A stretch of DNA of 64,000 nucleotides, taken from assembly GCA_965219455.1 (NCBI GenBank), contig OZ244744.1, positions 2,112,001 to 2,176,000 on the forward strand. Direction: 5' to 3'. The number at the start of each line of letters is the position of its first letter. The stretch's first letter is position 1. Below are positions 1 through 64,000 of the stretch, one piece after another. The translations under genes and the position numbers were made by a program. The notes under the pieces were generated by a model. It was given only the letters and a program-made list of their open reading frames with translations, did no database searches and was not told the origin of the DNA. The DNA is from Candidatus Latescibacterota bacterium (GTDB lineage Bacteria > Latescibacterota > UBA2968 > GCA-2709665).

Positions 1-267
1 ATTCACCTTGCTGCCGCCGGACATCCCCTGATTGACGATCCCCTGTATCGTGCCGGTGGCCTGCCCGTCGTTACACCCGCTGGAGATCGTGCTCCGCTCC
101 CCGGTGACGCAGGATACCACCTTCACGCGCATCAACTCCACTTTACCCACCCGGCCACACGTCGCAATGTAGACCTCACGTGCCCGCCGCCTCCAATCCT
201 CCGCACACCGGAAGAGATTGCCGAAATTCGGCCAGCGAGTCGCCCGGCTCGCAAGGCGCCTGAGTGA
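1..267 (+). CDS. RluA-family pseudouridine synthase, 3' part (5' end outside window)
   Basis: Frame +1, translated by hand: IHLAAAGHPLIDDPLY...YHLHAHQLHFTHP...CPPP, matching the RluA C-terminal motifs (HLxxxGHPxxGDxxY; LHAxxLxFxHP). Stop TGA 265-267. Confidence 0.8.
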   Translation: MHLAAAGHPLIDDPLYRAGGLPVVTPAGDRAPLPGDAGYHLHAHQLHFTHPATRRNVDLTCPPPPILRTPEEIAEIRPASRPARKAPE

Positions 268-414
268 GTCGACCTGCGGAAGGTCGGAGAGCGAGAAGGC
301 ACTTCGACAAGCAGGCTTCGACAGGCGCGCTTTGACAAGCTCAGTGCGAGCAACGCGGCGGGACGGGATGAATCGGCGGAAGTATGGTGACATATTTCCG
401 GGAAAGGTCGCTAG
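208..414. repeat. Modular MITE-like repeat family A, copy 1
   Basis: Shares AATTCGGCC..CGAGTCGCCCGGCT, CTTCGACA(A/G)GC, GACGGGATGAAT and GGCGGAAGTATGGTGACATATTTCCGGGAAAGG with copies at 19314, 27293 and 59082. Ends at CTAG 411-414. Confidence 0.7.
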
Positions 415-1193
415 TCCCTGATTCTGGTCGTCTTATCCGTAAGCGCCTGCTCGATGTGTCTTCCGGTGAAACCCACGGCTTTTCGCAGATCGGCGCCGCG
501 CAGGTCTGTATTCTGAAAGTTGGCCTTATAGAGGTCGGTGTTTTCCATTCGGGCCTTGATGAGGCTCGCGCACCGGAGGTCGGCCTGTACCAGGTCGGCA
601 TTCTGCAGCCTGGCGCTCTGCAGATCGGCCTTCCTGAAGTCAACCCCCAGAAGGTTGGCACCCTGGAGGTTGGCGCCTCTCAAATTGGCGCCGCGGAGGT
701 CGGCGTTGAGAAGATTGGCGTCCTGAAGGCGCGCCTTTCGCAGATCGGCTCCGTAAAGCGTGGCATCGCGAAGGTTGGCTCCCCGCAGTGTGGCATCCCG
801 CAGCCGGGCACCGGAAAGATCGGCATTCGTTAGATCGGCGAGTTCCAGGTCTGAGGGCGCAAGATCGACGTTTTTGAGATTTGCGCCCCGGAATAACGCT
901 CGCTGGAGGCGGGCGCCGGAGAAATTGGCGTCTTGAAGGTTTGCATCCCGAAAGTTGGCTTCGTAGAGCCTGGCGCGCTGCAGATTGGCGCCATGCAGGT
1001 CCGCGTTCTGGAAGCGCACGCCGCTGAGGGTGGCTTCGCTCAGGTCGGCGTATTCGAGTCTGGCATCCTGGAGTTCAGCCCGATTCAGGTTCACGCCGGA
1101 CAATTCAGCCCGTTCTCCGGTTGTTCCTCCGGAATCGATCCACGCGCGGTGTCGGTCGATGACAAGCCGCAGTTCAGAGGGCGACATTGACAT
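411..1193 (-). CDS. Pentapeptide repeat protein
   Basis: Continuous A(D/N)LxxA(D/N)L repeats after a typical HRAWIDSGG..GERAEL N-cap. Confidence 0.92.
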   Translation of the reverse strand: MSMSPSELRLVIDRHRAWIDSGGTTGERAELSGVNLNRAELQDARLEYADLSEATLSGVRFQNADLHGANLQRARLYEANFRDANLQDANFSGARLQRALFRGANLKNVDLAPSDLELADLTNADLSGARLRDATLRGANLRDATLYGADLRKARLQDANLLNADLRGANLRGANLQGANLLGVDFRKADLQSARLQNADLVQADLRCASLIKARMENTDLYKANFQNTDLRGADLRKAVGFTGRHIEQALTDKTTRIRD

Positions 1194-1242
1194 TTGGAAT
1201 ACCCGTCTGGTCTGAAAACAAGCCGTCAGCCGTCACACCGAG

Positions 1243-1403
1243 GTAAGAAGTGAGACGGAAGACGTTAGACGTGAGAAATAGCAAAGCGCGAAACACTATC
1301 GGGTGTGGGGTGGCCTGCTTCCCTATCACCTCTACCTTCACACTTCTGGCGTCTCGCTCTTGTCCGGGTGCGGTCCTCCAACTTCTTACGTCTACAGTCT
1401 CAC
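1243..1403. repeat. Inverted pair of degenerate 7-nt tandem arrays
   Basis: GTAAGAA GTGAGAC GGAAGAC GTTAGAC GTGAGA at 1243-1276; its reverse-complement counterpart ACTTCTTACGTCTACAGTCTCAC at 1381-1403. Confidence 0.5.
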
Positions 1404-1409
1404 CGTTTC

Positions 1410-1445
1410 CTGGAATTCACACCTGTTACGCGGTGTGAATTCCAG
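1410..1445. terminator. 14-bp perfect inverted repeat overlapping the cyclo-ligase stop codon
   Basis: CTGGAATTCACACC-N8-GGTGTGAATTCCAG; no clear U-tract. Confidence 0.4.
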
Positions 1446-1986
1446 ATTCCGTAATAATCAGGTCCATTGGGATATCGCGAGGGCCTGTCGGCAGACGATC
1501 GAAGAGTTGGAAGTCGTATGCCAGGCCGACTTTGGTAGCGGGGGTCAGCGAAAGGAAACGGTCGTAGTAGCCGGCGCCGAAGCCGATGCGGTTTCCAGTG
1601 CGGTCAAAGGCCAGACCGGGAACGAGAACGATGTCGAAGGTGTCCGGTGGAACCTCGACCCCCGCCTCGCCGGACGGCTCCAGCAGGCCGAAGCCCGACG
1701 GCTTCAATTCAGCCAGGCCGCGAATTTCCCGGTGGACCAGCACGTGGCTCGGCTTTGCTACAGGCACCGCAACCCGCTTGCCGCTATCCAGGGCAAAATC
1801 GATGAGGGTATGCGTATCGACTTCGTTCCTGACAGAGACGTAGCTCGCCAGGCATCCGGCGCGGCGGTAGACGTCCTGGCCGGTGAGGCGCGCGACGATG
1901 TGTTCGCTCCTGGTGCGGACTTCCCCCGGTAACAGTTCCGACCGTCGGTTCTTCATGGTATTTCGAATTTGATTTTTGGAAGGCAT
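1426..1986 (-). CDS. fau: 5-formyltetrahydrofolate cyclo-ligase
   Basis: Motifs NEVDT, GLLEP, DIVLVPGLAFD..GNRIGFGAGYYDRFL, RDIPMD.IITE. Confidence 0.92.
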   Translation of the reverse strand: MPSKNQIRNTMKNRRSELLPGEVRTRSEHIVARLTGQDVYRRAGCLASYVSVRNEVDTHTLIDFALDSGKRVAVPVAKPSHVLVHREIRGLAELKPSGFGLLEPSGEAGVEVPPDTFDIVLVPGLAFDRTGNRIGFGAGYYDRFLSLTPATKVGLAYDFQLFDRLPTGPRDIPMDLIITESGIHTA

Positions 1987-2032
1987 CAGTGTCGTTCCGC
2001 CTCAACGCCTGTCTGCGCCGTCGGGATTCATA

Positions 2033-2061
2033 ACTATACCTCGAGTGTGGCGGGTTGTCAA
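2033..2061 (-). promoter_or_regulatory. Sigma70-type promoter for the cyclo-ligase
   Basis: Minus strand TTGACA-17 bp-TATAGT. Confidence 0.7.
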
Positions 2062-2127
2062 GACAGGAGCGCGCCAGCGGACCGGTATTGCCGGTCGGGA
2101 CCGGCGTGGCCGGACGGAAAAGTTCGC

Positions 2128-2156
2128 TTGACTTTGACTGTGTGGACTTTTAAATT
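2128..2156 (+). promoter_or_regulatory. Sigma70-type promoter for the uppS operon
   Basis: TTGACT-17 bp-TAAATT, about 50 bp upstream of uppS. Confidence 0.55.
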
Positions 2157-2205
2157 TACAAATGCCGATTTTTAAGGTAATAACGGCAAATCCTGAGAGG
2201 GAATC

Positions 2206-3021
2206 TTGGATCGCCACGATGTGGAAATTCAGAATGAACTGAAGGCAGACGGCAACCTCCCGGGGCATGTTGCCATAATAATGGACGGGAATGGCCGCTG
2301 GGCGCAAAAGCATGGGCTGGGCAGAACCCAGGGACACCGTTCAGGGCGAAATGTCGTGCGCGACGTCGTGCGGGCTTGTGGCGAACTGGGAATCGATATT
2401 CTCACTCTGTTTACGTTCGGGACGGATAATTGGCGGCGCCCCTGGCGGGAAATTCTTGCTTTAATGCAATTGTTGCGCGACGCTTCGGTTGAAGAACTGG
2501 AGGAACTCCAGGAAAACAAGGTGCGCCTTATCGCTACCGGCGATACGAACCGTCTGGCCAGGCAAACGCGGCGGGCGTTGAGGTCTGCCATGCGCAGGAC
2601 GGCTGGAAATTCCGGGTTGACGTTGAATCTGGCGTTGAGTTACGATGGCCGTAACGACATTCTTCACGCCGTCAGAGGGATTGCCGCCGAGGTGCAGCAG
2701 GGAAAGATCAGCAGCGATGGAATCGACGAGAAGCTGTTTTCGAAGATGCTATACACTGTTGACCTTCCGGACCCCGATCTACTGATCCGCACCAGTGGTG
2801 AGTTTCGTCTGAGTAATTTTATGCTGTGGCAATGTGCTTACACGGAGTTCTGGTTCACGCCGGTCTTGTGGCCCGATTTCAGGCGCGAGCATCTATACGA
2901 AGCCATTCGGGCGTATCAGTCCAGAGAGCGGCGTTTCGGAAAGACCAGCGCGCAGGTCCGTTCTACGGCGGTTGGCGCCGGGAACGGGGTTGCGAAGCGG
3001 ATGGGCGCGGCGACGGGATAG
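2206..3021 (+). CDS. uppS: Undecaprenyl diphosphate synthase
   Basis: HVAIIMDGNGRWA, NWRRP, PDPDLLIRTSGEFRLSNFMLWQ, RERRFG. TTG start after GAGAGGGA. Confidence 0.96.
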   Translation: MDRHDVEIQNELKADGNLPGHVAIIMDGNGRWAQKHGLGRTQGHRSGRNVVRDVVRACGELGIDILTLFTFGTDNWRRPWREILALMQLLRDASVEELEELQENKVRLIATGDTNRLARQTRRALRSAMRRTAGNSGLTLNLALSYDGRNDILHAVRGIAAEVQQGKISSDGIDEKLFSKMLYTVDLPDPDLLIRTSGEFRLSNFMLWQCAYTEFWFTPVLWPDFRREHLYEAIRAYQSRERRFGKTSAQVRSTAVGAGNGVAKRMGAATG

Positions 3022-3070
3022 AAACTCACGCATCGGGTTTCACTCGAATTCTCGCTTCCGTCATGCAGGG

Positions 3071-3901
3071 GTGGTTTTGGCGGTACAATCGAATCTGTTT
3101 CACCGGATCTTAGCGGCGGCGGTCTTTGGGCCGCTTTTTCTGGTTCTGTTTTGGTTTGGTGGAATTCCGCTCCTCATTGGCGTGTGCCTGGTGGCTGCGG
3201 GTGGGACGTGGGAGTACTGCCAGATGCAGAAAAAGCGAGGGCTGCATCCCTGGACGGGAGTCGGGGTTGCGGCCTCTTCGGTTTGGTGCCTGTGGTTGAA
3301 CGGGTTCGGAGAGCGATTCTGGCTGATTCCAGCCACAGTGATTCTGCTTGTTCTGCTAACCCTGGCGCTGGGACAACGGGAGGGTCGATTCCGGCTGGCT
3401 GACGCCGAGGCGACCTTTGTCGGTACGTGTTATATCGGGTTGCTGTCCGCTTTTGCGCTGCTGGTACGGAACTATTCCGGATTTGAGACGGCTGAAGCCG
3501 GCGCCGCGTGGTTTGCCATTGTGGTACTCCTGGGAATCTGGGGCACGGATATCCTCGCCTATTTTGCGGGGCGTCTTTGGGGTAAACGACATCCTTTCCC
3601 GCTGATCAGTCCGGGTAAGACGGGCGCGGGTTTCGCGGGCGGAATCGTCGGGGCGATGGCGGTAATGTCCACCGGGGGCCACATCTTGAAGTTATACACG
3701 CTTCCAGCGGGTATCGCGCTGGGGATCGTGGTGGGCGTTAGCGCTCTATGGGGAGACCTGGTCGAATCGATGATCAAACGGAACGCGGGGGTCAAAGATG
3801 CTTCCGCCCTGATTCCCGGGCACGGCGGCGTGCTGGACCGATTCGACAGTTTTCTATTTGTGTACCCTGTGGTTTATCTTTACCTACGCGTGTTTCATTA
3901 G
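3071..3901 (+). CDS. cdsA: Phosphatidate cytidylyltransferase (start approximate)
   Basis: Multi-TM; DILAYFAG, ISPGKT, GDLVESMIKR..GVKD..LIPGHGGVLDRFDS; syntenic with uppS and dxr. Confidence 0.94.
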   Translation: MVLAVQSNLFHRILAAAVFGPLFLVLFWFGGIPLLIGVCLVAAGGTWEYCQMQKKRGLHPWTGVGVAASSVWCLWLNGFGERFWLIPATVILLVLLTLALGQREGRFRLADAEATFVGTCYIGLLSAFALLVRNYSGFETAEAGAAWFAIVVLLGIWGTDILAYFAGRLWGKRHPFPLISPGKTGAGFAGGIVGAMAVMSTGGHILKLYTLPAGIALGIVVGVSALWGDLVESMIKRNAGVKDASALIPGHGGVLDRFDSFLFVYPVVYLYLRVFH

Positions 3902-3963
3902 ACGTTCGGGCATACCGGAAACCTGCATTTACATTCACCCGTTGACTTGAACTGGATCTGTGT

Positions 3964-5121
3964 ATGAAGCGAGTTGCGCTGCTTGGGTCCACGGGATCTA
4001 TCGGCACCAGTACGCTGGACGTACTGGCCGGTCTGCCTGAACGATTCGAAGTGGAATGCCTCAGCGCCGGACGCAATATCGACCTGCTCTGCGAGCAGGT
4101 GACGCGTTTCCGGCCGAAACGGGTCTGCGTGGGCGAAGAGAACGCGAAAGACGCAGGCGAAAGGCGTGAGTTGCAGGGTGTTGAGGTGTTACACGGTTCT
4201 GACGGACTCCTCGCGTTGGCGACGGATTCGGAAGTGGATCTGGTAATCAACGGGCTGGTGGCGGGGGTAGGACTGCGGCCAACCCTGGCGGCGGTCGAGG
4301 CAGGCAAGGACGTCGCCATCGCAAATAAGGAAACACTGGTCGTAGCGGGGCATCTGGTAACAGATCTCGCGGCGCGGAACGGCGTGCGGTTGATTCCGCT
4401 GGATAGCGAACTGACACCTTTGTGGCAGAGCCTGCAGGAAGTCCCGCAGCAGCAGGTGACGCGCATCGTGCTTTCCGCCTCCGGAGGTCCGTTTTTCAAG
4501 ATGTCATTGGACGAGATGGCCCGTGCGACACCCGACGAGGCCCTCCGTCATCCGACGTGGCGGATGGGACCGAAGATCACCATCGATTCCGCTACCTTGA
4601 TGAACAAGGGTTTCGAGGTGATCGAGTCCCACTGGTTTCTAGGGCTCGACATCGAACAGATCGATGTCGTGATTCACCGGCAGTCGATCGTGCATTGTCT
4701 TGTGGAGTTCCTGGATGGAAGCCTGACCGCGCATTTGAGCCGGCCCGATATGCGACTGCCTATTCAGCAGGCGTTGACCCATCCGGACCGGCTGCCGACA
4801 GCCGTTCCTTCGCTGGACCTGGTGGCTACGGGTTCGTTGAGTTTCGATGCGCCGGACCTGGAGCGATTTCCGTGCCTTGCGCTGGCATATGAAGTGGGCC
4901 GTGCGGGTGGTACGGCGGCGGCGGTACTGAATGCAGCCAACGAGATTGGTGTCTATTCCTTTCTGGAAGGGCGCATCGGGTTTCTGGATGTACCGGACGT
5001 CGTACGCCGGACCCTCGATGCGCATATCAACGCATCAGGCTCGAATCTCGATGCGGTGTTTGAAGCGGACCGCTGGGGGCGAGAGAAGGCAAGGGAGTTT
5101 GCCGCACGCCTGGAAACCTAG
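3964..5121 (+). CDS. dxr: 1-deoxy-D-xylulose-5-phosphate reductoisomerase
   Basis: LGSTGSIG, ANKETLV, ASGGPF, HPTWRMGPKITIDSATLMNKG, PDMRLPI, NAANE. Confidence 0.96.
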   Translation: MKRVALLGSTGSIGTSTLDVLAGLPERFEVECLSAGRNIDLLCEQVTRFRPKRVCVGEENAKDAGERRELQGVEVLHGSDGLLALATDSEVDLVINGLVAGVGLRPTLAAVEAGKDVAIANKETLVVAGHLVTDLAARNGVRLIPLDSELTPLWQSLQEVPQQQVTRIVLSASGGPFFKMSLDEMARATPDEALRHPTWRMGPKITIDSATLMNKGFEVIESHWFLGLDIEQIDVVIHRQSIVHCLVEFLDGSLTAHLSRPDMRLPIQQALTHPDRLPTAVPSLDLVATGSLSFDAPDLERFPCLALAYEVGRAGGTAAAVLNAANEIGVYSFLEGRIGFLDVPDVVRRTLDAHINASGSNLDAVFEADRWGREKAREFAARLET

Positions 5122-5248
5122 TGTCCCGTCCCGGAACACAAGTTCGAAACAATCCCGAAACCTCCGCGCCAGGACCGGAAAGCCGAATGGATATACCTCG
5201 CGTGCCTTTTCGTACGCGGGAATCCCTCCGACTCGTCCGGCCCGAATT
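5118..5248. repeat. MITE family A remnant
   Basis: CTAGTGTCCCGTCCCGGAA (terminal-repeat-like) starts at the dxr stop. An inverted core CGACTCGTCCGGCCCGAATT lies at 5229-5248. Confidence 0.45.
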
Positions 5249-5277
5249 GCGGGGATTCCCTACAGGAGCTGAGCGCT

Positions 5278-6585
5278 TTGGAATTTCTGGAAACCATCTT
5301 TTATTTCATTCTCGTATTGGGTGTACTGGTTTTCGTACACGAATTCGGTCATTTCGCTGTGGCCAAAAAGTCGGGTATTCGCGTGGAGCAGTTCTCTCTG
5401 GGATTTCCGCCCAAGGCGTTCGGGATAACGGTTGGCGAGACCGAGTATTGCATTTCCTGGCTGCCCATCGGAGGATACGTGAAGGTGGCGGGAATGTCGG
5501 ACTTTGGCAGTGCGGAAGTCAAGCGACAGCCGTGGGAATTTCAGTCGAAGCCCAGGGGAATTCAGATGGCGGTAATGGTCGCAGGGCCCATTATGAATTT
5601 CCTGCTTGGTTTCATGCTCATTCTGGGGCTGCGTCTCGCGCTGGGTGACTATGTTCTGCAGACGACTAAGGTAGGCCGGATCGAGGCTACGTCTCCGTTT
5701 TACGGGGCGGGTTTGCGCACGGATGACCGCATCCTCTCGGTTAACGGGACCCCGGTGGAAAACTGGGGCGGGCTGATCGAAACATACAACGCGGGTGGCG
5801 CCGGGGACGTTGCCTTGGAAGTGGCTCGCGGCGAGGACATGGTGTCCCTTGTGGCGACACGCGATCCCGGACAGAAGTTGGGTTTCGATCCTTTCCTGCC
5901 TCCGACTGCCGGGTCGGTGATGCCCGGGTACCCGGCTGCCAAAGGGGGGATGGAGCCCGGAGACCGTGTGCTATCGATCGCCGGTGAATCCGTGAGTGGA
6001 TGGGACGAGATGAGAACGAAGATTTCCGCGAGGCCGGGGCAGGAGACCGAGGTCCGGTGGTTGCGCGGCGAAGAGGAGATGTCGGCGCGACTCGTGCCTC
6101 GGCCCCAGCGAGGTGAGGGGCGAACCATCGGTGTGATTGGCATCGGCCCGTCCTATGAGCCCAGCGCTCGGGTGCCGGTGACGCTTATCACCGCCATCGA
6201 GCACAGTGGGCGGGACCTTGTGGGTTATACCACGCTCATTTTCGTGCTCATCAAGCGCCTGGTCCTTGGCGAGATATCGGGAGGCATGATCGCGGGCCCG
6301 GTAGGAATCGCTCAGATGGCGGGGAGCAAGGCGCGGGAAGGATTGGAAGCGTTACTCGATTTTATGGCCATGCTGAGTATAAACCTCGCCGTCCTGAACC
6401 TGTTACCTATCCCAGCGCTGGACGGGGGCCATCTGATGATCCTGAGCGTAGAAGCCATTTCACGACGTTCGCTTTCCGCGCGGCAGAAAGAGCGGCTCCA
6501 ACAAGTCGGGTTTGTATTCCTGCTGGGTCTTATGGTGTATGTGACCTTTGGTGACATTGGCCGGATCTGGGGGTTGTTTTACTGA
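5278..6585 (+). CDS. rseP: RIP metalloprotease RseP (site-2 protease, 2 PDZ domains)
   Basis: HEFGH, LPIGGYV, AGPIMN, two PDZ segments, NLLPIPALDGG. Confidence 0.96.
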   Translation: MEFLETIFYFILVLGVLVFVHEFGHFAVAKKSGIRVEQFSLGFPPKAFGITVGETEYCISWLPIGGYVKVAGMSDFGSAEVKRQPWEFQSKPRGIQMAVMVAGPIMNFLLGFMLILGLRLALGDYVLQTTKVGRIEATSPFYGAGLRTDDRILSVNGTPVENWGGLIETYNAGGAGDVALEVARGEDMVSLVATRDPGQKLGFDPFLPPTAGSVMPGYPAAKGGMEPGDRVLSIAGESVSGWDEMRTKISARPGQETEVRWLRGEEEMSARLVPRPQRGEGRTIGVIGIGPSYEPSARVPVTLITAIEHSGRDLVGYTTLIFVLIKRLVLGEISGGMIAGPVGIAQMAGSKAREGLEALLDFMAMLSINLAVLNLLPIPALDGGHLMILSVEAISRRSLSARQKERLQQVGFVFLLGLMVYVTFGDIGRIWGLFY

Positions 6586-6613
6586 TCCCGACGAAGCTGT
6601 TTCAGCATGGCCG

Positions 6614-6655
6614 AAAAAATGAAGGCGGGTTCGAAAACCCGCCTTCATTTTTTTT
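6614..6655. terminator. Bidirectional intrinsic terminator
   Basis: AAAAAATGAAGGCGGGTT-CGAA-AACCCGCCTTCATTTTTTTT between convergent genes. Confidence 0.8.
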
Positions 6656-7007
6656 TGTTAACGTGACGTTTGCCAATGATGTTCCTCTTCGTGGTGTTCT
6701 TCCAACGTACGAAAACGCTATCGGCTTCGAGGGTTTCCATAATTCTCCCTGTCAGAACCTCCAACGCTTCGGGGTTCGCCTTCCAGGTTGCGATTAGGCG
6801 TTCGAGGTCTTTCTCGGTGAACTGAAGTCCTCGCAGCACGGCTTTTCGCTTGATGGCCAGACTGTCGGGATGTTCCGCGTAGCGATGATGCAGGCGAATA
6901 ACTTCGAGAACAACCTGTGCCAGTTGTGGTTCGGTGAGTTCGGATCCATTCCGGGCCGTGCAGGCCAGCAGGCCGGAAAACAGGAGAGCGAAGAGTATCG
7001 GTTTCAT
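6645..7007 (-). CDS. Small lipoprotein (DUF4296-like)
   Basis: Signal peptide with lipobox LLAC, then a helical domain with ..PDSL..K..VL. Confidence 0.65.
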   Translation of the reverse strand: MKPILFALLFSGLLACTARNGSELTEPQLAQVVLEVIRLHHRYAEHPDSLAIKRKAVLRGLQFTEKDLERLIATWKANPEALEVLTGRIMETLEADSVFVRWKNTTKRNIIGKRHVNKKK

Positions 7008-7294
7008 TGTCGAAAAGATATCCGGTCACGACGAAAGGGTCAAGGCAAAACAGCCCGAGACGAAATTCCGGGAGGGCAAACGGGATAACCAGAGCCCAAT
7101 CCGTCTCGTTCGCCGTGCCGTAAGAAACGGCCCGAGACAAAGGGCGCCCCTGCACAATATCTGGTATTTTTTTCGCAAGTTCGCCTCGATACCCACCACA
7201 TTTCCCCTTGGGAACTCGTTGCGTCATGTATGTGCACACATGGTCACGGGGTTGTTTTTTTTAAAGATACAGCGAAAAATCGGTTAGAAATTCC

Positions 7295-7323
7295 TTGACT
7301 TTTGTATGGCCAAGTCCTAATAT
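7295..7323 (+). promoter_or_regulatory. dcw (mraZ) promoter
   Basis: TTGACT-17 bp-TAATAT. Confidence 0.7.
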
Positions 7324-7358
7324 GGTGGTGGAAAGTGGTGGAAAGTGGTGAATCGGGG
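7324..7358 (+). promoter_or_regulatory. MraZ-binding direct repeats
   Basis: GGTGGTGGAAAGTGGTGGAAAGTGGTG (10-nt period GTGG boxes) right after the promoter. An inverted copy CCCACCACATTTCCCC lies near 7192-7207. Confidence 0.8.
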
Positions 7359-7522
7359 AGGGTCTGACAGATTGCGAAGATATCGCTCGGTAGGACGAGC
7401 CCCGACCAGTTAGTCGGGGCTTTTCTCCCGATCCGTGTCTTGGCGGGAGCGCATTAGAAACTCCTGTGCCGCCGGTGCGGATCCTGGCGCCGCAGAACAT
7501 CCGTATACTCCGGGTCACACAC

Positions 7523-7978
7523 ATGCCAGACGAAACGCCACTGTTCATCGGGGAATATGAGGATATTCCCGTCGATAACAAGGGTCGGCTGATTGTCCCC
7601 GCCGCTATTCGCCGGGTATTGCCAACACATGTCACTTCGCTTGTAATTGCCAGGTGGTTCGACGGCTGCCTGGCTGGATTTGATCCGATTGGTTGGCAGC
7701 AAGTCTTGCAGCAGATAAGAGAGGGGAACCATAAAGGAAAGGTGAAGCGGCAAATCGCCCGCTGGGTAATGGGTGGAGCGGCGGAGACGCGAATCGACCG
7801 GCAGGGTCGTCTATTGGTTCCTCGAAAGCTGCTTGATATGTCGGAAATTACGGATCGGGCGACGCTCAGCGGCGTGGGCAACAGGATCGAAATCTGGAAT
7901 CCGGCGCGATACAGCGCCGATATGAGCGATGTCGGCCAGAATTTGGAAGAATTCGCGGAAGATCTGGATATTCTCTAA
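7523..7978 (+). CDS. mraZ: Transcriptional regulator MraZ
   Basis: FIGEY..VDNKGRLIVP, IDRQGRLLVP, GVGNRIEIW. Confidence 0.95.
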   Translation: MPDETPLFIGEYEDIPVDNKGRLIVPAAIRRVLPTHVTSLVIARWFDGCLAGFDPIGWQQVLQQIREGNHKGKVKRQIARWVMGGAAETRIDRQGRLLVPRKLLDMSEITDRATLSGVGNRIEIWNPARYSADMSDVGQNLEEFAEDLDIL

Positions 7979-8084
7979 GTACCGGCGTCGGGTCGGTCAC
8001 ATTTATCTATCTGTACGCGATTGTGTGGAGGTGCGGGGGGTTTGTGCGACGTGAATAACGGGAAATTTTCTCAAGAATGCAAAT

Positions 8085-9020
8085 ATGCCCGGGGCCGTGG
8101 AATTTCATACGCCGGTTATGGGGCGGGAAACGGCCCACAGGGTGGTAAACGACCCGAACGGCGTGTACATCGATGGCACGGTGGGTGGTGGCGGCCATGC
8201 TGAATATATGATGGAGCGGATGGGCCGGCACGGACGACTGATCGGGATCGATCGAGATCCGGAGGCGGTTGAGGCTGCCTCCAGCCGCCTGCGCAGATTC
8301 TCGCGTCGGGTGGAAATAGTCGAGACGCCTTTCTGGGAATTGCCGCGGATTTTGGACAATCTCGGTGTAGGACGGATATCGGGGGCGATATTCGACCTCG
8401 GGGTATCTTCGCATCAAATCGAAGACGCCTCCCGTGGTTTCAGCTATCTCCGAAACGGACCCCTCGATATGCGTATGGGGCCCGATGCCCTCAGGTCCGC
8501 GCGGGATGTCGTGAACTCCTACTCCCTGGATAGGCTGACGCGAATTTTCAGGGTATTCGGAGAAGAACGTGCGGCCGGCCGGATTGCCCGGGCCATTTGC
8601 CGTCGGCGGGTCCGGAAACCGTTGGGAGATACATCGGAATTGGCCGAACTGATTGCGGAAACCACGCGGGGACCTCAATCCAAAAAGACCATGGCCAGGA
8701 TCTTTCAGTCGATCCGGATCGAAGTCAACAGTGAGTTGGAGCAGCTTCAGGAGACCCTCGAGTGTACGATCGGGAGGTTGACGCGGGGCGGACGAATTGG
8801 AATTCTGTCCTATCACTCGCTTGAAGATCGCACGGTGAAGAGGGTTTTCCGGTCGGCATTCCTGGGTTGCGTTTGCCCGCCGAAACTTCCCATTTGCGGA
8901 TGTGGTCGAGTCCCGCAGGTGCGTGTCCTGACCCCCGGAGGTATTCGCCCGGAACCGGAAGAGCGACAGCGAAACCCACGGTCCAGGAGCGCGACGTTGC
9001 GGGTCGCAGAGAGATTGTGA
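8085..9020 (+). CDS. rsmH: 16S rRNA m4C1402 methyltransferase
   Basis: HTPVM, DGTVGGGGH, DLGVSS.Q....RGFSY, PLDMRM, FQSIRIEVNSEL, SYHSLEDR, NPRSRSA. Confidence 0.97.
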   Translation: MPGAVEFHTPVMGRETAHRVVNDPNGVYIDGTVGGGGHAEYMMERMGRHGRLIGIDRDPEAVEAASSRLRRFSRRVEIVETPFWELPRILDNLGVGRISGAIFDLGVSSHQIEDASRGFSYLRNGPLDMRMGPDALRSARDVVNSYSLDRLTRIFRVFGEERAAGRIARAICRRRVRKPLGDTSELAELIAETTRGPQSKKTMARIFQSIRIEVNSELEQLQETLECTIGRLTRGGRIGILSYHSLEDRTVKRVFRSAFLGCVCPPKLPICGCGRVPQVRVLTPGGIRPEPEERQRNPRSRSATLRVAERL

Positions 9021-9051
9021 ATTCGATTGTTCGGAGTGAAAAGGAACGAGT

Positions 9052-9384
9052 ATGAACGCCAGTTCCGAAGTGAAAACGTCCGGTGGGTATCGATACGTAC
9101 TTTTAACCGTAGCGATGGTAGTTCTGGGTCTTTTGGGTTACCTGTGGGCGCAAGCGCAGACCGTGCGGCAGGGTGACGAGATCGCACGGCTTCGAACCGA
9201 GCACCAGCAACTGCTCCGCCAGCAGGAGCATTTCCGGGCGGAGGTCTCGGGGCTCCGAAGAAGCAGTCGTATCCGAGAGATCGCTTCAAATAGACTTGGG
9301 ATGGTGTTTCCGCAGGGTCCGCCTCAAAATCTGTACCTGGATGGGCAACCCGGCCGCCACGCTCTTTCAGATCACAAAAACTGA
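9052..9384 (+). CDS. ftsL: Cell division protein FtsL
   Basis: Single TM plus coiled coil, RIREIA...LGM; lies between rsmH and ftsI. Confidence 0.85.
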   Translation: MNASSEVKTSGGYRYVLLTVAMVVLGLLGYLWAQAQTVRQGDEIARLRTEHQQLLRQQEHFRAEVSGLRRSSRIREIASNRLGMVFPQGPPQNLYLDGQPGRHALSDHKN

Positions 9385-9387
9385 ACC

Positions 9388-11484
9388 ATGCGGATTGAAG
9401 TGCGCCATATTCGCCGGCAAAGAGCCATCTGTCTGCTGGGCGGTATCTTCGTTCTGGTCTTGATCTACCGATTGGCTGCGCTTCAGGTCTGGACGGGTGA
9501 CCTCTACAGCGCCCGTGCCAAGAGGCAGCACGAAAAGCGGACAGTCTTGCGGGCGAACCGCGGTCGTATTCTGGACCGTCAGGGCCGGGTGCTTGCAACG
9601 AACCTGGAAGCCCAATCGTTCTTTGTCAACAATGTAGCCGAGTTGGACAGCCTCGGATCCATCGCGGTACGGTTTTCCGGGCGCGATGGCGAGGAAAACG
9701 CCGCGCTCCTGCGGCGGCTTCAAAAGAAGCAATTTGTCTGGCTGGCTCGAAAGGTATTCAACGACCCGCGACAGGATCCGTTGCCAAAGGGTGTGGGCCG
9801 GATTGTCGAGATGAGGCGAAGCTATCCGATGGGCGGGCTTGCCGGACAGATGCTGGGGTATACCGACATCGACAATTTGGGAATCGAGGGCGTGGAACTG
9901 GCCTGCAATTCGCGGTTGCAGGGCAAACCCGGAGATATGACGTCCCGGCGGGATGCACGTGGCGAGGTTCTGGGCGCTCTGGGGGTTATACGGCAGATGC
10001 CCGAGGACGGCGAGGATGTGATGTTGACCGTGGATGTCGATTACCAGTCGATCGTGGAAGAGGAGTTGGCTGTGGCCGTGGCGAAATTCCAGGCGGTGAA
10101 CGGGATGGCGATCGTCACGTCGCCCCGGTCAGGTGAAATTCTGGCGATGGCCAACGTGCCGCTGTACGATCCGAATCATTTCGGCAAATACGATGCGGGG
10201 GTTAGACGCAATCGTGCGGTAACCGATCTCTTTGAGCCCGGGTCCACGTTTAAGGTAGTAGCCGTGTCCGGCGGTCTGGAAGACGGGCTCTGGCGCCGGG
10301 AAGAACGAATCTACTGTGAGAACGGCCAGATGTACATTTCCGGCGGTATGATACGAGACACACATCCGTTGGGATGGCTGACGGTGCAGCAGGTCGTGGA
10401 AGAATCCAGCAACATTGGAACCGTGAAAATCGCTCGGAAACTGGAACAGGCAGGTCTGTTCAAATATGTCCGGTGGTTCGGATTTGGAAACAAGACAGCC
10501 GTGGAATTGCCGGGTGAAGTGCCCGGAATCGTGAAAAAACCGACACGATGGTCCGGAAGAACCCTGGCATCGATGGCGATTGGGCAGGAAGTGGGCGTAA
10601 CGGCATTACAGATGGTGATGGCTTACGGCGCGATCGCAAACGGCGGCCTTTTGATGGCCCCGCGCATCTATCGCCGGCGTTCTCAGGACGGCACCTGGGT
10701 GTCCGAACGACCCCATGTCTTGCGACGGGTGGTTTCCGAGGAGACGGCAAAGAACATGGCGGAAATCCTCGACGGGGTGGTGCAGCGAGGCACGGGTGCA
10801 AACGCACGGGTACCAGGCTACCGCGTAGCCGGAAAAACGGGCACCGCGCAGCGGGCAAAAGAAGGGGGGAGGGGCTATGATCCGAACCGGTATGTTTCCT
10901 CATTCATCGGTTTCTTGCCGGTAGAGCGCGCCGAATTTGTATGTATTGTGGTCGTGGACAGCCCTAAGGGTATTCATTGGGGCAGCCAGGTGGCGGCACC
11001 GGTCTTCAGCCGCATTATGAAACGCATTTTGAACCTGCGAGACACGGAAATGCGACATCGAGCAGTCGTTAAGGCCGGTGGGAAGGAAGGCGTGGAAGCG
11101 TCCACGCCGATATTGGCGGGATTGTCCCGGAATGTGGCGAAACGGGTAATGGATCGGCACGGATTCAATCCCATGAAGGTAAACGCGGGTGCCCGATTGT
11201 CAGTAAAGACGCAGGCCCTATCTACTGAGATCAGGGAATCGCAGAACGAGACTGTCTCAGTAGATTCCTCGAAGACCATCGATTCCATCACGACGCCCAA
11301 TGTTCTGGGGGTTCCATTGCGCCAGGCTGTGGTTCAGTTGACGTCGTCGGGATTAGCGGTGAGCGCCTCCGGCAGCGGGCGAGTCGTTTCGCAAACCCCC
11401 GGTGCCGGGATGGTGGTTGCCCGGGGCACGGTCTGCAATGTGGTGTGTAGCCCGCGGGACGTGCCATTTCCGAACGATATGTGA
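9388..11484 (+). CDS. ftsI: Class B PBP (FtsI) with C-terminal PASTA domains
   Basis: RGRILDR, R.YP, G.EGVE, EPGSTFK (SxxK), SSN, KTGTAQ; PNVLG.PLRQA PASTA. Confidence 0.95.
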   Translation: MRIEVRHIRRQRAICLLGGIFVLVLIYRLAALQVWTGDLYSARAKRQHEKRTVLRANRGRILDRQGRVLATNLEAQSFFVNNVAELDSLGSIAVRFSGRDGEENAALLRRLQKKQFVWLARKVFNDPRQDPLPKGVGRIVEMRRSYPMGGLAGQMLGYTDIDNLGIEGVELACNSRLQGKPGDMTSRRDARGEVLGALGVIRQMPEDGEDVMLTVDVDYQSIVEEELAVAVAKFQAVNGMAIVTSPRSGEILAMANVPLYDPNHFGKYDAGVRRNRAVTDLFEPGSTFKVVAVSGGLEDGLWRREERIYCENGQMYISGGMIRDTHPLGWLTVQQVVEESSNIGTVKIARKLEQAGLFKYVRWFGFGNKTAVELPGEVPGIVKKPTRWSGRTLASMAIGQEVGVTALQMVMAYGAIANGGLLMAPRIYRRRSQDGTWVSERPHVLRRVVSEETAKNMAEILDGVVQRGTGANARVPGYRVAGKTGTAQRAKEGGRGYDPNRYVSSFIGFLPVERAEFVCIVVVDSPKGIHWGSQVAAPVFSRIMKRILNLRDTEMRHRAVVKAGGKEGVEASTPILAGLSRNVAKRVMDRHGFNPMKVNAGARLSVKTQALSTEIRESQNETVSVDSSKTIDSITTPNVLGVPLRQAVVQLTSSGLAVSASGSGRVVSQTPGAGMVVARGTVCNVVCSPRDVPFPNDM

Positions 11485-11497
11485 CAGAAACCGTGTT

Positions 11498-12955
11498 ATG
11501 CGGCTGGACGACATCATATCCCGGATTCAAGGGGCACAATGGCTTCATATGGGCGATCCATGGGTTAGGGGTTTGGCCACGGATTCGCGAAAGGTTCGAC
11601 CGGGTGATCTGTTCGTTGCCATCCGTGGCGGACAGCTTGAGGACCGGCATGCGTTTGTGCCGCAGGCCGTGGCGGCGGGGGCCGTGGCGGTGGTGGTTGA
11701 AGAGCCGGTTGAGGCGGACGTTGCGGTCATCCGGGTGCCGTCCACGCGAAAGGCGCTGGGCGTATTCGCGGAACAATTCTACGGGTCGCCCTCGCGTAAT
11801 CTGCGGATGGTGGGGGTAACCGGGACCAACGGAAAGACCACGACGGCAATGCTGATACAGGCGTCGCTGGAGGCAGCCGGTGGGCTCTGCGGATTACTCG
11901 GGACGGTTGAATATCGGCTGGGCGGTCGTCGAATGCCGTCGTTCATTGGAACGCCTGAAGCACACGATCTGCAGCGATTGTTGAAGGAGATGTTGGAAAG
12001 CGGCTGCACTGCGGCCGTGATGGAAGTCACGTCGCACGGATTGGCGTTGGACCGGGTACACCGCATCGAATTCGACACGGCGGTTTTTACGAATTTTTCG
12101 CGGGACCATTTGGATTTTCACGAATCGTTAGAATCCTATCTGGCCGCCAAAAAGCTGCTCTTTGACAACTTAAATCCGGATGCGCATGCGGTGGTCAATG
12201 CGGACGATGCGGCGACCGATCGCCTTTTAAGCAACTGCAGCGCCAGGGTGGTGTCCTTCGGCCGTTCGCCAGCGGCCGATGTGCGAATTGCGACCGCGAT
12301 TACCGACGGCCGCGGGACACGGATGGAACTGGAAACGCGCTGGGGAAGCCTTCAACTTGCGCTCGCGCTGCGCGGCCGCTTCCACCAGATGAACGCCGCG
12401 GCGGCAATTGCCGCGGGGCTGGCGATGGATGTAGACGCGGAATCAATTGCCGTGGCCATCCGGGACGTGCAGGTGCCGGGGCGTTTTGAGAGCATTCAGG
12501 AAGGACAGGATTTCAGCGTGATAGTGGATTACGCACACACTCCCGATGCGCTTGGAAATGTCTTGCGGGCAGCCCGCGAATTTACGGAAGGTCGTTTGAT
12601 CTGCGTGTTTGGATGTGGGGGCGATCGAGACCGCGGCAAGCGTCCGCAGATGGGACGAATTTCTGCACAGATGTCCGATCTGACCGTTGTGACGTCCGAC
12701 AATCCCAGAACCGAAGACCCGGAGTCGATTCTCAAAGACATATTGGGGGGCATTGGCCGTGCGGACCACCGGGTCGAAGTTGACCGGCGGAAGGCGATTT
12801 CACTGGCCATTGAATATGCTTCGGGCGGCGATCTTGTCGTTATAGCGGGCAAGGGACACGAAGATTACCAGGATATCGGCGGACAGAAGATCCACTTTGA
12901 CGATCGGCAGGTGACGCGGGACATTCTGACGGGTCGGGGTTCCAGATGCCGATGA
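11498..12955 (+). CDS. murE: UDP-MurNAc-tripeptide synthetase (meso-DAP type)
   Basis: GVTGTNGKTT, FTNFSRDHLDFH, DYAHTPD, GCGGDRD..KR, DNPR, AGKGHE. Confidence 0.96.
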   Translation: MRLDDIISRIQGAQWLHMGDPWVRGLATDSRKVRPGDLFVAIRGGQLEDRHAFVPQAVAAGAVAVVVEEPVEADVAVIRVPSTRKALGVFAEQFYGSPSRNLRMVGVTGTNGKTTTAMLIQASLEAAGGLCGLLGTVEYRLGGRRMPSFIGTPEAHDLQRLLKEMLESGCTAAVMEVTSHGLALDRVHRIEFDTAVFTNFSRDHLDFHESLESYLAAKKLLFDNLNPDAHAVVNADDAATDRLLSNCSARVVSFGRSPAADVRIATAITDGRGTRMELETRWGSLQLALALRGRFHQMNAAAAIAAGLAMDVDAESIAVAIRDVQVPGRFESIQEGQDFSVIVDYAHTPDALGNVLRAAREFTEGRLICVFGCGGDRDRGKRPQMGRISAQMSDLTVVTSDNPRTEDPESILKDILGGIGRADHRVEVDRRKAISLAIEYASGGDLVVIAGKGHEDYQDIGGQKIHFDDRQVTRDILTGRGSRCR

Positions 12956-12992
12956 GTTTGAGACATGAAAACCGTCACCCGGAACGCGCAAT

Positions 12993-14402
12993 ATGGAAGG
13001 AATGACACTGGCGGAAGTGGCGGATGCAATGGACGGAGAGTTGGTTGGTGCCGTCGATTCCGCAATCTGTCCAATCGGTGGGTGCATCGATTCGCGGGTG
13101 TTGAAGGTAGGGGAGTTGTTCTTCGCGCTCGAGGGAGAGAGCGCCAACGGAAATCGGGATGGGCATCGTTTTGTGGGCGATGCCCTGAAACGGGGCGCAT
13201 CGGCGGCTGTCGTTTCGCGCCAGTGGGCTGAAGATCGAATTTCCCGAAGACCACCCGGGGCGCTGATCGTTGTCGATACCCCGGGCCTGGCGCTGGGCGC
13301 TCTCGGCAGGGCTTACCGCCGGCGATTTCGGATTCCGGTCGTGGGCGTTACGGGAAGCAGCGGGAAGACAACAACCAAGGATATGGCGGCAGCGGTGCTG
13401 CGCACGCGGTACAGCGTGCTGGCTTCGGAAGGCAATTTAAACAACTGGCTTGGCGTTCCACTGACTCTGCTGCGGCTTTCAAACGCCCACGAAGCCGCGG
13501 TGATTGAAATGGGCATCAGCGAACATGGCGGTTTGAAATATCTGTGTGAAATTGCCGATCCGACGATCGGTGTAATTACCAATATCGGACCTGCACATCT
13601 GGAGTTTTTAGGCTCTGTAGAGGGGGTGGCCAAAGCCAAAGGGGAACTCCTGGATCATCTTGAAGAGTCTTCAATGGCTATCTTGAATCTCGATAACCTG
13701 TATGTGTCGAAGGAGCGAGCAAGACTAAAAGGGAGACTCCTCGGCTTTGGTATCGAAAAGATATGTCAGTTTCGTGGGGAGGGACTTGTCATAGACCAGG
13801 AGGGCTGCGGTCATTTCTCTCTGCAGGGCCGTTTTTTTCATCTGGTTGTACCAGGCCGACATCAAGTTTATAACGCACTGGCCGCAGCGGCGGTCGGCGC
13901 GGCCCTGGATGTGCCGGTTGAACAGGCCGCGAAAGCGCTGGGGGCGTTTCGGCCTTCGAAGTTACGGGGCCAGGTGGTTGAACAGAACGGAATCCGGCTT
14001 TTGAACGATTCGTATAACGCCAATCCCGCTTCGATGCGGGCGGCTCTGGAAACGCTGGCGCAGATGTCCATAACCGAGGGCGCCCGCCGGGTGGCGATCC
14101 TGGGCGACATGCTGGAAATGGGCACATCGGCCATTCAGAGCCACCGTCGCCTGGGTATGCTTGCCGCCAGACTGGGAATGGATGCCATCTTTGCGCTCGG
14201 TGATTTGTCGGAGCATGTTTCCGAAGGTGGTGTATCGGGCGGTCTGTCCCCGAAAAGATCGCGGGCATTCAAAGACCGTGCAACCCTGGTGACGAAACTC
14301 AAGACATTTCTCAAACCGGGCGATCTGGTACTGATGAAGGGATCTCGCGGCTTGGCGATGGAGACAACCGCGGAAGCACTGGGGTTTGAAATTAAACCAT
14401 GA
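12993..14402 (+). CDS. murF: UDP-MurNAc-tripeptide--D-Ala-D-Ala ligase
   Basis: GVTGSSGKTTTKD, NNWLGVPLT, AHLEFLGS, NDSYNANP.SM, GDMLEMG, KGSRG. Confidence 0.96.
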   Translation: MEGMTLAEVADAMDGELVGAVDSAICPIGGCIDSRVLKVGELFFALEGESANGNRDGHRFVGDALKRGASAAVVSRQWAEDRISRRPPGALIVVDTPGLALGALGRAYRRRFRIPVVGVTGSSGKTTTKDMAAAVLRTRYSVLASEGNLNNWLGVPLTLLRLSNAHEAAVIEMGISEHGGLKYLCEIADPTIGVITNIGPAHLEFLGSVEGVAKAKGELLDHLEESSMAILNLDNLYVSKERARLKGRLLGFGIEKICQFRGEGLVIDQEGCGHFSLQGRFFHLVVPGRHQVYNALAAAAVGAALDVPVEQAAKALGAFRPSKLRGQVVEQNGIRLLNDSYNANPASMRAALETLAQMSITEGARRVAILGDMLEMGTSAIQSHRRLGMLAARLGMDAIFALGDLSEHVSEGGVSGGLSPKRSRAFKDRATLVTKLKTFLKPGDLVLMKGSRGLAMETTAEALGFEIKP

Positions 14403-14545
14403 AATGTGACCGGCTGACGACGTTTCGGTCTTCTGAATCGACCCTCATCAGCGTTTGACAGTTCGTTCTTCATCCACAATTCCGATCCTTGACACCCTTT
14501 CTCGAGATCCCGTTTCGGGATCCTTTTCCCCTTAAGCTGCGATAT

Positions 14546-15721
14546 ATGTCGACCGGAGGAACAGAACGACAGACCTATCTGCTGATGTTGCTGGTGATCG
14601 GGCTGGTGGGATTTGGCCTTGTTATGGTGTATAGCGCCAGCACGGCGTTGGGTCAGGTGCGGTTTGAGAGCGGCCACTTTTTCTTGAAGCGGTGGGCGTT
14701 GCGTACGGTGGTCGGTCTCCTGGCAATGCTCTTGATTGTGCGGGTGGACTATCGGTTCTGGGCACGTTTTGCCCGGGTCTTTCTGGCCATCGGCTTCCTG
14801 GGATTGGCTGTTGTCCTGGTTTTCAAACTCGCGGGCGTCGGCAAGGTGCGCGGCGCGTATCGATGGATTCCATTACCGGGTGGCACCCTTCAACCTTCGG
14901 ATCTGATGCGTCTCGCGCTGGTCGTTTATCTGGCGGAATCCTTGAGCAGGCGCCAGGGACTGGTGAAGGATCTCGTTCAGGGTTACCTCCCACATATTGC
15001 CATAATCGGCGTTGCGATGGGAATGGTAATGCTCCAGCCCGACCTCGGAACGGCTCTGGCGATCGGATTGACATGCACGCTGATGCTATATCTGGCCGGT
15101 GTGCGGGTAAAACACCTCGCTGGCACGGGGATGGTATTGCTGCCGTTGTTGTATATCGTCGTATTTGTTCTGGGATATCGGAAAGAACGGATGATGACGT
15201 TTTTCAGTCCGACCGACGACGTCCAGGGCGCCGGATATCATGTCATGCAGTCTCTGCTGGCGCTCGGCAGCGGCGGGTGGACCGGGTTGGGTCTGGGGCA
15301 GAGTCTGCAGAAGTATTTCTTTTTGCCTGAACCACATACCGACTTTGTGTTCAGCATCGTCGGTGAAGAATTGGGATTGGTCGGCACGGCCGGCCTGGTG
15401 GTCTGCTTCCTGATTTTTGGCCGGTGCGGGTTTCAAATTGCCCGCCGCGCGCCGGACCTGCACGGATTCTTCCTGGCCTCGGGAATAACATTCATGATTC
15501 TGGTCTACGCGTTTGTGAACATGGGCGTCTGTACCGGATTGTTACCCGCCACCGGGCTTCCCCTCCCCTTTATCAGTTACGGTGGATCTTCATTGCTGTT
15601 CACGTTGCTTGCCGTTGGTATTCTGATCAACATCGGGCGGCGGGGTGCCGCCGACCCGGGAACGCTTCCCCATCGTACCGGTGCCGTCAGGATGTACCGG
15701 ACAGGAGATCGCAGGTTCTGA
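14546..15721 (+). CDS. ftsW: SEDS glycosyltransferase FtsW
   Basis: GLVMVYSAS, GAYRWI, QPSD, QPDLGT, LPEPHTDF...VGEELG, TGLPLPFISYGGSS. Confidence 0.96.
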   Translation: MSTGGTERQTYLLMLLVIGLVGFGLVMVYSASTALGQVRFESGHFFLKRWALRTVVGLLAMLLIVRVDYRFWARFARVFLAIGFLGLAVVLVFKLAGVGKVRGAYRWIPLPGGTLQPSDLMRLALVVYLAESLSRRQGLVKDLVQGYLPHIAIIGVAMGMVMLQPDLGTALAIGLTCTLMLYLAGVRVKHLAGTGMVLLPLLYIVVFVLGYRKERMMTFFSPTDDVQGAGYHVMQSLLALGSGGWTGLGLGQSLQKYFFLPEPHTDFVFSIVGEELGLVGTAGLVVCFLIFGRCGFQIARRAPDLHGFFLASGITFMILVYAFVNMGVCTGLLPATGLPLPFISYGGSSLLFTLLAVGILINIGRRGAADPGTLPHRTGAVRMYRTGDRRF

Positions 15722-16827
15722 TGCCTTTACGCCTGTTGTTTGCCGTTACCCTTACCGGCGGCCATACTGTACCTGCGCTGGGCGTGGCGGCCGCGGTTCG
15801 TCGGCGGTACCCGAATACGGTAATCCGATTCGTCGGCGTTGCGCGAGGCGTTGAGGCCAGGCTGATTCCGCGCGCCGGATATGTCCTGGAGACTTTGCCG
15901 GTTATAGGCCTCAAGCGCCGCCCGCATCTCGATCTGCTGCAATTTCCATGGATGCTTCTGAAGGGCATCTATTCCGCCTTCCGCATCCTCTTTACGTATC
16001 ATCCCCATACCGTGATCTGTACCGGAGGGCATGTCAGCGGCCCGGTGGGCGTCGCCGCGCGGTTGCTTGGTATTCCGCTGGTTCTGCACGAGTCGAATAA
16101 TTTCCCCGGGCTCACCGTTCGCTTGTTGTCCCGCGCGGCCAACCAGGTCTATCTGGCATTCGAGGGGGCAAGGCGACGCGTGGGCGGGCGTGAGAAACAT
16201 GTCGTTGGCAACCCGATTCGGGAGGGATGGAGGCGCGTGGACCGGATGGCGGCTCGCCGGCGGTTCGGGCTGGCCGCAGACCGGGTCACCCTGTTCGTCA
16301 CGGGAGCCAGCCAGGGATCACTGGGAATCAATCGCGTTGTGGCGGCGGCACTACCGGTATTGACGGAACGTGGCTATCAAATTTTGTGGCAGACCGGTAA
16401 GGTGGGCTACGATGCAGCGGCTTCCGCCGCACGCTCCTGCGGAGACAGCGTAGTCGTCAGGGACTTTATCGACGATATGGCGGTGGCTTACAGCGCGGCC
16501 GACCTAGCGTTGACCAGGGCGGGTGCCATAACGGTGACGGAAGTGACACAACTGGGTGTTCCTGCGTTGATGGTGCCATTGCCACTCGCGGCCGAGAACC
16601 ATCAGGAATTCAATGCAAGGGCGGTGGTTCGGGCCGGGGCCGCGCGGATGGTGCCTGAATCGGAACTGAGCGCGGAAAGGCTGGTTCAGGAAGTGTCCGT
16701 GCTGTTCGATTCGAACGGCCTTCTTTCGGATATGGCCCGTCGCAGCCGCGCGCTGGCCGTACCGGACGCGGCTGTGCGGATGGTGGAGGGAATGGCGCAA
16801 AGTGGACTCCTGCGGGGTGAGGGTTAG
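15721..16827 (+). CDS. murG: MurG glycosyltransferase
   Basis: TGGH, GNPIR, WQTG, FIDDM..AY..ADL...RAGA.T..E, HQEFNA. TGATG overlap with ftsW. Confidence 0.95.
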   Translation: MPLRLLFAVTLTGGHTVPALGVAAAVRRRYPNTVIRFVGVARGVEARLIPRAGYVLETLPVIGLKRRPHLDLLQFPWMLLKGIYSAFRILFTYHPHTVICTGGHVSGPVGVAARLLGIPLVLHESNNFPGLTVRLLSRAANQVYLAFEGARRRVGGREKHVVGNPIREGWRRVDRMAARRRFGLAADRVTLFVTGASQGSLGINRVVAAALPVLTERGYQILWQTGKVGYDAAASAARSCGDSVVVRDFIDDMAVAYSAADLALTRAGAITVTEVTQLGVPALMVPLPLAAENHQEFNARAVVRAGAARMVPESELSAERLVQEVSVLFDSNGLLSDMARRSRALAVPDAAVRMVEGMAQSGLLRGEG

Positions 16828-16954
16828 CAGCCCGTTGAAAAAGTCCATCCCGTCTGCGGCCAGCTCTTGTGGCCGAATTACTGCGTTGCGCTCCCTCTCC
16901 GAATCCCCGGATTCGGCTCGGCCTCGCCTGCAGAGCAACTTTTTCAACGGACTG
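16828..16954. mobile_element. 127-bp MITE (family B) with 17-bp TIRs and a TTAG target duplication
   Basis: TTAG|CAGCCCGTTGAAAAAGT ... ACTTTTTCAACGGACTG|TTAG; the TIRs match at 16 of 17 positions. Confidence 0.85.
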
Positions 16955-16972
16955 TTAGAGGATGGATGCCGC

Positions 16973-18361
16973 ATGGTGAAATTGAAACCGGGTTGCCGGG
17001 TTCATTTTGTGGGCATCGGGGGAGTGGGCATGAGCGCGGTCGCGGAACTGCTGTTTCAGCAGGAATACGTTGTTACCGGATCGGACCGCGAGACCTCCGC
17101 GCTGACGGATCGGTTGGGGATGCTTGGAATTCCCGTTCAAATTGGACACACGATGGAGGCTGTAAAGAACGTAGACCTGGTTGTGTACACACCAGCTGCG
17201 GGACCGGACAATTCGGAGTTGACAGAAGCCCGGTCCAAAGGAATTCCAACGATCAAGCGAGCCGCCCTTCTGGGGCAGTTGACGGCAGGGCACCGGGTTG
17301 TAGGGGTGACCGGTACACATGGGAAGACGACAACGACAGCCATGGTCGGCGGGGTTCTCGAGGCGGCGGGTCTGGATCCCACCGTGCTGGTGGGCGGGAT
17401 CGTCCGTGGACCAGAGACAAACTTGCGGCCGGGCTCCCGAACATTGTGGGCGGTCGAGGCCGATGAGTTCGACCGTTCCTTTCTGACATTGCGTCCGGAG
17501 GTGGCGGTGGTGACGTCGCTCGAGGCGGACCATCTGGACTGTTACGGAGACATGAAGGGTCTCTTTCGAGCCTTTCAGCAGTTTCTGGAACTGACAAGCC
17601 GATGTGCGGTGATGGCTTACGATGGACCCTTGGTGCAGAAATTGAATGCGGGCCATCTTGAGATATTCTCCTATGGTCTGGAGGAGGAAACCGGGATTTC
17701 TGCGCAATCTCTTCTACACGATGGGCTCGGAAGTCGGTTCAAGGTGGTCGACCGCGGAAAACCACTCGGCGATGTTGTCCTCCGGGTTCCAGGCCGGCAC
17801 AATGTAAGCAATGCGCTGGCGGCTGTAGGTGTAGGCCTGGCGCTGGAGTTGCCCTGGAAGGCAATACGATCCGGTCTGGAGAACTTCCGGGGTGTGCGAC
17901 GCCGGCTGGAGGTGCTCGGTGATCCCGGCGGGGTGCGGGTGGTGAACGACTACGCCCATCATCCGACCGAGGTTCGCGCCGCCGTGGAAACCATCAGGGC
18001 CGGATGGACGGGTCGTTTGGTCGCTGTTTTCCAGCCCCATCTATACTCGAGAACCAGGGATTTCGCGGTTGAATTTGGAAGGGAGTTGAGCGAAGCCGAC
18101 CAGGTCTGGGTAGCCGACGTCTATGCCGCTCGAGAGGATGCAGTTCCCGGTGTGTCCGGAGAGACGGTTGCCCGTCACGTACGGAACGCTGGCTGTACCC
18201 AAGTATTCTATGTCGCTCGTCTGGATGATCTCGAGAATCGTCTGTCGCAAACGCTTGTGCCGGGCGACCTCGTGTTGGTGATGGGTGCCGGCGACGTAGA
18301 GCAGGTTGCATATAGGCTGATTGACCGGCTGTCCGAGGGAGCACTGCGGGCTGATGCATAG
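16973..18361 (+). CDS. murC: UDP-MurNAc--L-alanine ligase
   Basis: HFVGIGGVGMS, GTHGKTTTT, EADEFD, DHLD.Y, DYAHHPTE, FQPHLYSRT, MGAG. The ORF-track upstream extension runs through the MITE. Confidence 0.96.
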   Translation: MVKLKPGCRVHFVGIGGVGMSAVAELLFQQEYVVTGSDRETSALTDRLGMLGIPVQIGHTMEAVKNVDLVVYTPAAGPDNSELTEARSKGIPTIKRAALLGQLTAGHRVVGVTGTHGKTTTTAMVGGVLEAAGLDPTVLVGGIVRGPETNLRPGSRTLWAVEADEFDRSFLTLRPEVAVVTSLEADHLDCYGDMKGLFRAFQQFLELTSRCAVMAYDGPLVQKLNAGHLEIFSYGLEEETGISAQSLLHDGLGSRFKVVDRGKPLGDVVLRVPGRHNVSNALAAVGVGLALELPWKAIRSGLENFRGVRRRLEVLGDPGGVRVVNDYAHHPTEVRAAVETIRAGWTGRLVAVFQPHLYSRTRDFAVEFGRELSEADQVWVADVYAAREDAVPGVSGETVARHVRNAGCTQVFYVARLDDLENRLSQTLVPGDLVLVMGAGDVEQVAYRLIDRLSEGALRADA

Positions 18362-19292
18362 CGTTTCAATGCGGGATTTGCTCGCCCGTGAGATTCGGGC
18401 ACGCTGCAGGGGCGAACTCCTGGTTGACGAACCCCTGAAGAAGCATACCCACTTTGGTTTGGGTGGGGTCGCGGATCTGTTTTTCCGGCCTGCGGACATG
18501 GCTGATCTGATTACCGCGGTGCCGCTCGTTCTGGATTCCCAACTGCAGGTGTTACCTCTGGGCGGCGGAACCAACATGCTGGTGGGTGAGGCCGGTTTCA
18601 GGGGGCTCGTAATCTGTTTGACCCGAGGACTTGCCGGAATGGTAGTTGAATCGGATCAGGGCGTCGCACAGGCGGGCGCGAGCCTTCAGGTATTTTCCAG
18701 ACGCTGCCAGCGTGCCGGGCGAACCGGAATGGAGTTCGGCTGCGGAATTCCCGGCACCGTGGGCGGCGCAATATGGGGAAACGCCGGCGCGTGGGGGGGT
18801 CAGATCATGGAACGGACGGCGTGGCTGAGAGGAGTAGACCTCCGATCGGGTCAAGCGCTGGAATTGCAAAAAAAATCGATACCGTTCTCGTACCGGCAAA
18901 CGGATCTACCGGCGGGATTTCTGATCGTGGAGGCAGGTTTTTTTCTGGAAGAGGACGATCCGGCAATGGTGAAGAGACGCATGGACGAAATGCTTGCCCA
19001 GCGAAGAAGCTCACAGCCGCTGTGGGCGCGCAACGCCGGATGCATTTTCAAGAATCCGCCGGGCACGTCGGCGGGGTTGCTCATCGACAAAGCCGGATGC
19101 AAAGGGCTATCCGTAGGCGATGTCGAAGTGTCGGATGTTCATGCTAATTTTATCGTGAATCGGGGTCGTGGCACCGCGCCTGATGTGCTCGCACTGGTCC
19201 GGAAGGTTCAAGAGAGAGTACAGCAGGCCTTTGGCATCGAAATGAAGATGGAAGTTCGTGTTGTCGGCGAGCGGGGAATCGAGAATCCGTGA
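18354..19292 (+). CDS. murB: UDP-N-acetylenolpyruvoylglucosamine reductase
   Basis: LGGGTN, GIPGTVGGA..NAGAWG, FSYR, AGCIFKNP, HANFIVN. Confidence 0.95.
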   Translation: MHSVSMRDLLAREIRARCRGELLVDEPLKKHTHFGLGGVADLFFRPADMADLITAVPLVLDSQLQVLPLGGGTNMLVGEAGFRGLVICLTRGLAGMVVESDQGVAQAGASLQVFSRRCQRAGRTGMEFGCGIPGTVGGAIWGNAGAWGGQIMERTAWLRGVDLRSGQALELQKKSIPFSYRQTDLPAGFLIVEAGFFLEEDDPAMVKRRMDEMLAQRRSSQPLWARNAGCIFKNPPGTSAGLLIDKAGCKGLSVGDVEVSDVHANFIVNRGRGTAPDVLALVRKVQERVQQAFGIEMKMEVRVVGERGIENP

Positions 19293-19313
19293 CGCAGGGT
19301 ACCGCAACTGGTC

Positions 19314-19368
19314 CTGGTGTTCTGCCCTGGAAATAGATTGATGAAATCCGGCAGACGAGTCGCCCGGC
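19314..19368. repeat. MITE family A, left-end fragment
   Basis: CTGGTGTTCTGCCCTGGAAATAGATTG..GAAATCCGGCAGACGAGTCGCCCGGC aligns with 59082-59136. Confidence 0.7.
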
Positions 19369-19393
19369 CGACACTTAAAACGACGGAGGTCAT

Positions 19394-20188
19394 ATGTCCA
19401 GTCTTAGACCGATCTATTCCCGGACGCAGGAAAGGGAGCGGATACCCAACGAGGAGCCCGAACCCCGATCTCCGGTTCGCATATTACGGTGGATTGTCGT
19501 TCTGGCGCTTGTTGGACTGCTGTTATTCGGCATTCAGAACGCGTATTCGGCACTCACCGACTCCGACCTGTTTCGATTGGACCACATTACCGTGGTGGGC
19601 AACCGGCTGTTGAAGGAAAGCGAGGTAGCGATTCTTTCGGGCCTGGAGATTGGCGTCAACCTGTTTGCGGCCGATCTTAAAGCGGCGACACAGCGGTTAG
19701 TGGCCGAACCGGCGATTAAGGATGCGTTATTGCTAAGGCAACCTCCGGGAGGGCTGCTCATCGAACTGCAGGAGAGACGTCCGCTTGCGCTGGCCGCAAC
19801 ACCGCAAGGGCTGTACGGGCTGGACGGGGATGGCGTGCTCTTTCCGCTGCCGCAAACGCCGTTTAATCTGCCGATCGTGACAGGTATTGAAACGGCCGTG
19901 GACTCACCGGGGGTTTACCGGTTTTCTCACCTTGTAGCGTTCCTGGAACAGCTTCGTTCAAAAGCGCCCGCGTTTCTGGAACAGGTCTCCGAGGTACACC
20001 TTGTGTCTGTCACGGAGGCCAGGGTCTATCTGGTGGGAGATGGGCTGACACTTCGGATGCGACTTGAAGATGCGGTCGACCAGGTCCAGCGTTTTGATGC
20101 GTTTGTAAAGTCGCGGGCACACGGAATTCAGGCACCCGTCTACGTCGATCTCCGGTTTTCGAATCAGGTCGTTGTGGGTACAGGTTAA
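19394..20188 (+). CDS. ftsQ: Cell division protein FtsQ
   Basis: TM, POTRA (I.VVGN..L), ERRPLA, YVDLRF; lies before ftsA. Confidence 0.9.
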   Translation: MSSLRPIYSRTQERERIPNEEPEPRSPVRILRWIVVLALVGLLLFGIQNAYSALTDSDLFRLDHITVVGNRLLKESEVAILSGLEIGVNLFAADLKAATQRLVAEPAIKDALLLRQPPGGLLIELQERRPLALAATPQGLYGLDGDGVLFPLPQTPFNLPIVTGIETAVDSPGVYRFSHLVAFLEQLRSKAPAFLEQVSEVHLVSVTEARVYLVGDGLTLRMRLEDAVDQVQRFDAFVKSRAHGIQAPVYVDLRFSNQVVVGTG

Positions 20189-20245
20189 GGCTTTCGCAAA
20201 CCCGTACCCAGCACCTGTCCGGTAGTTGTCGGAAAGGAAGTGAGG

Positions 20246-21481
20246 ATGGCCAAAGAGGACCAGATAATTGGAATGGATATTGGTACGACCAAGATTTGTG
20301 TGGTCGTGGCCGAGGTGGGAGAAGACGATCAGCTCAAGATTACGGGTATTGGGACAAGCCCGTCCAACGGGCTGAAACGTGGGGTTGTGGTGAACGTGGC
20401 CCAAACCGTCCAATCCATCCAACGCGCTGTCGAAGAAGCGGAACAGGCCTCGGACGTACGTATCGGTGCGGTTTACGCCGGCATCGCAGGTGATCACATT
20501 CGCAGTCTGAATTGCCGAGGTGTGATCGCCGTTTCCGGGACCGACAACGAAATTACCGCTCAGGATGAGGCGCGTGTGATCGAAACCGCCAAGGCGGTTT
20601 CGATTCCTATGGACCGGGAAATTATCCACGTGTTACCCCAATCGTTTGTGGTGGACGACCAGCCGGGAGTCAAAAATCCGATCGGAATGTCGGGAGTACG
20701 CCTGGAGGCCGATGTGCATATGGTGACAGGCGCCGTGACGCCGGCCCAAAATATATGCAAGAGCATCCGAAGGGCGGGCGTAGAGGTTGTGGATCTCGTG
20801 CTGGAGCCGTTGGCATCCAGCTACGCCGTATTGTCGCCCGAGGAAGAGGAAATGGGTGTGACGCTGGTCGATATTGGCGGTGGCACCACTGACATCGCGG
20901 TATTCTACGACGGGAGCATTCGGCATACAGCCGTCCTGGGGCTGGGCGGTGAGAACGTAACCAACGACATTTCAATTGGATTGAGAACGCCCCTGGGCCA
21001 GGCGGAAAATATCAAGCGTTCGTGCGGCTGCTCGTCGCGCTCTTTGGTCGAAAGGGACGAGAACATACAGGTGCCCGGAATTGCCGGGCGACCCTCCTAC
21101 GAGGTGCCCCGCGAGGAACTGTCGGGGATTATCGAAGCGCGCATGGAGGAAATTTTCTCCCTGGTCCATAGGGAAATCCGCAGGACCGACTATGCCGATC
21201 TGCTGGCGGCGGGCGTCGTTATTACCGGCGGCGGATCGATGCTGGAAGGCACGGCTGAGCTGGCGGAGGAGGTATTTGGAATGCCTGTCACTGTGGGCAA
21301 TCCGAACGGCGTGACCGGCCTTTCGGACGATGTCATCTCGCCCATTTACGCTACCGGCGTCGGCCTGGTGAAATTCGGTCTGCAGCAACAGGAATTCGGC
21401 GGCGCGTTGAGGGTTGGCGGCAGTGATTCTTTCGGATCAGTTCTGGGCAGGATGAAGGCGTGGGTGAAGGACTTCTTTTAA
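20246..21481 (+). CDS. ftsA: Cell division protein FtsA
   Basis: DIGTTK, PIGMSGVRLE, DIGGGTTD, TGGGS, YATGVGL, C-terminal amphipathic WVKDFF. Confidence 0.97.
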   Translation: MAKEDQIIGMDIGTTKICVVVAEVGEDDQLKITGIGTSPSNGLKRGVVVNVAQTVQSIQRAVEEAEQASDVRIGAVYAGIAGDHIRSLNCRGVIAVSGTDNEITAQDEARVIETAKAVSIPMDREIIHVLPQSFVVDDQPGVKNPIGMSGVRLEADVHMVTGAVTPAQNICKSIRRAGVEVVDLVLEPLASSYAVLSPEEEEMGVTLVDIGGGTTDIAVFYDGSIRHTAVLGLGGENVTNDISIGLRTPLGQAENIKRSCGCSSRSLVERDENIQVPGIAGRPSYEVPREELSGIIEARMEEIFSLVHREIRRTDYADLLAAGVVITGGGSMLEGTAELAEEVFGMPVTVGNPNGVTGLSDDVISPIYATGVGLVKFGLQQQEFGGALRVGGSDSFGSVLGRMKAWVKDFF

Positions 21482-21578
21482 TGTGAACACGGTCGGTTCC
21501 GGCCGGATTCACAACAGACACGAATATCAACCGATGGGGTTTGCCCGCTCCACAACGCGAATTGATAGGAGAAGCTAA

Positions 21579-22742
21579 ATGGTGACATTTTCAATTGTTG
21601 ACAATGACAACCAGGCGAAGATGCGGGTTGTGGGGGTCGGCGGCGCCGGAGGCAACGCGGTGAACCGGATGATCGCATCGGACCTCAAGGGTGTGGAGTT
21701 CATCGCGGTTAATTCGGATCTGCAGGATCTGGATAAATCCGAAGCATCAAAGCGTGTACAAATTGGCCAGGCGATTACAAAAGGGCTGGGTGCGGGCGCC
21801 AATCCGGAAATCGGGCGGCAGGCCATGGAGGAAGACCGGGACCACGTCTCGGAACTGCTGGCCGGTTCGGATATGGTGTTCGTAACCGCCGGTATGGGTG
21901 GCGGTACCGGTACGGGCGCTGCCCCGGTGGTGGCAGAGATCGCACGAGAGGTTGGCGCGCTGACGGTGGGCATCGTGACCAAGCCGTTCAAAATGGAGGG
22001 CGTGCCCCGTTTACGCAACGCCGAGATGGGCATCGCTCAGTTGAAGGAATCCGTGGATACGCTCATTGTGATTCCAAACCAGCGTCTCCTGGACATCTGT
22101 TCAGAGGAGACGACGCTGCGCGAAGCGTTTAGAGTGGCAGACGACGTTCTGCTACAGGCCACGCGCGGGATTTCGGATCTGATTGCGATACCGGGCGAAG
22201 TCAATCTGGACTTCAACGACGTGCGCACGGTAATGCAACAGGGCGGAGACGCTTTGATGGGAACGGGCACGGCCAAGGGGGAAGACCGCGCGATTCACGC
22301 AGCCGAGGCAGCCATCAAGAGCCCCTTGCTGGAAGAACTGTCCATTGATGGCGCAAGGTGCGTGTTGGTTAATATCGCAGCCGGGAGTGAATTGAAGCTG
22401 TTCGAAGTGGACGAATCGGTATCTACCGTTACCAAGGCAGTTGGCGATGAGGCGAATATAATCTGGGGTACCGTGCTGGATGATGCACTCAGCGATGAAC
22501 TGCGGGTAACGGTAATTGCCACCGGTTTCGCCAAGGAAGAGGATCTCGTTGGAACAAAAGCAAGGCGTGTTCCGTCGGACAACCCTCTCGGTCTCGACGT
22601 TCCGGCGTATATGCGCAAAGCCGACACTGCCGAGGCGACGGAGCCGCAGGTCGCGCAGGAGGAAAACGCAGAGGGGGACATCTCACTGGACGACCTGGAA
22701 ATTCCGTCGTTCCTGAGGCGGCGTATGAAGGATACGGCCTGA
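21579..22742 (+). CDS. ftsZ: Cell division protein FtsZ
   Basis: [39 protein letters not shown]. Confidence 0.98.
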
Positions 22743-22800
22743 CGCACGACGACGCTCCTCCCCGAGGTGTGCTTTTTGGGGATGACGGAGGAACAAGGAT

Positions 22801-23790
22801 ATGGAGAGGGTGCGATGGGGTATTGTGGGATGTGGCGACGTGACGGAGGTGAAGAGCGGACCTGGATTTCGGAATGCGAACGCGTCGAAGTTGGTGGCGG
22901 TGATGCGTCGGGATGTGGGCAAGGCGGCGGATTACGCGAGCAGACACGGCGTGCCACGATTTTACGGGCAAGCGGAGGCATTGATTGACGATGCCGAGGT
23001 TGACGCCGTGTATGTGGCGACCCCACCTTCTTCGCATCTTGAACTGGCGCTGAATGTGGCCCGGGCTGGAAAGCCGTGTCTGGTGGAAAAACCCATGGCG
23101 AGGAATCACAGTGAGTGCCAGCAGATGGTGGCGGCCTTCCGGAAGAGTGGACGGCCGCTTTTTGTGGCGTATTACAGGCGGGCGCTGCCTCGATTCCTGC
23201 GCGTTCGGAAGTTGCTGAAGGAAGGAGCAGTCGGAGAGTTGAGTTCGGTACACATCACGCATTACGATCCGCTTGCCCGGGGTGACGCAGCGATTGGCTG
23301 GCGATACAGGCCGGAAATCTCGGGTGGGGGGCTGTTTATGGATTTGGGATCTCACGGTCTGGATTTGCTGGATTTTCTCGTGAGTCCGATCAAACGGGTT
23401 TGGGGATGTGCAACGAACACGGGCGGCGCCTACGAGGCCGAGGACGTGGTTGCGGCCAGCTTTGAATTTGAATCCGGGATCGTGGGAACGGGCATTTGGA
23501 ATTTCAACGCGGATTTTTCCGAAGATCGAATGACGTTCACAGGCTCCGACGGGGAATTGCATTGTCCGGTTTTTTCGGATACCGATATTCTGGTTACGAG
23601 AGGTGGCGAAACGACGGCTCTGGAATACAGGAATCCTCCCCATGTACATCAGCCGCTGATACAGACGGCGGTGGATGAACTCCTGGGAAGGGGAACGTGC
23701 GAGTCAACCGGCGAGAGTGCGGCACGGACCGGATGGGTGATGGATCGATGTCTGAAATCATACTACGAAGAACGCAGTCCGACGCCTTAG
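22801..23790 (+). CDS. Gfo/Idh/MocA oxidoreductase
   Basis: GIVGCG, VYVATPP..H, EKPMA, GGGLFMDLGSH. Confidence 0.92.
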   Translation: MERVRWGIVGCGDVTEVKSGPGFRNANASKLVAVMRRDVGKAADYASRHGVPRFYGQAEALIDDAEVDAVYVATPPSSHLELALNVARAGKPCLVEKPMARNHSECQQMVAAFRKSGRPLFVAYYRRALPRFLRVRKLLKEGAVGELSSVHITHYDPLARGDAAIGWRYRPEISGGGLFMDLGSHGLDLLDFLVSPIKRVWGCATNTGGAYEAEDVVAASFEFESGIVGTGIWNFNADFSEDRMTFTGSDGELHCPVFSDTDILVTRGGETTALEYRNPPHVHQPLIQTAVDELLGRGTCESTGESAARTGWVMDRCLKSYYEERSPTP

Positions 23791-23820
23791 CAGCCCGTCG
23801 AAAAAGTCCATCCGGCCTGC
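23787..23820. mobile_element. Solo left end of MITE family B
   Basis: TTAG-CAGCCCGTCGAAAAAGTCCATCC matches 16824-16850 except for one base; again begins at a TAG stop codon. Confidence 0.75.
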
Positions 23821-23827
23821 CGAGAGG

Positions 23828-24925
23828 TCAGGCGGTTTTCCCCGTTTGAAGGTATGCCTTCAGCGCGGACGGATCCATCCCTGCAATGCCGAGTTCAAAA
23901 ACGTCTCTACCGGAAGTCCAGCCGTCCATTCCGATGACGATCGATCCGATGTCGACCATCGCGCGTATGGTGGGAGCAGGTACATCGTACTGGGCACCGA
24001 CTGAGTGCCAGGCGGCCAGACCATACGGAATGTCTTCGGTGAGCCAACGGCTTTCCAGAGAGCCGGGAGCTTTGAGACGGGTGAGCATGTAGCTGCCGTT
24101 GATGGTGGCCCAAAGGTCGCCTTCCGGTCCGAAGCCGGCGCGATGAAAGGCGACATTCGCCGGGCATAGATCGTAACCGAGTCGCCTGGCAACTGCGCGG
24201 CGCTCGTCGTCCACCTGCGTGATCACTCTGGCCACGGCGGGGGTGACGCCCTCTTCGTAAAAGTAGAATTCACCACGGGAATATTCCACCCTGCCCGCGT
24301 TAAGGAGGACACCGGCGGGATGAACCACAGGGTTCATTGCGGCCAGGCCGCAGGCCATCACGTCCGGATAACCCGTAATGCCGGGAAAGAGGGAATCCAA
24401 CCGGCCCCGGACAAGTTCGAACTCGTTGGCTGGCAGTACGCCCAGACCCATGGCGGTGACGATGCCCCAAATGGTGGCGGTGTCCGGTGCCGTCTTCCGG
24501 CAAACGAACGGTGCAGTGTCCACTTCGGCGAGAACGACGCCCTCGGTGCCGACCTCGTGGAGGATTCGCGCCCATTCGAGGGTCCCGAGGGTGCCGGGCA
24601 TGATGACGACGGTCTGACCCGGTCGCAGGTACGGTGCGCAGACTTCGGCAAAGGGTTTGTGAGCATACGCAGGTACGATGAGCAGGATGACATCCGGTGA
24701 TTCAAGGGCTTCTTCGATATCGGTGGTAATGCGGTGGATCCTGGCCGGACCCTGTCCACCTGCGCCGAGCAGATGGATGATGCCGTCGTCTGCAACAGGA
24801 TCCAGAGATTCCCTGAATTCGGGAATCTCGTAGAGCGTGATCTCAAAGCCCTTCAGGCTGAGGTTGGCAGCCACGGCGAAGGCCGTGTTTCCGCCGCCGA
24901 GAACGGTTACGGTTTTTATGGTCAT
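23828..24925 (-). CDS. Opine (octopine/nopaline family) dehydrogenase
   Basis: VLGGGN Rossmann, NPVVHP, FYFYEEG, RWLTEDIPYGL. Confidence 0.9.
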   Translation of the reverse strand: MTIKTVTVLGGGNTAFAVAANLSLKGFEITLYEIPEFRESLDPVADDGIIHLLGAGGQGPARIHRITTDIEEALESPDVILLIVPAYAHKPFAEVCAPYLRPGQTVVIMPGTLGTLEWARILHEVGTEGVVLAEVDTAPFVCRKTAPDTATIWGIVTAMGLGVLPANEFELVRGRLDSLFPGITGYPDVMACGLAAMNPVVHPAGVLLNAGRVEYSRGEFYFYEEGVTPAVARVITQVDDERRAVARRLGYDLCPANVAFHRAGFGPEGDLWATINGSYMLTRLKAPGSLESRWLTEDIPYGLAAWHSVGAQYDVPAPTIRAMVDIGSIVIGMDGWTSGRDVFELGIAGMDPSALKAYLQTGKTA

Positions 24926-25211
24926 GATGTACGCCTCTCAAGTAGACAAGTGTGATACGTAAAAGGATTTGTCGTTGATTTGCATCCGGACTCGCGAGCC
25001 AACCTCCTGTTCATGTCAGGCATAAATATAAACTCGCTGCCGCAAGTGGACAAGGCCCGATTCGTTAAGATCCGCTGTTGATCCCAACGTAAGAGTCAAC
25101 CGTTTCATCCGCGCATCCAGGCTGAGATTCAGGAGTGGAATTCCTTGAGGGCCGCCCTAACCGCCAGGATGGTGGACTCCCTTTCGCCAGTTCAACACGA
25201 GGAGGAACGCG

Positions 25212-25721
25212 ATGCCCTACGAGGACCACAAAAAGCAGGCACAGGGCGCCGTTAACTGCGCCGTTCTCACCATCAGCGACACGCGGACGGAAGCCGACGA
25301 CAAGAGTGGCAGGATTGTCAGAGATCTGCTGGAAACCGGCGGTCACACGACGGGTTTTTACCAGGTCGTCCCCGACGACCCCGCCCGCATCCGGGATCTG
25401 ATCATCCAGATTGCTGACAGAGCAGATTGCCAGGCCATTCTGACCAGCGGGGGCACGGGAATCGCGGCCCGGGATACGACCTACGAAGCCGTGGTCGGCC
25501 TGCTTGAAAAACGGTTGGACGGCTTCGGTGAACTCTTCCGCTTCCTGAGCTGGGATGACATCGGCTCTGGCGCTATGCTCTCTCGCGCCGTCGCTGGCGT
25601 TTACCGCGACACGATGATATTCTGCATGCCCGGTTCCTCCGGCGCTGTACGCCTCGCTATGGAGAAACTGGTGGTTCCCGAACTCGCACACCTGGTCTGG
25701 GAAATCTGGCGCCAGAAATAA
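25212..25721 (+). CDS. moaB: Molybdopterin adenylyltransferase MoaB/Mog
   Basis: TISDTR....DKSG, VPDD, GGTGIAARD.T.E, GFGELFR, AMLSRA, PGS. RBS GAGGAGG. Confidence 0.92.
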   Translation: MPYEDHKKQAQGAVNCAVLTISDTRTEADDKSGRIVRDLLETGGHTTGFYQVVPDDPARIRDLIIQIADRADCQAILTSGGTGIAARDTTYEAVVGLLEKRLDGFGELFRFLSWDDIGSGAMLSRAVAGVYRDTMIFCMPGSSGAVRLAMEKLVVPELAHLVWEIWRQK

Positions 25722-25915
25722 CGCTCCATCACACGGACCTGCAGGAGCCCACACACCCTGCCGGCGTTTTCCTCCACGCTTTCGAATTCTTGTATCAATT
25801 GTGCGACTTCGCGCAAACATGCCCGATTCCAGGCAAACCCCGCAGCCACATTGATCCGCAATACGGCGTCTGGATGTGTTCGTTTTAAGCCATTCGCCTT
25901 TAATTACAGGATGCC

Positions 25916-27259
25916 ATGCCCACACGCGCGATCCATCTACTTGTGCTACTTGCCTTCGTCGCATGCGCGCGGTTCGCCCGCACCCACGAAGCCGGAATTC
26001 CCAGTCTATTCAACGCATCTTACGACACGGCCGCCCACGATGCCCTTCCCTCTCCCGTGCCGGATCGCATTGTACTCACGTGGGCCGGCGATCCGGCGAC
26101 TTCTCAGGCGGTCACCTGGCGAACCGACGCAACCGACTCCGTAGCCGTCGTCGAAATTGCCCCCGCCACGGCATCTCCCCGGTTCATGCTCAATGCTCGA
26201 AAGATCCCGGCGCGCACTAAGTCCGTCACTACGGAAAACGGCTCCGCACACTATCATTCCGCAGTCATTGACGACCTCCAGCCTGGCACCCTCTACGCGT
26301 ACCGCGTAGGCAACGACGACATGTGGAGCGAATGGTTTCAATTCCGGACGGCCACGGATGAACCCGCACCCTTTTCCTTCATTTACCTCGGCGACGCCCA
26401 GAACAATATCCTGTCGCTCTGGTCCCGAACCATCCGTGCCGCCTATGCGAACGCGCCCCACGCAAGCTTCATTCTACACGCGGGCGACCTGGTCAACCGC
26501 GCCAACAGCGACGGCGAGTGGGGTGAATGGTTCCGGGCCGGCGCCTTTCTCCATGCAACCATCAACGCCGTTCCCACTCCGGGTAACCACGAATACACCA
26601 AAGACCAGCACGGCGTCCGTCGCCTTTCCCGCCTCTGGCGCCCCCATTTCACACTGCCTCAAAACGGCCCCGAGGGCCTGGAAGAGACCGTTTATTATAT
26701 AGACTACCAGGGTGCCCGCATCATCTCCCTCAATTCCAACGAAGAACGCGGCGACCAGGTACTCTGGCTGGAAACCGTCCTCCGGGAAAATCCGAACCGA
26801 TGGACACTTGTCACGTTCCATCATCCAGTCTACGCCACGGGAGAAGGCAGGGACAACAAAACGTTGCGTGACCTGTGGAAACCATTGTTCGACAGATACC
26901 GGGTAGACCTCGTACTACAGGGACACGACCACACCTACGGCCGCGGTTCCAATCTCCCAACGGGCGCCATTGCCCGTAACGACGGAGACGGCACCGTCTA
27001 CGTCGTCTCCGTGAGCGGACCTAAACAGTACAAACTCACGTCAAAACGGTGGTGGCGACGCGCCGCCGAAAACACCCAGCTCTACCAGACCATCGAGGTG
27101 GACGGGGACACCCTGCGGTACGAAGCCCGAACGGCCACGTCCGAACTCTACGACGCATTCGACCTTATCAAACAAAGGGACGCTCCCAACATGCTCGTGG
27201 ACCGCATACCAGACACCCCGCCACGCACTCACCGAAACACCATCGGTGGTCGAGACTAG
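25916..27259 (+). CDS. Secreted purple acid phosphatase-family metallophosphoesterase (FN3 + metallophos)
   Basis: Signal peptide, PDRIVLTW..VTWRT, GDAQ, GDLV, GNHE, HHP, GHDH. Confidence 0.9.
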   Translation: MPTRAIHLLVLLAFVACARFARTHEAGIPSLFNASYDTAAHDALPSPVPDRIVLTWAGDPATSQAVTWRTDATDSVAVVEIAPATASPRFMLNARKIPARTKSVTTENGSAHYHSAVIDDLQPGTLYAYRVGNDDMWSEWFQFRTATDEPAPFSFIYLGDAQNNILSLWSRTIRAAYANAPHASFILHAGDLVNRANSDGEWGEWFRAGAFLHATINAVPTPGNHEYTKDQHGVRRLSRLWRPHFTLPQNGPEGLEETVYYIDYQGARIISLNSNEERGDQVLWLETVLRENPNRWTLVTFHHPVYATGEGRDNKTLRDLWKPLFDRYRVDLVLQGHDHTYGRGSNLPTGAIARNDGDGTVYVVSVSGPKQYKLTSKRWWRRAAENTQLYQTIEVDGDTLRYEARTATSELYDAFDLIKQRDAPNMLVDRIPDTPPRTHRNTIGGRD

Positions 27260-27292
27260 ACTGGCCGAACATGGACCACGCTTCCTCAAGCG

Positions 27293-27525
27293 CCCTTCGA
27301 CAGCCTCAGGAACCGGCGCCTGCGACCTGAGCCGCTCCCTGAGCTTGTCGATGGGTCGGCGAAGGGCGTAGAAGGATTCCAAACAGGTGACGAAACACGG
27401 GCATTTCGACAAGCTCAATGACCACGTTCCGAATTGCTCAGTGCGTGCAACGCCGCGAGACCTGCCTGCTGAAGCATGCGAGGCAGGCGGAAGTATGGTG
27501 ACAGAATACCGGGAAAGGACACCAG
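27293..27525. repeat. MITE family A copy with several CTTCGACA(A)GCTCA-type palindromes
   Basis: 33-nt identity CCTGCCTGCTGAAGCATGCGAGGCAGGCGGAAG (27461-27493 = 59192-59224). The right end GGAAGTATGGTGACA...CCGGGAAAGGACACCAG resembles 378-414. Confidence 0.75.
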
Positions 27526-27541
27526 CCAACCGGGAGGGATT

Positions 27542-28495
27542 ATGCCGAGGGTGGGGCTGATCGCGCATCCTGATTTTTCGCAGCATGAAACCGGTTCCGG
27601 GCACCCGGAACGACCTGAGAGGCTCCACGCAATCCAAAGACGATTGGATGAAACCGGTCTCCAAGGCCGGCTCTTTGACATCGCGCCGAGAATGCTTGAA
27701 GCCGGCTGGCTGGAGAAAGTCCACACTTCCCGGCATATCGCCGATGTACAACGCCGGTGCGAACAGAACATGCGCCTCATGGACGCAGCCGACACCTTTA
27801 TATGCCCTGCATCCTTCAACGTTGGCCGTCTCGCGGCAGGTGCAGCCTGCGAGGCGGTTGACGCCGTCATGAATAGCCGTGCCGACGCCGTATTCTGCGC
27901 CACGCGTCCACCGGGCCATCATGCGGAACGCGACACGGCGATGGGCTTCTGCCTGTTCAACAACGTGGCCGTCGCCGCGCGATACATCCAGTCTGCCCAC
28001 CGTCTGGAACGCATCCTGATCGTTGACTGGGACGTGCATCACGGAAACGGTACGCAGCACATCTTCGAAGAAGACCCCACCGTTTTCTACTTCAGTACCC
28101 ATCAGTACCCCCACTATCCGTGGTTTAGCGGCAGCAGCGGCGAAATGGGAATCGGCGCAGGTAAAGGAGCGAACCTGAACGCGCCCCTGCCCGCCGGGGC
28201 GGGCGACGAACAATACCTTCGCGCGTTCGACGAACTACTGGCCCCGGCAATGGAACGTTTCCGCCCGGAATTCGTCATCGTCTCCGCGGGATTCGACGCG
28301 CACGTCGACGACCCCCTGTCCGCCACACAGGTCACCGAAGAAGGATTCGCCGAAATGACGCGCCGGGCACAGAAAATCGCAAGGATCTACGCCAACGATC
28401 ATCTGATTTCGGTTCTGGAAGGCGGCTACGACCTCAACGGCCTCGCCCGTAGCGTCGAATACCACTTAAGCGCCCTTTTGGAAAACGGTGAGTAG
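27542..28495 (+). CDS. Histone deacetylase-family (AcuC/APAH-like) amidohydrolase
   Basis: HPE.P.R, RPPGHHA, GFCLFNN, DWDVHHGNGTQ, SAGFD, LEGGY. Confidence 0.94.
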   Translation: MPRVGLIAHPDFSQHETGSGHPERPERLHAIQRRLDETGLQGRLFDIAPRMLEAGWLEKVHTSRHIADVQRRCEQNMRLMDAADTFICPASFNVGRLAAGAACEAVDAVMNSRADAVFCATRPPGHHAERDTAMGFCLFNNVAVAARYIQSAHRLERILIVDWDVHHGNGTQHIFEEDPTVFYFSTHQYPHYPWFSGSSGEMGIGAGKGANLNAPLPAGAGDEQYLRAFDELLAPAMERFRPEFVIVSAGFDAHVDDPLSATQVTEEGFAEMTRRAQKIARIYANDHLISVLEGGYDLNGLARSVEYHLSALLENGE

Positions 28496-28623
28496 ACTGC
28501 AGCTATTCTGAATCCGATCACGTGCCGACGGAACCTTTAACTCGATTCAGTCGTCTACTACTTCGACTGCCCGCACTTCGGCCGTCATCGGTCGTTTGCG
28601 TCGAACCCGTCCATGGAGGTTCA

Positions 28624-29493
28624 GTGAGCACAAACGATCCCGTTGTTGCATTCCAGGGAGAAATGGGCGCCTTCAGCGAAATGGCCGCCCGCAGTTACTT
28701 TTACGAGAACGTCCATGTGGCCCCACAGCCCGATTTCGAAGGCCTATTCAACGCGGTCTCCGGCGGCGTATGCACGCACGGCATGGTACCCATAGAGAAT
28801 TCCCTCATGGGAAGCATCCACGAAAACTACGATCTGCTCCTCCGGCAGGATCTCTACATCGTGGGCGAAATCAAGCTGCGCATCATGCACAACCTCATTG
28901 TCAATCCCGGCGTCAGGATGGAAGACGTCAGACAGATCTACTCACAGGCGCCTGCCCTGGCGCAGTGTACCGAGTTCATTCGATCCAAGAAAGGTGTCGA
29001 AACTGTCGTTGCCCACGACACGGCCGGCGCCGTCAAACAGATCAAGGAAGAGAACGCAAGAGATGCCGCTGCCATCGCCAGCGCACAGGCGGCCATCGAC
29101 TACGACCTGGAAATCCTTCGGGAGGGTCTTGAAAACGACCATCGGAATTACACCCGGTTTCTGGTCGTTGCCTCCGAACCTGCTGAACCCGTCGGACCCG
29201 CAAAAACCACCGTCGTCTATGCACTGGATCACATCCCCGGTGCCCTTTTCAAGAGTCTGGGCGTATTTGCGATGCGGGATATCAACCTGCTCAAAATCGA
29301 ATCGCGCCCGTTAAGCGGCCGGCCCTGGGAGTATGTCTTCTACCTGGATTTTGAAGGCCATCTGTCAAGTGAAAAAAACCGACAGGCGGTTGAGCACCTC
29401 GAACAAATGGCCAGCTTCCTCAAAATCCTCGGCTCCTACACGCATGGCAAGACTGTCGAAGGCAGTTTGCGGGAAAAGAGGGTAGCCCCATGA
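28624..29493 (+). CDS. pheA: Prephenate dehydratase (PDT + ACT, no chorismate mutase domain)
   Basis: AFQGE.GAFSE, PIENS, NYTRF, IESRP. GTG start after GGAGG. Confidence 0.92.
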   Translation: MSTNDPVVAFQGEMGAFSEMAARSYFYENVHVAPQPDFEGLFNAVSGGVCTHGMVPIENSLMGSIHENYDLLLRQDLYIVGEIKLRIMHNLIVNPGVRMEDVRQIYSQAPALAQCTEFIRSKKGVETVVAHDTAGAVKQIKEENARDAAAIASAQAAIDYDLEILREGLENDHRNYTRFLVVASEPAEPVGPAKTTVVYALDHIPGALFKSLGVFAMRDINLLKIESRPLSGRPWEYVFYLDFEGHLSSEKNRQAVEHLEQMASFLKILGSYTHGKTVEGSLREKRVAP

Positions 29494-30659
29494 ACCTGGC
29501 GGGCAGGATGGCGCAGCTTGGCACCGAATCTGCGTTCGAAGTCCTGGTCAAAGCGCGAAACCTCGAAGCCCAGGGCAGAGATGTGGTCCACCTTGAAATC
29601 GGCGAACCCGATTTCGATACACCGCCCCATATTGTCGATGCCGCCCAACAGGCGCTTCATTCGGGTTATACGCACTACGGTCCTCCGATGGGCCTGCCGG
29701 AACTCCGCGAAGCCATCGCGAAGGATGTTTCCCGGTTCCGGGGAATTTCAGTCAATCCGGATCAGGTTGTGGTCACCCCGGGCGCCAAACCGATTATGTT
29801 CTACGCCATTCTGGCCCTTGCCCAGCCAGGAGACGAGGTTATCTATCCCGACCCCGGGTTTCCAATCTACGAGTCCGTAATCAGATTTGCGGGCGCCCAA
29901 CCGGTACCGATTGCCCTCAAAGAGGAACGCGCCTTCAGTCTCGACATGAACGAACTTGCTGATCTGATCACGGAGCGCACCCGGCTTCTCATCATCAATT
30001 CCCCTCAAAACCCCACCAGTGGCATCATTCCACCGGGAGACCTGGAGGCGATCGCGGAAATCGTCGTCGACAAGGGCATCCCGGTCCTTGCCGACGAGAT
30101 CTATTCCCGTATCCTGTACGAAGGCGAATTCCACAGCATATCCGTTTACGAGGGCATGCAGGACCAGACCATCATCCTGGACGGCTTCTCCAAGACCTAC
30201 GCCATGACGGGATGGCGCATCGGTTACGGGGTGATGCCGCGAAGCCTTGCGGATAAGTTCGGCCTCCTGATGGTCAACAGCAATTCCTGCACTGCGTCGT
30301 TCACCCAACGCGCCGCCCTGGCCGCACTCCAGGGTCCGCAGGATGACGTCCACGCGATGGTGGCTGAATTCAGACGGCGGCGGGATATCTTTGTCTCAGG
30401 ACTCCGCGAAATTCCGGGCATTCGCTGCCCACGCCCCGGCGGTGCATTCTACCTCTTTCCTAATGTCTCAGACCTGGGTCTCTCTTCACAGAAATTCGCC
30501 GACCACCTCCTGTACGAAGGAAATGTCGCGGCTCTATCCGGACATGACTTCGGCGCCCGTGGCGAAGGCCACCTCCGCTTCTCCTACGCCAATTCGATCG
30601 AAAATATCCAAAAGGCTCTGAACCGCATCGGAGATTGCGTGCGGAAAATCCGGGGATAA
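29490..30659 (+). CDS. Class I/II PLP aminotransferase (AspC-like)
   Basis: GEPDF, NSPQNPT, DEIY, FSKTYAMTGWRIG. ATGA overlap with pheA. Confidence 0.93.
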   Translation: MNLAGRMAQLGTESAFEVLVKARNLEAQGRDVVHLEIGEPDFDTPPHIVDAAQQALHSGYTHYGPPMGLPELREAIAKDVSRFRGISVNPDQVVVTPGAKPIMFYAILALAQPGDEVIYPDPGFPIYESVIRFAGAQPVPIALKEERAFSLDMNELADLITERTRLLIINSPQNPTSGIIPPGDLEAIAEIVVDKGIPVLADEIYSRILYEGEFHSISVYEGMQDQTIILDGFSKTYAMTGWRIGYGVMPRSLADKFGLLMVNSNSCTASFTQRAALAALQGPQDDVHAMVAEFRRRRDIFVSGLREIPGIRCPRPGGAFYLFPNVSDLGLSSQKFADHLLYEGNVAALSGHDFGARGEGHLRFSYANSIENIQKALNRIGDCVRKIRG

Positions 30660-30882
30660 CACGTCGTTTCAATCATGAAGCTCCGGTTGAAGGGTTCCGG
30701 GAGCTTATCGACAAAATGAGGCGAGCCCGACGTTTCAACGGGAAACCCGGCTCGCGGGCCGCACACAAACAGCCCCGACAACGAAAAGTTTTCGGGGCTT
30801 TGTGTTTTGGGGGCGGGCGGGGATCCGTTTCACCCGTTCGAAGGTGAATGAAAAACCCGCGGGATCCTGTTCTCCAGGCGAT

Positions 30883-32997
30883 TTACCACATCACGCGAAA
30901 AGATGTCGCCGTGCTCACCTCCTGCCGGCTGTTCAAATCCAGAACATTCACGCGGAATTCCCTGGGCCCGGGGAACGTCTCCAGGTTCAACACCTGGTAA
31001 ATCGGCTCCCACGCCTGCGATCCCTTGTGGGTGTAGGAAACCGCCGTGGTCCATTCCGGCTCCTCCGCCGCCTCGTCTTCCTTTACGTTTCGGATCTGGT
31101 AGGTCACCTGATAGTTGGTGGCGCCGAACCGATCTTTCTTCAGATTGTAAATTTCATAGTAGAAATACGCCTGCGCGCCCTGCTGATACTGTTTGAGCGG
31201 ATTGGGCAGAATGAGGTAACGCTCCCGACCGTAAGTCGCTTGCTCCCTTTCAACAATTCGACGCGCAAGCAGCATATCGCTCACACTCAACGAATCGAAT
31301 CCGAATGTCCCAACCCGCAACACGCTCCGAAACGTACCTATCGATTTTGTCTTCCGGTCCTCAGCCTCTGCCGCGATGAAATATTTCCCCGGCGCCAGCA
31401 TCAGCTTCTCGCTGGCAAACAGATATCCTTCCCGGGTCGCCGCATATTGTACCCACGGCATCACGTCCACCCTTCCGACGTCCTTCCTCAACGTATCCCA
31501 ATTGGCGTCGAACAGGAACAGACCCTGGCGTATTTCCACGGCCTGCGCCCCGGTTTGCGCTTCTATGTGTTGAACTTCCTCTCCCGGAAGCGCGTAATAT
31601 ACCTCCACTCTGGCCTTGTCACCGTCCCCTCGAAATCGGGCCATCTGGTAAGGCGCATCGTACCGCACCCATTTATATGGATCTTTATAGTACTCCGGTA
31701 CCTTTGTCGTCATCACGTCGAAATCCACCAGCCGATTCCCCAACCAGCCCACCCGATAGCGCCAGGTATCCCGCCCATCCGTATTTGCAAACAGCAGACG
31801 AAATCCGCCGTAGTCCCACAACTCCAGACGGGGACGATGTTTATACGGCGTGGATCCCTGCTGATTCAGCCAATACAGATGATCCTGGTACCACACCGGC
31901 TCATCCAGGCCGGTATCGATCTCGGGCGGACGGACACTCCTCGCCTCCGGACGTCCATACCGGATATACGCCTGTCCCTTGTCCGTCGTCCAGCCCGCAA
32001 TTCCCCGTTCCGGATCTCCGAAACGCAGGTTGGTATACGCCACCCGTCCGCAATGCTCCATCAGGCGTTCGTTAATCGGCGTCAGGAACAACGGGTCACG
32101 CCCCGTCCAGAATGCTCGCAGCGCCTCCTCATCCGGCAGTTCTTCGTCTTCCTCCATACTCTTTTTTCCGACCAGCATGAATACGGACATCATGAACTGC
32201 TGTTGGCGCGGCGGCATCCGGCGCAATCCGTTCACATAGGCAGGATAGGCACGCTTGAATTCGTCCTGCGCCTGGTATGCCAACCCTAAAAAGAAATAAG
32301 CGTCCGGATCGTCCGGGCGGCGTTTCAGGAAATCCTCGAATAGCAACGACATTTTGTCGGACATCTGGGCTTCGTAATACACCAATCCCAACAGAAGCAG
32401 TGAAGGTCTGTGTTCCGGATCGACATTCAGCGCTCTGGTCAGATATCCGATCGCCTGATCCCGGTCTTCCTCCCCGAATCTTTCCAGACTGAACGATCTC
32501 GTGCGGCGATTGCCTAAATCGTCGTACTGATAGTCGACCCGCTCGCCTTCCAGATACCGCGACATCTGCCAGGCGGCGTACCGGCCGGCCACGTACAGAG
32601 CGCCGACGTGGTCCGGATTCAGGTCGATCGCCCTCATTGCATTCTTATAGGCGTGGCCCCTTCTGCCCAGGGCCCATAGCACGTTCGCATATTCAATGCG
32701 AAAATCCATATTCGTTTTGTCTTTCCGCATCGCCCGCTGTAGCCAGGTAGAGGCCTGTCTGCGCGTACCCGGCGTCCTTTCATCGCTGTAAAGCCGAGCG
32801 AGTTCGTACATTGCCCATCCGGTATCGTCGAACCGAATCGCATCCCTTATAAGCCTGACGCGTTTCTGGTATTCGATCGTGGTGTCCGACGCAGCCGCAA
32901 GGAGCGAATCCACCCGCATCGAAACCGCTCTGGCGGCTTCGATGGGCGCCGCACAGACCAGAACGGCCCCCACAATCACATAAGCCAATGGCCGCAT
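30883..32997 (-). CDS. Secreted TPR + GWxTD domain protein
   Basis: Signal peptide after RBS GGAGGG, TPR repeats, FW..RDP...TP.NE, GWTTDKG..YIRYG.P, C-terminal Ig-like domains. Confidence 0.9.
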   Translation of the reverse strand: MRPLAYVIVGAVLVCAAPIEAARAVSMRVDSLLAAASDTTIEYQKRVRLIRDAIRFDDTGWAMYELARLYSDERTPGTRRQASTWLQRAMRKDKTNMDFRIEYANVLWALGRRGHAYKNAMRAIDLNPDHVGALYVAGRYAAWQMSRYLEGERVDYQYDDLGNRRTRSFSLERFGEEDRDQAIGYLTRALNVDPEHRPSLLLLGLVYYEAQMSDKMSLLFEDFLKRRPDDPDAYFFLGLAYQAQDEFKRAYPAYVNGLRRMPPRQQQFMMSVFMLVGKKSMEEDEELPDEEALRAFWTGRDPLFLTPINERLMEHCGRVAYTNLRFGDPERGIAGWTTDKGQAYIRYGRPEARSVRPPEIDTGLDEPVWYQDHLYWLNQQGSTPYKHRPRLELWDYGGFRLLFANTDGRDTWRYRVGWLGNRLVDFDVMTTKVPEYYKDPYKWVRYDAPYQMARFRGDGDKARVEVYYALPGEEVQHIEAQTGAQAVEIRQGLFLFDANWDTLRKDVGRVDVMPWVQYAATREGYLFASEKLMLAPGKYFIAAEAEDRKTKSIGTFRSVLRVGTFGFDSLSVSDMLLARRIVEREQATYGRERYLILPNPLKQYQQGAQAYFYYEIYNLKKDRFGATNYQVTYQIRNVKEDEAAEEPEWTTAVSYTHKGSQAWEPIYQVLNLETFPGPREFRVNVLDLNSRQEVSTATSFRVMW

Positions 32998-33058
32998 ACT
33001 CCCTCCTGAAGGTGGCTCCCAACGTCGCGAAATCTGTAACAACGCAATAAATGGCAGT

Positions 33059-33087
33059 TTGACAATGAAATAAATGCCCGGTATCAT
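33059..33087 (+). promoter_or_regulatory. Sigma70-type promoter upstream of the catabolic gene run
   Basis: TTGACA-17 bp-TATCAT. Confidence 0.6.
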
Positions 33088-33266
33088 GTATACGAACGAT
33101 CCGTTGAAAAGTTCTCTGCCAATTCCACCTGACCCCCATCTCAACTGGAATATACGCCGGGAATGAATTATGTTACGGCGTCCCGCTCTTGAGGACGTGT
33201 AATCCGGGCCGGAGTTGCAAATCGGCTGCCACGTTCCAATAGAAACTGCTATCCGCGGAGAATTCC

Positions 33267-34337
33267 ATGTCCAACCCCTACAGCCAGCCGCCTGAGGTCA
33301 TCAACCGCTGGATCAACGATCGTCAACGACTGCTTCGAAATGAATCCGAAGACTTTCTTCGCAATGAAGTCCTGAACTACGGCCCGCGGCAGGCCGCGCA
33401 CTGGAATCGGGACTACAGCTCGGTTGAAGCCTTTGAAAGTTCAGTCGAAGCCAACCGACGCCGCTGGCAGAAAACGATCGGCATCTTTGAGTACGACGGC
33501 ACCCAACTCGAACCGGTACTCGATCCGTGGTACGAAGACGACACGTTTACCGCGTGGTGGCTTACCATCGGATTATCGGGCAATCTGAAGGGCCGCGGAA
33601 TACTCGCCCTGCCCAAAGGCAAGGACGATCCTGTCCCGCTTGTCATCGCCCAGCACGGTATCGGATCGTCGCCTGAAAAGGCATTTGGCCTGGACGACCC
33701 GGGCGATCTGTACAAATCCTACGGTCGTCGCCTGGCGGAGGAGGGGTTTGCCGTCATCGCTCCGATGAATATCTCGGGCGCCTCTCCTCGAGCCCGGCAG
33801 GAACGCCTCTGCAAGCTCCTGGGCAAAACCCTTTGGGGCCTCGAGATCTACCGTACCCGGCGCCTCCTGGACTACCTGGAAACCCGCCCTGAAATCGATA
33901 CCAAACGCACAGCCATGTATGGCATCAGCCTCGGCGGCGCCTACACCATGTTCACAACCCCGATCGAACCCCGCATCAGGGCCGCCGTGGTGTGCGCCTG
34001 GTTCAACCACAGGCGTAATAAAATGGCCGTGGACGACCCCCGGTACAGCTGCTTTCTCTCTGTTAACGAAGAACATGTATGGATTCCCGGCTGGCTGAGC
34101 GCGTTCACCGACAGCGACCTGGTTTCACTCATCTGTCCCCGTCCCCTGCTGGTAGAGCAGGGCAAAGCCGACGGAATCGCCTGGTGGCCCATGATGCTGG
34201 AGGAGTATCACCTGGCCCGCGAACACTACGCCAGACTCGGATTATCCGAAAGTATCGAAATTGACCTTCACGAAGGCGGCCACGAGATTCGGCTCGACAA
34301 GAGCCTTCAATTTCTCAAGAAATGGTTGGCGCTGTAG
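33267..34337 (+). CDS. Alpha/beta hydrolase (dienelactone hydrolase/esterase-like)
   Basis: QHG, GISLGG nucleophile elbow, GKAD, GGHE. Confidence 0.85.
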   Translation: MSNPYSQPPEVINRWINDRQRLLRNESEDFLRNEVLNYGPRQAAHWNRDYSSVEAFESSVEANRRRWQKTIGIFEYDGTQLEPVLDPWYEDDTFTAWWLTIGLSGNLKGRGILALPKGKDDPVPLVIAQHGIGSSPEKAFGLDDPGDLYKSYGRRLAEEGFAVIAPMNISGASPRARQERLCKLLGKTLWGLEIYRTRRLLDYLETRPEIDTKRTAMYGISLGGAYTMFTTPIEPRIRAAVVCAWFNHRRNKMAVDDPRYSCFLSVNEEHVWIPGWLSAFTDSDLVSLICPRPLLVEQGKADGIAWWPMMLEEYHLAREHYARLGLSESIEIDLHEGGHEIRLDKSLQFLKKWLAL

Positions 34338-34424
34338 CCGGTACCCTGCGGATTGCCGGATTTCGTTTTGCATGTTGACGGCTGAACCGGACATTCCAAA
34401 ATACACAACGCAAAGGAAAAAAAC

Positions 34425-35423
34425 ATGGTTAAACTTGGTGTCTTCGGATGCGCAGGCATTGCGACCCATCAGCTGAGTTCCGTCTGGGACGACAATCGTT
34501 TCGACGTGGTCGCCGGCGCGGACGTCCGTCCGGCGCAACTCGACGTATTCAGGGAAAAATTCGACATGCGGCACGGGTACACCGACTACCGGGTTCTGCT
34601 TGCCGAAGCCGATATCGAAGCCGTCATGATCTGTGCGCCCACCTTCCTCCATCCGGAAATGGCCATCGCCTCCGCGGAGGCCGGCAAACATATCTTCTGC
34701 CAGAAACCCATGGCAATGAACGCTTACGATTGTTACCGTATGATCCAGACCTGCCGCAAATATAACGTCAAACTCCAGATCGGTTTCGTACGGCGTTTCG
34801 ACAACGACTGGGGCACGGTCAAAAGGGTCGTCGACTCCGGCCGGCTGGGAAGCCCTGTTCTCTGGCGCCAAACCGCCGGGGGCTCGCCCCCGGGCAGCCC
34901 GTTCTTTATGGACCGCTTTCAGGGCGGCGGGCCGATGATCGACGGAATGGTCCACAACTACGACTTCGCGGTCCACTGTTTCGGCAAACCCGTGGAAGTC
35001 AAATCCATGCCTATGAAAATCCACCACACGTCCACGGCCTGGGATACCGGCACCGTCCTCGTCCGCTTTGAACGGGGCGATGCCCTCATGTGCTCCTGGA
35101 CCTGGGGACTGCCGGCCGGCGTTCGCACCGGAGGCGGCACGGACATCATCGGTCCCAATGGTGTGCTCTTATTTCCCGGAAACTACGATCCGAAAAAAAC
35201 CGAAAACAAATACGACGCCGACACCCAGGGCGCTTACCACCTATCCATGGCCGATGGCGAAGAGGAAGTCATCCCCTTCAAAAAGAAAAACATGTTTCGG
35301 GATGAGATGCTGCATTTCGCCGATTGGGTTCAGAGTGGCGCCGATCCGCTCGTCACAGGTGAAAACGGTCTGTGCGCCACCCGAATCGCCGAACTCGCGC
35401 TCAACGGCGGAGGTCTGTATTAG
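34425..35423 (+). CDS. Gfo/Idh/MocA oxidoreductase
   Basis: GVFGCAGIA, CAPTFLH, CQKPMA, GGGPMIDGMVH. Confidence 0.9.
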   Translation: MVKLGVFGCAGIATHQLSSVWDDNRFDVVAGADVRPAQLDVFREKFDMRHGYTDYRVLLAEADIEAVMICAPTFLHPEMAIASAEAGKHIFCQKPMAMNAYDCYRMIQTCRKYNVKLQIGFVRRFDNDWGTVKRVVDSGRLGSPVLWRQTAGGSPPGSPFFMDRFQGGGPMIDGMVHNYDFAVHCFGKPVEVKSMPMKIHHTSTAWDTGTVLVRFERGDALMCSWTWGLPAGVRTGGGTDIIGPNGVLLFPGNYDPKKTENKYDADTQGAYHLSMADGEEEVIPFKKKNMFRDEMLHFADWVQSGADPLVTGENGLCATRIAELALNGGGLY

Positions 35424-35516
35424 CCCGGGGAGCGTGCGCGGCAATCAGGAACTGTCAGAGAAAGTCATCGTAACGCTTGAACGGATGTCCGACCGTTAAA
35501 AGATTAAGAGTTATAC

Positions 35517-36401
35517 ATGACCCTGGTGCGTATCGCCCTGGCGCAGACACGCCAAACTGCGGACCGAGAGGACAACCGCCGCGCCATTCTCGAAGCCATC
35601 GACCTCGCGGCCTCCCGGAACGTGCAAATCCTGTGTTTTCCCGAGACCCAGACGATTGGCTACCGGGTAGACATTGCTTCCGCCGACGCACCCGTGCCCG
35701 TCGCCTGGCTCAATGAGGTTCACGGCGAGGTTGCAGCACGATGCGCGAAGCACGGCATAGCCTGCATCCTGGGTACCGAAATGGCCTCCGATGGCGGAAA
35801 GCCGTACAACACCGCTCTCGTGATCGATAAAGATGGGAATGTCCAGGGTATGCACCATAAGACAATGCTGACGCCACTGGACGCAATGGCCTACGAACGG
35901 GGAAACGGGCAGCACGCGTTCAATCTTTCTGGCGTGCGCATTGGCGTGGTCATCTGCTTCGAGGCACTGCGCTTTGCGGAGACGACAGCCGAATGCGTAC
36001 GCCGCGGCGCCCAGGTCGTCTTCCATCCGCAGAACAACACGACCCGTCCCAACGACTGGAAAATCCCCATTCACCACGCGATGATCGTCACTCGCGCAGC
36101 CGAGAACACCGTTTGGTTCGCTTCTTGCAACGCCTGCCTCCCACACCAGAACAGCCGCAGCCTGATTGTAGCCCCCGACGGCCGCATACACGGGCAGACG
36201 GATCTGAAACAGGAGGAATTGTTGGTACGTGACATCGACATCCGGAAGGCAACGCGTGCGATGTTCCGCCTGGGAGAAGACGGCTCAGCCGAGGGGGCGG
36301 TGGAACACAGCGCAAGCCTGCTGTTCGCCGACACGGTGAAGCCGGAAGAGTATGCCGCCGCGCTCGATGTGAACAATTCCCCATCCGGGGCATCGCAATG
36401 A
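35517..36401 (+). CDS. Carbon-nitrogen hydrolase (nitrilase superfamily)
   Basis: E-K-C triad: FPE, HHK, ICFE; RAAEN. Confidence 0.9.
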   Translation: MTLVRIALAQTRQTADREDNRRAILEAIDLAASRNVQILCFPETQTIGYRVDIASADAPVPVAWLNEVHGEVAARCAKHGIACILGTEMASDGGKPYNTALVIDKDGNVQGMHHKTMLTPLDAMAYERGNGQHAFNLSGVRIGVVICFEALRFAETTAECVRRGAQVVFHPQNNTTRPNDWKIPIHHAMIVTRAAENTVWFASCNACLPHQNSRSLIVAPDGRIHGQTDLKQEELLVRDIDIRKATRAMFRLGEDGSAEGAVEHSASLLFADTVKPEEYAAALDVNNSPSGASQ

Positions 36402-38443
36402 CCACTCGAACCCTCCTGATGCTGGCCGTTCTCCTCTGCACGGCGCCAACCCTGTATGCACAGGGCGACGAAAACCCTCCCAACGTCGACTTCAACGACG
36501 ACGGCGTCGTCGACTTCCAGGATTTCATCCAGTTTGCACAAGCCTTCGGAACCAGGCAGACTCTATATGACCTGGACAGCGACGGCACTGTCGCCTTTGG
36601 AGACTTCCTGCTCTTCGTCCGGGCGTTCGGCCAGACCGGCGTCCCCATTCCTCAGATCCGCAATATCGGCATCCCTGTACGTTCCGTAAACTGGGTTCGT
36701 CTTCATCCGGGTCGAAACAGTGAGAACCGCCCACGTGTGTACGTTACTATGGGGCAACAGGCCGACAACCTGTTCGTCCTCCAGGTCGACCCCGAAACCG
36801 GCGACTTCCACCAGTTCGTCTCCCCGGTACCCCGCTCGAACTACCCCACCGCCACCCTGATGAGCCGGTCAGGACGCCTTTACATCGGTTCCGCGTATGC
36901 CGGCCATCTCCTCTGTTTCGATCCTCGCCAGAACGCCCTTCTGGATCTGGGCGCCATCAACCCGGGAGCCGCCACTTTCCCATGCCAAATCGACGAAGAT
37001 CAGAACGGTCGCATCTGGATCGGTAGTTATCCAGGAGCTGACCTTACGGTTTACGATCCAAAAACAGGCGAGTTCACACGCTACGGTCGCATGTCCAGCC
37101 TCGACAAGTACAACTATCCCCTGGTCGCCCCCGACGGAAAGATCGCTTGCCGCATCTGGCCGACACGGCCGCACGTCGTCGTCTTCGATCCCACCACGAA
37201 GGAAAGTTTCCTTGTCGGGCCGATAACATACAAGGGCCAGGGTACGCTTACTTTGGAAAGAAGAAAGGACGACAACCTCTACGTCATCACGTCGGACTAC
37301 GGCAATTTCCAGATTTCCGGCAACGTAGGGATTCCCGTTTCGAGTCTGCCGGGACGCATACCCCGGCCCACGCTGCCCGACGGCAGCACTTTCTTTTTCG
37401 CGGACGCCCGCCAGCAGATCAATCGCAAGCTGAGCATCCGCAGTCCGACAGGCCGCGTCAGATCGTTTGAACTGGACTACAGGGCCAGCGGCAGCGACAT
37501 TTTCTATATACACACCGGGCCGGACGGTCTTATCTACGGCTCCAGCATCCTGCCATTGCACCTCTTCAGATTTAACCCCATCTCCGGTGAAATGGTCGAC
37601 CTGGGCAAATGTTCCAGTTCCGGCGGCGAAGCCTATTCCATGGCAAACCTGGAAGGTAAACTATATATCTCCTCCTATCCGGCCGCTCGCATTTCAGTCT
37701 ACGACCCTTCACTCCCGTATCACTTTGGTTCAGGCCCGGACGACAACCCTCGTGAGTTGGGTCGGCTGGACGACATCTCCTACCGGCCCCGTTCCACGCT
37801 CGCCGGTCCAATGGGCAGGGTGTGGATCGCGTCTGTACCGGACTATGGCCGGTGGGGCGGCCCTCTCGCCTATTACGATCCCGAGACCGGTGCCAGAAAA
37901 TCCTACAAGCGCATCGCGGGGGACGCGAGTTGCTACACCCTCGCTCATCTGGAGCGCCAGAATCTCATCGCCGTGGGCACCAATATCCGCGGCGGCAGCG
38001 GGACGGATCCGAAAGTCAATGAAGCCACGCTCTTCCTCTGGGATTACCACGCCGAAGAAAAAGCCTGGGAGGGCACGATCGAAGGCCGAAGCGCACCCGT
38101 TTCGGTCTTCAATGCGTTACTCGCCGGGCCCGACGGCCTGCTTTATGGCACGGTTCGGGGCGGTGGAGTCGATGAACTCTTCGTGTTCGATCCAAACGCC
38201 CGCATCTTCACACACCGCATTACCCTGCCCGGCGGAAGGCCGCTGGACCTGGGCCTTCGGAACGGGCCGGACGGCAAAATCTACGGCTTCACCACGTCTC
38301 TCATCTACAGTCTCGACCCCTCCACCCGTCAGGTTGAGGAGGTCCTCAGCGTGGAAGATGGTATCCAAATCGCAGGGCCGATTCTGGACCAGGACATTTT
38401 CTTCGCGACCGGCGGGGTGCTTCGGTCGGCCAACATATTCTAA
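36398..38443 (+). CDS. Secreted protein: paired EF-hand/dockerin-like domain + beta-propellers
   Basis: Signal peptide; DFNDDGVVDFQDF..F..AFG and DLDSDGTVAFGDF..F..AFG; repeated YDP..G / GPDG.IYG blades. Confidence 0.82.
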   Translation: MTTRTLLMLAVLLCTAPTLYAQGDENPPNVDFNDDGVVDFQDFIQFAQAFGTRQTLYDLDSDGTVAFGDFLLFVRAFGQTGVPIPQIRNIGIPVRSVNWVRLHPGRNSENRPRVYVTMGQQADNLFVLQVDPETGDFHQFVSPVPRSNYPTATLMSRSGRLYIGSAYAGHLLCFDPRQNALLDLGAINPGAATFPCQIDEDQNGRIWIGSYPGADLTVYDPKTGEFTRYGRMSSLDKYNYPLVAPDGKIACRIWPTRPHVVVFDPTTKESFLVGPITYKGQGTLTLERRKDDNLYVITSDYGNFQISGNVGIPVSSLPGRIPRPTLPDGSTFFFADARQQINRKLSIRSPTGRVRSFELDYRASGSDIFYIHTGPDGLIYGSSILPLHLFRFNPISGEMVDLGKCSSSGGEAYSMANLEGKLYISSYPAARISVYDPSLPYHFGSGPDDNPRELGRLDDISYRPRSTLAGPMGRVWIASVPDYGRWGGPLAYYDPETGARKSYKRIAGDASCYTLAHLERQNLIAVGTNIRGGSGTDPKVNEATLFLWDYHAEEKAWEGTIEGRSAPVSVFNALLAGPDGLLYGTVRGGGVDELFVFDPNARIFTHRITLPGGRPLDLGLRNGPDGKIYGFTTSLIYSLDPSTRQVEEVLSVEDGIQIAGPILDQDIFFATGGVLRSANIF

Positions 38444-38601
38444 CCCGTTTCAGGTGTGAACAATACCGGCATTCCCCGGTCGCTGCCGGGAGGGGTGGGC
38501 TTTTTCGAGTTGCATGGCCGCCTTTCAGGCGATATTGTAGGGCCTCGAGACAGCATTGTTGTCCTTGTGCCCGTATGTCACGTCTCACAGGGGTACACCG
38601 A

Positions 38602-39669
38602 ATGGCCCGGACAGCCTCGAAAAGAAAGCTCCGTATCGCCTTCATCGGCGCGGGAGGCATCGCCGGAACCCACATGCGTTGTTTCGCGGAGATGGACGAC
38701 GTAGAGATGATCGCCATGGCAGACATCTCGGAGACGGCTCTTGAACAGCGTTCGAAAGAATACGACATTGCCAATTGCTTTACGGACTACACAACCATGC
38801 TGCGAAAAGTCAAGCCCGATGCCGTAAGCATCTGCACGCCGAACGGCCTTCACGCCCCGACCACCATAGCCGCGCTTTCAGCGGGCGCTCACGTCATTGT
38901 CGAAAAGCCACTGGCCATGAATGCACGTGAGGGCAAAACCATGTTGGACGCAGCGGCAAAACACCGGCGCAAACTCGTCATCGGCTTTCAGCAACGCTTC
39001 GACCCCAAAACCCAATTCATCAAGAGAGCCGTGGACAGCGGCCGGCTGGGAAGGATACTTTTCGGCCGGGTGCAGGCCCTGCGCAGACGCGGCATTCCCA
39101 ACTGGGGTGTTTTCGGCCGCAAGGAACTCCAGGGTGGCGGTCCGCTCGTCGACATCGGTGTACACGTGCTGGAAGCCGTCCACTACATCATGGGCTCACC
39201 TACACCCGTCGCAGCCAGTGGAAATGTCTTTACCTACCTCGGAAACAGAAAATCAGAAACGGCCTGCAGGTGGCCGGACTGGGATCACAAGACCTACACC
39301 GTCGAAGACCTTGCGGTGGGCCAGGTCCGCTTTGACGGCGGCGGCGTCATTCACGTTGAATCCAGTTTTGCCGCCCACATACCGGCCGACGTATGGAACT
39401 TTCAACTCTTTGGCGAACGAGGCGGCGTCACCTGGGATCCTCTCTCGATCGCGCGGGATGACAACGGATACATGGTAAACACCGAACCCGGCTGGTTGCC
39501 CAAATCCGATTTCGGATCCACCTTCGGCGCCAAACTTCGCAACTTTGTAGACCATGTCCTTCACGACAAACCCACTCTTGCACCCGCCGAACATGGCCTG
39601 ATGGTTCAACAAATGATGGACGCCATTTACGAATCCGCCGAAAAGGGACGTGAAGTTGGCATCGATTGA
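38602..39669 (+). CDS. Gfo/Idh/MocA oxidoreductase
   Basis: IGAGGIA, CTPN..H, EKPLA, RRRGIP.WG, GGGPLVDIGVH. Confidence 0.92.
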   Translation: MARTASKRKLRIAFIGAGGIAGTHMRCFAEMDDVEMIAMADISETALEQRSKEYDIANCFTDYTTMLRKVKPDAVSICTPNGLHAPTTIAALSAGAHVIVEKPLAMNAREGKTMLDAAAKHRRKLVIGFQQRFDPKTQFIKRAVDSGRLGRILFGRVQALRRRGIPNWGVFGRKELQGGGPLVDIGVHVLEAVHYIMGSPTPVAASGNVFTYLGNRKSETACRWPDWDHKTYTVEDLAVGQVRFDGGGVIHVESSFAAHIPADVWNFQLFGERGGVTWDPLSIARDDNGYMVNTEPGWLPKSDFGSTFGAKLRNFVDHVLHDKPTLAPAEHGLMVQQMMDAIYESAEKGREVGID

Positions 39670-39794
39670 TAGGGTGCGCGGATCAGCGTTTCGCGTTCCT
39701 GGTCCAGGGGCTGAACGAAGGACGACGCCTCTTACGGAGAGGCGGAATTCGATCCGTTCGGACATCAAAATACCTTTTTCACTTCCCATACGGC

Positions 39795-41198
39795 ATGGAA
39801 ATACCGATGAATACCGATGACCTCGTGGCCGCATCGCGCCACCTCTGGCAGAACTATTTCCACGGCGCGCAGCCCGAAAAACGACCCATGACGATTACCC
39901 ATGGCAAAGGCCTCTACATTTACGACGCCGAGGGTAACGAATACCTGGACACCTTTGCCTCCCTGCTCACGACGCTGTGCGGCCACGGTCGATCGGAAGT
40001 CATCGACGCGGTCAATAAACAGATGGGGAAATTGGCCTACTTTCCCGGCGAAAAGGACTACCTGATCGAGCCAGCCGTCAGACTGGCCGCAAAATTGGCC
40101 GAAATCGCGCCGGGAGACCTGTCCGTCTCATTCCTTGTCAACGACGGCTCGGAAGCCAACGAGGCGGCCATTAAACTGGCGCGCAGTTATTACTGGGCCA
40201 AAGGCGAAAAGAACCGCTTTAAGGTCATATTCCGCAGGGGCTCATATCACGGCGCCACCCTCGGAGCGCTCTCCGCCACCGGCCTTGCCGGTACTCGCGA
40301 GCCCTTTGAACCCCTGCTCCCGGGATTCACCCATGCCATGCCGGCGAATTGTTATCGCTGCGAACTCGGCCTGGATCCCGAAACCTGTGCGCTGGCCTGC
40401 CTGAAGAATCTGACATCCATCCTGGAATGGGAAGGGCCCCAATCCGTCGCCGCCGTCATTATGGACCCCATCCCCGGCTCAAATACGGGATTTCCCCTTC
40501 CCCCCGACGGATATTTGCAGGGCGTGCGCGACCTGTGTGATCGACACGGTATCCTGCTTATCTTCGATGAAATTCAGACCGGCTTCGGCCGCACCGGGAG
40601 GATGTTCGCCTGTGAGAACTGGAACGTCACCCCGGACATTATGACCGTCGCCAAGGGTTTCTCCGGGGGTTATCTACCAATCGGCGCCGCCATTGCAACC
40701 GAGGAGATCGCCGAATGCATTCGAAGGGCCAGCACGGGATTCCGACACATCCACACCTTCTCCGGCCACGCAGCCGCCTGCGCCGCCGCACTCGCCCATA
40801 TCGAAGTCATCCAGAACGAAAACCTTGTGCAACGCGCCGCCGAACTGGGCGATTATCTGCAGAGGCGGTTGGACGAACTCTACCAGTATCCTCTGGTGGG
40901 AAGTATCCGCGGTCTCGGCACCCTCTGGGCCGTCGAACTCGTGGCGAACCGGGAAACCAGGTCGCCTCTGGACCCTGCGGGAAAAGCTGGCGGCTTTATC
41001 GCCGATTACTGCCGGAAATCCGGCGTGATCCTGCGCAACAACGGCGACATCCTTGTCCTGGCTCCCGCCCTCGTGATGACCTTCGCGCAGGCAGACAGGA
41101 TTTTCAACCTGCTGCATAGCGCCATTGATTCTGCGTTGAGACATTGTGAACAGAAAGAAGACCGCCTCCAGTGGATCAAGGAAGAGACCGGGAATTAG
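39795..41198 (+). CDS. Class III PLP aminotransferase (omega-amino acid type); start may be 39807
   Basis: GSEANE.AIK.AR, SYHG.T, FDEIQTGFGRTG, PDIMT.AKG.SGGY.P, HTF.GH. Confidence 0.93.
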   Translation: MEIPMNTDDLVAASRHLWQNYFHGAQPEKRPMTITHGKGLYIYDAEGNEYLDTFASLLTTLCGHGRSEVIDAVNKQMGKLAYFPGEKDYLIEPAVRLAAKLAEIAPGDLSVSFLVNDGSEANEAAIKLARSYYWAKGEKNRFKVIFRRGSYHGATLGALSATGLAGTREPFEPLLPGFTHAMPANCYRCELGLDPETCALACLKNLTSILEWEGPQSVAAVIMDPIPGSNTGFPLPPDGYLQGVRDLCDRHGILLIFDEIQTGFGRTGRMFACENWNVTPDIMTVAKGFSGGYLPIGAAIATEEIAECIRRASTGFRHIHTFSGHAAACAAALAHIEVIQNENLVQRAAELGDYLQRRLDELYQYPLVGSIRGLGTLWAVELVANRETRSPLDPAGKAGGFIADYCRKSGVILRNNGDILVLAPALVMTFAQADRIFNLLHSAIDSALRHCEQKEDRLQWIKEETGN

Positions 41199-41264
41199 AG
41201 ACCGGACCTCCGCGAGACCCCAGGTGACGGCGCCTCCCCCTTCCTTCCGTGGGAGAAAAAGCCA

Positions 41265-42263
41265 ATGATGCCGCCGAAAGAAAAATGCCTCGATATGCTC
41301 CGAGGGATGTATCGCATCCGCTCGTTCGAAGAGCAGGTGAAAACTCACTACGATTATACCAGCTATCTTCGCGACAATCCCGAAAGCGAAGGGGTCATCT
41401 CCGGCGCGGCCCACCTGGCCATCGGCCAGGAAGCCGCCGAAGTCGGTGTCTGCGCCGCCCTCGAACCGGATGACTTCGTGGCCAGCACACACAGGGGTCA
41501 TGGCCATGCCATTGCCAAAGGCGCAGATCTCAAGCCGATGATGGCCGAGTTAATGGGGCGGAAACACGGGTACAGCGGCGGATGCGGAGGCTCCATGCAC
41601 ATCTTCAGTACCGAACTCGGACTGATTGGAGGCAACGGAATCGTGGGCGCTCAAATCCCCATCGCCACCGGCGCGGCTTTCTCCGCCAAATACCGTGGAA
41701 CACGTCAGGTGGCCGTCGCTTTTTTCAGTGAGGGGGCCGCCAATCAGGGCGCGTTTCACGAAGCCCTTAACATGGCCGCTCTCTGGGACCTCCCCGCGGT
41801 TTACGTCTGCGAAAACAACCTCTACGCCGCCACTACGCCCGCTACAATAACGCTCTCGCCTCCCGACGTTGCCGCCAGGGCGGCCGCTTACGATATGCCA
41901 GGATTCATCGTAGACGGCCAGGACATCCTCGCTGTGTTTAAAATCGTATCGGAGGCCGTTGCCAGAGCTCGCGCCGGAAACGGACCCACACTCGTCGAAT
42001 GCAAGACCTACCGCTTTGTGAGCCACGCAGGCGGCGGCCAATCCGCCCACAACAACCCCGAGGAGCTGGAGGTCTGGAAACGCAAAGATCCGATCGCCCT
42101 CTTCGAACGCAAGCTCACCGGCGCCGGATACCTCACTGCCGAAGAGAGGCAAACCGTCATTTCCGAAGCCCGGTCGGAAGCCCGCGAGGCCGTCGCCTAC
42201 GGCAAACGATCTCCCTATCCTGAATTCGAAGATATGCCCGTTACCTCAGGGGTCGCCCTGTAG
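41265..42263 (+). CDS. ThDP-dependent dehydrogenase E1 alpha (AcoA/PdhA-like)
   Basis: HLAIGQEA, STHRGHGH, GGSMH, NGIVG, HEALN..ENN.Y, VDG.D, KTYR. Confidence 0.92.
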   Translation: MMPPKEKCLDMLRGMYRIRSFEEQVKTHYDYTSYLRDNPESEGVISGAAHLAIGQEAAEVGVCAALEPDDFVASTHRGHGHAIAKGADLKPMMAELMGRKHGYSGGCGGSMHIFSTELGLIGGNGIVGAQIPIATGAAFSAKYRGTRQVAVAFFSEGAANQGAFHEALNMAALWDLPAVYVCENNLYAATTPATITLSPPDVAARAAAYDMPGFIVDGQDILAVFKIVSEAVARARAGNGPTLVECKTYRFVSHAGGGQSAHNNPEELEVWKRKDPIALFERKLTGAGYLTAEERQTVISEARSEAREAVAYGKRSPYPEFEDMPVTSGVAL

Positions 42264-42330
42264 TGTCCCGTCCCAGTTCCAATCCGGATGGGTCAACCTG
42301 ATCCCGCGTTGGACAAATGGAGACCATTCA

Positions 42331-43293
42331 TTGCCCCACGTCACGTACGCCCAGGCCATTAATGACGCCATTCGAGAAGAGATCGCCCGCGACGAGCGTG
42401 TCTTCACCATCGGTGAGGATATCGGTCCGGTCCGCGATGCTGAAAAACTCTGGGACCAGTTCCGCGAGCGCCGCACGTGGCAGACCCCTATTTCCGAATC
42501 GGGCTTTGTCGGATTGGCGGTAGGCGCCGCCATAACCGGCCTGCGTCCGGTCGCCGTCATCATGTATTGTGACTTTGTCACCGTCTGCATGGACCCCATT
42601 GTCAACCAGGCTGCCAAAATCCATCTGATGTCGGGGGGCAACGTCAATGTCCCGCTCGTGATCCGTACTCCTGGCGGGGCAGGCACGCGGGAGGCCGGTC
42701 ATCACAGCCAGAGCCTTGAGAGTTGGTTCGTGCATACTCCGGGACTGAAAGTAGTAATGCCGGCCACGGCCGCCGACGCCAAGGGCCTGATGAAATCCGG
42801 CATCCGCGACGACGGCCCGGTTGTTTTCATCCAGCACCGGCTGCTGGGCGAAATCGAGCAGGCCGTGCCGGAAGGCGATCACGTCGTTCCCCTGGGCGTC
42901 GCGGACGTAAAACGCAAAGGCGTCGATGTTACCGTTGTCGCCGTCTCCTACGCGTTGCCGAAGACACTTCAAGCGGCTGAATTCCTGGAATCGGACATCA
43001 GCGTCGAGGTGATAGACCCCCGTACGCTCGTCCCTCTCGACGTGGACACCATCCTTCGCTCGGTGAAAAAAACCGGCCGCCTCCTGGTCGTGCACGAAGC
43101 GCCCGCACGAGGGGGTGTCGGTGCGGAAGTTGTCCGCCAGGTTGCCGAACGGGGTTTTGAACACCTTCGCAAACCCCCAAAGGTTCTCGGCGGCCTGAAT
43201 ACGCCAATGCCGTACAGCGCCTCGCTTGAAGATGCCTGTTTACCTCAGCCTGAGGACATCGCCAACACCATCAGAAATTGCGTCCGCGGCTAG
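42331..43293 (+). CDS. ThDP-dependent dehydrogenase E1 beta (AcoB/PdhB-like)
   Basis: GEDIG, TPISE, HHSQ, PGLKVV.P...DAKGL, EVIDPRTL.PLD, KTGR. Confidence 0.92.
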   Translation: MPHVTYAQAINDAIREEIARDERVFTIGEDIGPVRDAEKLWDQFRERRTWQTPISESGFVGLAVGAAITGLRPVAVIMYCDFVTVCMDPIVNQAAKIHLMSGGNVNVPLVIRTPGGAGTREAGHHSQSLESWFVHTPGLKVVMPATAADAKGLMKSGIRDDGPVVFIQHRLLGEIEQAVPEGDHVVPLGVADVKRKGVDVTVVAVSYALPKTLQAAEFLESDISVEVIDPRTLVPLDVDTILRSVKKTGRLLVVHEAPARGGVGAEVVRQVAERGFEHLRKPPKVLGGLNTPMPYSASLEDACLPQPEDIANTIRNCVRG

Positions 43294-43324
43294 ACTGGCG
43301 CGGCTTCGAGATGCTCAACCCTCC

Positions 43325-43578
43325 TGCGCCCACACGCTGGCGAAGCGCTTGTAAAGGTGGGGCAGACATTCCTGTCTGCCCGCCTCGTTGGTCCTTCTGT
43401 GGGATTGGAGACAGAAGGTTAGTTTACTCCGCCGCAGGTCTATCCGCAAAATGCGTCCGTCGCCCGTGCGCCCACACTCTCAGGAAGCGCTTGTAAAGGT
43501 GGGGCAGACATTCCTGTCTGCCCGCCTCGTTGGTTCTTCTGTCATCCTGAGGAAGCCGCCAGGCTGACGAAGCATCTC
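43325..43578. repeat. 76-bp direct repeat carrying a REP-like palindrome, plus a further palindromic repeat
   Basis: 43325-43400 and 43467-43542 are near-identical and contain GGGCAGACA-TTCC-TGTCTGCCC. They are followed by TGTCATCCTGAG...GACGAAGCATCTC. Confidence 0.85.
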
Positions 43579-44034
43579 CTGCAGCATTGGATGATGCCTG
43601 AGTGTCTCTCACCTGGCCCGGCTTGCCAGGCAGCACAACAACCCCCTTTTAGCCCACCGGCAACGGCTCGACAAGCCAAAGTCCGGGTGTGGCGATGATC
43701 GATTCCTGGTATCTGTAGGGGCGACCGGGAGAGAGGGCGAGTTCTACAGGGACGCGTTAGCGCTATTGCTTGAGGCTGAAGCAACTTAGATCAGAGTCGA
43801 AGAAACCTGCACCGGCAAGCCACGAGGCTCCTCGTGCTGGAGGGAGCTGGCCAACCTTCCTCAATGGGACAACTATTTCGTTGAGAAACAGACGGTCGCG
43901 AAATGACCGGGCGGCGTTTCGCAGGCGCGAATTTATCCAGGACTGGGTACTTTGACTGCCGCGCGGTGCAACGCCTTGAGGCGCTGCACGTCGTCGATAG
44001 TCTCAATCCGAGCGGCGTATGGTTGCAACGCAGG

Positions 44035-46953
44035 CTATTTACGTGTCCGTCCCTTTTTTTTGACAACTGTTGAACGCCCTGGCCGCTTTTCCAGGACATT
44101 CCGCGTATATTTGCAGTTGGGCCAATTCGAACAACCGATAAACAGTCCATATTTTCCACTCTTCTCCTGCAGCCATCCAAAGCACGTCGGACATCCCTCA
44201 ACGGCCTGCCGGCAGTCTCGGCAACGGTAGTTCCCATCAGCTTTCGCCAGTAATCCAGTCCTGCAATGGGGACACCCGGACTGTCGATACTCGCAATATG
44301 GCCAGTGCGAACAACCGTAGAATATCCCCCTGTCCTGAGCGCTACCTCTCCGCTGCAGCCTTCCATGGATGCATTTGGGGCACGGTACATCCCGTTTCGG
44401 TTGCTTTCCATGAACCTTTACGTCATAACCGTCCTTCATCAACTCCTCGACGAAAGCCGAAGGCGTTCCGATATCGACAACGAGATAGACGCCGCGCCTG
44501 GCGCGAGTGACCGCGACATAGAACAAGCGGCGCTCCTCGGCGTTTGGATATGCTTCCGGCGCAGCCAGAACGAGATCCAGTAGCGGGTCGTCATCGATCT
44601 CGGTGGGGAAGCCGTACTTTCCGGAGCATAGGTCGAGCACCACCACATAGTCGGCCTCAAGGCCTTTGGAGCCGTGGACAGTCATGAAAGAGAGTTGAAG
44701 ATTGAAATGTGCTCGCGCCAACGCGCCCATATTCTGAGGCCTGGTGTGCCTGTACCGGCCCAGCAGCAGAACCGTAGAGTACTCGTCGTCCTCGGCTGCA
44801 TGAGCGGCAATTGCGTTCAACGCCTCCGCCAGTGGATCGGGACACGTTTCTCGGGCGACCATTACATGCACGCATGGTTCGTCTGCATTGAAGATAGACG
44901 AAACACGCTTACGGATCTGTGCGGGATTGCTGAGCACGAATCGGGTTGCGAGATCGGCGATACGATCCGTGCATCTGAACGTTGTTTCCAGGTTGACTCG
45001 TTCGCTCTCGCCAAAGCGTGCCGTGAACTCTCGCATGATGGCGATGTCCGAACCCGCAAATCGGTAGATGGCCTGCCAATCGTCGCCGACCGCAAACAAC
45101 TGTGCGGTGTTCGATGTGTCCAGCAACGCCTTCAGCAGTCGCGCTCTCCCGGCCGAAATATCCTGAAACTCATCGACGAGTATGTAGCCAAACCGGTTGC
45201 GGTAACGCCCACTCTGCACGTGTTCCGTCGCGTTGGTGATCATGTCGTGGAAATCGATTTTCCGCAGCCGCGCAAGCGATTCCTGGTAACGCTCATATAC
45301 AGGAATGAAAACGGTCAGGAAAGCCTCGGCCCGAGGACGGTTTCGAGCCCTGGCAGCGCGACGGGTCACGTCGTTTGCCGACAGTTGCGCACCCTTGTAG
45401 TGATGGAGGAACGTCGCAACCAGACGCGTGAAAGGATCGATTCGACCTTGCTGTTCGAGGACGGAGAAGGTGTCCTGGGATGGGATCGGAGATAGCTTTA
45501 CCCCATGGACGGCCAGTTTTTCCGCCAGGTTCTCGGTCAGTCTGCCCGCATCCTTTTCGTGACTATAGGTCTCCACAAGAACCGTGCCATGTTCCGCATG
45601 CAGCCGTCTTTTCCAGTCCAATGACCTGAGATATTCGTCGCGATCGATAAAGGGAGGCGTATTATTCGATTCCGAGAGTGCAAAATGCTCAATGTATATC
45701 CCCGCGTCGGGGAGGTAGAAGTCGGGCCGGTATCGCCTCTTGTCCGACGCGGCGGTTTCGTGTTCGTAGTCGCGTTCGTACTCATAAGGCACGCCGTTGA
45801 GGTAAAGGAAGTTGGCAATCTCGCATTCTTCGAAACTCTTGAGCTTCTCGCCTTGCAGGGACCGGACCCCGTTGTCCCGGAGATAAGCCCAATACTCTCC
45901 CTGAGTCTGGAATTCGAACTCGCTTCGGTACGGAGCAAAATGCCCTGCGAACCATCTGAGCATGACCCCGGCGAACCTGGGATCGGCGACGAGGTCGCCA
46001 ATGATGCACTTCAGCAGGTCGAACAGGGCTTGTTCATCTACCGCAGCCTTGGCCACGGCCGGGCGTCTGCGTTCCACCTCGCTGATGATCGACATGCCCA
46101 GGCTGTGGAATGTTCGAACCGTGAGTTCGGCGCCCAACTGTACGCCAAGGCGTTTCCGGACCCTTTCCTTCATTTCTTCCTGGGCATCTTTGGCAAATGC
46201 AAGCAGAAGCAGTTCCGATGGGCGCCGGTAACCCTTATGAATAAGCCAGCCGGCCTTGGCAACGATGACTGACGTCTTGCCGCTTCCGGCGGCTGCAACG
46301 ACCAGGTTGCGGTCTTCATCGACGACAACCGCTCTCCGCTGCTCGTCCGTGAGCGGCCTCGCCTCGATCCTTTCGAAGAAATCCCTGGATCGCACCAGTT
46401 CGTTGGCCACAAACGTTTCGCAGGCTCTCGCCCGACAAACTTCGGAATCATCCGCGAAGTCCTGAATCGCCTTCAGCATTCGGATTTCTGCGATGTCGGA
46501 TAGTTGTTCGGGCCACTGAGAGGGGAACCGGGCGACCACGGCTTTTGCATCTTGCTCGATTGGGGAAAAGACAGTACGCGCCACATACCGCGGCGGGTCG
46601 GTAAACTGCGCCAGGCGGTCGTAAACGGATTGAATCGTTCCGACATGTGTATCCTCCAGGGCGTCTCGCCACCAGTCGACTCTCCCGCGTATAAGTGCGT
46701 CGCTGAACAACTCAGCGTCCGGCTTCGACAGTCCGGATACCGTTACATTGCCAGAGACGAAACGTACTTGCAATCCTCCCCAGAACCACCCGTGCGCCAC
46801 CTCCGCGGTCTCGATTTCCCGAAAGGGGATAACCATCGACCTGGACGGGTGTTCCAGAATCAATGTTGCACTGTTCAACGTGACCGCTCTGGCATGTCCC
46901 GGACGAAGGATCGGGAACACGTACGAGGCCAGGCCGGATCGTCCGACGCGCAT
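44035..46953 (-). CDS. Helicase IV-like SF1 (UvrD) helicase with a PD-(D/E)xK-like insert and C-terminal topoisomerase-type Zn ribbons (start may be 47010)
   Basis: AAAGSGKT, TFH, DEFQD, VGDDWQAIYRF, TFR, SKGLE, EERRLFYVAVTRA. Insert KS.EE..IAN.L...Y.YE...YRPDFYL....YIEHF. Tail CPKC..FYGCS.WPYC and F.GCSNWPNC.YT. Confidence 0.9.
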   Translation of the reverse strand: MRVGRSGLASYVFPILRPGHARAVTLNSATLILEHPSRSMVIPFREIETAEVAHGWFWGGLQVRFVSGNVTVSGLSKPDAELFSDALIRGRVDWWRDALEDTHVGTIQSVYDRLAQFTDPPRYVARTVFSPIEQDAKAVVARFPSQWPEQLSDIAEIRMLKAIQDFADDSEVCRARACETFVANELVRSRDFFERIEARPLTDEQRRAVVVDEDRNLVVAAAGSGKTSVIVAKAGWLIHKGYRRPSELLLLAFAKDAQEEMKERVRKRLGVQLGAELTVRTFHSLGMSIISEVERRRPAVAKAAVDEQALFDLLKCIIGDLVADPRFAGVMLRWFAGHFAPYRSEFEFQTQGEYWAYLRDNGVRSLQGEKLKSFEECEIANFLYLNGVPYEYERDYEHETAASDKRRYRPDFYLPDAGIYIEHFALSESNNTPPFIDRDEYLRSLDWKRRLHAEHGTVLVETYSHEKDAGRLTENLAEKLAVHGVKLSPIPSQDTFSVLEQQGRIDPFTRLVATFLHHYKGAQLSANDVTRRAARARNRPRAEAFLTVFIPVYERYQESLARLRKIDFHDMITNATEHVQSGRYRNRFGYILVDEFQDISAGRARLLKALLDTSNTAQLFAVGDDWQAIYRFAGSDIAIMREFTARFGESERVNLETTFRCTDRIADLATRFVLSNPAQIRKRVSSIFNADEPCVHVMVARETCPDPLAEALNAIAAHAAEDDEYSTVLLLGRYRHTRPQNMGALARAHFNLQLSFMTVHGSKGLEADYVVVLDLCSGKYGFPTEIDDDPLLDLVLAAPEAYPNAEERRLFYVAVTRARRGVYLVVDIGTPSAFVEELMKDGYDVKVHGKQPKRDVPCPKCIHGRLQRRGSAQDRGIFYGCSHWPYCEYRQSGCPHCRTGLLAKADGNYRCRDCRQAVEGCPTCFGWLQEKSGKYGLFIGCSNWPNCKYTRNVLEKRPGRSTVVKKKGRTRK

Positions 46954-47513
46954 AGATCCCCTGGGGCCCGAATTACGACTGTGTGCACGGGCCAAGTCTG
47001 TCTTCCACACATGCGAAGTACATTAGTTGACACGGTAAGCGTGGCCTTCAGGCACACTTGAATATTGCCCGGTAGCCTATCCGTTTCAAGCTGGGCTTTT
47101 TTATCCTGCAAACCGTATGCCAGGCCGATCGGGTAACGACTGTAAAACCAGTCGTGCAGGCGGTCGCTGCGCGGGCGCTGGCCTCCGCCTCATCGGCTGC
47201 CGCGCCCGCGTCAATTTCCACCCCGAAGGGAGTTGTAAGGCATTCCAACATGAATTCCGCCTTTGTTTTCCATTGACACTCTCCCCCCATTGCGCTTTCT
47301 TTCGCCTTCCGTAACGCCGTCTTTCGTTTTCGGCCGAATGGCGGGTTCGTCGTTCCCCAATGTCTCTGGGCGTATGGCCTGTCTCGTTCGAAAACTTTGC
47401 ATTTCATTACAATACAGCGTTGTCCTGAATAAGCAGAACTCCAACCCCGAATTAACAAATCACGCGTAGACCGCCCCCCATGGGGTTTTCTATTTTGATG
47501 GAGAGGCCAGCCA

Positions 47514-48314
47514 ATGGAAACCGTACGCGACAGGCTCTGGATCTTCACCTGTGTGGCCGGATCGGACAACGACTCTCTCACCCAGGCCGGGTACCCGCAA
47601 GGGTCGCGCATGACACCGGCCGAAGGCGCATTATTTCTGGATGTCCCCAACCTCCATATGATCCGGTGGCGCGGTCTGCCCGCGTATCCGTACGAGCAGT
47701 ATGCCGTTACCTTTTCCTCGCTGAAGCAGGTCACCTGGTCCATCGTGGGCAGCGGCGGCCAGGTGGAAGGAGATGAACTGCAGAGGGTTCTCGATCTTGC
47801 CGGGAGGCATCCCAACGTCACCGGCGTCTATCTGGACGACTTCATGAGAAAGGAAGGCCGAGGCGCCCTCAGCGTGGATGACCTGGCCAACATACGTCCG
47901 AGATTAAACATTTCCGGCAGAAGGCTGGACCTCTGGGTTGTCCTGTACGTCAAGCAACTCGACCTTCCCGTTGCCCCCTACCTCGAATACTGCGACGTGG
48001 TCAATCTCTGGACCTGGAACTCCGAAGACCTGGAAAACCTGGAACAGAACCTGGAACGCCTCGAAGCGGTGAATCCCGGCGGCCGCGTTTCCCTGGGGTG
48101 TTATCTCTGGGACTTCCACAACCAGCGCTCGGTTTCCATCCCGCAAATGGAGCACCAGTGTGACCTTGGTCTCCGGTGGCTGCGGGAAGGCCGTATCGAA
48201 AGCATCGTTTTTCTCGCCAACACCACCTGCGACATCGGTATCGAGTCCGCCCCGTGGGCGCAGGCGTGGACCAGGAAGGTCGGTGATATACCGCTTGACG
48301 CTGTCAAGGGGTGA
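47514..48314 (+). CDS. Hypothetical protein, possible TIM-barrel glycoside hydrolase-like
   Basis: Good RBS (GGAGAGG); alpha/beta pattern with GVYLDDF, LWVVLY, LGCYLWD. Confidence 0.65.
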   Translation: METVRDRLWIFTCVAGSDNDSLTQAGYPQGSRMTPAEGALFLDVPNLHMIRWRGLPAYPYEQYAVTFSSLKQVTWSIVGSGGQVEGDELQRVLDLAGRHPNVTGVYLDDFMRKEGRGALSVDDLANIRPRLNISGRRLDLWVVLYVKQLDLPVAPYLEYCDVVNLWTWNSEDLENLEQNLERLEAVNPGGRVSLGCYLWDFHNQRSVSIPQMEHQCDLGLRWLREGRIESIVFLANTTCDIGIESAPWAQAWTRKVGDIPLDAVKG

Positions 48315-48481
48315 ACCGGACACGCGGTACAATAGCCACAAAGGACACAGAACGTACATAGCAGTTCGGAAACGACCGCAATCGGGTCGCAAGTTTTGTG
48401 GTTTATCGGGCAGGGCATGCTTGAGTCTTGCATTTTCGGATGCGGCTGGGCAAAGCGAAGCTACGTGAGGAGACGACCAAT

Positions 48482-49750
48482 ATGGAGAACCGGGAAGGGA
48501 TCGGAAACAACCTCGACACGAGTATCTACATACGGAGCGACGGCCTTCATGCGTTTTACGCATCAGGACAGACGTATATGGGCGCGACCGGCGAACGCAT
48601 CGTTGAAACGGTGACCTCCGAATGCCTCCAGTGGGTGACTCACGATGATGGACGCACGACGCTGGATGCCTGTTACGACGGCACCTGGCTCAGGTTATCG
48701 GAAGACAGCGGATCACACTGGACGGACTGGGGGCCGAGGGTACGCTTCGACATCGGGATCGCGGACGAGCAACTGATGCCGGCGGGATTCAGCCTGGACA
48801 GGAATAACGACACCCTGGTGCAGTTCTACCGGGGGCAGAAGGCCGATAAGAGTTGTTACGGCTACATCAACCAGGGCGCCTATCGGGCGTATTACAGCGT
48901 CTCCGGCGACCAGGGAAGAACCTGGAGCGATCCCGAGCAGATCATCGCCCGGGGTGACGGTTTTGAAGCGGAACGCTGGGGTCCCGGCTTCGAGTATGGC
49001 GTCCGAGGCGGGATCCTCAACGGGAACCACTGCGTCTGGCTGGAGGACGGGTCGGTACTGGCGCCCTTCACGGAATACGAACGATTGGACGGTACCAGAC
49101 CCTGGTGCTTCAGGGTGGTCTGCGCAAGGGGAAATTGGAAGGACGATATGAGCGGGCTTGACTGGGAGTTTGGGGACTTTATCGAGGTACCGTTTGAGAA
49201 ATCCGGCATCGGATGCTGCGAGCCCTCAATCACGGCCTTGGAATCGGGTGCGCTGTTCGTCACGATGAGGTGTCAGGGGAACGAGGCCCAGGGCTTCTAT
49301 TCCATACCCTATACCGCCGTTTCGGAGGATGGCGGAATGAGCTGGACGCAGCCGGAGCCTCTGACCTATGATGACGGCACGAACGTATGGACGCCCGCCT
49401 CGTGTACAGCCTTTTATGATTCCTCAGTGACGGGCAAGACCTACTGGATTGCCAATATCCTGGACGGCCCCGTCTACGGGCAGATTCCTCGATATCCGCT
49501 GAATATTTCCGAATTCGACACGGTCAACGCGTGCATCGTGAAGAACTCGGTCCGGCTCATTCAGGACCGGCCCGACGACGCGCACGAAAACGTAAGATAT
49601 ACCAACTTCGGGTGGTATGAAGACAGAAGATCAGGAAAACTGATTATCACGCTTCCCGAGCAGTATCGCAGCATGGGTTGGGACGACATGGAAAAGCCGG
49701 AGGACTTCGCGGCGGATTGCATCAAATACACGGTAGATTTGGAAGAGTAG
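48482..49750 (+). CDS. BNR/Asp-box sialidase-family protein
   Basis: Asp-boxes SEDSGSHW, SGDQGRTW, SEDGGMSW; CEP, MR, RYPL. Confidence 0.82.
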   Translation: MENREGIGNNLDTSIYIRSDGLHAFYASGQTYMGATGERIVETVTSECLQWVTHDDGRTTLDACYDGTWLRLSEDSGSHWTDWGPRVRFDIGIADEQLMPAGFSLDRNNDTLVQFYRGQKADKSCYGYINQGAYRAYYSVSGDQGRTWSDPEQIIARGDGFEAERWGPGFEYGVRGGILNGNHCVWLEDGSVLAPFTEYERLDGTRPWCFRVVCARGNWKDDMSGLDWEFGDFIEVPFEKSGIGCCEPSITALESGALFVTMRCQGNEAQGFYSIPYTAVSEDGGMSWTQPEPLTYDDGTNVWTPASCTAFYDSSVTGKTYWIANILDGPVYGQIPRYPLNISEFDTVNACIVKNSVRLIQDRPDDAHENVRYTNFGWYEDRRSGKLIITLPEQYRSMGWDDMEKPEDFAADCIKYTVDLEE

Positions 49751-49785
49751 TAATTTAAATTATGCCATTCATGAACAACAACTTA

Positions 49786-51764
<1,979 letters not shown>

Positions 51765-51817
51765 CATGGATGCACAGGATAGACAGGATAAAATCTCAAT
51801 CGCCGTAACGATGTGTC

Positions 51818-52075
51818 TTGTTTAGAGTTGCTGCAATCATTGGTGGCTTGATTGGGTCGATCAGTGACATTCGATTCGTGCGTAATCTCCTGCTCGCGAT
51901 CCTGTGCGTTGTAGGTTGTATGGCTGGGCTTATCGTTCTTCAGGGGTGGCATCTGGGAATGGATGTGACAGTCAAGGGGCATGGTTGCGTCCAGCCGATC
52001 GTAACGTTTAAACCTCGACGCCCCGGATTGATCAAGAAGGTTCTCGTCGAGCACGGGCAAGACGTCAGACGTTAA
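51818..52075 (+). pseudogene. Truncated N-terminus of an HlyD-family membrane fusion protein
   Basis: TM followed by MDVTVKGHG.VQP...KP..PGLIKKVLVEHGQDV (first half of the biotinyl-like domain), then a stop. Confidence 0.6.
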
Positions 52076-52150
52076 GCGCAATTGTCCGGAAGACAACCGT
52101 TCTTCCGGATACCGACAAGCCCCTGGGCAGTTGGATTTTAGCCCAGGTGC

Positions 52151-53854
52151 CTATTCTTCGTCCTTAAACCTTCGGTACATAAATCGTAAAGCCTCTCTCG
52201 CCTTCTCACGGACCGGATAAGGGTCTCCGCGATAATATCCGTCGTGTTGGCTTATAGAGTCCAGTAGAGCATATACGAATGAGTCATTGATATATCTCAA
52301 AGCCGTGATTGCGTCAATTCGATAATGATGAAATTCTGAATGAGCGAATTCTACAAGGGCTGTTTTGAGACGTTCTTGCTTTTCGTTGTCGCGCAAAAAC
52401 GGTTGGTTGGCGTTCAACATTGCCTCGAATACTTTCGCGGCTTCTTTTTGGACGTGAGGTTTACGAGTATCACGGAGTATATACAGAAGCGGTTCGAACG
52501 AAGGTTCTCCAATATCCATTAAACCTTGTACTGCTGGCTTCATTGAGATATTCTGAATAAAGAATGGAACAAAACGAGGGTCTTTCTGCCAACCGGTCAT
52601 TAGCAGTAATTTCCATTCAATCAAACCTTCGTGATCTTGAAATTTCAGTTTTTCGCCAGTCTCACTGTCTGTGATGTCACCGGTAACAGGGTCTACATCC
52701 AGAAAATAGCGATCGATGATATAGAGTAGCATCGTGCGGGCATTTTCTGGCCAGGGCTCCCGTGGTAAGCGATACAGGCGATATACCATACTTTCCATAA
52801 CCAGAATATTCCCTTTAATGAGATCCTCGGCCCACTCAGCATATTCTGAATCCATAGGGAATTCATTGCCGATTGTTTCTACTTCATCGTAAATATTGAT
52901 CGATCGGGCATAGCTGTGCAAATAAGTGATCTCATGCACTATTATCATTTTGTTTCGATAGGTATCGATCGAAATTGGATTCCAGTATTTGGGATCCATA
53001 AAACCTATGTCCAATGGTTCCCGCTGTATAAATCCGTGCTCCGCAAAGGTGATTGCTGTCACGCGTCTCGGTTCCTCGGTTAATTCAAGGATTCGTCCTT
53101 TGTGGTCAACTGTTATTTGAGAATGTTCTTCTTGTCGGCGGATAGTTCTCGAAGGACTATTGGGTGTTACGCTGAGGACTTCAAAGTCATGAACTTTAAT
53201 ATCCCAATTCTGGCCAAAGGTGCTTATAAGGATTTCGTCATTACCATCTTTGTCTACATCACCGAGGTTTAACCCACCCCAGTAGATTCCGGATTGATTT
53301 GACAATTGCGTGACCGTGATTGCGAAATCTTCGGTAATATTCGACCATCGGCCGATCTTTAATGTGGCTTTATTAATGCCATCATTTTCGGCAAAAACAA
53401 CCTCGTCCTGACCATCACCATTAATGTCACCCATTGCCAGGAGACCGATCACGTTATCACGAGGAATCAATAACTTCTGGTATTCATATTTCCCCTTACT
53501 TAAGTAAATTCCAAGTAGATATTGCGTTGTTTTCATATCCTTAAGCCCAAATCCTGCGACCACGAAATCTAACTGGCCGTCTCCATTTAAGTCGCCGGTA
53601 TCAAAACTACGGGCCGCAACAAATGTCTCGTGATCTTCCCAGACTTTCTCTACTCTACTATGTGGTTTAAATGCATTAAACAGCGCCAATCTTGTCGGCC
53701 AGAAACAAATCAACCTTACTGTGTCAGGATCTATAATCTCGATAGTTGCTTTATCTGTTCCGTCGAATTCGTACCATCTGAAAAACCTTGAGTCAGCAAA
53801 TAAGGGTTGTGTGAGAATCAATAAAGTGACAGAAATTATGAGTGAATTATTCAT
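52151..53854 (-). CDS. Secreted FG-GAP/VCBS repeat protein with C-terminal HEAT-like repeats
   Basis: Signal MNNSLII..LFA; GDLNGDGQLD, GDINGDGQDE, GDVDKDGNDE; HEAT-like RIDAITAL, VREKAREAL; AT-rich. Confidence 0.78.
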   Translation of the reverse strand: MNNSLIISVTLLILTQPLFADSRFFRWYEFDGTDKATIEIIDPDTVRLICFWPTRLALFNAFKPHSRVEKVWEDHETFVAARSFDTGDLNGDGQLDFVVAGFGLKDMKTTQYLLGIYLSKGKYEYQKLLIPRDNVIGLLAMGDINGDGQDEVVFAENDGINKATLKIGRWSNITEDFAITVTQLSNQSGIYWGGLNLGDVDKDGNDEILISTFGQNWDIKVHDFEVLSVTPNSPSRTIRRQEEHSQITVDHKGRILELTEEPRRVTAITFAEHGFIQREPLDIGFMDPKYWNPISIDTYRNKMIIVHEITYLHSYARSINIYDEVETIGNEFPMDSEYAEWAEDLIKGNILVMESMVYRLYRLPREPWPENARTMLLYIIDRYFLDVDPVTGDITDSETGEKLKFQDHEGLIEWKLLLMTGWQKDPRFVPFFIQNISMKPAVQGLMDIGEPSFEPLLYILRDTRKPHVQKEAAKVFEAMLNANQPFLRDNEKQERLKTALVEFAHSEFHHYRIDAITALRYINDSFVYALLDSISQHDGYYRGDPYPVREKAREALRFMYRRFKDEE

Positions 53855-54007
53855 AGTGGCCTGACTGCTGTCGGAATGTCGATTGGCAGAGAATTCTGGA
53901 CTTGAACATAGCGTTGGATTCTGAAATAACACCGGCGATTAAGACCCCCCTACGTGCCAATGGAGTGAGACGATGTTCCCTGCAAGTTTAGGGCGTCCGC
54001 AAAAATA

Positions 54008-55699
54008 TCACCCCCCGTATTTGGAGATGAGATCCACAGCGGCCTCATCTCCTTTTTTCTGCGCCCAGGCGAGGGGCGTGGCCCATTCGGCGCCGGCCAG
54101 CGTGGGATCGGCCCCGCGTTCGAGATAGAGACGGGCCAGATCGCATTTGCCCCATCTGACCGCCCAGCCAAGCGGTGTGGACTGAAGGAGTTCGTCGATA
54201 ACGTTAAGATCGGCGCCGTGGTCCAGAAGGATGATGGCAAAGGCGATCCGTTCGGGTTCGGTCATAATCGGTTCTCCCCAGACAACGCCGCAGGCCGCCA
54301 GATGATGAGTAAGCCGGTACCCGAAACGACCCACGAGATTGGGGTTTACGCCGTAGTCCAGAATCATTCGAAAGATTTCGGGATAGACCGTACGATCGAA
54401 GTCGCGGAATTTGCGGTGGGGATTCGTCCGCCAGAGTCGAAGGGGCTGTTCGAGCAGGCTGAACCAGCGGCTGTCATCGGGTTCCCAATCGAGTTGCCGC
54501 AGGCACATCCCCACAATATTCGGGTCGCCGCCGCATCCTGCGGCCCAGAGCAGCTTCTCCGCGATCGACGGGTCGTTGTGGAGGGCAACGGCAGCGGCCG
54601 ACGTCTCGGCTTCGAGTCCGGCAGTGGTGTGATCCAGGATCCCGCCGTATCGAAACAGCAGTCCCTTCATCCGGTCGTCGCGGTTGTTGTACGCCGCGCC
54701 CACGGGATTCGCGCTGGCATAGATGCTGGCGTTGGGATCCGCGCCGTTCTCGAGCAGGAGTTCGGCGATTTCATAACGGGAATTGCCCGCCGCATTGGAC
54801 AGGGGCTCGCCCCACGAATACGGCCTGGATTCGTAGTGCTGCAACTGATGCCTGTCGTCCGGGTGCAGACCCAGGTCGAGCAGCAGGCGTACTATGTCGA
54901 TATCGTCGTTCTGGACGGCGATCTGCAGAAGCCCGTCCCGCTCGCTGTCGTTGGACTGAAAGCGTTCCGGATGCGCCCTTGCGAACGCGCGAACGAAGTC
55001 GAAGTCGCCAAGTGCGACCGCGGATTCGATCGATTGCTCGCATCCCGCCTGCAGCAGGATGCCCGTGCAGATCAGACACCCTTCGTTGAGCGGCCTGTTG
55101 CGCCCGCGTACATTGAGGACCGCGCCGTCGAGGGGCGATTGGCCCTCGGGCGTGAGATGCGTGATATCGGCGCCCCGATCGAGCAGTTCGCGAACCAGCC
55201 GGTAACGGCCGTGCGACGCGGCCGCGTGAATCACGCTGCCGCCATTTCGATGACACGCATCCAGCAGTTCGGGCTGACGGTCCAGGATGTCGAGCGCGGC
55301 CTTCTCCCGCCCCTCCCGGACGGCTTCGAACAGCGCGTCGTTTTCTTCGGTGATGGTAATATTCTTGCAGGCGGCCAGCTTGCGTTTTTCGTCTTCCGCC
55401 CTGATCACGTGGACGATTTCGTCCAGGCCGCGTTCCTGCGCCATCGTAAACGCGCCGGTGGCGTCGCGGTGGGGGTAGATGCCCGAATTGTGGTCCGCGC
55501 CCGCTTCCATGAGAACCCGGACCGCATCGGCGTGCCGGTTCATCACCGCGTAGTGAATCGCGCGGTGTTCGTTGTTCTCAGCCATGTGCACGTTCACCAG
55601 ATCGGGCTGCTCGCCAAGTATCTGCTTAATCCGCGAGACATCGCCGCTCCCTGCCGCCTTACAAAGATCTGCGACCCTGTAGGATCCGTTGCCGGCCAT
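54008..55699 (-). CDS. Ankyrin repeat protein
   Basis: Many ANK repeats (AIHYA..VRVLMEAGAD, IHAAA..LLDRGAD, TPLGWA..YLERGADP). Confidence 0.92.
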   Translation of the reverse strand: MAGNGSYRVADLCKAAGSGDVSRIKQILGEQPDLVNVHMAENNEHRAIHYAVMNRHADAVRVLMEAGADHNSGIYPHRDATGAFTMAQERGLDEIVHVIRAEDEKRKLAACKNITITEENDALFEAVREGREKAALDILDRQPELLDACHRNGGSVIHAAASHGRYRLVRELLDRGADITHLTPEGQSPLDGAVLNVRGRNRPLNEGCLICTGILLQAGCEQSIESAVALGDFDFVRAFARAHPERFQSNDSERDGLLQIAVQNDDIDIVRLLLDLGLHPDDRHQLQHYESRPYSWGEPLSNAAGNSRYEIAELLLENGADPNASIYASANPVGAAYNNRDDRMKGLLFRYGGILDHTTAGLEAETSAAAVALHNDPSIAEKLLWAAGCGGDPNIVGMCLRQLDWEPDDSRWFSLLEQPLRLWRTNPHRKFRDFDRTVYPEIFRMILDYGVNPNLVGRFGYRLTHHLAACGVVWGEPIMTEPERIAFAIILLDHGADLNVIDELLQSTPLGWAVRWGKCDLARLYLERGADPTLAGAEWATPLAWAQKKGDEAAVDLISKYGG

Positions 55700-55812
55700 C
55701 TCTGTTCCTTTCCGGGTTTGCACGTCATCCAATTCCGATAGCGAAGCCGTCACCCCCCGGCGTATAAACCTGAACTCGAATTCCCGCAACCGGAGGCGTC
55801 ACCGCGAATAGT

Positions 55813-56366
55813 TCAAAGTCCGTATTCGAATGTGAGTTCCTTCTTCACATCCGTTCTCTCGACACTTTCCCTGATATCCTCCATCATCTCCAGCCACCTG
55901 TGTTTCTTGAATTTCCCGAAGTCAAAGACGAATCCCGGGAGCGCCCTGCTCTCGATCCGGCCGGCTCCTGCCCCAGAACCTCGAACTTCCCGCCTCGAAG
56001 CTGGTACCACGTCGCCGGTTTTCCGTTCTCCACGAACAATGCCTCCTGGACTCCTGAAGCCTCATATATCTGAAGTTTTTTGCCCAGGTTGGTAAATGCG
56101 TGCTTGGACTCCATTTCCAGTACGAAATTCGGCGACCCCTCGTAGACCTGGTGATCGTGGTTCTTTTTGCAGATTTGCCTGGGTCCGTTTCTGCGCACGA
56201 TCACGCCCACGTTTGGATAGACCATACAATCCGACTTACCGCCATAACTTAGCCTTACCGGAGGGAAGAGGACCACGTCCATACCTGTAGCGAGCATACG
56301 ATAGTAATTGATTACGGTAAGCACGTCCGTGTGATGTCGCGAAACGTTCGCATCGGGTATCCACAT
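55813..56366 (-). pseudogene. Uma2-family endonuclease, frameshifted near 55960
   Basis: EGSPNFVLE..S...KKLQIYE..GVQE in one frame; the typical tail GRIESRALPGF.FD is in another frame. PD motif reads PN. Confidence 0.7.
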
Positions 56367-56447
56367 GATTATCCTCCCTCTACGTCAATTCCGTTCGTGG
56401 TCATCCCGGTTCCTTTCTCAATACGTCCTCAATCTGACTGGACGTTT

Positions 56448-58841
56448 TCATTCGTGGCGCAGAGCTTCTATGGGATTCGCACTGGAGGCTTTAAAGCACT
56501 GGAATCCGACAACCAGCGACGTGGCGAAAACAGATCCCAATGCGCTGACAACAAAGGGGAACACGCCCATGTTTGCGCGATAGGCGAAATCTTGCAGCCA
56601 GTCTTGCATGAGGACATAAGCAAACGGCCATGCGATGAGATTGGCGAAAAGCACCAGCCTTGTGAATTCGGCACCCAATAAGATCGCGATTTTGGCGATG
56701 GATGCACCGAAGACTTTGCGAATGCCAATCTCTTTGCGGCGGCGTTCGCCCGTGTGGGCGGCAAGCCCAAGCAGGCCAATATAGGCGATGAGAAAAGAGA
56801 CTACGAACCCTACGGCAAATATGCGTTGAAAGCGCCGGTATTTGCCGTAATTGATCTCCAACCGGTCATCGAGAAACGCATACATGAATGGACGAACCGG
56901 GATATAGGTTTTCCAGATTTCTTCGAGGCCCTGCATGGTTTCGCCGATGTTTCCGGTAGCGAGTCGCAAGTTGACCACGCGAAATGAACGTGGGCGCAAA
57001 ACAAAGGCATTGGCGCGTAGTTTTTCAGTCAGCCGGCGCATATGAAAGTCTTCTACGACGCCGATGATCCAGCCTTCATTGTCGAGAAGTTTGAACGGTT
57101 TTCCAACGGGGTTTTCAAGTCCGAATTTCTCGACCGCTGTCTCGTTGAGAATATAAGCACTTTCAAAATCACTCTTGGTGTCAACGGAAAAATTGCGCCC
57201 CGCAAGGATATCAACGCCGATCATGGGGAATAGATCTTCGTCAATACCGTATTGCCGTATCTCAAAAGCAGCGCCTGATGGATCCAGGACCATTTCTTTT
57301 CTGCTTGTCCAGCCTTCGCCTGGAAGGCTGGCAGATGCGGCTGCGGCGAGCACATTGGGGTGTTTGAGAAAGCGCTGTTTCACTTCGTTGTAGGTATTTC
57401 TTAGCGACCCATCGACGTCAAAGATGCGAAGCGCGAGGATGTTTTCTTTCTTAAACCCCAGGTCTTTTTGCAGGACATAGTCGAGTTGGACAAAGGCGAC
57501 AAGAGCGACAAAGACGAGAAAAATGGAGATGGCAAACTGGAAGATCACAAAAACCTTGCGCGGGAATGATCCGCTGGACCCTGAGGCGGTTTGGCTGTGC
57601 AGTGCGGTAATAGGGGAAAATCGGCTGAGGAGAAAGGCTGGATAAATGCCCGAGAACAGACCAACCAGAACCGTTGCAGCCAAGAGTACAATCGCCATGT
57701 CCGGCTCTAAAAACACAGAGAGTGTATCCGTTTGGCCCACGATTTGTTGCAAGAAAGGCAGGGTTATGCCCGTGAGGATGAGGCACAAGGGCAGTGCGAG
57801 AAAGGTGAGCAAAACAGACTCAAGGAGGAATTGGAATGCCAATTGTCGTTGACCTGCACCGACGACCTTTCGCATACCCACTTCCTTGGCCCGAAGGGCC
57901 GCGCGCGCGGTAGAGAGATTGATAAAGTTGATACAGGCGACGAATAAGACGAGCATGCCAATGGCGGCGAGGGTGCGAACCGCTTTGAGATCGCCGGCGC
58001 CAATGCCGGTACCCGGACCACCGATGCCTTCGGGGAAGTCTTCAGGGCCATAGAGACGCGTACGCAAGAGTGATTGCAGGCGATGGCTGGTTGTGTTTTC
58101 CGGGTTTTCTTCGGGTACGAACAGCGCGCGCAATTTCTGTTCGGTTCGTTCCGGACTGGCATCCGTGCGCAGACGGATAAAGGTTTGCACCCAGTGAAAT
58201 GAGGTGCGGAATTCCCAGTTGGACCAGGCATCGCGGACGCCTGCCGGCAGGGTTGCGGTTACAAAGTGAGGGTTAAAATGCGTGTTGCGCGGTTGCTCGT
58301 CTAAAATACCGGTGACAATGTAATCGCCCCACTGACATTCGAGCACTTTGCCCATGGGGTCTTCCCCGGTCGGGAAGAATTCGACAATGGCTTCTTGCGA
58401 GATGACCACACCGCCGGGTTGTTCGAGAGCTTTGTGGAGATCGCCACGCTTTAATCTGATCCCCCAGAATACGAGATAGTTGGGATCGGTGTACCAGAAG
58501 GAACGGCGTTGGGCAAACTGGCGATATTGCACCCACCGATGGCCCGGACGGATGCGGTTGGCAGATTCAATTTCGGCGATGGATTCGATCATTTTTGGGG
58601 TGAGCGCACCGTGAGTGTCGATCTGGAAATCCATTTTGTAGGGGGTGGTCAGTTGCCGCAATACCCGAAAGGTGCGACCGGCCCCGGGACGAAAGGTGTC
58701 GTAGCTGATTTCGTGGGCGACATAGAGCCACGTTAGGAGCATGCACGTGAGACCAACGCTCAAGCCGAGGAGATTGGCCAGAGTATACAAACGCTGGCGA
58801 ATGATGTGCCGGATGGCGACTGTGAGAAAGTTGCGTAGAAT
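56448..58841 (-). CDS. ABC transporter permease (MacB/FtsX duplicated type); apparent ATT start
   Basis: ILRNFLTVAIR..NLLGLSVG, ACINFINL.TA....RAKEVGMRKVVGA, RRKEIGIRKVFGAS, NPIEALRHE. The frame extends upstream only to ATT 58841 (two codons further is TAA). Confidence 0.88.
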   Translation of the reverse strand: MLRNFLTVAIRHIIRQRLYTLANLLGLSVGLTCMLLTWLYVAHEISYDTFRPGAGRTFRVLRQLTTPYKMDFQIDTHGALTPKMIESIAEIESANRIRPGHRWVQYRQFAQRRSFWYTDPNYLVFWGIRLKRGDLHKALEQPGGVVISQEAIVEFFPTGEDPMGKVLECQWGDYIVTGILDEQPRNTHFNPHFVTATLPAGVRDAWSNWEFRTSFHWVQTFIRLRTDASPERTEQKLRALFVPEENPENTTSHRLQSLLRTRLYGPEDFPEGIGGPGTGIGAGDLKAVRTLAAIGMLVLFVACINFINLSTARAALRAKEVGMRKVVGAGQRQLAFQFLLESVLLTFLALPLCLILTGITLPFLQQIVGQTDTLSVFLEPDMAIVLLAATVLVGLFSGIYPAFLLSRFSPITALHSQTASGSSGSFPRKVFVIFQFAISIFLVFVALVAFVQLDYVLQKDLGFKKENILALRIFDVDGSLRNTYNEVKQRFLKHPNVLAAAASASLPGEGWTSRKEMVLDPSGAAFEIRQYGIDEDLFPMIGVDILAGRNFSVDTKSDFESAYILNETAVEKFGLENPVGKPFKLLDNEGWIIGVVEDFHMRRLTEKLRANAFVLRPRSFRVVNLRLATGNIGETMQGLEEIWKTYIPVRPFMYAFLDDRLEINYGKYRRFQRIFAVGFVVSFLIAYIGLLGLAAHTGERRRKEIGIRKVFGASIAKIAILLGAEFTRLVLFANLIAWPFAYVLMQDWLQDFAYRANMGVFPFVVSALGSVFATSLVVGFQCFKASSANPIEALRHE

Positions 58842-58844
58842 GTC

Positions 58845-59073
58845 TTATTCCTGGCTCAATACATCGACGGGGTTGGTACGGGCCGCCTTCCGGGCAAGAT
58901 GAGCCACCGTTGCAATGGCGATACTGTGCCGAGGCAAGTCCAGACTCGCGGCGGCCGCGTCAATGCAAGGGATATCGGCAGGGCGACCAGGGAGAAAAGC
59001 ACGGACTCGCATAGGAATTGGCCCATCACCTGCCCGCGCTGCGAACCGCGACTGTAAGGAAGTTGTATAGAAT
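58845..59073 (-). pseudogene. Collapsed paralogous ABC permease (three non-contiguous fragments)
   Basis: ILYNFLTVAVR (N-term), RGQVMGQFLCESVLFSLVAL (first FtsX domain) and ATVAHLARKAARTNPVDVLSQE* (C-term), in three different frames. Confidence 0.75.
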
Positions 59074-59081
59074 CGTTGAAC

Positions 59082-59256
59082 CCAGTGTTCTGTCCCGGAA
59101 ATAGGTTGCCTGAATTCGGCCGACGAGTCGCCCGGCTGGCAACCCTTCGACAGGCTCAGCACAAGCAACACAGCGAGACGGGATGAATAGGCCTGCCTGC
59201 TGAAGCATGCGAGGCAGGCGGAAGATTGGTGTCATATTTCTGGAACGAGACACTTG
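59082..59256. mobile_element. MITE family A, most complete copy
   Basis: Imperfect TIRs AGTGTTCTGTCCCGGAAATA / TATTTCTGGAACGAGACACT enclosing the shared modules. Confidence 0.72.
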
Positions 59257-59259
59257 AGT

Positions 59260-60048
59260 TCAGGACTCCCAGACAAAAACCTTTTTGTAGTAGACGATCT
59301 CAAATCCGTTGCGTTCGAGGTTGCCCAACGATGTTTTCAGCATTACGAGGGTCTCGCTGCAGGCCACACGGCATCCCAGGTCCGCGGCACGATTCAGGCG
59401 GGCTCGTATAAGTGAATTCTGTCCGCCTTTTCTTCTGTGCGCCTCGGCGGTTCCTGCCCACCCGAGATAGGCGAAGTCGCCGTGATGGGCGAGTATCGCG
59501 GCGCTGACAGGCGTACCCGCGTCATACGCCAGGAAATGGTCGAATCCGGGTTGATCGACACTTTCAAGGAAAAACGTGCAGGGCCACGGATCGAATATGC
59601 GGAGAATCGCATCCTTGTAATTCTCAACCTCATGCCCCGATACGCGGCACACGTCAAGATGGGTCTGGAAAGGCGCCACTTTTTCGACGGGACGAATCAG
59701 CGTCGGATACCGGGTGCCTCCAAATGGTTTCAGACGGTTGCCCCGGAGCCACTCGATAATTTCCTCTTCCTGGGGATTCGGGCTCAGCCAGAAAAAAAAC
59801 CGTTCGGTCCCCGATTGCCTGAATACATCCAGTATGTTCAGGAGATCCGTCCGGGAAACCGTGGTCCCGCACCCGAAGAAAAATACGCCGTTTCGATTCG
59901 CCGATGGATACGGCGATGATGCGGAAGGAGGATCGACCGTGACGATGGCGTTTCCGACGATCTTATGGATCTTCGAACCGGGCGGCGCACAGCCGAGTTC
60001 CTTGTGCTTGATCTCCGTCAGAAGTTGCACGATTTCATCGGGTCTCAT
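59260..60048 (-). CDS. GNAT-family acetyltransferase
   Basis: [20 protein letters not shown] (motif A), S..NLER.GF. Confidence 0.85.
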
Positions 60049-60369
60049 GTTGGGGTCGAGAACGATCTCTCGTCCAGATGGGGTTTCAGAAACTGTCCCG
60101 TAAATGACTGCCGAACCGCGGCAACCGCCGCCGGCGGGCCGGTCGCGACAACGCGTGCGCCGTGCACCCCGGGTCCGGGGCCCATTTCGATGATATGATC
60201 GGCGGCGCGTATGGTATCCTCGTCGTGCTCGACGACGATGACCGTGTTCCCGATGTCTCGGAGTTGCCGCATGGTGCTGATCATCTTGGCGTTGTCTTTC
60301 GGGTGCAAACCGATGCTGGGCTCATCGAGTACGTACAACATGCCCATGAGCCCCGAGCCGATCTGCGAG
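60045..60369 (-). pseudogene. uvrA: uvrA remnant
   Basis: [24 protein letters not shown]......[25 protein letters not shown] (NBD1-type), ending [11 protein letters not shown]. Confidence 0.85.
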
Positions 60370-60607
60370 GAACGGTTTGCGCCTGGATGTTGACGTCATC
60401 TTCGCAGAGTGTAACATGGCCTTGTTTTTGTCTATCCTGCATGATGATCCACAGGTCGATATCCGAGTTCTCCCAGACTTCGTCGTAGGACAGACTGCCA
60501 AAGAGTATCGCCGCGAGTACCGTTCGGTCTTTTTCAAGTTTTCCGACCAGAGACAATAGTGCTTTCCGGTAGCGCCTCCGGATGACTTCCGGCTCGAAAT
60601 GAGACAT
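60365..60607 (-). pseudogene. Truncated nucleotidyltransferase-domain protein fused out of frame to the uvrA remnant
   Basis: AILFGSL......SDIDL motif. RBS GGAG before ATG 60607. Similarity switches to uvrA at CCTCGCAG (~60363-60370). Confidence 0.7.
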
Positions 60608-60644
60608 GGTAACTCCACCATATAGTGTATGGGAAGGAGCACGT

Positions 60645-60673
60645 GATATACGCAGGTTCGAATCAGGTGTCAA
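60645..60673 (-). promoter_or_regulatory. Sigma70-type promoter for the NTase/uvrA/GNAT unit
   Basis: Minus strand TTGACA-17 bp-TATATC. Confidence 0.55.
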
Positions 60674-61274
60674 GGTCAATTACCGGAAAGCGCAGGCGTC
60701 CGCGGGTGGGCGGGGAACGACCACTGGAATGCCGGATAACAGGCGAAGAAACCGAGTTTTCACACGACTGTTACGTGGGGTTGGAAAACCGGAGTATTCC
60801 GGCTCCCCGCCGTAACCTGAGCGAGATTTTTAAACCGCTAAACGACGTCGTACACATTCCTGGCGCAAAACCACAAAACCGGGCGATCGACACACCGATC
60901 GCCCGGTTCAATTTGCGAAGATCGCTCGGTCCGTTTCGCTAACGGCATTTACGGGATTGCCGCGCGCGAAGCCAGCCAGATTTCCGCGAAATTCCGCCTA
61001 AAGACCCCGCAGAATTCTCCCTCCTCACCGGTTTTGCCCAAGTAAAACGTGAATGCTCTGAAACAAGCGGATTGGTTGTTCGCGGTTCCTGATACGATTC
61101 GGCCGAACGTAGGGGTACTACCTGCAAGTTAAACGCTCTCGCAATTCTTGGATAGAAGTGTAATCTTTCGATTAGATCCCGCGCGAACGACCATGGGTCC
61201 GCACAAAATTCGGAAATTTGAGTCACGTTGTATTCTCAGTTGTATTCTCATGTATATTGAAGAGTTTAACGATA

Positions 61275-61661
61275 TCACCCCGTCGGCATCAATACCAACT
61301 TACTGAGAAGAGCCAGTTTCCTCGCGATGCTCTGCCGTTCACTCTTGTTCGCCGGGAACGGTGTGATATTGGCATGTAGTTCATGAGGCTGTGTATCCGG
61401 AATGACGTTGAGGCTGTTTTCATAAACATGCTGTGCCAAAAAATCCGCCCTTGCTTTTATTCTTCGTTCCTCGGTTTCAACGTAATCTCTGCCAATTGAC
61501 CAGACTTCGCGGTCAGCGAGGGATGAAATGCGATACACCGAAATTTGGTCGCTGTTTGATGGAGGAATAAATGCACCGAATTTTACGACCCTGTTCATAA
61601 CTGAAAATTGTCTTCTATAGAATATATATCGGGCAATTTTTTCACCTGGTGAAACATCCAT
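61275..61661 (-). CDS. Hypothetical protein, putative ADP-ribosyltransferase-like fold
   Basis: IARYI ... AFIP ... ISVYR ... HANI spacing; third gene of an AT-rich operon. Confidence 0.65.
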   Translation of the reverse strand: MDVSPGEKIARYIFYRRQFSVMNRVVKFGAFIPPSNSDQISVYRISSLADREVWSIGRDYVETEERRIKARADFLAQHVYENSLNVIPDTQPHELHANITPFPANKSERQSIARKLALLSKLVLMPTG

Positions 61662-61674
61662 ATAAAGTTCTCAA

Positions 61675-62319
61675 TTAGACGAGGAGGCTTGACAATGTTA
61701 CAATAATACCCCGCAACAAGGCAGTATCTGATAATGTACAGATTCCTTCGACTTTGCGTTTGTCGTCGAAAAAAGCACCGTAGATGACAAGATTATCTCC
61801 ATATAGTCCCATCGACACTATCCCATTCTCTGGTCGCCACTCGAAGCCAAGACTGCCATCTTCTGCCCAGCCGATGTCGGGCATGGGGACATTGTAACGA
61901 GAAAGCAGATCTAGTAAAGAATCCGCGTCATCATATGCGGAATCAGGGATAGGATCAATCTCATTACTCAAAGCCAAGGCTTCCATGGCCTCTTGGCGTG
62001 TTTTCTCTATTTGCCGTTTTGCATCATCCAATTTTCGCTGTGGAGCGTAGGTCGGCAAATGGAAATACAGGTTAGATGCATCCCCTTCAAGCAAATCTCT
62101 ATCGCTTGCCTTTGGTAGATTATAGGCCTGAGTTTGTAGATTTCGTGGGTATTCATAGTGTGATGAACGTGTTCGATGTTCGTCATTGACCGCAACGACC
62201 CACCCCTCAGTGGTGTGTAGACTTCTCGGTTCATCAATCCGACTGCCGTGAAACCAGTCATAGACGTATTTAGCCTCAAGGCTTGAGTGGTCTTCGGCCT
62301 GACGTGCGAGGGTTATCAT
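61675..62319 (-). CDS. Hypothetical protein with C-terminal PI..A...A..L....P.P.....DGS..FEW domain
   Basis: TAATG overlap with the upstream gene, RBS GGGGAGG. Confidence 0.7.
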   Translation of the reverse strand: MITLARQAEDHSSLEAKYVYDWFHGSRIDEPRSLHTTEGWVVAVNDEHRTRSSHYEYPRNLQTQAYNLPKASDRDLLEGDASNLYFHLPTYAPQRKLDDAKRQIEKTRQEAMEALALSNEIDPIPDSAYDDADSLLDLLSRYNVPMPDIGWAEDGSLGFEWRPENGIVSMGLYGDNLVIYGAFFDDKRKVEGICTLSDTALLRGIIVTLSSLLV

Positions 62320-63137
62320 TATTTCCTCCCCCAGGTGCGAGTTTGGATGTCTTCCGTAAACAATCCAGTGAATTTCCCACGAATACAGCCATGTGCCGAC
62401 GTAAACCACGTTATCATCACGTTGTCTTCCCCAGCCTGTGGAAAGCCACGCATTGTAAAATCCGTTTGTAAAGTTTGTTTTTGATCAGATACCCGTACCC
62501 TATGACTAACGGCAAGATGTAACCTTCCGTTTAAGTCCTCTATCGGAAATGATGTCCGCAAGATCACAGATTCAGCACCTGACCAAAATGAACTCGATGG
62601 CTCAGACTTAATGAACAGCTTATATACTTCCCCAACGTCGTTAAGAGTATTCCAGCCATCACCACGCAATAATTGATCAATATAGGTCAATTCATATTGT
62701 AGTGGAACTACCTCGCCGACTTCCATTGATCTAACTATCTCCTGAAAGCGACTATAGAACTTTGCAAACCTTTCAAATATCGCAGTGAATCCAGGATATT
62801 TCTGATCTGGCTCTGTCTTGCGCCAGTTAAACGTAAATCGATCCCGCTGAATTTGAATGATGTGATTTTGTTGTTCGTGTATGAACCAAATTCGTGCGAA
62901 GTTTGGGACATTTTTAAAATGCAACTCAGTCTCTTGGTTTGGGTGATCTAGATTTTCGATTGTAGGCATCACAGGCGGTTGTTCCACGACCTCTGAGAAC
63001 CCCACCTTTTTGAATTCCTCCCACATCACTCCTAGATGGGGAGCCAGCAACATATCGAGAGACTTGAAGAGTACACTCAATACCACCTCATCTACCGGTG
63101 GTCGTACGTAATCGAGCTCATTGTGCACGGAGTCCAT
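62319..63137 (-). CDS. TIGR04255-family protein
   Basis: PPVDEVVLSVLF, RIWF, IQIQRDRFTFNWRK, YPGF, ELTYID. RBS GAGAGG. Confidence 0.85.
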   Translation of the reverse strand: MDSVHNELDYVRPPVDEVVLSVLFKSLDMLLAPHLGVMWEEFKKVGFSEVVEQPPVMPTIENLDHPNQETELHFKNVPNFARIWFIHEQQNHIIQIQRDRFTFNWRKTEPDQKYPGFTAIFERFAKFYSRFQEIVRSMEVGEVVPLQYELTYIDQLLRGDGWNTLNDVGEVYKLFIKSEPSSSFWSGAESVILRTSFPIEDLNGRLHLAVSHRVRVSDQKQTLQTDFTMRGFPQAGEDNVMITWFTSAHGCIRGKFTGLFTEDIQTRTWGRK

Positions 63138-63807
63138 GAGGTGTCACCTCTCAAGATCTTAAACACGTACCCGATCTAATTGTGATAACGCCTGATTGAA
63201 ATGTATAGTTTCACTAAATGCGATGCGTATGCTTGATCTATTATGAGACGTTACCTTTTTGTACATTACATCCTCAATGCTCGGAAATTTCCATGTCGCC
63301 TATATGTAAATTAACATATGGAAGCGTCCAAACAAAGCCAAATAGCGATATCTCCGATATCAGTCGCAACGATCAGGTCGTCTGCAGGTATACCCTCGAA
63401 CGGGGAGAATCCGCGGCGCGATATTAAACGACGTCAAATGGAAACTATATGCAGTCAATGGTCAGATCCGATTGATGCTTGATCATCGGGTCTGGGCAGT
63501 TGTACTATGCAGCTTCTCTTTCGTGGAGTAGTTCAAACATTGATCCGACAAATACGTTCGACGCGGTATCCAATATTACCATATTTCATGGTAATTCTAT
63601 GTGCGAGGAGTGTCTGACACTATAGAAGGGTGATCCGAAACGCAAGCTTTTGAATATCATTGGAAGTTCCGATCGAATTCATAGCCAAGAACTGATGCAG
63701 TATTTCACTATTCCTTTCGACAGCAACTTCAAACGACATAGATTGGCGTGCGGATCGTACTCGAGTTCCGGCTGCCTCGCTTCGGCAGTATCAGGACATC
63801 TGTTCCC

Positions 63808-63836
63808 TTGACGAATCCGAACATTTCCAGTATATT
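63808..63836 (+). promoter_or_regulatory. Sigma70-type promoter
   Basis: TTGACG-17 bp-TATATT, 45 bp before ATG 63882. Confidence 0.55.
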
Positions 63837-63881
63837 TTAGCTGTATCTCGAAAAGGCTTACCCTCTCCAGGGACGGTAGAG

Positions 63882-64000
63882 ATGTTTTATTCCTCCAGAC
63901 GGATTCATCCTGTTGTCGTATTCGCTCTGGCGATATTCGCGGCCTACCTGGCGGTATTCTTACTTGCCGCCTTCCCCGGTCACGATCACGATCAACAATG
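63882..64000 (+). CDS. Partial small membrane protein with His-rich segment (DUF2946-like), runs off the window
   Basis: MFYSSRRIHPVVVFALAIFAAYLAVFLLAAFPGHDHDQQ..., translated by hand. Confidence 0.5.
   Translation, partial: MFYSSRRIHPVVVFALAIFAAYLAVFLLAAFPGHDHDQQ

Follow-up and report, generated by a model that had tools for sequence, protein, structure and literature searches.

A candidate toxin-antitoxin-accessory cassette of a Latescibacterota bacterium links a TIGR04255 protein to a small protein with a predicted ADP-ribosyltransferase fold

TIGR04255 is a curated protein family with a sporadic distribution and no known role, and a full-text search of one literature collection found no paper that names it. 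In contig OZ244744.1 of a Candidatus Latescibacterota bacterium, an uncultured sponge-associated organism, a gene for a TIGR04255 protein stands at the head of a group of three small genes, which raises the question of what a protein of this family does next to two small partners. An initial annotation, made from the DNA letters of the 64,000-nucleotide stretch that was analysed (hereafter the window), proposed that these genes form an acquired cassette analogous to toxin-antitoxin-chaperone (TAC) systems, with gene 3 as a small toxin of ADP-ribosyltransferase (ART) fold, gene 2 as an antitoxin with an aromatic tail and gene 1 as a sensor that might be SecB-like. We followed up this proposal with family and structure searches, structure prediction and a survey of related loci.

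Layout and boundaries of the cassette

Genes 1, 2 and 3 are tightly packed on the minus strand and encode proteins of 272, 214 and 128 aa, respectively. Gene 1 (62319-63137), which is preceded by a ribosome-binding site (GAGAGGTGA), shares a TAATG at 62319 with gene 2 (61675-62319), such that the stop codon of the former overlaps the start codon of the latter; gene 2 in turn is separated by 13 bases from gene 3 (61275..61661). This arrangement, as read from the sequence, is the one originally described. A mechanical list of open reading frames (ORFs) extends gene 2 to a GTG codon at 62409. Translation more probably begins at the ATG at 62319, in view of the GGGAGG that precedes it and of its agreement with 214-aa homologues that begin with MITLARQ.

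The cassette is also AT-richer than its surroundings, as had been noted, with a GC content of 0.42-0.47 from about 61000 to 64000, against 0.54-0.65 in the flanks. The low-GC segment (60713..63797, unstranded, ~3.1 kb, boundaries approximate) is present or absent as a whole unit and is a genuine insertion/deletion: a relative in the same genus (G057) carries an empty site, at which flanks 93% identical to those of the window are joined ~26 bases apart and from which roughly 60713-63797 of the window (L002, ~6713 to ~9797) is missing. The initial view of an acquired cassette is thereby supported, in the sense of a unit either acquired or lost. No direct repeats were seen flanking the segment, no tRNA and no Rfam match were found in it, and neither the ~660 bases upstream of gene 1 nor the 560 bases downstream of gene 3 that belong to it contain an ORF with a family match. 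The AT-rich non-coding stretch upstream of gene 1 (63138..63797, unstranded), which lies inside the indel and has no ORF of at least 90 aa and no Rfam match, presumably contains the promoter; promoter-like sites found there by a consensus scan are weak. A terminator-like hairpin (60876..60909, minus strand), whose stem of 15 pairs runs into a T-rich tail, lies ~370 bases downstream of gene 3, a site that comes from a consensus scan alone and is of a kind no more numerous in this region than in shuffled sequence; the promoter and terminator scan of the segment yielded such consensus matches and nothing further.

With regard to expression, two sponge metatranscriptome runs from a single study yielded short contigs that match 62173-62347 and 62686-857 with 0 mismatches, and 62634-853 is covered in one run, the RNA label of which is a guess. 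These contigs, none of which reaches across 62319 with 31 bases to either side, hint at transcription of gene 1 and of the 5' part of gene 2, with DNA carry-over as a possible source; stretches that no contig covers are uninformative. The distribution of the cassette is patchy (11 of the 168 genomes of the phylum; 4/15 in the genus), and no recognisable defence genes adjoin the window's own locus.

Predicted folds of the products of genes 1 and 3

The product of gene 1, in which TIGR04255 motifs had been recognised, matches the NCBIfam model TIGR04255 with an E value of 2.3e-17 and 63.7 bits, above the curated cut-off of 30; the match is full-length, with residues 10-267 aligned to positions 2-250 of the 252 in the profile. 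TIGR04255 was the only NCBIfam match, and hmmscan against Pfam found no family at E <= 1. The AF2 model (pLDDT 81.5, pTM 0.83) consists of two beta-alpha-beta(3-4)-long-alpha repeats, and its fold matches are TBP-like/helix-grip proteins. Gene 1 thus encodes a true TIGR04255 protein for which the model predicts a duplicated TBP-like fold. By sequence, the internal repeat reached an E value of 0.44, a search of solved structures yielded nothing below E 0.1, and an ESM Atlas search returned TIGR04255 clusters only, which we use as a lead only. The suggestion of a SecB-like protein found no support, as no SecB sequence match was obtained; the absence of SecB from the list of TBP-like/helix-grip fold matches does not count as evidence by itself.

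For gene 3, the AF2 model (pLDDT 96.3) comes closest to the KptA/Tpt1 NAD lobe. In a second-look alignment, each of the 11 best rows is a lobe of this type (Z 6.9-7.9; VIA Z 7.1-7.9), and the best of them (Z 7.9) places residues 1-124 of the model on chain 88-180 with an rmsd of 2.4 A over 89 residues. A search independent of Foldseek gave 50 rows, of which we take at least 40, judging by entry titles, to be of ART fold, and these ART-fold rows include many toxins that have antidotes, namely DarT, RES, MbcT, Tne2, Tse2 and Tre toxins. Foldseek alone gave no match at E <= 0.001, and every Z value is below 8, a range in which, as the tool warns, values may reflect a common arrangement only. On the strength of the model, we predict with high confidence that the gene 3 product has the split beta-sheet ART fold.

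Among 76 divergent relatives of gene 3, S41 (61539-61541, minus strand, as for the residues that follow) and H96 (61374-61376) are invariant, and R11 (61629-61631), R71 (61449-61451) and D73, which goes with R71, are at least 90% conserved. R11, S41, R71/D73 and H96 map to strands 1, 2, 3 and 5 in the model, an assignment that is based on secondary-structure order and not on side-chain superposition. The motifs quoted for gene 3 in the initial annotation (ARY, AFIPP, SVYR and HANI) are present, and the ART-like fold that it had deduced from an Arg on the first strand, a Ser-Val strand and a late His is supported by the model; the third triad position is His and not Glu. Classical ART triads, on strands 1, 2 and 5, are R-S-E, H-Y-E/D/Q or H-H-hydrophobic. 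The corresponding R11-S41-H96 of gene 3 ends in an invariant His instead of Glu/Asp/Gln, and ART chemistry is therefore not assured for this protein.

Pfam gave no match at E <= 1 for gene 3 and 0/76 matches at E <= 0.01 for its relatives, RES, DarT and ParT included; gene 3 and the profiles A1, A2 and A4 retrieved nothing below E 0.1 from solved structures; and tblastn of gene 3 found no match in plasmids or in phages. Searches of BFVD viral structures and of PHROGs gave no match at E <= 0.001 and no useful match, respectively. The gene 3 family comprises at least 2,525 cluster representatives, and of the 150 relatives listed, nearly all are proteins of 101-194 aa that stand alone and carry no delivery domain.

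Gene 2 and the co-occurrence of the three genes

Gene 2 combines a conserved C-terminal domain (residues 97-214, ~115 aa; 61678..62031, minus strand) with an N-terminal extension (residues 1-96; 62032..62319, minus strand) that is variable in sequence. The C-terminal domain, which we propose as the gene 3-neutralising (antitoxin) part, is 45-75% identical across forms with differing N-termini, and alignments indicate that the protein ends with it. Pfam returned scattered single matches only for 50 relatives of gene 2, sequence comparison gave no support for a macrodomain or Xre-type identity, an ESM Atlas search with the C-terminal domain returned unnamed clusters, some of them viral (a lead only), and a metagenome scan found gene 2 at 3 loci only.

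The length of the extension is tied to the presence of gene 1. In the 13 copies of gene 2 with gene 1 upstream, the extension measures 49-138 aa (median 73), whereas the median is 22 aa in the 45 copies without gene 1, 44 of which have no more than 46 aa, although these figures come from related genomes of two phyla, perhaps represent few independent events, and include loci picked through gene 2 (L023-L052). The sole exception (L016) is a locus at which a deletion fused the start of gene 1 to gene 2. A short motif, [LMIV]QTxx[YFW], occurs at 10/13 of the gene 1-linked loci and in 24 of 34 family proteins with a long N-region, compared to 2 of 68 in which this region is short; in the window it reads LQTQAY (residues 61-66; 62122..62139, minus strand, position read from the sequence). 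The initial annotation had regarded aromatic stretches as the key element of this tail; the stretches that it quoted are present (YVYDWFH, HYEY and LYFHLPTY, besides DGSLGFEW), but the conserved element proved to be LQTxxY. Gene 1 thus appears, from sequence comparison, to co-occur only with extended forms of gene 2, and the TAC-like idea for the cassette is consistent with this. On the other side, gene 1 is highly conserved (55-60% identity) and the extension very variable, a combination that is odd for a large interface and counts against an action of gene 1 through the extension.

The trio recurs in other genomes, as the proposal of a conserved module had anticipated, and the layout extends beyond it: at ~28/30 TIGR04255 loci in the phylum, the TIGR04255 gene is followed by a middle gene and then a third gene, with varying partners. 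A gene 2-like/gene 3-like pair also comes after TIGR04255 genes of another subfamily (L080 and L084). When a second TIGR04255 trio (L053) and L078 were compared with the gene 2 and gene 3 profiles, the motifs aligned in register with non-significant E values of 0.03-0.66, by which the third genes of these two loci are not shown to be gene 3 homologues.

Gene 2 and gene 3, on the other hand, form a regular pair. Gene 2 lies directly upstream of gene 3 in 30/30 gene 3-centred Poribacteria loci (including L108, at a contig start), in all 4 further gene 3-centred loci and in the window itself, while 18 of the 58 copies of gene 2 stand without gene 3; this asymmetry, with gene 2 found without gene 3 and gene 3 found with gene 2, is the one expected for an antidote and a poison. 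Decayed loci also retain gene 2, either beside a broken gene 1 and a frameshifted gene 3 (L006 and L009), without gene 3 (L015) or on its own (L012 and L013). A defence context, as initially suspected, is apparent for the relatives of this pair, which are often found inside type I restriction-modification operons: at 26/30 gene 2-centred and 14/30 gene 3-centred Poribacteria loci, hsdS/hsdM are no more than 1.5 kb away, and two loci (L005 and L012) are placed between hsdS and hsdM. With hsd genes as probes, none was found near other TIGR04255 loci (0/30).

Proposed mechanism, alternative explanations and known systems

We consider it about an even bet (probability roughly 0.5) that the cassette is a toxin-antitoxin-accessory module with a TAC-like working and unrelated parts, its binding, toxicity and defence role being putative. 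As such, it would be a tripartite module of the toxin-antitoxin or abortive-defence type, in which gene 3 would encode the effector, a minimal ART-fold enzyme with an Arg-Ser-His signature that would draw on NAD+, consuming it or modifying a cellular target with it. The leading candidate for such a target is a nucleic-acid end, given that the fold comes closest to the KptA/Tpt1 NAD lobe. Gene 2 would be the cognate neutraliser, its conserved C-terminal domain probably binding gene 3 and its extension, with LQTxxY, possibly serving as the handle through which gene 1 acts. Gene 1, as an accessory, sensor or stabiliser, would hold, stabilise or monitor gene 2, and loss or diversion of gene 1, for example upon phage infection, would set gene 3 free.

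A wider reading, which we offer tentatively and doubt more than we believe, is that TIGR04255 may act as the constant centre of polymorphic three-gene modules, a large class not recognised so far. In each module, a TBP-like sheet would hold a short motif of LQ type located in the tail of the antidote, which in turn would guard a poison, both antidote and poison being variable. Such modules would have arrived, by independent evolution, at a second version of the "chaperone-addicted antitoxin" principle that SecB-TAC systems embody. The LQTxxY tail may mimic the invariant TLQTDF strand of gene 1 itself, with docking by strand exchange or strand addition. The kinds of poison under this reading are Arg-Ser-His ART-fold, HEPN-like, "GDIL...QxCD" and others. 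If these proposals are true, TIGR04255 gains a function together with a partner rule that can be tested, the gene 3 family (at least 2,525 cluster representatives; Pfam matches in 0/76) gains a minimal ART fold and a candidate Arg-Ser-His active site, the phage defence candidate PDC-M32 gains a mechanistic hypothesis, and the "guarded antitoxin" with its three-part design had more than one origin. The parts of the cassette are all small and testable in E. coli.

Gene 1 might instead hitch-hike with an ordinary, PDC-M32-like two-gene toxin-antitoxin or defence pair, with no physical or functional link to it and with the long extension as a matter of lineage history. Most gene 2-gene 3 pairs indeed lack gene 1 (present in 6/30 gene 3-centred loci and upstream of 13/58 copies of gene 2), the many short forms of gene 2 that start with the N-terminus of gene 1 indicate that the pair can outlast a deletion of gene 1, and the correlation between gene 1 and the extension may go back to few events. 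We regard hitch-hiking as fairly unlikely, however, given that in two phyla gain or loss of gene 1 goes along with gain or loss of the extension, that the stop and start codons of genes 1 and 2 overlap, that a similar pair follows a different TIGR04255 subfamily, and that the same three-gene layout is found at nearly all TIGR04255 loci surveyed in the phylum. An unlikely explanation, which concerns the chemistry of gene 3, is that its product, although of ART fold, does not work as an NAD-using transferase and acts by binding alone or by other chemistry in which His96, Arg71 and Asp73 would serve a different reaction. The His at the third triad position and the Pfam ART family matches in 0/76 relatives are compatible with such a role, as is the presence of Tse2 and AvrPphF ORF2 among the best fold matches (Z 6.3-6.5); to our knowledge, Tse2 has an ART-type fold without known ART activity. 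By contrast, the best matches of all are true NAD-binding lobes, and the invariant Ser on strand 2 and the Arg on strand 1 are placed, judging by strand order, like the NAD-holding residues of R-S-E enzymes.

It is very unlikely that the cassette serves interbacterial competition, with gene 3 as an exported toxin, gene 2 as its immunity protein and gene 1 as an export adaptor or chaperone. Tandem copies of gene 2 (up to 5 matches per genome) do resemble orphan immunity gene arrays, and the fold neighbours of gene 3 include secreted toxins with immunity proteins (Tse2, Tne2 and Tre/Rhs), but the free-standing form of almost all listed gene 3 relatives, the position of the antidote gene ahead of the toxin gene, as in toxin-antitoxin pairs, and the embedding of relatives between hsdS and hsdM all argue against export. 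A housekeeping or repair function, with gene 3 as an enzyme of KptA/Tpt1 type that works on nucleic-acid phosphates and genes 2 and 1 as regulatory or targeting subunits, is suggested by the closest fold match, but appears highly improbable: gene 3 aligns only to chain 88-180, with the N-terminal lobe absent, and the cassette is patchy, low in GC, an indel, often decayed and found, through its relatives, in restriction-modification operons.

The tripartite module that we favour shares features with several known systems. Profile comparisons suggest that genes 2 and 3 are remote relatives of the candidate PDC-M32A/B. Among 50 relatives of gene 2, 40 match PDC-M32A (best E 4.7e-6; at E <= 0.1, 40/50 for PDLC04576 and 13/50 for PDLC04575), and, independently, PDC-M32B is matched by 24/35 close (best E 3.3e-4) and 13/76 distant (best E 3.6e-7) relatives of gene 3. 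The window's own gene 3 matches PDC-M32B with an E value of 0.011, its own gene 2 has no PADLOC match at E <= 1, a search of the window's own genome for PDLC04579 (PDC-M32B) gave no match at E <= 0.1, and no PADLOC model other than PDC-M32B matches the cassette. PDC-M32 is a two-gene unit, A then B, a layout shared by the adjacent, co-directional genes 2 and 3, and the occurrence of their relatives in type I restriction-modification operons is a further likeness; the differences are that only positions ~250-370 (the C-terminal third) of the 375 in the PDC-M32A profile correspond to the C-terminal domain of gene 2, and that PDC-M32, going by the names of its HMMs, lacks a TIGR04255 component. 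PDC-M32 (A + B) is one of 145 PADLOC phage defence candidates found by guilt-by-embedding, and the available text of Payne et al. (bioRxiv 10.1101/2024.01.29.577857) assigns it no fold or mechanism. The novelty claimed for the cassette is reduced for the gene 2-gene 3 pair, since PADLOC already lists remote relatives as PDC-M32, and is unaffected for the link to gene 1.

Compared to the KptA/Tpt1 enzymes, its best structural match, the whole of gene 3 corresponds to chain 88-180 at an identity of 4-8%, and the N-terminal nucleic-acid lobe, which carries most of the catalytic Arg-His-Arg in those enzymes, has no counterpart; we take the Arg-Ser-His of gene 3 to be unlike the signature of the KptA/Tpt1 clade. 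DarTG, RES-Xre/MbcTA and ParST likewise pair a small ART-fold toxin with an adjacent antidote (fold matches Z 3.8-5.0), but gene 3 has no Pfam sequence match to these toxins, gene 2 is neither a macrodomain nor an Xre-type antidote by sequence, and a third gene is present here. Tse2-Tsi2 and Tne2-Tni2 resemble the pair in that minimal ART-like toxin domains of similar size have dedicated binders (Z 6.3 and 5.2-5.3, respectively); Tse2 and Tne2 are exported effectors, whereas no delivery context is apparent for gene 3 and the antidote comes first in the cassette.

Finally, two TAC systems, HigBAC and CmdTAC (PMC11618068; bioRxiv 10.1101/2024.02.24.581848), were compared with the cassette. In the cassette, the part of the third component is taken by a TIGR04255 protein with a predicted duplicated TBP-like fold and no SecB sequence match, and it is encoded first and not last; the extension of gene 2 is N-terminal, unlike the C-terminal ChAD of TAC antitoxins, and its conserved element is LQTxxY. 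TAC systems nevertheless share with the cassette a three-gene make-up with a constant third component and interchangeable toxin-antitoxin pairs, and an extra segment of the antitoxin that occurs only when the third component is present; moreover, the CmdTAC toxin is an ART, and TAC systems have a role in phage defence.

Cassette layout, insertion polymorphism and surroundings

Window positions 61275-63137 are occupied by three minus-strand genes running in one direction: gene 1 (62319-63137, 272 aa), encoding the TIGR04255 protein, gene 2 (61675-62319, 214 aa), the proposed antidote, and gene 3 (61275-61661, 128 aa), the proposed ADP-ribosyltransferase (ART)-fold toxin. The gene 1 stop overlaps the gene 2 start in a TAATG, a GGGAGG ribosome-binding site precedes the gene 2 start, and 13 bases separate genes 2 and 3, bearing out the tight, co-oriented packing described in the initial annotation. 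That annotation also regarded the genes as an AT-rich acquired cassette, which agrees with a GC content of 42-47% in the cassette region versus 54-65% in its surroundings and with the absence of the segment from genome G057, a genus relative; here both flanks (93% identical) meet within ~26 bases, and approximately window 60713-63797 is therefore missing. The region is thus a true insertion/deletion polymorphism. The cassette is present in three genus relatives (genomes G045, G051 and G058), confirming that the trio recurs in other genomes.

No tRNA, Rfam match or flanking repeat was found for the low-GC segment, and the closest neighbours in the window (a truncated nucleotidyltransferase ORF, an ABC permease, a Uma2-type protein, ankyrin proteins and a TonB-dependent receptor) include no classical defence genes. 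Just beyond the indel, at 60045-60679 (minus strand), lie two overlapping, truncated-looking ORFs, namely a 100-aa piece that by eye resembles an ABC-ATPase/UvrA-type C-terminal part and is without a Pfam match, and a 132-aa ORF in which residues 47-87 alone match a nucleotidyltransferase (Polbeta). Another low-GC stretch (52151-53932, minus strand; 42-44% GC) carries a 593-aa ORF with DxNGDG-type repeats, and an ankyrin-repeat protein, also of 593 aa (Pfam Ank_2, E 2.2e-31), is encoded at 54008-55789 (minus strand).

The cassette stretch was present (at least half of sampled words) in contigs of 16 sequencing runs, and at least in part in 20 runs from 8 studies; two sponge metatranscriptome runs yielded short error-free contigs over parts of gene 1 and the gene 2 start, a weak hint that these are transcribed.

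Gene 3 and its coupling to gene 2

Gene 3 is without a match in Pfam, NCBIfam and PHROG, and its sole PADLOC match is PDC-M32B (E 0.011), from the two-gene phage defence candidate PDC-M32. A word-indexed search found 40 close relatives (41-98% identity), and searching 1.84 billion cluster representatives by profile gave 2,525 matches at E ≤ 0.001, of which 1,407 reached E ≤ 1e-10; nearly all the matches are free-standing proteins of 101-194 aa. S41 and H96 do not vary across 76 divergent members, in which R11, F31, P33, V42, W54, V61, R71, D73, L84 and A97 reach 90% conservation or more.

An AlphaFold2 model built from a 35-sequence alignment (pLDDT 96.3, pTM 0.89) places R11 on strand 8-13, S41 on 40-44, R71 and D73 on 70-75, and H96 on 96-100. 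Foldseek against the PDB returned nothing at E ≤ 0.001, the better rows, all short of that threshold, being KptA/Tpt1, AvrPphF ORF2 and NarE. An exhaustive search of 48,161 chains with VIA, a structure search that does not rely on Foldseek, reached a top Z of 7.1, and when Foldseek's top 1000 were examined again, KptA/Tpt1 filled all 11 leading rows (best Z 7.9, rmsd 2.4 Å, 89 residues); each of these scores is middling and, at Z under 8, carries a tool warning. At least 40 of 50 VIA rows are, judged by their entry titles, what we take to be ART-fold proteins: KptA/Tpt1, AvrPphF, Tse2, CopC/OspC3, Tne2, Scabin, DarT, Tre toxins, PltA, SPN, pertussis, cholera-type and diphtheria toxins, RES/MbcT, Arr, SidE and NatT. 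Because this match list is uniform, the model makes a convincing case for the ART-like fold that had been suggested for gene 3, with the entire protein aligned to the C-terminal NAD lobe of KptA/Tpt1 (88-180). The predicted triad is not classical; judged from strand order rather than superposition, Arg and Ser would be placed as in R-S-E enzymes and the strand-5 position would be taken by the invariant His.

The N-terminal part of gene 2 is variable; its C-terminal domain of ~115 aa is conserved, with 45-75% identity over 167 matches, many of which are ~137-aa proteins made up of this domain alone. Gene 2 matches no Pfam family, and among 50 relatives Pfam matches are isolated single ones; 40 of the 50 match PDC-M32A (lowest E 4.7e-6), covering only positions ~250-370 of its 375-position profile. 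In all 30 Poribacteria loci, which were found through gene 3 and are thus unselected for gene 2, the gene 2 domain lies directly upstream of gene 3, including at the contig-start locus L108; the same holds for 4/4 further loci found through gene 3 and for the window. Conversely, gene 3 lies downstream of 40 of 58 distinct gene 2-domain copies, the remaining 18 being tandem, at locus edges, or orphans. Decayed loci retain gene 2: in G058 (L006 2857-5364 and 6001-6383; L009 is at the same place) gene 1 is split by ~1.65 kb of inserted DNA and gene 3 carries a frameshift while gene 2 is intact, in L015 gene 1 is truncated and gene 3 absent, and in L012 and L013 only gene 2 is there. This asymmetry between the two genes is the pattern expected if gene 3 is harmful without gene 2.

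Elsewhere in the window's own genome, a free-standing 123-aa ORF (G000:C1:1211742-1212101; L057 1510-1881) matches PDC-M32A positions 250-369 of 375 (E 2.4e-33); it has an S24-peptidase-like ORF upstream and no adjoining gene 3-like gene.

Gene 1 and the N-terminal extension of gene 2

By sequence, gene 1 is a true TIGR04255 member, with 53-91% identity in its highly conserved subfamily among the 120 clusters listed and an invariant TLQTDF segment. Its model (pLDDT 81.5, pTM 0.83) comprises two repeats, each strand-helix-three or four strands-long helix. Foldseek gave two matches at E ≤ 0.001, each of them to TATA-binding protein (TBP; best E 1.6e-4, probability 1.00), with low TM-scores of 0.24-0.25. 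Among the matches listed by VIA, the AdoMetDC-like domain of spermine synthase scored Z 8.3, and the catalytic domains of McsB and arginine kinase scored Z 8.2 and 7.6, aligned over 181-184 residues; the list also has Bet v1/polyketide-cyclase proteins, the BamC N-domain, phosphoglucomutase domain 4 and TBP (Z 6.5). We read the model as a duplicated TBP-like/helix-grip sheet, which points to no specific function; together with the lack of a sequence match between gene 1 and SecB, this speaks against the SecB-like fold that had been raised as a question for TIGR04255.

The presence of gene 1 goes with a long gene 2 N-terminus: in related genomes, and with part of the loci (L023-L052) picked through gene 2, 13 distinct copies with gene 1 upstream have 49-138 aa before the conserved domain (median 73), and 45 copies without it have a median of 22 aa, with 44/45 at ≤46 aa. 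The sole exception, L016, starts with the gene 1 N-terminus, so a deletion fused gene 1 to gene 2. Many 153-159-aa gene 2 proteins likewise open with the gene 1 N-terminal peptide (first ~17 residues, ..KKLDFARPPV..); these forms (P0069, P0071, P0075, P0077, P0081, P0086, P0137, P0142, P0149 and locus L016) seem to derive from a deletion that took gene 1 and the gene 2 extension together. Long extensions share an [LMIV]QTxx[YFW] motif, present at 10/13 loci linked to gene 1 and in 24/34 family proteins whose N-region reaches 75 aa, versus 2/68 in which it is shorter; members of alignment A5 were picked for this motif.

TIGR04255 occurs in 45/168 genomes of the window's phylum, and ~28 of 30 loci there show TIGR04255, then a middle ORF (83-312 aa) that abuts or overlaps it, and a third ORF (113-234 aa), all on one strand, the exceptions being L071 (contig end) and L077. 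Only L080 and L084 match both the gene 2 profile (E ~1e-4) and the gene 3 profile (E 5e-30 and 7e-29), and their TIGR04255 proteins belong to a different subfamily from gene 1. By eye, the other third genes are of several kinds, including small proteins that resemble gene 3 (R...S[VC][DN]W...H[SG]xI), HEPN-like proteins (L086/L087) and 'GDIL...QxCD' proteins (L065-L072, L081, L089); profile comparisons with gene 3 gave no significant match. The window's genome holds a second such trio (G000:C1:1928089-1929830; L053 1495-3225) of overlapping genes encoding 251, 198 and 135 aa, in which the middle protein matches PDC-M32A (E 9.6e-5) and the third has R..SCDW..HSLI motifs but lacks a significant profile match to gene 3.

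Distribution, proposed working and relation to known systems

Cassette relatives are recorded from Latescibacterota and Poribacteria MAGs. The gene 2 domain is found in 11/168 genomes of the window's phylum (4/15 in its genus) and in 110/176 Poribacteria genomes, frequently in several tandem copies; the wide gene 3 profile matches 80/176 of the latter. Poribacteria also carry tandem gene 2-like/gene 3-like arrays (e.g., G265:C2:1258971-1267197), with up to 5 gene 2 matches per genome and many gene 3 matches that have stop codons or are fragments.

At L005 and L012 the genes sit between the type I restriction-modification genes hsdS and hsdM. With the L005 hsd proteins as probes and a limit of 1.5 kb, hsd genes adjoin 26/30 gene 2-centred and 14/30 gene 3-centred Poribacteria loci, 3/10 loci in the window's phylum, and 0/30 TIGR04255 loci of that phylum. 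At the Poribacteria locus L005 (3808-4972), hsdS is separated from gene 2-gene 2-gene 3 by a 252-aa ORF lacking any family match and by a PIN-domain ORF (E 1.1e-8); one type I restriction-modification operon therefore harbours at least two small modules.

Our leading reading, to which we give about an even chance, is that the cassette is a three-part toxin-antitoxin/defence module, in which gene 3 would be an NAD-using ART-fold effector, the gene 2 C-terminal domain would neutralise it, and gene 1 would act on gene 2 through the N-terminal extension.

Genes 2 and 3 are distantly related to PDC-M32, which makes the pair less novel than first supposed and leaves the link to gene 1 untouched; a literature search for 'PDC-M32' returned nothing beyond a listing of PADLOC matches. 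Payne et al. (bioRxiv 10.1101/2024.01.29.577857) defined 145 phage defence candidates (PDC) by embedding, the same kind of embedding as that of gene 2/gene 3 relatives in hsd operons. By analogy, the cassette would work in a similar way to SecB-dependent toxin-antitoxin-chaperone (TAC) systems such as CmdTAC (PMC11618068; bioRxiv 10.1101/2024.02.24.581848); it differs from them in its unrelated parts and reversed gene order, and is a parallel to TAC systems rather than a member.
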